A stretch of 64,000 nt of DNA, taken from positions 8,412-72,411 of the forward strand of contig CAJMSU010000001.1 in the NCBI GenBank assembly GCA_905216155.1, given 5' to 3'. The notes below the pieces were generated by a model that ran no database searches, was not told where the DNA came from, and was given only the letters and a program-made list of their open reading frames with translations. Numbering within the stretch: the stretch's first letter is position 1; every line of letters begins with the position of its first letter. This document shows positions 1 to 64,000 of this stretch, piece after piece. Source of the DNA: an uncultured bacterium. Lineage in GTDB: Bacteria > Bacillota_I > Bacilli_A > RF39 > UBA660. The translations under genes were made by a program, and so were the position numbers.

Positions 1-87
1 CATAATGTCCATTTTGCTTTCCTTTATTAGGTGTAAAAGTAAATCTAGTGGACCTTCAAATTCATTTATTTTAAATTCTATATTCAT
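1..87 (-). CDS. scpA: Segregation and condensation protein A (ScpA), first 29 codons only; gene runs off the window start
   Basis: Minus-strand translation from ATG 87..85 gives MNIEFKINEFEGPLDLLLHLIKESKMDIM. The FEGPLDLLLHLI motif is the typical ScpA N-terminus. Confidence 0.7.
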   Translation of the reverse strand, partial: MNIEFKINEFEGPLDLLLHLIKESKMDIM

Positions 88-323
88 ATACTCACTTCCA
101 GACTTATACATTTATTGTACTAAATTATGCTGGAAATGTCTATAAATCAACATAATTAAAAGTATTATAAATAAAATATGATATGATATAATATATGTAA
201 TTAATTATTACTACTCTTTTTTTAGAGTAATATTATATTTTATTTATAACTATATATATTTTTATTTTATAGGTGCACATTAAGTGATGAAAAAGATATA
301 AGAGAAAGAAAGGTTAAAGTAAT

Positions 324-1133
324 ATGAAGCAAGAAAAAGTAAAATTAATTAAAGGTAAAAAGATGCATTTTATAGGTAAATATCAGATACTTAAAAATAG
401 AGATGACTATTATAAATTATTTGATAAATATTTTGGAATGAACTGTATGGATGATAGGGTTTTTATATCTTATGAAATAGGTTATAAAGAAAAAAATATT
501 AAGTGTTTTATTGGTAAAGTATTAAGTGATCAAGCATTTGAATATTCTGATAAGAAATTTAGAAAACTTGATTTGGATGATAATGGGAAAATAAATTCAT
601 TTTTATATGTTAAAACTTGTAATGTTCGGGATGGTTATAAAGAAATTATAGAATATGCTAATAAATTTAATATTCAAATTAGAGGTGCATTTGTAGAGGT
701 TACTTCAGCAAAAAATAAACTGGTAGAAATATTTGTTGAGGCGTATGATTTAAATGTAGAAAATAAGGATGAGATAAAGTTTAGATATGAAAAATTAAAT
801 AATATTAGTAATAGACATGATAAAAAATATATAGGTAGATGGATAATGCAAGGTGAAATTGTTGAACTTATAAAAGATTTTAAGCCTAGAGTTAGACATG
901 AAATACCAAATGGTGCAAAAGTTATTTTGGAATTACATGAAGATGGGTCTACTAATTATGATAATATTACCTGGAAGGAGAATTATTTAATAATGAATGA
1001 TGATGGAACTATATATTTAGATTATTTAAATGCTCCTAAAAAATATTTATTTAAAACTTATATGACTGTTTTAATTAATAGAAAAGAATCCAATGCTAGG
1101 CCTTTAAAATGTTATTATAAGAAGGTGAAATAA
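324..1133 (+). CDS. Hypothetical protein; N-terminal half resembles a GyrI-like/effector-binding domain, C-terminal ~110 aa unassigned
   Basis: 269-aa ORF. Its stop overlaps the next start (TAATG at 1131..1135). The domain call rests only on by-eye pattern similarity. Confidence 0.45.
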   Translation: MKQEKVKLIKGKKMHFIGKYQILKNRDDYYKLFDKYFGMNCMDDRVFISYEIGYKEKNIKCFIGKVLSDQAFEYSDKKFRKLDLDDNGKINSFLYVKTCNVRDGYKEIIEYANKFNIQIRGAFVEVTSAKNKLVEIFVEAYDLNVENKDEIKFRYEKLNNISNRHDKKYIGRWIMQGEIVELIKDFKPRVRHEIPNGAKVILELHEDGSTNYDNITWKENYLIMNDDGTIYLDYLNAPKKYLFKTYMTVLINRKESNARPLKCYYKKVK

Positions 1134-1435
1134 TGAAAAAGTTTAATGAATTAGATGAAGATTTTGTATGTGAATATTGCCATAGTGAGGTTAGTCCTTT
1201 AATATATTCTTCAAGGGATCATTGTCCAATATGTTTGTATTCAAAACATGTTGATATAAATCCTGGAGATAGAAAAAATAATTGTAAGGGACTATTAAAA
1301 CCAATTGGTATAGAAAAATTTAGAGATACATATAAAATATTATATAAATGTGAAAAATGTGGACAACTTCATAAAAATATTATGGCAAAAGATGATGATA
1401 TGAATAAAATTATTGAAATTTCTAACATAAAATAA
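1133..1435 (+). CDS. RNHCP domain-containing zinc-ribbon protein
   Basis: 100 aa. SRDHCPICLYSKHVD matches the RNHCP signature, and there are CxxC pairs CEYC, CPIC and CEKC. Translationally coupled to the upstream ORF. Confidence 0.75.
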   Translation: MKKFNELDEDFVCEYCHSEVSPLIYSSRDHCPICLYSKHVDINPGDRKNNCKGLLKPIGIEKFRDTYKILYKCEKCGQLHKNIMAKDDDMNKIIEISNIK

Positions 1436-1462
1436 ATCTCTACTGTAAAGTGTAGAGATTTT
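1434..1462. terminator. Bidirectional intrinsic terminator between convergent genes
   Basis: Perfect 10-bp stem aaatctctac (1434..1443) / gtagagattt (1452..1461) with an 8-nt loop. It has a T-run on the plus strand and an A-run upstream. Confidence 0.8.
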
Positions 1463-1463
1463 A

Positions 1464-1814
1464 TTAATTTTTAGGTTTAAAAATCAGGGCAAATATGAAT
1501 GAAAAGATAATTGCAGATGTTATTCCTGTTGCTGTTAGATCAAACATACCCATTAATATTCCAACTATACCATATTGATTTGCTTTAGCTAGAGCACCAT
1601 GAATTAGGGAATGACCAAAACTTGTTATTGGAACCATTGCTCCTCCACCTACTACTTTTATGATTTTATCATATATACTAAATGAATCTAAAAAAGCTCC
1701 TATTACTACTAATATACTGGTAATGTGCCCTGGTGTTAACTTTGAATTATCTAAAATTATTTGTGATATCATACAAATAAATCCACAAAATAGAAATGAA
1801 TTAAAAAGTAACAT
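1464..1814 (-). CDS. spoVAE: Stage V sporulation protein AE (SpoVAEB-type membrane protein)
   Basis: 116-aa polytopic protein, third gene of a spoVAC-AD-AE arrangement. Its start overlaps the spoVAD stop. Confidence 0.85.
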   Translation of the reverse strand: MLLFNSFLFCGFICMISQIILDNSKLTPGHITSILVVIGAFLDSFSIYDKIIKVVGGGAMVPITSFGHSLIHGALAKANQYGIVGILMGMFDLTATGITSAIIFSFIFALIFKPKN

Positions 1815-2806
1815 TATACTACCTCCAAACTTATAGCATTAGCTATAGAATAAATATTTTCTTTTTGATAAACCATAGTTGGTGAAAACAAGGCACCTGT
1901 TGCTACTAATAGAACTTTCTTTAATTTTTTTTGTTTTAGTTCATTATAAACGTATCCATAATTTACTAATGCACTACATACTGGTCCACTTCCACCGGCA
2001 AGGCATTCTTCTTGATTATTTAAATCATATAACATTACACCACAATCATTATAGTTTTTTGATAAATCTAATTTGTATTCTTTTAACATGAATTCTTTTA
2101 CTATTTCTTTACCATATTTTCCAAGATCACCAGTTAGAATTAAATCATAATAATCTGGTGTTCTTTTTGTTGCTTCTAAATGTCTTTTTATGGTATCTAT
2201 TGCTGCTGGTGCCATCACTCTTCCCATATCATTAGGGTCGTTTTGTTCAAAATCTATTATTTTACCAATAGTTGAACTTTCAACTTTTATATCTGTTTTT
2301 TTATTTGTTAATAAAATTGATGCTGCTCCTGTTGCTGTAAATGTTGCACTTTGTGGTTTTGGTGCACCATATTCAGTTGGATTTCTAAATTGTTTTTCTG
2401 ATGTCATATTATGTGATGATACTGTAACAATAGCGTTTTTTATTTTTTTAGAATCTATTAGACTACTGGCAATTATCATACCTTCTACACTAGTACTACA
2501 AGCACCATATATTCCCATGAATGATTTTGAATATCCCACTGCTCCATATGTAGTTGCTGCTATTTGATTTAATAGATCTCCACCTACTAATAATTCTACT
2601 TCTCCTTTTTTTAATCCGGCTTTTTTGTTTAACATATCTAAATTATCTTTTACCAATTTAATTTCTGATTTTTCCCATGAATCTTCTCCAAAGTATAAAT
2701 CTTGATATGTTTTATCATAGTATTTTTTTAATGGTCCATCTTTTTCATATGGTCCTGCTACTGTTGCTGTTTCTTGTACATAAACATTGTCATATTTAAA
2801 TGTCAT
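1814..2806 (-). CDS. spoVAD: Stage V sporulation protein AD (thiolase-like fold)
   Basis: 330 aa with a conserved SpoVAD-like sequence (MTFKYDNVYV...GPYEKDGPL...GACST). Flanked by spoVAC and spoVAE with overlapping stops and starts. Confidence 0.9.
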   Translation of the reverse strand: MTFKYDNVYVQETATVAGPYEKDGPLKKYYDKTYQDLYFGEDSWEKSEIKLVKDNLDMLNKKAGLKKGEVELLVGGDLLNQIAATTYGAVGYSKSFMGIYGACSTSVEGMIIASSLIDSKKIKNAIVTVSSHNMTSEKQFRNPTEYGAPKPQSATFTATGAASILLTNKKTDIKVESSTIGKIIDFEQNDPNDMGRVMAPAAIDTIKRHLEATKRTPDYYDLILTGDLGKYGKEIVKEFMLKEYKLDLSKNYNDCGVMLYDLNNQEECLAGGSGPVCSALVNYGYVYNELKQKKLKKVLLVATGALFSPTMVYQKENIYSIANAISLEVV

Positions 2807-3246
2807 ACTCCACCTCCTATTATGAATCTAATCATTCCAAAAAACCAGGCTGATACAACACCATATAAAATTACTGATCCGGCTAATTTAAAAATATTAG
2901 ATCCTATTCCATATATTGGTCCTTCTTTTCTATAGTCAAGAGCAGAACTTGTCATTGAATGTGCAAAACCAGTTATGGGAATTAAAATACCACATTTAAA
3001 CTTTGTTACTAATTTATCAAAGAAACCAAGAGCTGTACAAAATGAGGCTATGAATATTAAAATAATTATCATAAATGTTGAAGATTCTGTTCTTGATATT
3101 TGAAAGTAATGACAAATTATTTCTATTATGGCCTCTCCTAACATTCCAATTAATCCACCTACAATAAATGCAATAATTGCATTTTTTATTCTTCTTTCTT
3201 CTGCTTTATTACTATCTGCTATTTTTTCATATTTTATATTTTTCAT
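2803..3246 (-). CDS. spoVAC: Stage V sporulation protein AC
   Basis: The AFIVGGLIGMLGE region is typical of SpoVAC. Start moved to MKNIKYEK (ATG 3246), giving ~147 aa. The track ORF extends to 3315. Confidence 0.85.
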   Translation of the reverse strand: MKNIKYEKIADSNKAEERRIKNAIIAFIVGGLIGMLGEAIIEIICHYFQISRTESSTFMIIILIFIASFCTALGFFDKLVTKFKCGILIPITGFAHSMTSSALDYRKEGPIYGIGSNIFKLAGSVILYGVVSAWFFGMIRFIIGGGV

Positions 3247-3324
3247 ATATATATCACCAGTAATATTATTGGTAATTTTTTTATTTTCATACAAAAAAAG
3301 ATTGATTATTATCAACCTTTAACT

Positions 3325-4779
3325 TTATTTTGATCTTTTTGGCATAACTGGATTTTCTTTTTTATTATCACCTGACATTTGTCTTAATGCTGATATTAGT
3401 TCCATTCTTTTTATATCAGTATCTATTTTGTTATTATTTTTAATGTTACTTACATTTTTGTTTTGTTCAATCTCATTAATAAGTTTTTGTCTTTCTTGTT
3501 GCTTTAATATTTCAATTTCACTTTCATCATAAAATATAGCTTTTAATAATCTTTCTTCTTTTCTTTCTGGATATTTGTCTTTTACTATACTTTCTATTAA
3601 ATCAACATTTAATGGATATTTTTCATGATCTATTGAATGCTCTACTCTTCTTACTTGATATAATATATCAATAAATTTTGATTTATCTATCTCTTTAGAT
3701 AATATGCTATTTAGTTGTGCTATAACTTTATTTATATCATCTTCAGTAATATTAGTACCTTTTTCTAAATATTTTTTAATTTGTTTGCATTTTTCTACTT
3801 TATCATTTTGATTAAGATTTCCAAATATCTCAATACTTTTTTTTGCAAAAAATAAGCTTTCATTTTTCTCAACAAATAATGGTACTTGCATTTCTCTTAA
3901 CTTTATTAATCTTTCATATATTCCCATAATGCCTTGATATTTACTTGGTTCTAGATCTGATAATTGTTTATATTTAATTGCAAATATAATTGAATTCATA
4001 AATGTTTCATAACTATTTAAAAATGAATTATTTTCTTTCTTTTTACTTCCCCAAGTTACATCTGTTTCATATACTCCTGATATATCATATTTATTATCAT
4101 TTATATATATAATATTTGACATATGACTAGTATGTTTTGATTCATTAATATGATTATATATAACTGTATCAGTTTTTATTCCTAATTCATTTAAAATAGC
4201 AGAATATATTTGCGAAAAACCTGCACATACAATTTCTTCACTATTGTATACTTCACTTAGTGATCTTGATTTACTAATATTATTGCTTGTTGTTGCTTTG
4301 TATGTTCTTTCCCTTGTCAAATCATATACGAACATAGCAGTTTCTATTTTTGATAAGTTAAAATGTTTTACATATTTTTTTATATTATTTACATAGTTTA
4401 GCATATCTATAACTTTATCACCATTTACATAATCATAATAATTATATTTTGTTCTATAATTAGTTCTATCATTTAATAAATTACTTTTTATTATGCCAAT
4501 AATTTTTTCATTTTCTATATCTTTAAAATTACAATATTTAATATTATTTTTTAATGCATTTATAATTTCAATATAGTCATCTGGCAAATATTCTATATTT
4601 AAATAAATATCATTAAACTTTGTTAAATTTGTTTGTAACAGTTTTTCTACATCTTTATAACTTGATATATTAGTTATATTATCTTCTGATACTTCATCTA
4701 GTAGTTCTATATTATATATTTTTCCGTTATCTTTTGACTTTCTATCAATTAAATTAATAAATAAATTTTCCTTAGACAT
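3325..4779 (-). CDS. Cytoplasmic transglutaminase-like (Cys-His-Asp) domain protein with a long helical C-terminal region
   Basis: 484 aa with no signal peptide. The core VCAGFSQIYSAILNELGI...HTSHMSNIIYI...YETDVTWG fits the transglutaminase-like cysteine protease motif (C...H...D). Confidence 0.55.
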   Translation of the reverse strand: MSKENLFINLIDRKSKDNGKIYNIELLDEVSEDNITNISSYKDVEKLLQTNLTKFNDIYLNIEYLPDDYIEIINALKNNIKYCNFKDIENEKIIGIIKSNLLNDRTNYRTKYNYYDYVNGDKVIDMLNYVNNIKKYVKHFNLSKIETAMFVYDLTRERTYKATTSNNISKSRSLSEVYNSEEIVCAGFSQIYSAILNELGIKTDTVIYNHINESKHTSHMSNIIYINDNKYDISGVYETDVTWGSKKKENNSFLNSYETFMNSIIFAIKYKQLSDLEPSKYQGIMGIYERLIKLREMQVPLFVEKNESLFFAKKSIEIFGNLNQNDKVEKCKQIKKYLEKGTNITEDDINKVIAQLNSILSKEIDKSKFIDILYQVRRVEHSIDHEKYPLNVDLIESIVKDKYPERKEERLLKAIFYDESEIEILKQQERQKLINEIEQNKNVSNIKNNNKIDTDIKRMELISALRQMSGDNKKENPVMPKRSK

Positions 4780-4871
4780 AGTTACACCTCTGGCTTATTC
4801 TATCATAATAATTATTTATTAACAATTAATATTATATAAATACAAAAAAATTTATAAAAATAATGATATTT

Positions 4872-5507
4872 TTATAAATTGCTTTTTAATTTTTGTAATA
4901 TTTTGGTTTCTTTTCTTGATACTTGTACTTGACTTATTCCTAGGTGCTTACTAGTTTCTTTTTGAGTTAATTCATTAAAATATCTATCTATTATTAATTC
5001 TTTTTCTTCTTCTTTTAAATTCATTAATTCATTTTTTAAATCTAGAATATCTGGTCTTGTTGTTTTATCCTCTGTTTTTATGGAGTTATATAATTCATAA
5101 CTTTCATCGTCATAAGAATAATCTAGGCTTTTTACTTTTTCTGTTGCTAATTGGGCTTCTTTTATTTTTTCCTCTTCTATTTCTAAGAATTGTGATAATT
5201 CTTTAATAGTTGGTTCTTTTTTTAATCTTTGTCTCATTATATCTTTGGCTTTTTCTATACTTTTATTTAATTTAATTAATTCTCTACTTATTTTTATTGT
5301 ACTTGATTCTCTTATATACTTTTTTATTTCACCTATTATATAAAAATATGCATATGTTGAAAATTTTACATTTAGTTTCTTATCATAGTTTTTGTAGGCA
5401 TTTATAAGTCCAAGCATTCCTACTTGGTACATATCATCTTTATCAAAATTTGAATATTTTCTTATTATGCTATAAATTAAATTTTCGTATTGTAGTATTT
5501 CTTCCAT
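4872..5507 (-). CDS. sigF: Sporulation-type RNA polymerase sigma factor (SigF-like)
   Basis: 211 aa. Region 2 is FSTYAYFYIIGEIKKYIRES and region 4.2 is HLGISQVQVSRKETKIL (GISQVQVSR is typical of SigF/SigG). Sits between a STAS gene and the spoVA operon. Confidence 0.8.
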   Translation of the reverse strand: MEEILQYENLIYSIIRKYSNFDKDDMYQVGMLGLINAYKNYDKKLNVKFSTYAYFYIIGEIKKYIRESSTIKISRELIKLNKSIEKAKDIMRQRLKKEPTIKELSQFLEIEEEKIKEAQLATEKVKSLDYSYDDESYELYNSIKTEDKTTRPDILDLKNELMNLKEEEKELIIDRYFNELTQKETSKHLGISQVQVSRKETKILQKLKSNL

Positions 5508-5517
5508 TTTAAATCTC

Positions 5518-5856
5518 CTATATTTTTAAATATTTAAATGCATCTTGTTCTTCATTTACATAAAATAGTTTATCTTTTGATGTTCCAATTACTCTTTTTT
5601 GGAGTTTATTTACACCACACATTACTACTTGTCCACAACTTAAAAATATCTCAGTTAATATATTTTGAAATTTAGTAAATATATTTTGATCTATGTTATC
5701 TAAATTTTTAAAATTTAATACATAATAATGAATTCCTTGTTTATATAATAAATAATTTAATTCATCATAAAAAGTATTTATTGTACTACTATTTAAATTA
5801 CCTTCTAATCTTATAAAAATTATGCCTCTATTTACTTGGGTTGTAATTTCTAGCAT
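5518..5856 (-). CDS. spoIIAA: STAS-domain anti-anti-sigma-like protein (SpoIIAA-like) lacking the phosphorylatable Ser
   Basis: 112 aa. It aligns by eye over its length with B. subtilis SpoIIAA. The DSSG phospho-site is replaced by DQNI. It ends 10 nt upstream of sigF. Confidence 0.7.
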   Translation of the reverse strand: MLEITTQVNRGIIFIRLEGNLNSSTINTFYDELNYLLYKQGIHYYVLNFKNLDNIDQNIFTKFQNILTEIFLSCGQVVMCGVNKLQKRVIGTSKDKLFYVNEEQDAFKYLKI

Positions 5857-5908
5857 ATTTATTCACCTCTATAAAAATATAGAACATAATTAGTATTTTT
5901 TATACCTT

Positions 5909-5951
5909 TTCGACAAAACATGTCATTTATTTCATTCGATTTTATTCGACA
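5909..5951 (-). promoter_or_regulatory. Two perfect Spo0A boxes (TGTCGAA) upstream of the spoIIAA-like/sigF operon
   Basis: The reverse complement of 5909..5915 and of 5945..5951 is TGTCGAA (contexts gTTTTGTCGAAAAgg and tTTTGTCGAAtaa). A CGAA half-site lies at 5935..5941. The boxes sit about 55 and 90 nt upstream of the start codon. Confidence 0.6.
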
Positions 5952-5975
5952 AAAAAAGACTAGCTGTAGTCTTTT
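5951..5975 (-). terminator. Intrinsic terminator of the 79-aa gene
   Basis: 9-bp stem aaaagacta (5954..5962) / tagtctttt (5967..5975) with a 4-nt loop. A U-run follows in the minus-strand transcript. Confidence 0.75.
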
Positions 5976-6199
5976 AATTTAATAAGTTCTTCTTTATTTA
6001 ATCCAGTTGATTTTTTTATTATTTCTATATCTATATTGTTTTCTAGTAAGTGTTTTGCGATTTCTAGAGATTTTTCCTTTTCTCCTGCTTCTTTTCCTAT
6101 TTCATAATATTCTTCTTGAAGAGCCATTTCTTTATCATAACTTTCTCCAAAATATTCATCATCCATTACTTTTTCTACTTCTTCCATATACTCTTCCAT
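5960..6199 (-). CDS. Small acidic protein (79 aa) equivalent to the C-terminal tail of Rpn/YhgA-like (transposase_31) nucleases; possible orphan RpnS-like protein
   Basis: Strong RBS (aggaggtataaatataATG). The C-terminus KSLEIAKHLLENNIDIEIIKKSTGLNKEELIKLK resembles the conserved tail of Firmicute Rpn-family proteins. Degenerate paralogous copies lie at 46990..47228 and 57815..57840. Confidence 0.55.
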   Translation of the reverse strand: MEEYMEEVEKVMDDEYFGESYDKEMALQEEYYEIGKEAGEKEKSLEIAKHLLENNIDIEIIKKSTGLNKEELIKLKDYS

Positions 6200-6209
6200 T
6201 ATATTTATA

Positions 6210-6288
6210 CCTCCTATTACAAAAAAATATATTGAATAAATCTATCCAATATATTATTATCTTTTTGTTTTTGTTTTCCTTTTAATTT
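6210..6288 (-). repeat. Conserved ~80-nt hairpin-terminator/RBS block, copy 1 of 3
   Basis: Near-identical to 47529..47608 and similar to 57851..57931. The stem is 6226..6236 / 6245..6255, followed by a U7 run on the minus strand. Confidence 0.85.
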
Positions 6289-7221
6289 TTATTGTTTTTT
6301 GAATAACTTTTTGATATTTTCCTTTGGCATTAACATTTTTGATGTTTTATCTACTTTGAATGTAAACTTTTTATTATTAGATTTATATTCTTCACCATCT
6401 ATACACCAAGAAGTCTTTGGTTTGTTTAGAAATTCTATTTCTAGATTATTAGTTTGATAATATGTAATACCTGGTACTTTCTTTAAATCTCTTGTTGTTG
6501 CTTGAACCATCATTTTTAGTATTTCTCTTTTTGTTCTTGGGTTTGCTAAGGCAACCTCAAACATATTATCATCTAACTTTATATCATAATATATATCATC
6601 AACACCTGCTACTCGTGATGAATTTGTTATAAATATAAATGAAAACTTTCCTTCATAATTTTTACCATCTATTTTATATTTTATATTATACATATTGGTT
6701 TTATTTTTTAATTGTTTTAATCCATACATTATATATGCTAGTTTTCCATATTTTTTCTTTAGGGATCTTGGCGTATTATATGCCATATCTATAAAATCTC
6801 CAAGACATGCAACATAAACAAATGGGGTATTATTTATATAACAAACATCTATATTTTTTTCTACTCCGGTTAGTAATAACTCTAGATTTTTTTGGTAATT
6901 TTTGGTATATCCAAACATATTGGCTACGTCATTAGTTGTTCCCATAGGAAGATTGGCAAGAACTAAATGATTTTCTCTTAACATATTTCCTGTTACAACT
7001 TCATTTAAAGTACCATCTCCACCGGCACTTATTACTAAGTCTACATCATCATCTAATTCTTTAACAATTTTAGTTGCATCTTTTTTTTGCTTTGTATATT
7101 TAATCTCTGCATCATATCCATGTTTTCTTAAAATGTCATAGAAATCTTTTTTATTATCTAATTTTTTTACTTTTCCACTTTCGGGGTTCATTATGATTAT
7201 ACATTTTTTCAAAATAATCAA
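6289..7221 (-). CDS. dagK: Diacylglycerol kinase family lipid kinase (DagK/YegS-like)
   Basis: 310 aa with the GGDGTLNEV catalytic-domain motif and the NPESGK N-terminal motif. Confidence 0.85.
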   Translation of the reverse strand: MIILKKCIIIMNPESGKVKKLDNKKDFYDILRKHGYDAEIKYTKQKKDATKIVKELDDDVDLVISAGGDGTLNEVVTGNMLRENHLVLANLPMGTTNDVANMFGYTKNYQKNLELLLTGVEKNIDVCYINNTPFVYVACLGDFIDMAYNTPRSLKKKYGKLAYIMYGLKQLKNKTNMYNIKYKIDGKNYEGKFSFIFITNSSRVAGVDDIYYDIKLDDNMFEVALANPRTKREILKMMVQATTRDLKKVPGITYYQTNNLEIEFLNKPKTSWCIDGEEYKSNNKKFTFKVDKTSKMLMPKENIKKLFKKQ

Positions 7222-7236
7222 CTCCTTAATAGCTAT

Positions 7237-7327
7237 ATTATAACATTATTCTGAGAAAATTATAGAACATTATTCTGAAAAATGTATGAAATTATTAAAA
7301 TATCTTTATTTTATTAAACTTATTCTG
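7237..7327 (-). promoter_or_regulatory. Candidate dagK promoter (-10 TATAAT) with phased direct repeats
   Basis: TATAAT is the reverse complement of 7237..7242. TCAGAATAATGTT occurs twice (reverse complement of 7242..7254 and of 7266..7278, period 24 nt). A variant CAGAATAAGTT lies at 7317..7327. There is no good -35 element. Confidence 0.35.
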
Positions 7328-7425
7328 TTATTTTATTTATTAATTAACATATGGTTTATATAATATGAACTAAATAAACGATATATCATTTTAGTTAACA
7401 AAATAAAATATTGATTTTCATTATC

Positions 7426-7460
7426 AAAAGAATGGATTAAATTATACTGTTTAATCCATT
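7426..7460 (-). terminator. Intrinsic terminator of the GH25 gene
   Basis: Perfect 10-bp stem aatggattaa (7431..7440) / ttaatccatt (7451..7460) overlapping the stop codon. CUUUUG follows on the minus strand. Confidence 0.65.
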
Positions 7461-44257: not shown

Positions 44258-46279
44258 ATGTCAAAAGATACCGATGAGTTAGAAAAGAAGCCAAAAAGAA
44301 GGTTTGTAATATTGTTTTTTTTAATTATTGCACTTATTACTAGTCTTTTTGCAATATATGAACTTTACTTACTTAGTTCAATAGAAACTTTAATAAGATA
44401 TATTATTATGGGATTTTTAGTCTTTATTGATTTGATTTTTATATTTAAGACTAAAAGATTTTTTAAACCTTTTAAAAAGAAAAAGAAGAAAAAGAAAAAA
44501 TCCAAGGGGATTATGTTAATTATTTTTATGATTTTATATTCGCTTGTATGTGGTTTTGTTGGTGGTGCTATATTCTATGTTTATGGTGAGGTTAGTAATA
44601 TAAATAAGGTGTATGTTACTTATTCATCTAGTTTAGTTACTATGAGTAAGAATAGTGCTGATAAAGTATCTGATATAAAAGATTATAAAATTGGTATATT
44701 AAAAGATAAAACTTCTCCTGAGGGGTATATTATTCCTCAAGAAATAATAAAAGAAAATAATTTGAATGATAATAATGAAATTAAAAAATATGATGACTAC
44801 TCTACTATGTTAGTTGATCTATATTCTGGTGAGATTGATGCAATGTTTACATCTAGTAGTTATGTATCTATGTTTTCATCAATTACTGGATATGAAAATA
44901 TTCAAACTGATACTAAAGTTATTATTACTAAAGATAAGAAAATGAAGAAGTCTGATGCTTCTATTAATGAGACAGCTTCTAGTGGTAAATCTATAAAGGA
45001 ACCTTTTACTATATTACTTATGGGAATTGATTCTACTGATGAGGTTTTAAGTAAAAATGCTATTGCTAATGGTGATACTTTAATTCTTGTAACATTTAAT
45101 CCTAAAACTTTAAATGCTACTATGATTTCTATTCCAAGAGATAGTTATGTTCCAATTGCTTGTTGGCCTAGTAAAGATGAAAATAAAATTACTCATGCTG
45201 CTGGTTATGGTACTGATTGTATGATGAATACAATAGAGGAATACTTTGATGTTAATATTGATTATTATGCAAAAATAAACTTTAAGGGACTTGTTAAATT
45301 GGTTGATGCTGTTGGTGGTGTTGATGTTGAGGTTCCTAGAAAATTATGTACTGATGACTCTTCTCGTGGTGGACAGGTTTGTATCCAAGAAGGAAAACAA
45401 CATTTAAATGGTGAGGAAGCTTTAGTTTTTGCAAGAAACAGAAAGCAACTTGCTGAGGGAGATTTTGGTAGAGCTAAACATCAACAAGAAATTGTTGTTC
45501 AACTTGTTAATAAGATGAAAGACATTACTGAGGTTTCTAAATTCATGGAAATTTTAAATACTGTATCTAATAGTATAGATACTAATTTAACTACTAAACA
45601 AATATTATCATTTTATAATATAGCTAAAGATATTGTTAAAAAGAGCTTAGCTGCTGATGATGCAGATTTAGTAAATATACAACAATTATATTTAGCTGGT
45701 AATGGACAAATGATTTATGATGAAAGAATGAGAATGGTTTTATGGGATTATGTTCCTAATAAAAATAGTAAAAAAGATATTATTAGAGCGATGAAAGAAA
45801 ACTTAGAACTTGTTGATCATAAACCTATAAAAAAATTTAGTTTTTCAGCAAACGATCCTTATGAAAAGGAAATTATTGGTGAGGGGCCATACAAAATTAG
45901 TTATACTTATAAACTATTACCAAGTTTTATTGGTGACAGTGAAAGTGCTGCTAGAAGTTATGCTAATGCTAATGGTATTAGAGTAACATTTAGAGGATCT
46001 GGTGGTCATGTTGTTAGTCAAAGTGTTCCTGCTAATAAGAGAATTGATAAAATTACTGGTAGTGTTGTATTAACTCTTTCTGGTGGTACTTCAAATAATA
46101 CTAATACTACAACACAAAAAAGCGATAAAAATGAAAATACATCTAAGGATACATCTAAAGATACATCTAAGGACACATCTAAGGATACATCTAAAGATAC
46201 ATTTGAAAAACCATCTACTCCTAGTAAAGATGATGCTACTAAACCAGGAGATGAGGGTGATACAACTGGTTCTAATTGA
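44258..46279 (+). CDS. LytR-CpsA-Psr (LCP) family glycopolymer ligase with extra domains
   Basis: LCP core FTILLMGIDS...GDTLILVTFNP...ISIPRDSYV...INFKGLVKLVDAVGGVDV. One N-terminal TM helix plus a poly-Lys tract. A PASTA-like module LPSFIGDSESAARSYANANGIRV. A TSKD x5 tail. Start at ATG 44258 (RBS ggagga). Confidence 0.85.
   Translation: MSKDTDELEKKPKRRFVILFFLIIALITSLFAIYELYLLSSIETLIRYIIMGFLVFIDLIFIFKTKRFFKPFKKKKKKKKKSKGIMLIIFMILYSLVCGFVGGAIFYVYGEVSNINKVYVTYSSSLVTMSKNSADKVSDIKDYKIGILKDKTSPEGYIIPQEIIKENNLNDNNEIKKYDDYSTMLVDLYSGEIDAMFTSSSYVSMFSSITGYENIQTDTKVIITKDKKMKKSDASINETASSGKSIKEPFTILLMGIDSTDEVLSKNAIANGDTLILVTFNPKTLNATMISIPRDSYVPIACWPSKDENKITHAAGYGTDCMMNTIEEYFDVNIDYYAKINFKGLVKLVDAVGGVDVEVPRKLCTDDSSRGGQVCIQEGKQHLNGEEALVFARNRKQLAEGDFGRAKHQQEIVVQLVNKMKDITEVSKFMEILNTVSNSIDTNLTTKQILSFYNIAKDIVKKSLAADDADLVNIQQLYLAGNGQMIYDERMRMVLWDYVPNKNSKKDIIRAMKENLELVDHKPIKKFSFSANDPYEKEIIGEGPYKISYTYKLLPSFIGDSESAARSYANANGIRVTFRGSGGHVVSQSVPANKRIDKITGSVVLTLSGGTSNNTNTTTQKSDKNENTSKDTSKDTSKDTSKDTSKDTFEKPSTPSKDDATKPGDEGDTTGSN
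46139..46202 (+). repeat. 12-bp tandem repeat x5.3 encoding (TSKD)n
   Basis: acatctaaggat / acatctaaagat / acatctaaggac units are read directly from the sequence. Confidence 0.9.
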
Positions 46280-46285
46280 TAAAAG

Positions 46286-46314
46286 GAATTTAGATTATTA
46301 AATTCTTTTTTTTT
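46286..46314 (+). terminator. Intrinsic terminator of the LCP gene
   Basis: Stem gaattta (46286..46292) / taaattc (46299..46305) with a 6-nt loop, then T9. Confidence 0.75.
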
Positions 46315-46377
46315 ATACATTTGTTGGCTATCTTTACAAAATTTTGTTTTTAAGATAATATATAATTGGTGATTTTG

Positions 46378-46941
46378 ATGAAGAAAAAAGATGATATACG
46401 TGTTTTAAAAACAAAAAAGAAATTATATGATGGATTATTATTTTTAATGAAGGATAATGCTTTTGAGGATATTAAAGTTTCTGATATTTGCATTGCTTCT
46501 AAAATTAATAGATCTACGTTTTATGATCATTTTAGTGATAAGTATGAGCTTTTATCTTCGCTTATAAAAGATTTGGAAATTGAACTTGCATCTTCTCTTG
46601 ATGATAATAATTGTTATAAATCTGAGAAAGAATATTATATGAAAATGATTGAGTTACTATTTGATCATATTAGTAATAATATTACTACTTATACAGCAAT
46701 TGTTAAGAATAACAATAATACTATCGCTAGTGACATATTTAGAAATACGTTAATTGCTGATGTAAAAAAACATATTAATAAAAATAGTAATACAAATTAT
46801 ATTCCTATAGATATTGTAACTATTTTTTATGTTAGTGCTGTTGTTAATGTATGTATTTACTATATTAGTTCTAATAATAATTATTCAAAAGATGATATCT
46901 TGAGTTATATAAATAAACTTTTACCTGATTCTTTTTATTAA
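46378..46941 (+). CDS. TetR/AcrR family transcriptional regulator
   Basis: N-terminal HTH FEDIKVSDICIASKINRSTFYDHFSDKYELL. Start set at ATG 46378 (MKKKDD). Confidence 0.8.
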   Translation: MKKKDDIRVLKTKKKLYDGLLFLMKDNAFEDIKVSDICIASKINRSTFYDHFSDKYELLSSLIKDLEIELASSLDDNNCYKSEKEYYMKMIELLFDHISNNITTYTAIVKNNNNTIASDIFRNTLIADVKKHINKNSNTNYIPIDIVTIFYVSAVVNVCIYYISSNNNYSKDDILSYINKLLPDSFY

Positions 46942-46946
46942 AAATA

Positions 46947-46980
46947 AAGAAGTTGAATTTACTACAACTTCTTATTTTTT
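46947..46980 (+). terminator. Intrinsic terminator after the TetR gene
   Basis: 9-bp stem aagaagttg (46947..46955) / caacttctt (46965..46973) with a 9-nt loop, then aTTTTTT. Confidence 0.75.
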
Positions 46981-46989
46981 TATTTTATT

Positions 46990-47524
46990 TAACTCTTCTT
47001 TATTTAATCCAGTTGATTTTCTATTATTTCTATATCAATATTATTTTCTAGTAAGTGCTTCGCAATTTTAATTTTTTCTTTTTTTATTCCCTATTTTACA
47101 CCTTTCTTAATTTCTGCTTCTTTTCCTATTTCATAATATTCTTCTTGAAGAGCCATTTCTTTATCATAACTTTCTCCAAAATATTCATCATCCATTACTT
47201 TTTCTACTTCTTCCATATACTCTTCCATTATATTTATACCTCCTCCTAACTCTTTAGAAGTTACTATATCTTTTTCTTTATTTAGACTTTCTTTGGTTAA
47301 TTTTATTTTACTTCAAAGTTCTTCATATGTTATATCTAGACAATATGATAAGAACTTGGCACCATACTTTATTCTATTATCATTATAAAACATTGTTTTG
47401 AACATAGTATCTGACATGATAGATGGTTTTTCTCCTTCTTTTATTTTTGTTATTTCTCACTGTCTTTTAATGATACTTCTAAATCATATAATAACTTATA
47501 ATTATCATTTTTAATATTTAACAT
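46990..47524 (-). pseudogene. Decayed Rpn-family locus: 24-codon leader ORF, Rpn N-terminal stub with an in-frame TGA, and a disrupted copy of the 79-aa tail gene
   Basis: Leader ORF at 47450..47524. Stub MSDTMFKTMFYNDNRIKYGAKFLSYCLDITYEEL* at 47313..47417. Tail-gene copy with ATG at 47228 and a premature TAG at 47091, followed by a frameshifted C-terminus. DNA is near-identical to 6080..6215. Confidence 0.6.
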
Positions 47525-47528
47525 ATAA

Positions 47529-47608
47529 CCTCCTATTACAAAAAAATATATTGAATAAATCTATCCAATATATTATTATCTTTTTGTTTAGGTTTTCCTT
47601 TTAATTTT
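47529..47608 (-). repeat. Conserved hairpin-terminator/RBS block, copy 2 of 3
   Basis: Near-identical to 6210..6288. The stem is 47545..47555 / 47564..47574. Confidence 0.85.
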
Positions 47609-48235
47609 TTATTTTAATTCAACAAGTGATAGTTTTTTTCCCTTATGCATAAATATTAAAGTTGCTTCTTTTTGATAATCAGAGAAATCATCACTTGTAT
47701 ATGTCCAAGATACTTTTACTTCGTATGCTTCTTTATCTGTTGTGTCACTATATGTAAATGTTGTATTATCAATACTATCTATTGTGATTTTATCTACTGT
47801 AGGCAACTTTTGTTTTCTTTGATTATAAATATTGCTTTCTACATATTTATAGTATGTATCTTCTGCATTTTTTAAGAAATTATCCAATACAGTAGAATAC
47901 ACAAAATCAGTTCCACCTACATCTGTTTTTGCAGTTTTATCGTTTAATGAATAAAAATCGTAAATAAACATTTCTGATATTTTTTTTGCATACTCTTTTT
48001 CATCTACTGGATCTTTTTTTAGTATTTTTTCTAATTCATAAAACATCTTTTTATATTCAGCACTTTTGGTATCTTTTAATTTATATCCATATCCTTTTAT
48101 TTCATGAAGTACTTTTACTTCTTTTACATTATCTTTATTAAAGAATACTTTATAACTAATAAATCCTACTATTGATAGAACTATTAAAACTAATAAAGTT
48201 ATTAATATTCTTTTTGGCTTTTTCTTTAAACGCAT
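47609..48235 (-). CDS. Hypothetical N-terminally anchored extracytoplasmic protein (208 aa), co-transcribed with ltaS
   Basis: Single TM helix (ILITLLVLIVLSIVGFISY). It starts 3 nt after the ltaS stop. Confidence 0.6.
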   Translation of the reverse strand: MRLKKKPKRILITLLVLIVLSIVGFISYKVFFNKDNVKEVKVLHEIKGYGYKLKDTKSAEYKKMFYELEKILKKDPVDEKEYAKKISEMFIYDFYSLNDKTAKTDVGGTDFVYSTVLDNFLKNAEDTYYKYVESNIYNQRKQKLPTVDKITIDSIDNTTFTYSDTTDKEAYEVKVSWTYTSDDFSDYQKEATLIFMHKGKKLSLVELK

Positions 48236-48238
48236 ATA

Positions 48239-50329
48239 CTATTTCCCCTTTTCTTGATACTTTAAAGCTTGGCTTTCATTGTTGTCTGATTTTAGTAAGT
48301 TAAATACTATCATATCATTAGATACATCTAAAAGTTTTGTTGAATATTGGTTATTTTTTTCTATTTCTTCTTCACTTATTGGCTCATCTGTTAGAGATAA
48401 ATATGCTTCTTTTTGACTATTATAATATACTTTGTTAGTTACCCAATTTCCATTAGGGAAGACTACTATATTATTATCTTTAATATTGAAGATATCATGG
48501 CCAAGGGCATATTTATTATAGAATCCAAACATGTTTCCTAAAGTAGGTTGTACATCATACATTCCCATTACATTTTTTATTTCTTTATTTAGTTTTGTAC
48601 CTTTCATATCTTTTGTCCATATAATGAATGGTACTTTTCTTCCTAATTCATATTGATATGAGTCATATTCTTTGTAGTTTGGATCTTCTGAATCTAGTGT
48701 TTTATCATTTGTTTTATCATAGTTATATAATCTGTTGTAGTCTTTTCTTGGTAATCTGGCATCATGGTCACCATAGATAATTAAAACTGTATTATCAAGT
48801 AATCCTTCTTTATCTAGATTATCAATAAATTCACCTAAAGCACCATCTGCATAATGAATTGATTTAAAATAATTACCAAGTTTTGTTCCTTCCATATATG
48901 GATAAGTAACTTCTTCCCCTGTTCCATCTTCTTTTGTTACTGTCTCTTTTAATGATACATCAAATTCTCCATATTTATCTACTTCAGAGAATGGCGTATG
49001 GTTAGTTAACATAATTAGTAAGCTATACCATTTATCATGTTTTTGACTTTCTTTTTTCATTTTTGTTATTGATTGAGTAAAGAAACTCTTGTCACTTAAA
49101 CCTAGACCAATTGTATTTTCTTTTGTTACTTCATAATCTTTTTTACTATAGAATTTGTTATATCCTAGGCTCTCATGCATTGCACGTCTATTCCAGAAAT
49201 CAGCATTATTGGCATGCATACTATATACATAATATCCTTTGTCTCTTAATAGTTTTGGTGTAGAAATATATGTTCTATCATAATATGATACAAATGCAGT
49301 ACCACTTTGTGTTGGCATAAGTGATGTAGTATTTGTAAGTTCTGAATCACTACTTGTTCCTACACTTACTTGTGAATAAAAGTTTGAGAAGAACATTCCT
49401 TCACTTGCAAGTTTATTTAGAGTTGGTGTTACTTCTTGTCCATTGAAGGATAAATTCATAGCATTTGTTTGCATACTTTCACCATGTATTACAATAACAT
49501 TTTTACCTTCAAATACATTTGTGTATTCATTTGTTTCGGCACTATCTTTTTTATCTTTAAAATAATCATTAAATTTTTTCTTTGCTTGATCATAACCAAA
49601 TAATGAATTTATTTTTGGTTGTACTGATGTTACTACATCATTAGCTTGATATATGTATATACCAAAACGCATTACTATATATTCTCTATTCCATTGTTTT
49701 ATAAATCTTGTTACATCTAGAGATGTAAGTGTTACTATAAATAAAACTAAAAAGCCTGCGCCTACTGATAAGGTTTTTAACGTTCTTTTTTTTCTTGCTT
49801 GCTTTGGTTCTATTTTTTTATAATAGTTTATTCTTTTTAATTTGTAGTTTATAAAAATCAAAATAATAGGACCAATTATGTAGATTAAATCTTTTAATTG
49901 AATGACGTTTTCTACAACAGCATCGCCTACTTCTCCTATATATTGTGTTAATGATAACATTGATACTGAGGCAAATGATGTATAAAATGTATAATATACA
50001 GAATTTATCATACATATAGCTGAGAAAAATATTTCCATTATCATAAAGTATGTAAATCTATTTTTAGGTTTAAATAAATAGCCAAATGATCCAGCTATTA
50101 TAAGAATTGCTAAATCTGCTATTATGGGTTTAATAGCAAGATAGTTCTCTAATGTGTGCATACAGAAAAATCTAAGTATAGTTGAATTAAATAGACAAGT
50201 TACAACAAAAGTTACAAATAAAATGTTATTTCTTAGATACTGCTCAACTAGTTTCTCATTTTTTACTCTTTTTAAGTATTTTTTTGTTTTATTATATACT
50301 TTTTTCACTTTACTTTTTATATTCTTCAT
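48239..50329 (-). CDS. ltaS: Lipoteichoic acid synthase family protein (LtaS; five TM helices + sulfatase-type domain)
   Basis: N-terminal polytopic region, then VIVIHGESMQ, TSLMPTQSGT and HANNADFWNRR, typical of LtaS. ATG 50329 is preferred (GAGG 9 nt upstream) over the track TTG at 50335. Confidence 0.85.
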   Translation of the reverse strand: MKNIKSKVKKVYNKTKKYLKRVKNEKLVEQYLRNNILFVTFVVTCLFNSTILRFFCMHTLENYLAIKPIIADLAILIIAGSFGYLFKPKNRFTYFMIMEIFFSAICMINSVYYTFYTSFASVSMLSLTQYIGEVGDAVVENVIQLKDLIYIIGPIILIFINYKLKRINYYKKIEPKQARKKRTLKTLSVGAGFLVLFIVTLTSLDVTRFIKQWNREYIVMRFGIYIYQANDVVTSVQPKINSLFGYDQAKKKFNDYFKDKKDSAETNEYTNVFEGKNVIVIHGESMQTNAMNLSFNGQEVTPTLNKLASEGMFFSNFYSQVSVGTSSDSELTNTTSLMPTQSGTAFVSYYDRTYISTPKLLRDKGYYVYSMHANNADFWNRRAMHESLGYNKFYSKKDYEVTKENTIGLGLSDKSFFTQSITKMKKESQKHDKWYSLLIMLTNHTPFSEVDKYGEFDVSLKETVTKEDGTGEEVTYPYMEGTKLGNYFKSIHYADGALGEFIDNLDKEGLLDNTVLIIYGDHDARLPRKDYNRLYNYDKTNDKTLDSEDPNYKEYDSYQYELGRKVPFIIWTKDMKGTKLNKEIKNVMGMYDVQPTLGNMFGFYNKYALGHDIFNIKDNNIVVFPNGNWVTNKVYYNSQKEAYLSLTDEPISEEEIEKNNQYSTKLLDVSNDMIVFNLLKSDNNESQALKYQEKGK

Positions 50330-50350
50330 TTTCAAAACCTCGCTTACTAT

Positions 50351-50379
50351 ATTATAGCAAAGTTATTTTAATTTTTCAA
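50351..50379 (-). promoter_or_regulatory. Near-consensus sigma-A promoter of ltaS
   Basis: On the minus strand: TTGAAA (50374..50379), a 17-nt spacer, then TATAAT (50351..50356). Confidence 0.65.
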
Positions 50380-50988
50380 TATCATCAAGAAGTGTTGTTT
50401 TAACTTTGAAGTGCAACAAAGTTGTATTGAAAAAGACATATGAATAATCTATATTATCTATTCGCAACAAACAGAAAGGAAAATTCATATGTCTGACATA
50501 AATAATACACTAAAAAAGAAAGAAAATCAGTATCATCATTTAACAGAAAAAGATTGAGCTACTATTCAAGCTTTAATAGAACAAAAAGACGAAAATGGTA
50601 AACGGTTATTTAATAATACTTATATAGCTAACTATCTTGGCGTTCATCGTTTTACTATTTATAGAGAAATTAAGAACAGAAAATCTTATCGATTTATGGT
50701 TAGATCTGGTAGAACTAACGAAAAACAAAATAGTATGATTAGATATTTTATTCCTAAAAAAACTTTGATAGAAAACTATTCCTGCGAAGATATCAATAAT
50801 ATCGCTAATTGGATGAATAATTATCCAAGAAAAAGTTTAAATTATAAAACTCCTCTAGAAGCTGTTCTGGAAGAGTTTAATGATAAATCTATCCTTAATA
50901 AAATTTATAAATTACAAGAAGTTGTGAATACCATTTAATTATTCATTTGTTGCACTTGACTTTTTAATTAATAATATCATCAAGAAGT
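50378..50988 (+). mobile_element. Internally deleted IS30-family remnant (579 bp) flanked by 16-bp direct repeats
   Basis: The direct repeat aatatcatcaagaagt occurs at 50378..50393 and 50973..50988. The inverted repeats are aagtgcaacaaa (50409..50420) and tttgttgcactt (50946..50957). Confidence 0.65.
50489..50938 (+). pseudogene. IS30-family transposase remnant: HTH N-terminus fused in frame to the C-terminal ~70 aa, with one in-frame TGA
   Basis: 149 codons in one frame with TGA at 50555..50557. HLTEKD*ATIQALIE...GVHRFTIYREIKN is the HTH part. It joins GRTNEKQNSMIRYFIPKKT...NNYPRKSLNYKTP, which is the IS30 C-terminus. The DDE core is missing. Confidence 0.7.
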
Positions 50989-50997
50989 TTTACGATT

Positions 50998-51022
50998 AAA
51001 AAAAAAGTATCTACTGATACTT
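50998..51022 (-). terminator. Intrinsic terminator of the yihY-like gene
   Basis: Stem aagtatc (51005..51011) / gatactt (51016..51022) with a 4-nt loop. A U9 run follows on the minus strand. Confidence 0.7.
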
Positions 51023-51881
51023 ATTTTCTGGTTAATAACATTCCTGTTCTTTCTATATCCTCTTCTTTGGTAAAACCAGCATTAAAGGCCATTCCTAATA
51101 CAAATATATATGATAATAAGTAAATCCATAATAATAGAATTATTATATTTGAAATATTACCATAAAAGACATCATATTTGGCGAATGTTCCAACATAAAA
51201 TGTAAATATTTCTGTTGATACTACCCAACTTATAGTTGTAAAAATTGCACCTTTTGTTGCTGATTTACTTCTTATTTTTTTATCTGGTGCTAACACATAT
51301 AGAAGCTTTATATTTATATAGATTATTATTATTGATAATGGATATTTTAGTATTTGATATAATCCATATAAAAAGTTAGCAAGTGATTGATTATTAGATG
51401 TTTCTTTTACTAAAGTAAAGATTGTATCACCAAATACTGGTATTAATATTATAAATAATAGTACACTTACTAATATTATTGTCATAAATATTGCTTTTAG
51501 TCTTCTTTTTAGAAAATTATCTGACTTTATTTTATATATTTCATTTGAAGTTATTATCATAGAATGGGTTCCATTAGATGCTAAAATAAAGGCTGATACA
51601 AAGAAAACTGCCATATTAAAGTTCATTACTTTAGGACTAACTATTGACAAAAGTAACTCTGAGACTGATGCAGGTATAGCACCATTAACATATTCTTGAA
51701 CCATATCTAATGGTAATTGGAATTTTGATGTTATAGCACCAATCAATGCTATTAAAGGGATAATTGATAAAACAAAGAAAAAAGCAAGTTGTCCAGGGAG
51801 AACTCTCATTTCTGGTATTAAAATTACATTCATAACTTTTTTTAAAATGTTTGTTAGTTTCTCCATTTTCATCTTACTCAT
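51021..51881 (-). CDS. YihY/BrkB family membrane protein
   Basis: 286 aa with 6 TM helices and the GQLAFFFVLSIIPLIALI motif typical of YihY. Confidence 0.75.
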   Translation of the reverse strand: MSKMKMEKLTNILKKVMNVILIPEMRVLPGQLAFFFVLSIIPLIALIGAITSKFQLPLDMVQEYVNGAIPASVSELLLSIVSPKVMNFNMAVFFVSAFILASNGTHSMIITSNEIYKIKSDNFLKRRLKAIFMTIILVSVLLFIILIPVFGDTIFTLVKETSNNQSLANFLYGLYQILKYPLSIIIIYINIKLLYVLAPDKKIRSKSATKGAIFTTISWVVSTEIFTFYVGTFAKYDVFYGNISNIIILLLWIYLLSYIFVLGMAFNAGFTKEEDIERTGMLLTRK

Positions 51882-51888
51882 CCTTCAT

Positions 51889-63140: not shown

Positions 63141-64000
63141 TTAATTCCATAAATTATTTTTATATTCGCCTTTTTGTACTAAGTCATTTATCGCTTTTTT
63201 TACATTATCTTTATCTTCTTTATAGGTTACACCATACCAAGTTGCAGTGGTTTTTAATACATCTACTGTTGAATAATTTTCTTTTATACTATCAAATAAT
63301 ACATCTGGTATTAAAAATTCACATTTTTCCATATCATTTTTGTTATTTTCTAAAAACTCTGGGAATTTTTTTTCAATATATTCAAATATGCTTGGAGTAA
63401 ATAGTAGCATGTTCATTGATACTGTATCATCTTCTTCTACTTCAAATGGTTTTGATCCATTTAATGGAGTTGCTACTATCTTATTATTAACCTTTTCTAC
63501 AGAACTTTCTATTAACTTCTGTAATTTATTATCTTTTACTTCACATACTCCTCTTTTTACTGAACCATTTTCTGTTATTGTATTTTTTACTAAATATCCT
63601 ACCATACCATATTGATATGGTTTTTCTTCTTTAATATTTTTTAAAAATTCTGCTGCTTTAATATAAGCATCCCTTCCATAGAAATCATCAGCATTAATAA
63701 TCATGAATGGCTCTTTTACTTTTTCTTTACAGCATAATATCGCATGAGCTGTACCTAGTGGTTTTGTTCTTTCTTTTGGTATTTCATACCCTTGTGGCAA
63801 GTTATCATTTTTTTGGAAACAATATTCTACTTTTATATGTGGTTCTACTCTTTTACCTATTGTTTCTTTAAATATTTCATAGTTTTCTTCTTTTATTAGA
63901 AAAACTATCTTTGTAAAACCAGCATTAATGGCATCATAAACTGAGTAATCTATTATAAATTCTCCGTTAGGTCCCATTGGTTCTATTTGTTTTAATCCTC
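63141..64000 (-). CDS. Sugar-phosphate nucleotidyltransferase family protein (N-terminus beyond window end)
   Basis: The PLGTAHAILC and IINADDFYG motifs fit the NTP_transferase fold. The reading frame stays open upstream of the track start to position 64000. Confidence 0.65.
   Translation of the reverse strand, partial: GLKQIEPMGPNGEFIIDYSVYDAINAGFTKIVFLIKEENYEIFKETIGKRVEPHIKVEYCFQKNDNLPQGYEIPKERTKPLGTAHAILCCKEKVKEPFMIINADDFYGRDAYIKAAEFLKNIKEEKPYQYGMVGYLVKNTITENGSVKRGVCEVKDNKLQKLIESSVEKVNNKIVATPLNGSKPFEVEEDDTVSMNMLLFTPSIFEYIEKKFPEFLENNKNDMEKCEFLIPDVLFDSIKENYSTVDVLKTTATWYGVTYKEDKDNVKKAINDLVQKGEYKNNLWN

Follow-up and report, generated by a model that had tools for sequence, protein, structure and literature searches.

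We here present evidence that a sporulation sigma factor operon, found in a 64-kb stretch of DNA (the window) from an uncultured, very AT-rich gut bacterium, has no gene for the SpoIIAB anti-sigma factor and kinase, and that the SpoIIAA-like STAS protein encoded upstream of the sigma factor no longer carries the serine that is phosphorylated in its relatives. The explanation that probably holds for the locus as a whole is that of a spoIIA operon minus spoIIAB, in which sigma-F would be set by Spo0A~P and the STAS protein would act by stoichiometric binding. In the textbook switch of endospore formers, SpoIIE, SpoIIAA, SpoIIAB and sigma-F together link the onset of compartment-specific gene expression to asymmetric division, and to our knowledge the SpoIIAB kinase and the SpoIIE phosphatase have been thought universal in endospore cell-fate determination.

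Results

Gene order and the missing kinase

In the operon (Table 1) the sigma gene follows the STAS gene directly, the TAG stop codon of the latter and the ATG of the former being 10 nt apart (TAGGAGATTTAAAATG, 5520-5505). This junction is one of tight translational coupling and leaves no room for spoIIAB. A preliminary description of the locus had given this order on the minus strand, noted the missing spoIIAB, and placed a spoVAC-AD-AE operon further downstream; the order and the missing gene were borne out, and so were the spoVA genes, except that a 484-aa ORF lying in between had gone unmentioned. A tblastn search of the window with B. subtilis SpoIIAB and RsbW sequences returned nothing (best E 1.8), Pfam searches of 38 of its larger ORFs found neither a HATPase nor a PP2C domain, and about 300 kb in 26 related loci contained no SpoIIAB/RsbW-like sequence.

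The order was compared in nine relatives (L011, L016, L018, L019, L021, L023, L025, L027 and L029), divergent loci drawn from the breadth of the STAS family, as far out as family E-values of 1e-7 to 1e-8. In 9/9 of them the sigma gene comes directly after the STAS gene, with no kinase gene and with junctions that vary between an overlap of 4 nt and a gap of 12 nt, which agrees with the earlier view that the absence of spoIIAB is no annotation gap. In a further locus, L015, the sigma gene stands behind a Spo0A box (0A box) without any STAS gene, so that the STAS protein is dispensable in at least one lineage. Only spoVA and scpAB were consistently linked to the STAS-sigma pair. A conserved third partner was considered and rejected, the 484-aa ORF after sigma and a 485-aa ORF before STAS in L011 being unrelated.

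Table 1. Features of the STAS-sigma locus and the downstream spoVA genes (window positions)
Feature	Position	Strand	Remarks
Distal Spo0A-box-like motif TTTGTCGAA	5945-5953	minus	core TGTCGAA
Proximal Spo0A-box-like motif TTTGTCGAA	5909-5917	minus	core from -59 of STAS ATG; abuts -35 position
Candidate -10 element CTATATT	5876-5882	minus	putative promoter function
Ribosome-binding site AGAGGTG	5864-5870	minus	
STAS gene	5518-5856	minus	112 aa
Gln57 codon CAA	5686-5688	minus	equivalent of SpoIIAA Ser58; beta3-alpha2 loop
STAS stop, 10-nt spacer with GGAG, sigma start	5505-5520	minus	tight translational-coupling junction
Sigma gene	4872-5507	minus	211 aa
AT-only inverted repeat TTATAAAAATA / TATTTTTATAA with T-run	4844-4877	minus	overlaps sigma stop; by eye
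484-aa ORF between sigma and spoVAC	3325-4779	minus	
GTATG-N16-CAATAATA motif upstream of spoVAC	3264-3292	minus	
spoVAC	2803-3246	minus	Pfam SpoVAC_SpoVAEB E 3.9e-30; TIGR02838 147.9 bits
spoVAD	1814-2806	minus	Pfam SpoVAD E 3.2e-122
spoVAE (SpoVAEB type)	1464-1814	minus	TIGR02839 142.8 bits (cut-off 131.1)
Bidirectional hairpin terminator	1434-1461	.	closes spoVA genes and convergent RNHCP gene

Identity of the sigma factor

The sigma factor contains regions 2, 3 and 4 of the sigma-70 type. Among named families it scores best with SigB/F/G (182 bits) and spore_sigF (170), followed by SigG (136/121) and SigB (112), all of these scores falling under the curated cut-offs; with TIGR02885 (SigF) it reaches 169.8 bits, under the equivalog cut-off of 321.45, and this is still the best specific sigma family. 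In the window and seven relatives the SigF HMM beats the SigG HMMs by 25-55 bits and also outscores SigB. Among solved structures the best relative is SigF 1L0O_C (126.9 bits versus 90 for the next solved sigma factor), to residues 37-243 of which residues 7-208 align, the N-terminus being about 30 residues shorter than that of the solved SigF. The region 4.2 motif GISQVQVSR differs by one residue from GISQVQMSR of this Geobacillus protein. These HMM and pairwise scores, together with the spoIIA-spoVA synteny and the Spo0A boxes, support a SigF-like identity, as the preliminary description had assumed, over SigG or SigB.

Homologs of the sigma factor are numerous (1892 at E<=1e-10), the best 120 of these being mostly of 209-214 aa, with three of 218-227 aa. 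The nearest genome representative is Mycoplasma sp. CAG:611, at 57% identity; the family CAG-611 is placed in order RF39 by GTDB (PMC8035907). Within the species 1-12 differences were found in the sigma gene, all of them synonymous, which is no evidence of selection because the contigs compared had been picked for carrying an identical sigma protein.

The STAS protein and its lost phospho-serine

The 112-aa protein matches Pfam STAS at E 1.3e-8 and scores 26.8 bits with TIGR02886 (SpoIIAA), under the equivalog cut-off of 114.75. With a profile of its family the top solved structures are those of SpoIIAA (1AUZ/1TH8, E 2e-8; positions 2-92, gapless), and RsbS (6JHK) is the second-best family. 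An AlphaFold model of the protein (pLDDT 88.3, pTM 0.81) has the beta-alpha sandwich of the STAS fold, of about 110 aa, and in Foldseek its top match is SpoIIAA 1TH8_B (TM 0.82). The protein is SpoIIAA-derived, as judged from these sequence and fold matches, with which the spoIIA-spoVA synteny agrees. It also has the position expected of SpoIIAA, as the product of the first gene of a sigF operon behind a promoter that, from its conserved 0A boxes, would be Spo0A dependent. Two attributes of SpoIIAA are missing, namely an adjacent cognate SpoIIAB (10-nt gap; 9/9 relatives alike) and the phosphorylatable serine of the DSSG loop (B. subtilis Ser58), in place of which the window has Gln57.

The latter had been proposed from a by-eye alignment of FMDSSGLG with NIDQNIFT. 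The gapless profile alignment to 1AUZ/1TH8 reproduces it: 'idkn' faces 'MDSS', so that Ser58 lies opposite Gln57, and the phospho-site holds neither Ser nor Thr. In the AlphaFold model Gln57 lies between a strand (44-55) and a helix (59-72). Among 130 representatives of the STAS family the Ser58 column is one of the most variable (entropy 3.61 bits; K19 N19 E16 I14 S13 L12), with Ser in 13/130 (10%) and with Glu, Asp, Lys, Ile and Leu all tolerated, whereas 106/130 retain Asp57 and 91/130 retain Gly60. The SpoIIAA hallmarks Gly20, Asn49, Asp57, Gly60 and Cys are kept and the phospho-serine is gone, and across the clade the Ser58 position drifts freely, with no sign of constraint on the phospho-site. 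Three residues were considered as substitute phospho-acceptors and rejected: the place of Thr25 is that of the canonical helix cap, conservation of Ser73 is confined to the window's subfamily, and Thr61 is variable.

The STAS family comprises 51 close homologs and, at E<=1e-3, 316 clusters at 50% identity, across which the ORFs stay intact. Conserved motifs vary from subfamily to subfamily, that of the window having invariant NYLLYKQG.HY and EIFLSCGKVV.CG. From its sequence conservation the protein would appear to be under purifying selection; within the species the STAS gene shows 0-4 synonymous differences, too few to judge dN/dS. The STAS protein diverges faster than the sigma factor, identity to the window being 31% versus 57% in L011 and 56% versus about 60% in L018. 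Apparent natural STAS fusions (representatives of 134-268 aa) proved on reading to be mis-called starts or chimeras.

Promoter and termination signals

Counting both strands, the 64 kb has only three TGTCGAA cores, and two of them lie upstream of STAS. Spo0A boxes are found in 11/11 loci: L011 has an inverted box at -54, in L016 the distance from the box to the STAS start is 85 nt, and the remaining relatives (L018, L019, L021, L023, L025, L027, L029 and L015) have one in the same orientation at about -55 to -70, a second upstream box being present also in L018, L019 and L025. In L019, L021, L023, L025 and L029 CTATATT or TCTAAATT recurs, equally far from the 0A box. A generic sigma-70 scan of the window gave 52 matches versus 45 expected and is uninformative in DNA of 23% GC.

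The AT-only inverted repeat at the end of the sigma gene is a candidate for a weak terminator; it was not called by a terminator scan that required at least three G-C pairs, and L016, L018 and L021 have clearer hairpin-plus-T-run terminators after sigma. An Rfam scan of the window yielded no RNA family at gathering score.

Downstream genes

The 484-aa ORF has a weak match to Transglut_core (E 1.3e-3, under the cut-off) and none in NCBIfam. It lies between sigma and spoVAC in this species only, being missing from that place in L016, L018, L019, L021, L025 and L027.

By curated family scores and by their order C-D-E, the three genes that follow are spoVA genes, which encode the dipicolinate channel. 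The score of spoVAC is slightly under its cut-off of 164, and its start is likely the ATG at 3246 behind GGTGAT, to judge by L016, L018 and L025, the mechanical ORF reaching to 3315. SpoVAD attains 417 bits with NF006160 (cut-off 402) and 409.1 bits with the equivalog TIGR02845, under 411.8. Upstream of spoVAC, GTATG-N16-CAATAATA resembles a forespore promoter of the sigma-G/sigma-F type, and in L018, L021 and L025 the corresponding position is taken by GTAT[AGT]-N17-CATAATA/CATATTA. Since the loose sigma-G-type pattern gives 7 matches in the window versus 7.9 expected and is uninformative at this GC content, it is this positional conservation alone that speaks for the motif.

Discussion

The locus shares with the spoIIA operon of Bacillus and Clostridium a Spo0A-box promoter, a SpoIIAA-fold STAS gene in first place and a SigF-type sigma gene in last, and with B. 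subtilis also the spoVA genes downstream of sigma. It differs in the absence of the middle gene spoIIAB, which encodes the anti-sigma factor and serine kinase, in having Gln for Ser58 (almost any residue across the clade), in a sigma factor without about 30 N-terminal residues, and in that both proteins fall under the equivalog cut-offs. Single-domain STAS proteins of the same fold are also found in the RsbV-RsbW-SigB system and the RsbS/RsbR stressosome; however, these need the RsbW or RsbT kinase and a conserved Ser/Thr, and in contrast to the SigB system the sigma factor of the window scores 112 bits with SigB versus 170 with SigF and has a promoter with Spo0A boxes.

Because conserved Spo0A boxes lie upstream of kinase-less STAS-sigma loci, one can presume that these are spoIIA operons stripped of their phospho-switch. 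The host would belong to a fast-evolving, genome-reduced lineage of the Bacilli, most likely order RF39, in which spoIIAB would have been deleted from the operon. The phosphorylation cycle of SpoIIE, SpoIIAB and SpoIIAA would then no longer control sigma-F, the appearance of which would be set by Spo0A~P-dependent transcription. The STAS protein, presumably made in step with sigma-F, would most likely bind sigma-F or another partner stoichiometrically, with no phospho-switch, and sigma-F or a sigma-G paralog may then drive genes of the forespore, the adjacent spoVA among them. That loss of both the kinase and its target residue points to a kinase-independent gating of sigma-F had been suggested in the preliminary description, and the profile alignment, the SigF scores and the relatives support it; the mode of gating is what we infer here. 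One specific form of it, in which the STAS protein would have taken over from SpoIIAB and would itself bind sigma-F stoichiometrically, as an anti-sigma or holding factor, with forespore-specific activation through removal or sequestration of the STAS protein instead of SpoIIE-driven dephosphorylation, we hold to be unlikely.

Another possibility, which we consider rather unlikely, is that the genome has, at some other place, a gene for a diverged anti-sigma factor, either a kinase-dead GHKL protein such as UsfX or an unrelated protein, and that the STAS protein is still its antagonist, regulated not by serine phosphorylation but through abundance, proteolysis, a ligand or redox state. In the SigF-UsfX-RsfA/RsfB system of Mycobacterium tuberculosis, the STAS antagonist can work without phosphorylation by the cognate anti-sigma factor. 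That system, built on a SigF-family sigma factor, is a precedent both for a kinase-inactive anti-sigma-F and for kinase-independent partner switching, and its UsfX-RsfB complex (8IH8) turned up in the fold comparison of the STAS protein; the system differs in that the GHKL-fold UsfX is encoded beside sigF, no such gene being sigF-linked here, and in not serving sporulation. The STAS family moreover keeps Asn49, Asp57 and Gly60 at the old phospho-site, so that the loop could still dock a partner. A homolog could also have been missed, since absence calls based on KO thresholds may be escaped by an anti-sigma factor as diverged as the STAS protein (27 versus 115 bits) and the sigma factor (170 versus 321), which are far under their cut-offs. 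Against this, neither the window nor some 300 kb of related loci contains a candidate, no gene other than spoVA and scpAB is consistently linked to the pair, and the STAS gene is lost in L015. The Ser58 column, in addition, takes Glu, Asp, Lys, Ile and Leu, and substitutions of this type in canonical SpoIIAA strongly change SpoIIAB binding.

It could also be that the STAS protein is a leftover without a role in sigma-F control, or has been co-opted elsewhere, and that sigma-F is regulated by Spo0A-dependent transcription only. The solitary sigma gene behind an 0A box in L015, the faster evolution of the STAS protein and the differences in conserved motifs between subfamilies would fit this. 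However, the STAS gene has remained intact and tightly coupled to sigma over hundreds of clusters at 50% identity, and this in a lineage prone to losing genes, the protein has preserved the core SpoIIAA hallmarks as well as subfamily-specific invariant motifs, and its AlphaFold model is confident, and we regard this explanation as quite improbable. That the module is a decaying remnant in a non-sporulating lineage, or that the sigma factor is a SigB-like stress factor, is very improbable indeed: all family scores are under the curated cut-offs, no spores are known from RF39 and the machine-learning tool SpoMAG gives RF39 genomes a sporulation probability of 0% (PMC12536801), but spoVAC, spoVAD and spoVAE are intact (spoVAD and spoVAE above curated cut-offs), the Spo0A boxes are kept in 11/11 loci, SigF outscores SigG and SigB throughout, and spo0A, spoIIGA, spoIIP, spoIIQ and spoIIIAH are retained in RF39 according to the accessible part of a survey (PMC10868615). 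The 0% probability and the lack of known RF39 spores, like the loss of the STAS gene in L015, count against the main explanation as well.

The loss of spoIIAB and spoIIE in RF39 is not new and has been published at survey level. In the accessible part of that 2024 study, which rests on KO thresholds, both genes are reduced, rare or absent in the order, spo0A and engulfment genes are kept, and sporulation with a different regulation is predicted (PMC10868615). It is a KO presence/absence table, and as far as its accessible part goes, it gives no account of the locus or its promoter, of the STAS protein that is retained there or of the lost phospho-serine, nor does the accessible part of the supplement hold a per-gene table for spoIIAB, spoIIAA or spoIIE (PMC10868615). 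For a retained, non-phosphorylatable SpoIIAA no earlier description was found in the literature. With regard to spores, an experiment that transferred spore-forming microbiota on egg surfaces transplanted few taxa, RF39 sequence variants being among these (PMC7028958), and sporulation predictors that treat spoIIAB as obligatory call RF39 non-sporulating (PMC12536801).

The clade, which is large and common in the gut, amounts to a natural deletion experiment, in which Spo0A boxes, sigma-F, a SpoIIAA relic and spoVA have been kept, and the kinase and the phospho-site have been dropped. Either outcome would be informative, be it a simpler or different gate for sigma-F or the decay of the switch during genome reduction. 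If the STAS protein has indeed replaced SpoIIAB, cell fate in endospore formation would here be determined with neither the kinase nor the phosphatase.

The kinase-less sigma-F locus

ORFs and Pfam and family matches bear out the gene order of the preliminary description, a STAS gene followed by a sigma factor gene with the spoVA genes downstream, in a window of about 23% G+C. It had also reported the kinase gene as missing here, and this holds: the spacer between the STAS and sigma genes is 10 nt (TAGGAGATTTAAAATG), and tblastn of the 64 kb with B. subtilis SpoIIAB and RsbW queries gave no match (best E 1.8). Neither a HATPase nor a PP2C domain was detected by Pfam scan of 38 of the larger ORFs in the window.

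Features of the window and of two relative loci, L015 (rumen genome RUG591) and L011 (Mycoplasma sp. CAG:611)
Feature	Position	Strand	Remarks
RNHCP-domain zinc-ribbon gene	1133-1435	+	100 aa; convergent to spoVAE
spoVAC, spoVAD, spoVAE		-	In that order, after the 484-aa ORF
484-aa ORF	3325-4779	-	Between sigma gene and spoVAC; weak Transglut_core, E 1.3e-3, below cut-off
Sigma ORF	4872-5507	-	211 aa; sigma-70 regions 2, 3, 4
STAS ORF	5518-5856	-	112 aa; Pfam STAS, E 1.3e-8
Gln57 codon	5686-5688	-	In STAS ORF
TTTGTCGAA, two copies	5945-5953 and 5909-5917		Upstream of STAS gene; Spo0A-box core TGTCGAA
Rpn/PDDEXK_2 recombination nuclease remnant	5960-6199	-	C-terminal 79 aa; just upstream of Spo0A boxes
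Secreted protein	7459-10776	-	1105 aa; many ricin-B-lectin repeats, C-terminal GH25 muramidase domain
UPF0236-type transposase	10939-12258	+	Three consecutive ORF fragments (183, 87, 95 aa)
Cell-wall polysaccharide/teichoic-acid cluster	12800-35300 and 35372-46279		Large
L015 6S RNA gene	9693-9880	+	Rfam 61.5 bits; immediately before TTTGTCGAA box
L015 SigF-like sigma	9971-10612	+	TTTGTCGAA box 55 nt upstream
L011 collagen-like protein	6223-6846	+	207 aa; GPxGxx repeat; near STAS-sigma pair

The sigma factor, read as sporulation-type from its region 4.2 motif GISQVQVSR, is SigF-like by HMM and pairwise scores, and its gene lies within the classical spoIIA-spoVA neighbourhood. Its best named families were SigB/F/G (182 bits) and sporulation SigF (170 bits), followed by SigG (136 and 121) and SigB (112), all below curated cut-offs; in the window and seven relatives the SigF equivalog model led the SigG models by 25-55 bits and was ahead of SigB too. 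Among solved structures the best match is the SigF of Geobacillus in complex with SpoIIAB (1L0O_C, 127 bits; next sigma 90), relative to which the protein starts about 30 residues later; among the close homologs listed, lengths are mostly 209-214 aa.

At least 21 contigs of the same species, assembled from human gut metagenomes, carry the identical sigma factor, each time with the same neighbours. For the STAS protein there are 51 close homologs, and searching 1.84 billion cluster representatives with a profile returned 316 clusters at E<=1e-3, 63 of them at E<=1e-10. Among the NCBI labels of close homologs is 'MAG: Bacilli bacterium'. A sigma gene (212-221 aa) directly follows the STAS gene in all nine context loci (L011, L016, L018, L019, L021, L023, L025, L027, L029), which sample the full span of scores and include the nearest genome representative; at the junctions the two genes range from overlapping by 4 nt to lying 12 nt apart, and spoVAC-AD-AE usually comes next, though not in L011. 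No SpoIIAB/RsbW-like sequence was found in about 300 kb of relative loci. The kinase gene is thus absent from the locus clade-wide, and the view that this is no annotation gap stands. In L015 the sigma gene occurs alone, without a STAS gene, which looks like a further reduction stage of the same operon. The collagen-like protein of L011 is a candidate BclA-like exosporium protein, judging from its repeat.

Within the species, the STAS start codon is GTG in 10 of 10 contigs (L001-L010) and ATG in the window (5854-5856). Sigma genes differ by 1-12 changes, all synonymous, by construction, since these contigs were chosen by exact sigma protein identity. L001 has the nuclease at its full length of 305 aa; in other strains it is variously truncated.

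The phospho-site of the STAS protein

The STAS protein has the SpoIIAA fold. A profile of 38 family members matched best, among solved structures, SpoIIAA (1AUZ, 1TH8, 1TID; E 2e-8 to 6e-8), with RsbS next, and the alignment runs without gaps over positions 2-92, placing the family's 'i-d-k-n' opposite 'M-D-S-S' and Gln57 opposite Ser58. In an AlphaFold model built from the family alignment (pLDDT 88.3, pTM 0.81), residue 57 lies in the loop joining strand 44-55 and helix 59-72, and the top Foldseek match was 1TH8_B, SpoIIAA of the SpoIIAB complex (TM 0.82). Profile alignment, loop position and Foldseek ranking together show that the earlier by-eye alignment of the phospho-site was correct. 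The codon coordinates given earlier are also right.

In canonical SpoIIAA, Ser58 is the invariant substrate of SpoIIAB. Among 130 full-length representatives aligned to the family profile, few columns of the protein vary as much as the equivalent one (entropy 3.61 bits; K19, N19, E16, I14, S13, L12 and others), whereas nearby hallmarks are retained: Asp57 in 106/130, Gly60 in 91/130 and Asn49 in 119/129. Also retained are Gly20, the Gly and Cys conserved in beta4, and the C-terminal Glu and Ala. The serine is missing and the residue drifts across the clade; such free drift in an otherwise conserved loop is expected if no kinase acts there. Two representatives, P0212 and P0311, have Ser at this position, yet no kinase gene in their genomic context. 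In the window's own subfamily Gly60 is also gone (IDQNIF), and two invariant motifs have been gained, NYLLYKQG.HY (residues 34-45) and EIFLSCGKVV.CG (residues 69-81), which, judging from fold topology, would face away from the old phospho-site, at the other pole.

Candidate promoters and terminators

The region upstream of the STAS gene has the arrangement of an early sporulation promoter and would presumably be activated by Spo0A~P. The two strands of the entire window together hold only three TGTCGAA cores. Spo0A boxes are conserved at the locus: in all context loci except L016 and L011, and in the STAS-less L015, a box in the same orientation precedes the start codon by 55-70 nt. A putative -10 element resembling CTATATT comes after it at constant spacing. 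The box is 85 nt upstream in L016 and inverted in L011, and three relatives (L018, L019, L025) have a second, more distal one.

Several loci have a hairpin terminator after the sigma gene and then GTAT(A/G/T)-N17-CATAATA before spoVAC, a motif that resembles forespore promoters of the sigma-G/sigma-F type. In the window the loose pattern shows no enrichment (7 found against 7.9 expected), so that what counts is its conserved position. The 484-aa ORF, an insertion limited to the window species, may be a forespore-expressed acquisition, because the TTTTTTTGTAT motif found ahead of spoVAC also stands in front of this ORF. It is unrelated to the 485-aa ORF that precedes the STAS gene in L011.

Remainder of the window

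Elsewhere the window carries genes for the synthesis of wall polysaccharide and teichoic acid and for PASTA and LytR-CpsA-Psr proteins, as well as gatB, gatA and ligA; the organism is a walled bacterium. The wall cluster comprises glycosyltransferases, an ABC-2 exporter, a CDP-glycerol glycerophosphotransferase, an O-antigen-ligase-like fusion, two DUF6020 membrane proteins, a LytR-CpsA-Psr-PASTA fusion and a 629-aa protein in which four PASTA domains, but no kinase domain, can be recognised. The secreted protein is size-variable or absent among same-species strains (L002, L004, L005, L008), and the UPF0236 fragments look like a disrupted mobile-element gene. The RNHCP gene keeps its position, beside scpA and scpB, in several distant relatives (L016, L018, L019). 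Small zinc-binding proteins can serve as anti-sigma factors; nothing ties this product to sigma-F.

Discussion

Of the species representatives found, Mycoplasma sp. CAG:611 is the nearest (sigma identity 57%); GTDB places the family CAG-611 in the order RF39 (PMC8035907), to which the window organism would therefore belong. Losses of spoIIAB and spoIIE in RF39 are already published at survey level, and that survey lists spo0A, spoIIGA, spoIIM, spoIIP, spoIIQ and spoIIIAH as kept (PMC10868615). A machine-learning sporulation predictor scored RF39 genomes at 0% and found spoIIAB in all its predicted spore-formers (PMC12536801). Circumstantial evidence comes from an egg-surface transplant by which spore-forming microbiota were passed on: the few taxa transferred included RF39 sequence variants (PMC7028958). 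No example of a STAS protein acting directly on a sigma factor is listed in a review of STAS-only proteins (PMC8256260). In the literature we found no description of a retained, non-phosphorylatable SpoIIAA or of the locus; as far as found, this phospho-dead SpoIIAA is new, and so are the promoter and the architecture of the locus across the clade.

The preliminary observation is confirmed, and its interpretation is supported as far as testable. A rival explanation is that a diverged, possibly kinase-dead anti-sigma factor is encoded elsewhere in the genome, and proteins of this lineage do score far below curated thresholds. It could also be that the STAS protein is a relic without a role, and L015 shows that it can be lost; nevertheless, in a lineage that sheds genes, its gene has been kept across hundreds of clusters at 50% identity and in tight coupling with the sigma gene, which argues for retained function. 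Decay of the pathway in a non-sporulating lineage is at odds with the intact spoVA genes and conserved promoters.

The locus is a variant of the known spoIIA system, in which sigma-F would no longer be under the SpoIIE/SpoIIAB phospho-cycle and its production would be gated by Spo0A~P. The STAS protein would still function without use of phosphorylation, most plausibly by stoichiometric binding to sigma-F or another partner.

What the first reader, a model, noticed from the sequence alone, without database searches (positions are those of the whole stretch)
6210..6288. Three-copy ~80-nt block carrying a structured hairpin terminator, with a compensatory change
- **Copies.** The block occurs at 6210..6288, 47529..47608 (near-identical) and 57851..57931 (roughly 85% identical by eye).
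- **Placement.** It is always on the minus strand. Homology always begins at the stop codon of the upstream gene (dagK, the 208-aa gene, the 218-aa gene).
- **Core structure.** The core is an 11-bp hairpin AAUAUAUUGGA-N8-UUCAAUAUAUU followed by U7.
- **Strand evidence.** In copies 1-2 one stem pair is G.U in the minus-strand RNA. It would be an A.C mismatch on the other strand.
- **Covariation.** In copy 3 that G is an A, giving A-U. This argues for selection on RNA structure.
- **Interpretation.** A shared terminator module at unrelated 3' ends suggests a mobile or recombining cassette.
Basis: seen in the sequence. Interest (0 to 1): 0.6.

Follow-up and report, generated by a model that had tools for sequence, protein, structure and literature searches.

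The report
Terminator leader of decayed Rpn genes
The three-copy 80-base block is real, but it is not a free-standing mobile terminator: it is the upstream leader (an AT-rich terminator hairpin plus a ribosome-binding site) of a thrice-duplicated, now decaying Rpn nuclease defence gene, and it probably survives as the terminator of the host gene in front of it.

Summary
**Verdict: real, but ordinary.**

- **Copies.** The three minus-strand copies exist at 6209-6291, 47528-47611 and 57850-57934. They are the only ones in the 1.19-Mb genome.
- **Hairpin.** Each copy folds into a 13-bp, almost pure A-U hairpin with a GAUU loop and a U-run (dG about -9.4 kcal/mol). This is typical of terminator-like hairpins in this 25%-GC genome.
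- **"Compensatory change".** It is really two one-sided wobble changes, G.U to A-U and U-A to U.G. No pair changes on both sides.
- **Homology continues downstream.** The block ends in the Shine-Dalgarno sequence of an Rpn-family (RpnL/RpnS toxin-antitoxin type) gene.
  - Copy 2 is a pseudogene with the nuclease core deleted.
  - Copy 1 keeps only the 79-aa C-terminal ORF, after a deletion between two AGGAGGT motifs.
  - Copy 3 is a dead stub.
- **Distribution.** The block is absent from same-genus genomes, from 150 other genera of the family, and from the public genome, viral, plasmid and phage collections. It is present in other strains of the same species.
- **Constraint.** The hairpin core is 96% identical between copies 1 and 3, against about 64-80% for the flanks. 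It is invariant at locus 3 in nine strains.
- **Best reading (0.6).** It is an intrinsic terminator that travelled with the rpn unit and is now kept as the host genes' terminator.
- **Overlap and gaps.** Earlier notes of this scan had already identified the Rpn remnants.

The parts
6209..6291 (-). Block copy 1. Order: TAA of dagK, A-rich leader, A-tract 6253-6266, hairpin 6226-6255, T7 run 6221-6227, GTAAT, then AGGAGGT 6209-6215.
   Evidence: Sequence; alignment A1; fold dG -12.9, z -4.1; coordinates.
5960..6199 (-). 79-aa ORF equal to the C-terminal (RpnS-like, HTH_Rpn_C) part of an Rpn-family protein. It is translated from the RBS that closes the block.
   Evidence: TIGR01784 positions 196-272 of 273, E 3e-6. 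phrog_3300 positions 246-311 of 313, E 4e-11. 51% identity to residues 222-290 of a full-length paralog in same-genus genome G005. PF27070 HTH_Rpn_C is recorded on near-identical proteins.
5951..5973 (-). Second hairpin, AAGACTA-CAGC-TAGTCTT plus T-run, overlapping the stop of the 79-aa ORF. Its T-run and the following GTCGAA are the conserved host sequence that follows dagK directly in relatives.
   Evidence: Empty sites in G001-G004 read ...TTTAAATAACTTCTTTTTTTGTCGAA; coordinates.
47528..47611 (-). Block copy 2, after the 208-aa gene. Hairpin 47545-47574. AGGAGGT at 47528-47534 is the RBS of the full-length rpn reading frame.
46973..47527 (-). Rpn pseudogene. It has the start codon and N-terminal stub (residues ~1-86, with one frameshift and an in-frame stop). 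Residues ~87-210, the nuclease core, are deleted. Then come the internal AGGAGGT plus ATG (47220-47244) and a C-terminal part with stops.
   Evidence: tblastn with a full-length paralog from G005: residues 24-86 at 68% identity (E 9e-28) and residues 211-279 at 46% (E 8e-21), both in the same frame. TIGR01784 match with 8 stops.
46948..46972 (.). Hairpin AGAAGTTG-N9-CAACTTCT between the rpn pseudogene and the convergent tetR gene. It is probably a two-way terminator and is not part of the repeat.
   Evidence: In G004 the 208-aa ortholog and tetR are only 33 nt apart, which is the empty site.
57850..57934 (-). Block copy 3, after the 218-aa gene. Hairpin 57867-57896 carries the A-U and U.G variants. 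The RBS is degraded to AGTATGT.
   Evidence: Invariant in 9 strains.
57760..57849 (-). Dead remnant of the start of the RpnS-like ORF (ATGAAAGAGTATATGAATAGTTAG...). It is polymorphic between strains.
57659..57687 (-). Promoter-like site for gatCAB, TTGAAA-17-TATAAT with TGG immediately before the -10 hexamer (an extended -10). It lies downstream of block copy 3, so the block hairpin is the only terminator-like structure between the 218-aa gene and this site.
   Evidence: Read from the sequence. Invariant in 9 strains.

Best explanation
**What it is**
- The block is the immediate 5' leader of an Rpn-family (PD-(D/E)XK, YhgA-like; RpnL/RpnS toxin-antitoxin type) gene.
- That gene was copied to three nearby sites in this species. 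Each copy sits directly behind the stop codon of a co-oriented host gene.
- The leader has four parts: an A-rich stretch, an A-U-rich hairpin with a U-run, five bases, and the gene's Shine-Dalgarno sequence AGGAGGT.

**How it most likely works**
- On the minus-strand RNA the hairpin and U-run act as a Rho-independent terminator. It ends the transcript of the upstream host gene, whose own terminator was displaced or destroyed by the insertion.
- Only read-through transcription reaches the rpn reading frame.

**What happened since**
- The rpn genes decayed. Copy 2 lost its nuclease core. A deletion between the two AGGAGGT motifs left only the small C-terminal ORF in copy 1. Copy 3 is a stub.
- The terminator core is kept by selection because the host genes now depend on it.

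**Shown:** the anatomy, the linkage to rpn, the empty sites in relatives, the restriction to one species, and the excess conservation of the core.
**Inferred:** termination itself and the direction of events.
For: **Linkage to rpn**
- The block's AGGAGGT is followed in copy 2 by the true N-terminus of a full-length Rpn paralog. The C-terminal ORF follows in copies 1 and 2.

**Empty sites**
- In same-genus genomes G001-G004, dagK ends LFK* and runs straight into its own hairpin and the T-run/GTCGAA. In G000 that T-run/GTCGAA lies after the 79-aa ORF.
- All orthologs of the 208-aa gene end VELK* and are followed by unrelated species-specific terminators. G004 has tetR 33 nt away.

**Terminator likeness**
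- Minus-strand fold z is about -4.
- In a crude genome-wide scan, 276 of 887 gene ends have a hairpin plus T-run. Median dG is -7.9 and median hairpin GC is 23%. The block hairpin scores -9.4 and -9.9.
- The wobble pairs work only on the minus strand.

**Constraint**
- Copy 1 vs copy 3: core 2/51 differences, against 25/122 to 38/128 in the flanks (Fisher p 0.005 to 1e-4).
- Across about 15 contigs of other strains the stem never varies. The loop (G to A), the U-run length (6-8) and the leader do vary.
- At locus 3 in nine strains there are 0 variable sites over about 90 nt (the core and about 30 nt beyond it). About 6 vary in the leader's first ~12 nt and about 10 in ~95 nt of the rpn remnant.
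- A gatC promoter-like site follows copy 3.
Against:
- The stem has a single G-C pair. The tool's standard terminator scan, which requires at least 3 G-C pairs, reports none here. Such hairpins terminate weakly in model organisms.
- The hairpin starts 37-39 nt after the stop. The median for this genome's terminator-like hairpins is about 1 nt.
- The wobble evidence is two transitions. About 1 in 4 such outcomes is expected by chance (my estimate).
- Some of the core's conservation could come from gene conversion between copies. Copies 1 and 2 are 100% identical over the core and the first ~135 nt of the ORF, which itself suggests conversion.
- At locus 3 the invariant stretch also covers about 24 nt past the U-run that have no proposed function.
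Confidence: 0.6

Rival explanations
1. **Neutral passenger.** The block is simply flanking DNA that was copied with the rpn gene and has no function of its own. Its similarity between copies reflects recent duplication and gene conversion, not selection.
For: - Copies 1 and 2 are identical across the block and about 135 nt of ORF, then fall to about 67-80%.
- Alleles in other strains are mosaics of the two copies.
- The block is absent outside this species.
Against: - Copy 3 is old enough for its ORF remnant to be 64-80% identical and its RBS destroyed. Its core is still 96% identical, and both changes keep pairing.
- At locus 3 the polymorphisms among nine strains avoid the core.
- Without the block hairpin, dagK and the 218-aa gene would have no terminator-like structure before the next promoter region.
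Confidence: 0.15
2. **Leader or attenuator of the rpn gene.** The hairpin and U-run sit 5 nt before the Shine-Dalgarno sequence. On this reading they exist mainly to throttle transcription into a toxic nuclease gene, not to serve the upstream host gene.
For: - The hairpin, U7, GUAAU and AGGAGGU form one contiguous unit, and in copy 2 they lead into the true start of the full-length frame.
- RpnL proteins are toxic when expressed without RpnS, and their expression is regulated (PMC10400941).
- No room is left for a promoter between the hairpin and the RBS (read from the sequence).
Against: - Four full-length paralogs in same-genus genome G005, and the full-length gene on contig C11 of this genome, have no such hairpin upstream.
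- The core stays conserved at copy 3, where there is nothing left to regulate.
- No alternative anti-terminator pairing is conserved among the three copies.
Confidence: 0.12
3. **DNA-level end of a mobile rpn unit.** The strand-specific hairpin would be a single-strand DNA structure or recognition site, as in IS200/IS605 ends or integron attC. It would define the left end and let the rpn unit insert behind stop codons.
For: - There is a shared, fairly sharp left end in three of three copies, within 0-3 nt of a stop codon.
- G.T wobble pairs are also tolerated in folded single-strand DNA (general knowledge).
- Copies 1 and 3 share the same deletion junction. That could mean the short form was copied after the deletion.
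Against: - Homology starts about 37 nt upstream of the hairpin, in an A-rich tract, not at the hairpin.
- There is no matching structure or inverted repeat at the right end, which coincides with the rpn stop codon.
- There is no target-site duplication relative to the empty sites.
- There are only three copies, clustered within 52 kb and at the same loci in all strains seen.
- Rpn genes in general show no defined ends and are thought not to transpose (PMC10400941).
Confidence: 0.06
4. **Autonomous miniature repeat.** On this reading the block is a MITE-, REP- or Correia-like element that carries a terminator and spreads on its own.
For: It is a repeated intergenic hairpin element placed after stop codons.
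Against: - It is never found without the rpn sequence downstream.
- There are three copies only.
- A covariance model finds none in 150 other genera of the family.
- Pattern scans of species-representative genomes and viral contigs find none, and the metagenome scan finds it only in two contigs of another strain of this species.
Confidence: 0.04

Closest known systems
Rho-independent (intrinsic) transcription terminators
   Same: A stem-loop directly followed by a U-run, co-oriented with and just downstream of a stop codon, with an upstream A-tract that can pair with the U-run. Its energy and composition match the other terminator-like hairpins of this genome.
   Different: The stem is almost pure A-U, with 1 G-C pair in 13. 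The hairpin starts about 37 nt after the stop rather than at it. Three homologous copies exist because it was duplicated with a gene.
Rpn (YhgA-like) RpnL/RpnS gene-within-a-gene toxin-antitoxin defence genes (Zhong et al., PNAS 2023, PMC10400941)
   Same: - The downstream sequence is an Rpn-family gene.
- The surviving 79-aa ORF starts at the position of an internal AGGAGG plus ATG that is conserved in full-length paralogs, as in RpnS.
- Strains differ by four-residue repeat units in the tail.
- Copies appear to arise by local duplication and recombination rather than transposition, as that paper describes.
   Different: That paper reports variable ends for rpn regions. Here three copies share one about 80-nt upstream leader with a terminator-like hairpin. 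The nuclease part is lost in all three.
Small intergenic repeats that can act as terminators (REP/BIME of enterobacteria, Correia elements of Neisseria, RUP/BOX of pneumococci). Compared from general knowledge, not tested here.
   Same: A repeated, hairpin-forming sequence sitting between genes, close to stop codons.
   Different: Those occur in tens to hundreds of copies, have inverted-repeat ends or a dedicated transposase, and stand alone. This block has three copies, no terminal repeats and no target duplication, and it is always attached to rpn sequence.
Strand-specific DNA hairpins at ends of IS200/IS605 elements and integron attC sites. Compared from general knowledge.
   Same: A hairpin whose imperfections make sense on one strand only.
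   Different: No transposase or integrase is present. There is no second end, and homology starts well upstream of the hairpin.

Membership tests
Intrinsic (Rho-independent) terminator | Stable stem-loop on the transcribed strand | tested here: met
   13-bp stem. dG is -9.4 and -9.9 for the hairpin alone. With the A/U tracts it is -12.9 to -16.5, z about -4. All 65 pair cells are paired in 5 sequences.
Intrinsic (Rho-independent) terminator | G+C-rich stem, especially at its base | tested here: not met
   There is one G-C pair in 13. The consensus scan, which requires at least 3 G-C pairs, finds nothing in 5000-8000. This is nevertheless the norm in this 25%-GC genome, where the median hairpin GC is 23%.
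Intrinsic (Rho-independent) terminator | Run of U directly after the stem | tested here: met
   T7 in all three copies, and 6-8 in other strains.
Intrinsic (Rho-independent) terminator | Transcript 3' ends at the U-run | not testable with these tools
Rpn-family gene unit (RpnL/RpnS) | C-terminal Rpn tail domain downstream of the block | tested here: met
   TIGR01784 positions 196-272 of 273, E 3e-6. RpnA model positions 251-289 of 292, E 0.005. phrog_3300 E 4e-11. PF27070 HTH_Rpn_C on near-identical proteins.
Rpn-family gene unit (RpnL/RpnS) | N-terminal PD-(D/E)XK nuclease domain | tested here: not met
   Only residues ~1-86 survive in copy 2, and residues ~87-210 are deleted. Copies 1 and 3 have none. 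Intact paralogs exist elsewhere: contig C11:50146-50937 of this genome (288 aa, 56.6 bits) and same-genus genome G005.
Rpn-family gene unit (RpnL/RpnS) | Internal translation start for the small C-terminal protein | tested here: inconclusive
   AGGAGG(A/T) lies 9-10 nt before the Met of MEEY/MKDY. It is conserved in full-length paralogs from G005 and in copies 1 and 2. It also encodes Leu-Gly-Gly, so use as a start site is not shown.
Miniature mobile repeat (MITE/REP-like) | Terminal inverted repeats and target-site duplication | tested here: not met
   The only inverted repeat is the hairpin itself. There is no duplication when copy 1 is compared with the empty sites of G001-G004.
Miniature mobile repeat (MITE/REP-like) | Many dispersed copies, including copies without the associated gene | tested here: not met
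   Three copies within 52 kb, each followed by rpn sequence. None was found in 150 other genera with model R1.
Structured RNA family with covariation support | Compensatory (two-sided) base-pair changes | tested here: not met
   0 pairs changed on both sides and 2 pairs changed on one side. No Rfam match.

The most novel reading that the evidence does not exclude
In this lineage rpn units would have a defined left end and be copied specifically into the gap between a host gene's stop codon and its terminator. Each unit would bring a replacement terminator with it. The hairpin, or the A-rich left end, would take part in a nuclease- or microhomology-driven copy mechanism. That would give a first handle on how rpn genes, which lack transposon ends, move.
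Probability: 0.07. Interest if true: 0.65.

Novelty: new member of a known kind. Interest (0 to 1): 0.25.

Why it matters
- **Main result.** An apparent "mobile terminator with covariation" turns out to be an ordinary AT-rich terminator that was duplicated as the leader of a known defence gene.
- **A small point of wider interest.** When a defence gene is inserted behind a host gene and later decays, its leader terminator can stay on as the host gene's terminator. Gene turnover can therefore leave regulatory parts behind.
- **A relevance to how rpn genes move.** The shared left end, together with junctions at A-rich microhomologies, fits the published view that rpn genes spread by local duplication and illegitimate recombination rather than by transposition.

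Tried and rejected
**Searches for further copies**
- blastn of the unit against 60 relatives gave only low-complexity noise for the block part. The best hit, G007:C11, lies inside a glycosyltransferase gene.
- Covariance model R1 was run over 150 other genera of the family. The four weak hits (E 0.003-0.1) are either ordinary terminators (one next to a tRNA gene) or show no hairpin-plus-T-run at all, and none has rpn nearby.
- The exact hairpin pattern gave 0 hits in species-representative genomes and 0 in viral contigs. In metagenome contigs it gave 2 contigs, both from another strain of this species.
- A flank-anchored gapped pattern, meant to find copies with a changed hairpin, gave 2 chance matches in Muribaculaceae and Alcanivoracaceae with no hairpin.
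- Plasmid and phage collections gave no match.

**Other checks**
- Rfam gave nothing at gathering thresholds and only noise at E up to 10.
- C17:22392-22479 of this genome was considered as a fourth copy and rejected. It is another A-U terminator with 72% similarity and no rpn sequence.
- The promoter-like match inside the block (TTAAAA-18-GATAAT) was rejected as evidence. 28 such sites were found in 3 kb against 27 expected.
- Full-length rpn paralogs in G005 and on contig C11 of this genome were checked for an upstream hairpin. None was found, so the hairpin is not a general rpn feature.

**Not possible**
- Exact-protein look-ups of the window's 79-aa, 218-aa and 114-aa products found nothing on record. 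The 102-aa GatC form did work.

Full report
**1. The observation**

- With stop codon and ribosome-binding site included they span 6209-6291, 47528-47611 and 57850-57934.
- blastn against the whole assembly (1.19 Mb, 31 contigs, about 25% G+C) finds these three and no other true copy. Copy 1 vs copy 2 is 97.6% over 82 nt (E 3e-34). Copy 2 vs copy 3 is 89% over 84 nt (E 1e-24).
- Each copy folds on the minus strand into AAUAUAUUGGAUA-GAUU-UAUUCAAUAUAUU followed by U's. The T-run is 7, and its first two T can pair.
- Against dinucleotide shuffles, z is -3.9 to -4.4 on the minus strand and -2.2 to -3.1 on the plus strand.
Both keep pairing on the minus strand only. On the plus strand every copy has one A.C mismatch.
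- Pair counting on five sequences gives 100% paired cells, 2 pairs changed on one side and 0 changed on both sides. "Compensatory change" therefore overstates it. Two transitions that both happen to preserve pairing are expected about one time in four (my estimate).

**2. The repeat is longer than 80 nt, and what it belongs to**

*The alignment*
- Aligning the three loci shows that homology continues downstream.
- After the U-run come GTAAT and AGGAGGT. In copy 1 a 79-aa ORF then follows (5960-6199).
- Copy 2 has 285 extra bases between that AGGAGGT and a second AGGAGGT, followed by the same ORF broken by stops.
- Copy 3 has the copy-1 junction, a degraded RBS (AGTATGT) and about 90 nt of dead ORF.

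*The family*
- The 79-aa product matches the last about 75 positions of the Rpn-family model TIGR01784 (positions 196-272 of 273, E 3e-6). It also matches RpnA (positions 251-289 of 292) and phrog_3300 "transposase" (positions 246-311 of 313, E 4e-11).
- Near-identical proteins in public data carry PF27070 HTH_Rpn_C.

*Comparison with intact paralogs*
- A same-genus genome, G005, holds at least four full-length paralogs.
- tblastn with one of them shows that the extra 285 nt of copy 2 encode residues 24-86 (68% identity, E 9e-28).
- The match then jumps, in the same frame, to residues 211-279 (46% identity, E 8e-21).
- The short ORF right after the block's RBS (MLNIKNDNYKLLYDLEVSLKDSEK) is the paralogs' N-terminus (MLKLRNYKYNSLYDFKVTKKD...).

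*Conclusions from this*
- The block's AGGAGGT is the RBS of the full-length gene.
- Copy 2 is a pseudogene without its nuclease core.
- Copy 1 is what remains after a deletion between the first AGGAGGT and an internal AGGAGGT.
- That internal motif encodes Leu-Gly-Gly and lies 9 nt before the Met of MEEY. It is conserved in the G005 paralogs.
- It corresponds to the position of the internal start of RpnS antitoxins described for E. coli (PMC10400941).
- Earlier notes of this scan reached the same reading of the gene remnants. I re-derived it independently before looking them up.

**3. Where the units sit**

*Locus 1 (dagK)*
- In G001-G004, dagK ends ...LFK* and runs directly into its own hairpin (GAGAAGTTATTTAAATAACTTCT) and TTTTTTTGTCGAA. 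The spoIIAA-like/sigma-factor operon follows.
- In G000, dagK ends ...LFKKQ*. The block and the 79-aa ORF follow. The conserved TTTTTTTGTCGAA reappears right after the ORF's stop, where it completes a new hairpin (AAGACTA-CAGC-TAGTCTT).
- The unit therefore lies between the host stop codon and the host terminator's T-run. No target-site duplication is visible.

*Locus 2 (208-aa gene)*
- All five orthologs end VELK* like G000 and are followed by unrelated, species-specific terminators.
- In G004 the convergent tetR gene is 33 nt away, against 667 nt in G000.

*Locus 3 (218-aa gene)*
- G005 has a DnaJ-domain gene between the 218-aa ortholog and gatC instead of the block.

*All three together*
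- The three copies lie within 52 kb of one contig. For three random points in 1.19 Mb this has a probability of about 0.006 (my calculation). That fits local duplication.

**4. Distribution**

- The block part finds nothing real in 60 relatives by blastn.
- It finds nothing in 150 other genera of the family with covariance model R1.
- It is absent from species-representative genomes and viral contigs by pattern.
- It is absent from the plasmid and phage collections.
- Rfam has no match.
- The full-length rpn gene of this genome (contig C11) and the G005 paralogs have no such hairpin upstream.
- The block is therefore a young feature of one species, not a general part of rpn genes.

**5. Other strains of the species**

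*Locus 1*
- Metagenome and assembly contigs that are 96-99% identical show the block at locus 1 in two arrangements.
- The first is dagK-block-ORF, as in G000 (L065, L071).
- The second is dagK, a terminator, a glycosyltransferase paralog, then block-ORF (L052, L062 on an 89.5-kb contig, L063, L064, L066-L068, L070).
- In the second arrangement the 12-mer AAAAAACAATAA occurs at the end of dagK and again at the end of the glycosyltransferase gene. That gene's stop lies 6 nt further inside the block.

*Locus 2*
- L072 has the G000 arrangement with 30 more bases of rpn retained.
- L053 (2x coverage) joins locus 2's left side to locus 1's right side. It is either a recombinant or an assembly chimera.

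*Variation within the block and the ORF*
- Across all these contigs the stem is invariant.
- The loop varies (GATT to AATT in three contigs), the U-run is 6-8, and the A-rich leader has indels.
- The ORF tails differ by four-residue units (EAG-[IKKG]-EKEK...), as described for RpnS.

**6. Evidence that the core is constrained**

- Copy 1 vs copy 3: the core (A-tract, hairpin, U-run, GTAAT) has 2/51 differences. The leader has 4/22, the RBS with its spacer 2/16, and the first 90 nt of the ORF 32/90.
- Fisher's test gives p = 1e-4. With the more conservative BLAST-based flank count (25/122) it gives p = 0.005.
- At locus 3 in nine strains there is no variable site from AAAAAC through the hairpin to the old ATG (about 90 nt).
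- In the same nine strains, about 6 sites vary in the first ~12 nt of the leader and about 10 in the ~95 nt of rpn remnant.
- Copies 1 and 2 are identical through the core and the first about 135 nt of the ORF, then drop to about 67-80%. That points to gene conversion between them and is a caveat for the constraint argument.

**7. Is it a plausible terminator here?**

- I scanned 887 long-ORF ends in a crude way. 276 have a hairpin (dG of -5 or lower) followed by a T-run within 90 nt.
- Their median dG is -7.9, their median G+C is 23%, and their median start is 1 nt after the stop.
- The block hairpin (-9.4 and -9.9) is somewhat stronger than the median, but it starts later, at 37-39 nt.
- The tool's consensus scan misses it because it requires three G-C pairs.
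- Downstream of copy 3 lies an invariant promoter-like site for gatCAB, TTGAAA-17-TATAAT with a TG two bases before the -10 hexamer.
- In both places a terminator between the upstream gene and the next promoter makes sense.

**8. Conclusion**

The block is the leader of a triplicated, decaying Rpn-family gene, not an independent cassette.
- Most likely (0.6) it is an intrinsic terminator that came with the unit and is now kept as the terminator of dagK, the 208-aa gene and the 218-aa gene.
- The rival readings and their weights:
  - neutral passenger homogenised by gene conversion (0.15);
  - attenuator for the toxic gene (0.12);
  - DNA-level end of a mobile rpn unit (0.06);
  - autonomous miniature repeat (0.04).
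- It is a new member of known kinds and of modest interest.

Noticed in passing
L062:1490-2500, also L052, L063, L064, L066-L068, L070; corresponds to window ~6289: Many strains carry an extra ~1.07-kb segment between dagK and the block. It consists of a terminator plus a family-2 glycosyltransferase paralog, 91% identical to G000 C1:22545-23496. The 12-mer AAAAAACAATAA stands at both ends of the segment. Its last four codons are replaced by block sequence, so it looks like microhomology-mediated insertion or deletion.
   Followed up: partly
L053:1389-2060 vs window 46945-47611 and 5950-6199: A 2x-coverage metagenome contig joins the 208-aa gene, the block and the rpn pseudogene to the spoIIAA-like gene. 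That would delete about 41 kb. It is either a real recombinant between copies 1 and 2 or an assembly chimera. L072 shows the normal locus-2 arrangement.
   Followed up: partly
window 5960-6199 and its alleles in L053, L068, L070, L071: The small Rpn-tail ORF varies between strains by four-residue units: EAG-EKEK, EAG-IKKG-EKEK and EAG-IKEG-VKQG-IKKE. This is the pattern reported for RpnS antitoxins. Some alleles carry TAG or TGA stops that gene callers read through with other codes.
   Followed up: partly
L026:2418-3370 (G005): In the nearest sampled species the same dagK-to-spoIIAA gap holds an unrelated gene for a membrane protein of about 268 aa. This intergenic site has been hit by insertions repeatedly.
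   Followed up: no
window 57659-57687 (-): A promoter-like site for gatCAB, TTGAAA-17-TATAAT with a TG two bases before the -10 hexamer (an extended -10). It is invariant in nine strains.
   Followed up: no
G000 C11:50146-50937 (-), outside the window: This is the one intact full-length Rpn-family gene of the genome (288 aa, 56.6 bits to TIGR01784), near a contig end. It has no block upstream. A partial copy lies at C12:341-709.
   Followed up: partly
window 6289-6300 (-): DagK of this species ends LFKKQ*, whereas all five same-genus orthologs end LFK*. The extra two codons and the stop lie in the sequence shared with the glycosyltransferase-block junction.
   Followed up: partly

What the first reader, a model, noticed from the sequence alone, without database searches (positions are those of the whole stretch)
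46990..47524. Decaying Rpn-family (YhgA/transposase_31-like) gene whose nuclease core is gone, with N-terminal stub and C-terminal tail still in frame
- **Layout.** Downstream of hairpin copy 2 the minus strand encodes a 24-codon ORF followed by MSDTMFKTMFYNDNRIKYGAKFLSYCLDITYEEL(TGA).
- **N-terminal stub.** The D-x-x-F-K...F-L-x-x-x-L pattern matches the N-terminus of Rpn/PD-(D/E)XK transposase_31 proteins.
- **In-frame link.** Reading through the TGA gives SKIKLTKESLNKEKDIVTSKELGGGINI-MEEYMEE.... The stub is therefore in frame with the ATG of the tail gene, and the tail gene's RBS (GGAGGAGG) is itself coding (GGG).
- **Known precedent.** This layout is expected for a gene-within-a-gene. E. 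coli Rpn nucleases have been reported to contain an internal start producing a small C-terminal protein (RpnS) that antagonises the full-length toxin.
- **State here.** The nuclease core is deleted and the tail copy is broken (TAG at 47091 plus a frameshift).
Basis: partly seen in the sequence, partly recalled or inferred. Interest (0 to 1): 0.65.

Follow-up and report, generated by a model that had tools for sequence, protein, structure and literature searches.

The report
Dead Rpn nuclease gene, core deleted
The region is the wreck of a known toxin-antitoxin (Rpn nuclease) defence gene that lost its nuclease core and took four further disabling mutations. A second copy in the same window has been trimmed to just the small antitoxin-like tail gene.

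Summary

- **What it is.** Window 47524..46972 (minus strand) is a pseudogene of an Rpn-family recombination-promoting nuclease. It belongs to the TIGR01784 / PF12784 PDDEXK_2 branch, not PF04754.
- **Relatives at the same locus.** Contigs with 99% identical flanks carry the whole 311-codon gene, itself already pseudogenised.
- **Core deletion.** The window allele has lost 381 bp (127 codons) between in-phase 9-bp repeats (AGAAAAAGA). The lost segment holds the invariant D94 and E107-x-N109.
- **Other lesions.**
  - a -1 frameshift after codon 22, which makes the "24-codon ORF" the gene's true N-terminus;
  - TGA at codon 71;
  - TAG after tail codon 45;
  - a -1 frameshift in an A-run.
- **Internal start.** The internal Met and its GGAGG-type ribosome site are kept in 116 of 120 intact homologues. 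The tail is homologous to E. coli RpnA-S (PDB 7TH0). The RpnL/RpnS gene-within-a-gene layout therefore applies, but here the TAG removes the RpnS domain.
- **New in this work.** A paralogous locus (6199..5960) holds an intact 79-aa tail-only gene. It arose by a 672-bp deletion between the gene's own ribosome site and the internal one. Other strains carry the intact 305-aa gene there.

This is an ordinary pseudogene of a known family, with a tidy allelic series.

The parts
47525..47610 (-). 5' leader of the ancestral rpn gene. It holds a promoter-like TTAAAA-18-GATAAT (47604..47575) and an AT-rich hairpin AATATATTG-N12-CAATATATT (47574..47545) followed by T7. The ribosome site AGGAGG(T) is at 47534..47528.
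   Evidence: A 52-nt core is 52/52 identical at 47529..47580 and 6210..6261. Hairpin folding z-score is -4.1. The promoter-like match is no more frequent than in shuffles, so it is only a consensus match. No Rfam family matched.
47450..47524 (-). The '24-codon ORF'. Codons 1-22 are the true N-terminus of the ancestral gene (MLNIKNDNYKLLYDLEVSLKDS). A 1-nt deletion between 47458 and 47457 (AGTG[T]AGAAATA) shifts the frame into a TAA.
   Evidence: Intact homologues P0158, P0278, P0162 and P0159 start MLNIKND.../MLKLRDYNYK... and read through in frame. L014 and L016 keep the T, while L001, L006 and L008 share the deletion.
47269..47456 (-). Remnant of the N-terminal segment, ancestral codons 24-85. 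It includes the stub ORF 47417..47313, a TGA nonsense at 47315..47313 (TTA Leu71 in relatives) and a Y61C missense at 47342..47340.
   Evidence: L71 is conserved in 115/120 homologues and Y61 in 119/120. P0008 has the same first 50 residues apart from Y61C and matches PF12784 positions 3-104.
47269..47277 (-). Deletion junction. This single copy of AGAAAAAGA is what remains of three in-phase direct repeats. 381 bp (127 codons, P0158 residues 86-212) are missing.
   Evidence: In L001 the repeats lie at 6141, 6492 and 6522, spaced 351 and 30 bp apart. L014 keeps two copies and the window keeps one. The deleted segment contains the invariant D94, E107, N109, Q145 and others.
47229..47268 (-). Link segment (DIVTSKELGGGINI) carrying the internal ribosome-binding site AGGAGGAGG at 47247..47239, which is also the codons L-G-G-G.
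   Evidence: In 120 full-length homologues Gly is present at -6 in 118 and at -5 in 89. GGAGG or a purine-rich site is present in L017, L012, L025, L026 and L027.
47091..47228 (-). Truncated tail (RpnS-like) ORF of 45 codons ending in a TAG nonsense at 47093..47091 (CAG Gln in the tail-only alleles L020/L021). It also carries a G39E missense at 47114..47112.
   Evidence: The TAG is shared by every contig with both locus-2 flanks (L001, L008, L014, L016). The first 115 nt are identical to the locus-1 tail gene.
46972..47090 (-). Disabled remainder of the tail. It holds the four-residue repeat region and the helix-turn-helix homologous to E. coli RpnA-S. A -1 frameshift sits in the A-run 47020..47017, and the original stop is at 46974..46972.
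   Evidence: Relatives have A5 and read ...IIEKSTGLNKEELNKIKK*. The match to PDB 7TH0 covers tail residues ~36-77.
46940..46973 (-). Terminator-like hairpin AAGAAGTTG-N9-CAACTTCTT followed by TATTTTT. It lies between the pseudogene and the convergent TetR-family gene (46366..46941 +).
   Evidence: Fold -10.8 kcal/mol, z-score -3.4. It was not called by the G+C-dependent terminator scan.
5960..6199 (-). Paralogous locus 1: an intact 79-aa tail-only (rpnS-like) gene, MEEYMEEVEKV...ELIKLKDYS*.
   Evidence: tblastn. TIGR01784 positions 196-272, E=3e-6. AF2 model with three helices. The top Foldseek hit is 7TH0 RpnA-S, prob 1.0, TM 0.87, rmsd 0.7 A over 42 columns.
6200..6300 (-). Leader of the locus-1 tail-only gene, the same sequence as 47525..47610. 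The gene's own AGGAGGT is fused directly to the spacer of the internal start by a 672-bp deletion. At 6300..6289 lies a single AAAAAACAATAA, the junction of a separate 1026-bp deletion that removed a glycosyltransferase gene.
   Evidence: Intact 305-aa gene at this locus in L017-L019. L009 carries the two 12-nt repeats.

Best explanation
Window 47524..46972 (minus strand) is a non-functional, multiply hit pseudogene of an rpnL/rpnS-type gene. Such a gene encodes an Rpn-family PD-(D/E)XK nuclease (the toxin). Its C-terminal tail is also translated separately from a conserved internal start, giving a small helix-turn-helix antitoxin.

**Shown from sequence.**
- The ancestral gene had 311 codons and started at the ATG of the '24-codon ORF'.
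- The nuclease core (127 codons, including the invariant Asp and Glu-x-Asn) was removed by a deletion between in-phase 9-bp direct repeats. This is why stub and tail stay in frame.
- Two frameshifts, two nonsense codons and two missense changes at near-invariant positions add to the damage.
- The TAG cuts the tail ORF before its RpnA-S-homologous domain.

**Inferred.**
- No product of this locus retains nuclease or antitoxin function.
- The deletion arose by replication slippage or microhomology-mediated recombination.
- The locus is decaying under relaxed selection, as part of a strain-to-strain series in which both rpn paralogues of this species lose the toxin part.
For: **Family.**
- The tail hits TIGR01784.
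- The intact near-identical genes are P0158 (305 aa) and P0278 (311 aa). P0158 passes TIGR01784 (55.9 vs cut-off 52.1) and PF12784 (37.3 vs 27.4).

**Alleles at the same locus.** Flanks are 98.5-99.8% identical.

| Contigs | State |
|---|---|
| L001-L008 | full length, with the N-terminal frameshift and three in-frame stops (L008 also has a 4-bp insertion) |
| L014-L016 | 351-bp deletion |
| window | 381-bp deletion |

All deletions use the same AGAAAAAGA repeats.

**Lost residues.** The deleted segment holds the invariant D94, E107 and N109.

**Internal start.** Met in 116/120 homologues, Gly-Gly upstream, and GGAGG at DNA level.

**Tail.**
- Four-residue repeat steps give tails of 76/80/84/88/92 aa, as described for RpnS in PMC10400941.
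- It is homologous to RpnA-S (PDB 7TH0) by profile, E=2.7e-5, and by fold, TM 0.87.
- The TAG lies after tail residue 45, upstream of most of that domain.

**Genetic code.** TGA ends 4 of 44 long ORFs in the window, so it is a stop codon here.
Against: - No expression data exist. A 45-aa acidic peptide could still be made from the internal start, and a 34-aa peptide from the stub ATG.
- The A-run frameshift is unique to the window and sits in a homopolymer, so it could be a sequencing error.
- Every contig carrying both locus-2 flanks is already a pseudogene. The undamaged locus-2-type 3' end is seen only in the hybrid contig L028. The time and order of the lesions are therefore not resolved.
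Confidence: 0.9

Rival explanations
1. The remnant still works as a small-protein gene. The 45-aa N-terminal part of the tail, or a read-through fusion of stub and tail, would act as a truncated RpnS-like antitoxin or decoy against RpnL nucleases encoded elsewhere.
For: - The internal ribosome site and ATG are intact.
- The first 115 nt of the tail ORF are identical to the intact locus-1 tail gene.
- The leader with its promoter-like site is intact.
- The core deletions are in frame in both deletion alleles.
Against: - The TAG removes the region homologous to RpnA-S, which in E. coli forms the dimer and binds RpnL.
- The in-frame state follows from the repeats sharing one codon phase.
- Lesions differ between strains and accumulate, including missense changes at near-invariant positions.
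- A read-through fusion would need two stop codons and a frameshift to be bypassed.
Confidence: 0.05
2. The gene is intact in the cell, and the apparent lesions are recoding events (TGA read as Trp in genetic code 4, or programmed frameshifting) or sequencing and assembly errors.
For: - Public gene calls P0001 and P0006 translate the TGA as W, meaning they were called in code 4.
- One frameshift lies in a homopolymer.
- The genome has 23.9% G+C.
Against: - Long ORFs in the window are uninterrupted in table 11, and 4 of 44 end in TGA.
- The TAG, the N-terminal frameshift and the TGA each recur in independent assemblies.
- A 381-bp loss of the catalytic core cannot be repaired by recoding, and 9-bp repeats are too short to cause an assembly collapse.
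- Intact relatives need no recoding.
Confidence: 0.03
3. The similarity to Rpn proteins is a low-complexity artefact of an AT-rich, Lys/Glu-rich intergenic region, and no gene was ever there.
For: - The stub alone and the 24-aa ORF give no HMM hits.
- The local Pfam copy gives no hit to the tail.
Against: - The same locus in related strains holds the complete 311-codon reading frame.
- 555 homologues were found at E<=1e-5. The 120 best listed are almost all 295-331 aa.
- The tail matches TIGR01784 and PDB 7TH0.
Confidence: 0.01

Closest known systems
RpnL/RpnS gene-within-a-gene toxin-antitoxin systems (E. coli RpnA-E, plasmid RpnP2, C. difficile Rpn; Zhong et al. 2023, PNAS, PMC10400941)
   Same: - An N-terminal PD-(D/E)XK nuclease domain plus a variable C-terminal tail.
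- A conserved in-frame internal Met with a ribosome site inside the coding sequence.
- A tail homologous in sequence and fold to RpnA-S (7TH0).
- Tail length varying in four-residue steps.
- Copies without inverted repeats or target-site duplications.
   Different: - The copy in the finding is dead: core deleted, tail truncated.
- The family branch is PF12784/TIGR01784, not the E. coli PF04754 type.
- The internal start lies about 35 residues before the repeat region, against 8-20 reported for RpnS. The small protein would therefore carry an extra acidic N-terminal segment.
- It has a 36-residue N-terminal extension before the PDDEXK_2 domain.
- No functional data exist for this clade.
Separately encoded RpnS homologues (rpnESs/ypaA, rpnCSs; DUF4351 PF14261 genes) described in PMC10400941
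   Same: The 79-aa gene at 6199..5960 is a stand-alone gene derived from the tail of an rpn gene. Zhong et al. report such separate rpnS genes on chromosomes and plasmids.
   Different: - Here the small gene does not sit downstream of a full-length rpn gene. It replaces it.
- A 672-bp deletion between two AGGAGGT ribosome sites put the tail ORF under the full-length gene's own leader.
- There is no PF14261 hit. Near-identical proteins carry PF27070 HTH_Rpn_C.
- One strain group (L023/L024) has a TGA inside it.
Toxin-antitoxin decay with orphan antitoxins (general pattern in type II TA loci; from established knowledge, not tested here)
   Same: The toxic part is lost first, or preferentially, while the antitoxin-coding part persists.
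   Different: Toxin and antitoxin share one reading frame here. Loss of the toxin alone therefore needs an internal deletion (locus 2) or a 5' deletion (locus 1), not loss of a neighbouring gene.

Membership tests
Rpn family recombination-promoting nuclease (NCBIfam TIGR01784 / COG5464) | Whole-protein HMM score above the curated cut-off (52.1 bits) | tested here: not met
   The window read-through scores 33.1 bits and the tail 34.2 bits, covering only model positions 171-273. The intact homologue P0158 (93% identical to the reconstructed locus-2 gene) scores 55.9 bits over positions 2-271. The window sequence is therefore a fragment of a member, not a member protein.
Rpn family recombination-promoting nuclease (NCBIfam TIGR01784 / COG5464) | Descent from a family member, shown by near-identity and synteny with a full-length gene | tested here: met
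   The same locus (LtaS, 208-aa gene, rpn, TetR, LCP) has 98.5-99.8% identical flanks and holds the full 311-codon frame in L001-L008.
PD-(D/E)XK nuclease domain PDDEXK_2 (Pfam PF12784) | Domain present with the conserved acidic core residues (here D94, E107-x-N109 in P0158 numbering) | tested here: not met
   Codons 86-212 are deleted in the window. The stub alone gives no hit. P0008 and P0158 hit PF12784 at E=1.8e-7 and 3.2e-9.
   No PF04754 hit at E<=1 for intact P0158, nor at E<=10 for the window pieces. Only weak C-terminal matches to the E. coli RpnA equivalog NF007361 were found, E=0.0046 to 0.11.
RpnL/RpnS gene-within-a-gene toxin-antitoxin | Conserved in-frame internal start codon preceded by a ribosome-binding site inside the coding sequence | tested here: met
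   Met in 116/120 full-length homologues and Val in the other 4; Gly at -6 in 118/120. GGAGG or a purine-rich site 8-13 nt upstream in L017, L012, L025, L026 and L027. AGGAGGAGG-N10-ATG is present in the window at 47247..47226.
RpnL/RpnS gene-within-a-gene toxin-antitoxin | Tail domain homologous to RpnS (three-helix bundle with a long first helix) | tested here: met
   For the family and the locus-1 copy: profile hit to 7TH0, E=2.7e-5. The AF2 model has helices 18-53, 58-65 and 69-77 with mean pLDDT 67. Foldseek top hit is 7TH0, prob 1.0, TM 0.87. In the finding's own copy this domain is cut off by the TAG and a frameshift.
RpnL/RpnS gene-within-a-gene toxin-antitoxin | Variation of the tail by four-residue repeats among close relatives | tested here: met
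   Tail lengths of 76/80/84/88/92 aa among homologues. Tails of 79/83/87 aa occur among alleles of locus 1, and there is an 8-residue difference between the two loci in the window.
RpnL/RpnS gene-within-a-gene toxin-antitoxin | The long protein is a toxic DNA endonuclease and the short protein binds and blocks it | not testable with these tools
   This needs expression, SOS-induction and pull-down assays as in PMC10400941.
Separately encoded RpnS (DUF4351, Pfam PF14261), considered for the locus-1 gene | HMM match to PF14261 | tested here: not met
   No hit at E<=1. Precomputed annotation of near-identical proteins P0003 and P0005-P0007 gives PF27070 HTH_Rpn_C instead. That model is not in the local Pfam copy.

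The most novel reading that the evidence does not exclude
In this gut Firmicute both rpn loci are shedding the nuclease while the antitoxin-like tail survives as a gene of its own.

- At locus 1, one microhomology deletion between the gene's own ribosome site and the internal ribosome site excised the toxin part exactly. It left rpnS under the rpnL leader.
- If that orphan RpnS is expressed and selected, two roles are possible: immunity against incoming or related RpnL nucleases, or an HTH regulator acting on the conserved leader hairpin.
- Site-to-site deletion would then be a general route by which stand-alone rpnS genes are born.
- The dead copy in the finding would be the alternative outcome of the same process.
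Probability: 0.2. Interest if true: 0.55.

Novelty: new member of a known kind. Interest (0 to 1): 0.3.

Why it matters
**The finding itself.** It is a pseudogene of a described family, so it changes nothing fundamental. It should be annotated as one Rpn-family pseudogene, not as several small ORFs.

**The comparison around it.** Within one species' strains there is a stepwise record of how a single-frame toxin-antitoxin gene comes apart:
- nonsense mutations;
- two different core deletions at the same short repeats;
- at the sister locus, a clean excision of the toxin part that leaves an rpnS-only gene under the parental leader.

**Open points it makes testable.** Zhong et al. noted that separate rpnS genes exist and speculated about how they arise. 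These loci give concrete alleles to test whether an orphan RpnS is functional. They also show that the internal ribosome site serves as a recombination microhomology as well as a translation signal.

Tried and rejected
- **Pfam on the stub, tail, read-through and 24-aa ORF.** No relevant hit. The relevant model PF27070 is absent from the local copy.
- **NCBIfam on the stub and the 24-aa ORF alone.** No hit.
- **PADLOC on P0158 and the tail-only protein.** No hit, so there is no support from that defence-system library.
- **Rfam on 46800..47800.** Nothing. The leader hairpin is not a known RNA family.
- **Terminator scan.** Found nothing, because the hairpins are A+T-rich. Promoter-like matches are no more frequent than in shuffles.
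- **Genome-contig scan.** It returned only two loci. The organism could not be named, and the closest labelled relative (60% identity) is an 'uncultured Tenericutes' MAG.
- **The listing of cluster members.** It gave no names.
- **L022 (P0007).** This looked like a tail gene with a different N-terminus, but its upstream DNA is unrelated and coverage is 1.9x. I treated it as a probable assembly chimera.
- **The 'W' in P0001 and P0006.** These are TGA codons translated in code 4 by the source's gene caller, not reversions.
- **Purifying selection on the tail-only gene.** Differences among alleles are few and mostly non-synonymous (E/K, M/I), and one allele group carries a TGA. No case for selection could be made.

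Full report
**1. Observation**

- A 24-codon ORF lies at 47524..47450.
- The stub MSDTMFKTMFYNDNRIKYGAKFLSYCLDITYEEL lies at 47417..47316 and is ended by TGA at 47315..47313.
- A link follows in the same frame: SKIKLTKESLNKEKDIVTSKELGGGINI.
- Its codons L-G-G-G spell AGGAGGAGG at 47247..47239, which sits 10 nt before the ATG at 47228.
- The tail ORF has 45 codons and ends at TAG 47093..47091.
- The same frame then continues GIKKEKIKIAKHLLENNIDIEIIE until a 1-nt loss in an A-run (47020..47017).

No other copy of the stub exists in the window, but a second copy of the tail does.

**2. What it is**

*Family assignment.* NCBIfam TIGR01784 ([quoted passage not shown]) matches the repaired tail at E=2.3e-8 (model positions 195-273 of 273). 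It matches the read-through at positions 171-273. The stub alone is too short to hit anything.

*Close relatives.* A protein search found only close relatives.
- P0008 is a 105-aa protein whose first 50 residues match the stub and link apart from Y61C. It continues into ...SDYVAIIDDTMINIEVNNN... and matches PF12784 PDDEXK_2.
- P0001 and P0002 are core-less forms like the window, but 10 residues longer.

*The same locus in related strains.* Contigs carrying these proteins hold the same locus: LtaS-type sulfatase, a 208-aa gene, [rpn], a TetR-family gene, an LCP-family gene. Their flanks are 98.5-99.8% identical to the window. In L001-L008 the complete gene is present. In L001 and L006 it reads in one frame interrupted by three stop codons; L008 has an extra 4-bp insertion in the core.

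*Intact genes.* A search with the reconstructed gene found 555 homologues at E<=1e-5. The 120 best listed are almost all 295-331 aa. Intact near-identical genes include P0158 (305 aa, 93%) and P0278 (311 aa). P0158 passes the curated cut-offs of TIGR01784 (55.9 vs 52.1 bits) and PF12784 (37.3 vs 27.4). It gives no PF04754 hit.

**3. Anatomy of the decay**

This section rests on alignment A2.

(a) *N-terminal frameshift.* Intact homologues start MLNIKND(N/D)YKLLYDLEVSLKDSVEITKIKEGEKPSIMSDTMFK. A 60%-identical intact gene in L012 starts at the homologous position, probably from a GTG. The "24-codon ORF" is therefore the true N-terminus. The window has lost one T (AGTG[T]AGAAATA, between 47458 and 47457). 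L001, L006 and L008 share this lesion; L014 and L016 do not.

(b) *TGA nonsense.* Leu71 (TTA) has become TGA. L016 shares this change.

(c) *Core deletion.* The full-length allele has three copies of AGAAAAAGA in the same codon phase (K-E-K-E, T-E-K-E, I-E-K-D), spaced 351 and 30 bp apart.
- L014-L016 lack the 351 bp between copies 1 and 2.
- The window lacks all 381 bp (127 codons, P0158 residues 86-212) between copies 1 and 3.
- A single repeat remains at 47277..47269.
- The lost segment contains the residues invariant in all 120 homologues that make up the PD-(D/E)XK-type core: D94 and E107-x-N109. It also contains the rest of the domain.

Because the repeats share one phase, any deletion between them is in frame. 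The in-frame state of stub and tail needs no selective explanation.

(d) *TAG nonsense.* TAG follows tail codon 45. Every contig carrying both locus-2 flanks shares it. Locus-1 alleles L020 and L021 have CAG there.

(e) *A-run frameshift.* A5 has become A4. This is unique to the window and could conceivably be a homopolymer sequencing error.

(f) *Missense changes.* Y61C and G39E (tail numbering) hit positions conserved in 119/120 and 115/120 homologues.

*Genetic code.* TGA is a genuine stop codon in this genome: 4 of 44 long ORFs end in it, and none is broken by it. The "W" in database proteins P0001 and P0006 is a TGA translated in genetic code 4 by the source's gene caller.

**4. The gene-within-a-gene reading**

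*The precedent.* Zhong et al. 2023 (PMC10400941) reported the following.
- E. coli and C. difficile rpn genes have an internal translation start that yields RpnS.
- RpnS binds and blocks the toxic full-length nuclease RpnL.
- RpnS varies by four-residue repeats.
- RpnA-S is a dimeric three-helix bundle.
- Separate rpnS genes also exist.

*What was found here.*
- In 120 full-length homologues (49-93% identity) the Met at the tail start is present in 116 and Val in the other 4. Gly lies at -6 in 118 and at -5 in 89.
- At DNA level, L017, L012 and L025 have TTAGGAGGAG 10-13 nt upstream. L026 and L027 have weaker purine-rich sites.
- Tail lengths among close homologues fall at 76, 80, 84, 88 and 92 residues through gain or loss of G-x-x-x/E-G-x-x units.
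- A profile of tails matches PDB 7TH0 (RpnA-S) at E=2.7e-5.
- An AlphaFold2 model of the locus-1 tail has a long helix followed by two short ones. Its mean pLDDT is only a moderate 67.
- The best PDB match of that model is 7TH0: probability 1.0, TM 0.87 on the target, rmsd 0.7 A over 42 columns.

*One difference.* The internal start lies about 35 residues before the repeat region, against the 8-20 reported. The predicted small protein therefore carries an extra acidic N-terminal segment.

*The finding's own copy.* The TAG leaves only that acidic segment and the first part of the long helix. The RpnA-S-homologous part is lost.

**5. The second locus**

*The tail-only gene.* At 6199..5960 (minus strand) the window holds an intact 79-aa tail-only gene. 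Its first 115 nt are identical to the finding's tail. Its 5' flank is the same leader as upstream of the finding:
- a 52-nt core is identical at 6210..6261 and 47529..47580;
- it includes an inverted repeat AATATATTG-N12-CAATATATT followed by T7 (fold z-score about -4).

*How it arose.* In strains L017-L019 this locus, upstream of the spoIIAA-like STAS gene, sigF and the spoVA genes, carries the intact 305-aa gene P0158. The tail-only allele equals that gene minus 672 bp lying between two copies of AGGAGGT. One copy is the gene's own ribosome site and the other is the internal one.

*How widespread it is.* The identical junction occurs in the window, L009-L011, L020-L021 and L023-L024. It is therefore one old event that has since diversified into 79-, 83- and 87-residue repeat variants.

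*Is it under selection?* L023 and L024 carry a TGA inside the gene, and most substitutions among alleles are non-synonymous. I cannot show that the tail-only gene is under purifying selection.

**6. Mechanism and rivals**

*Best explanation (confidence 0.9).* The finding is a dead rpnL/rpnS gene.
- Shown: homology, the lesions, the repeats at the junction and the allelic series.
- Inferred: absence of function, and slippage or microhomology-mediated recombination as the deletion mechanism.

*Rivals.*

| Rival | Confidence | Main objection |
|---|---|---|
| Residual small-protein function | about 0.05 | the RpnS domain is lost and lesions are accumulating |
| Recoding or sequencing artefact | about 0.03 | the stops recur in independent assemblies, and a core deletion cannot be recoded |
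| Compositional artefact | about 0.01 | full-length alleles exist |

**7. Novelty and verdict**

This is a new, decayed member of a known family, with a known regulatory layout. It is of low interest in itself.

The more interesting by-product is the natural series showing two ways in which a single-frame toxin-antitoxin gene loses its toxin. One of them creates a stand-alone rpnS gene under the parental leader. Separate rpnS genes were already reported, so this refines what is known. It is not a new kind of system.

Noticed in passing
window 5960..6300 (minus strand): An intact 79-aa tail-only (rpnS-like) gene sits under the same leader as the finding. It was made by a 672-bp deletion between the rpn gene's own AGGAGGT and the internal AGGAGGT. 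Other strains (L017-L019) carry the intact 305-aa gene at this site.
   Followed up: yes
window 6210..6261 and 47529..47580 (minus strand): A 52-nt leader segment is identical at both rpn loci. It contains an A+T-only inverted repeat (9-13 bp stem) flanked by an A-tract and a T7 run, between a promoter-like site and the ribosome site. It could be an operator for the HTH tail protein or an attenuator. No Rfam match was found.
   Followed up: partly
window 6289..6300; compare L009:3881-4918: The window lacks the 311-aa glycosyltransferase gene that lies between the DAGK/YegS-like gene and the rpn leader in L009 and L017. Both genes end in AAAAAACAATAA, and 1026 bp between these 12-nt repeats are missing. 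This is a third short-repeat deletion in these two loci.
   Followed up: partly
L028:1532-2467 (contig of sample ERZ15610113, 2.75x coverage): An intact 311-aa rpn gene has its 5' flank and first ~260 codons of locus-1 type (glycosyltransferase upstream). Its repeat region, 3' end and downstream TetR gene are of locus-2 type. This is either recombination between the two direct-repeat loci (a duplication or circle junction) or an assembly chimera across the shared sequence. It shows that a locus-2-type tail without the TAG exists.
   Followed up: partly
window 44243..46279 (+), LCP-family ORF: The predicted protein has a run of nine or more Lys codons (a long A-tract) near its N-terminus. Near its C-terminus it has a tandem (SKDT)n/(DTSK)n repeat, about 46100..46200. 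Both are slippage-prone sequences. The opposite strand carries a 100-aa ORF that is probably spurious.
   Followed up: no
L017:3959-4807 (minus strand): A second, more distant Rpn-family paralogue (282 aa, weak HTH_Rpn_C hit) lies about 2 kb upstream of the intact locus-1 gene in that strain. No counterpart exists in the window (tblastn).
   Followed up: partly
database proteins P0001, P0006 (loci L016, L023, L024): Public gene calls for these low-G+C contigs were made in genetic code 4, turning in-frame TGA stops into Trp. This hides the pseudogene state of the loci.
   Followed up: yes
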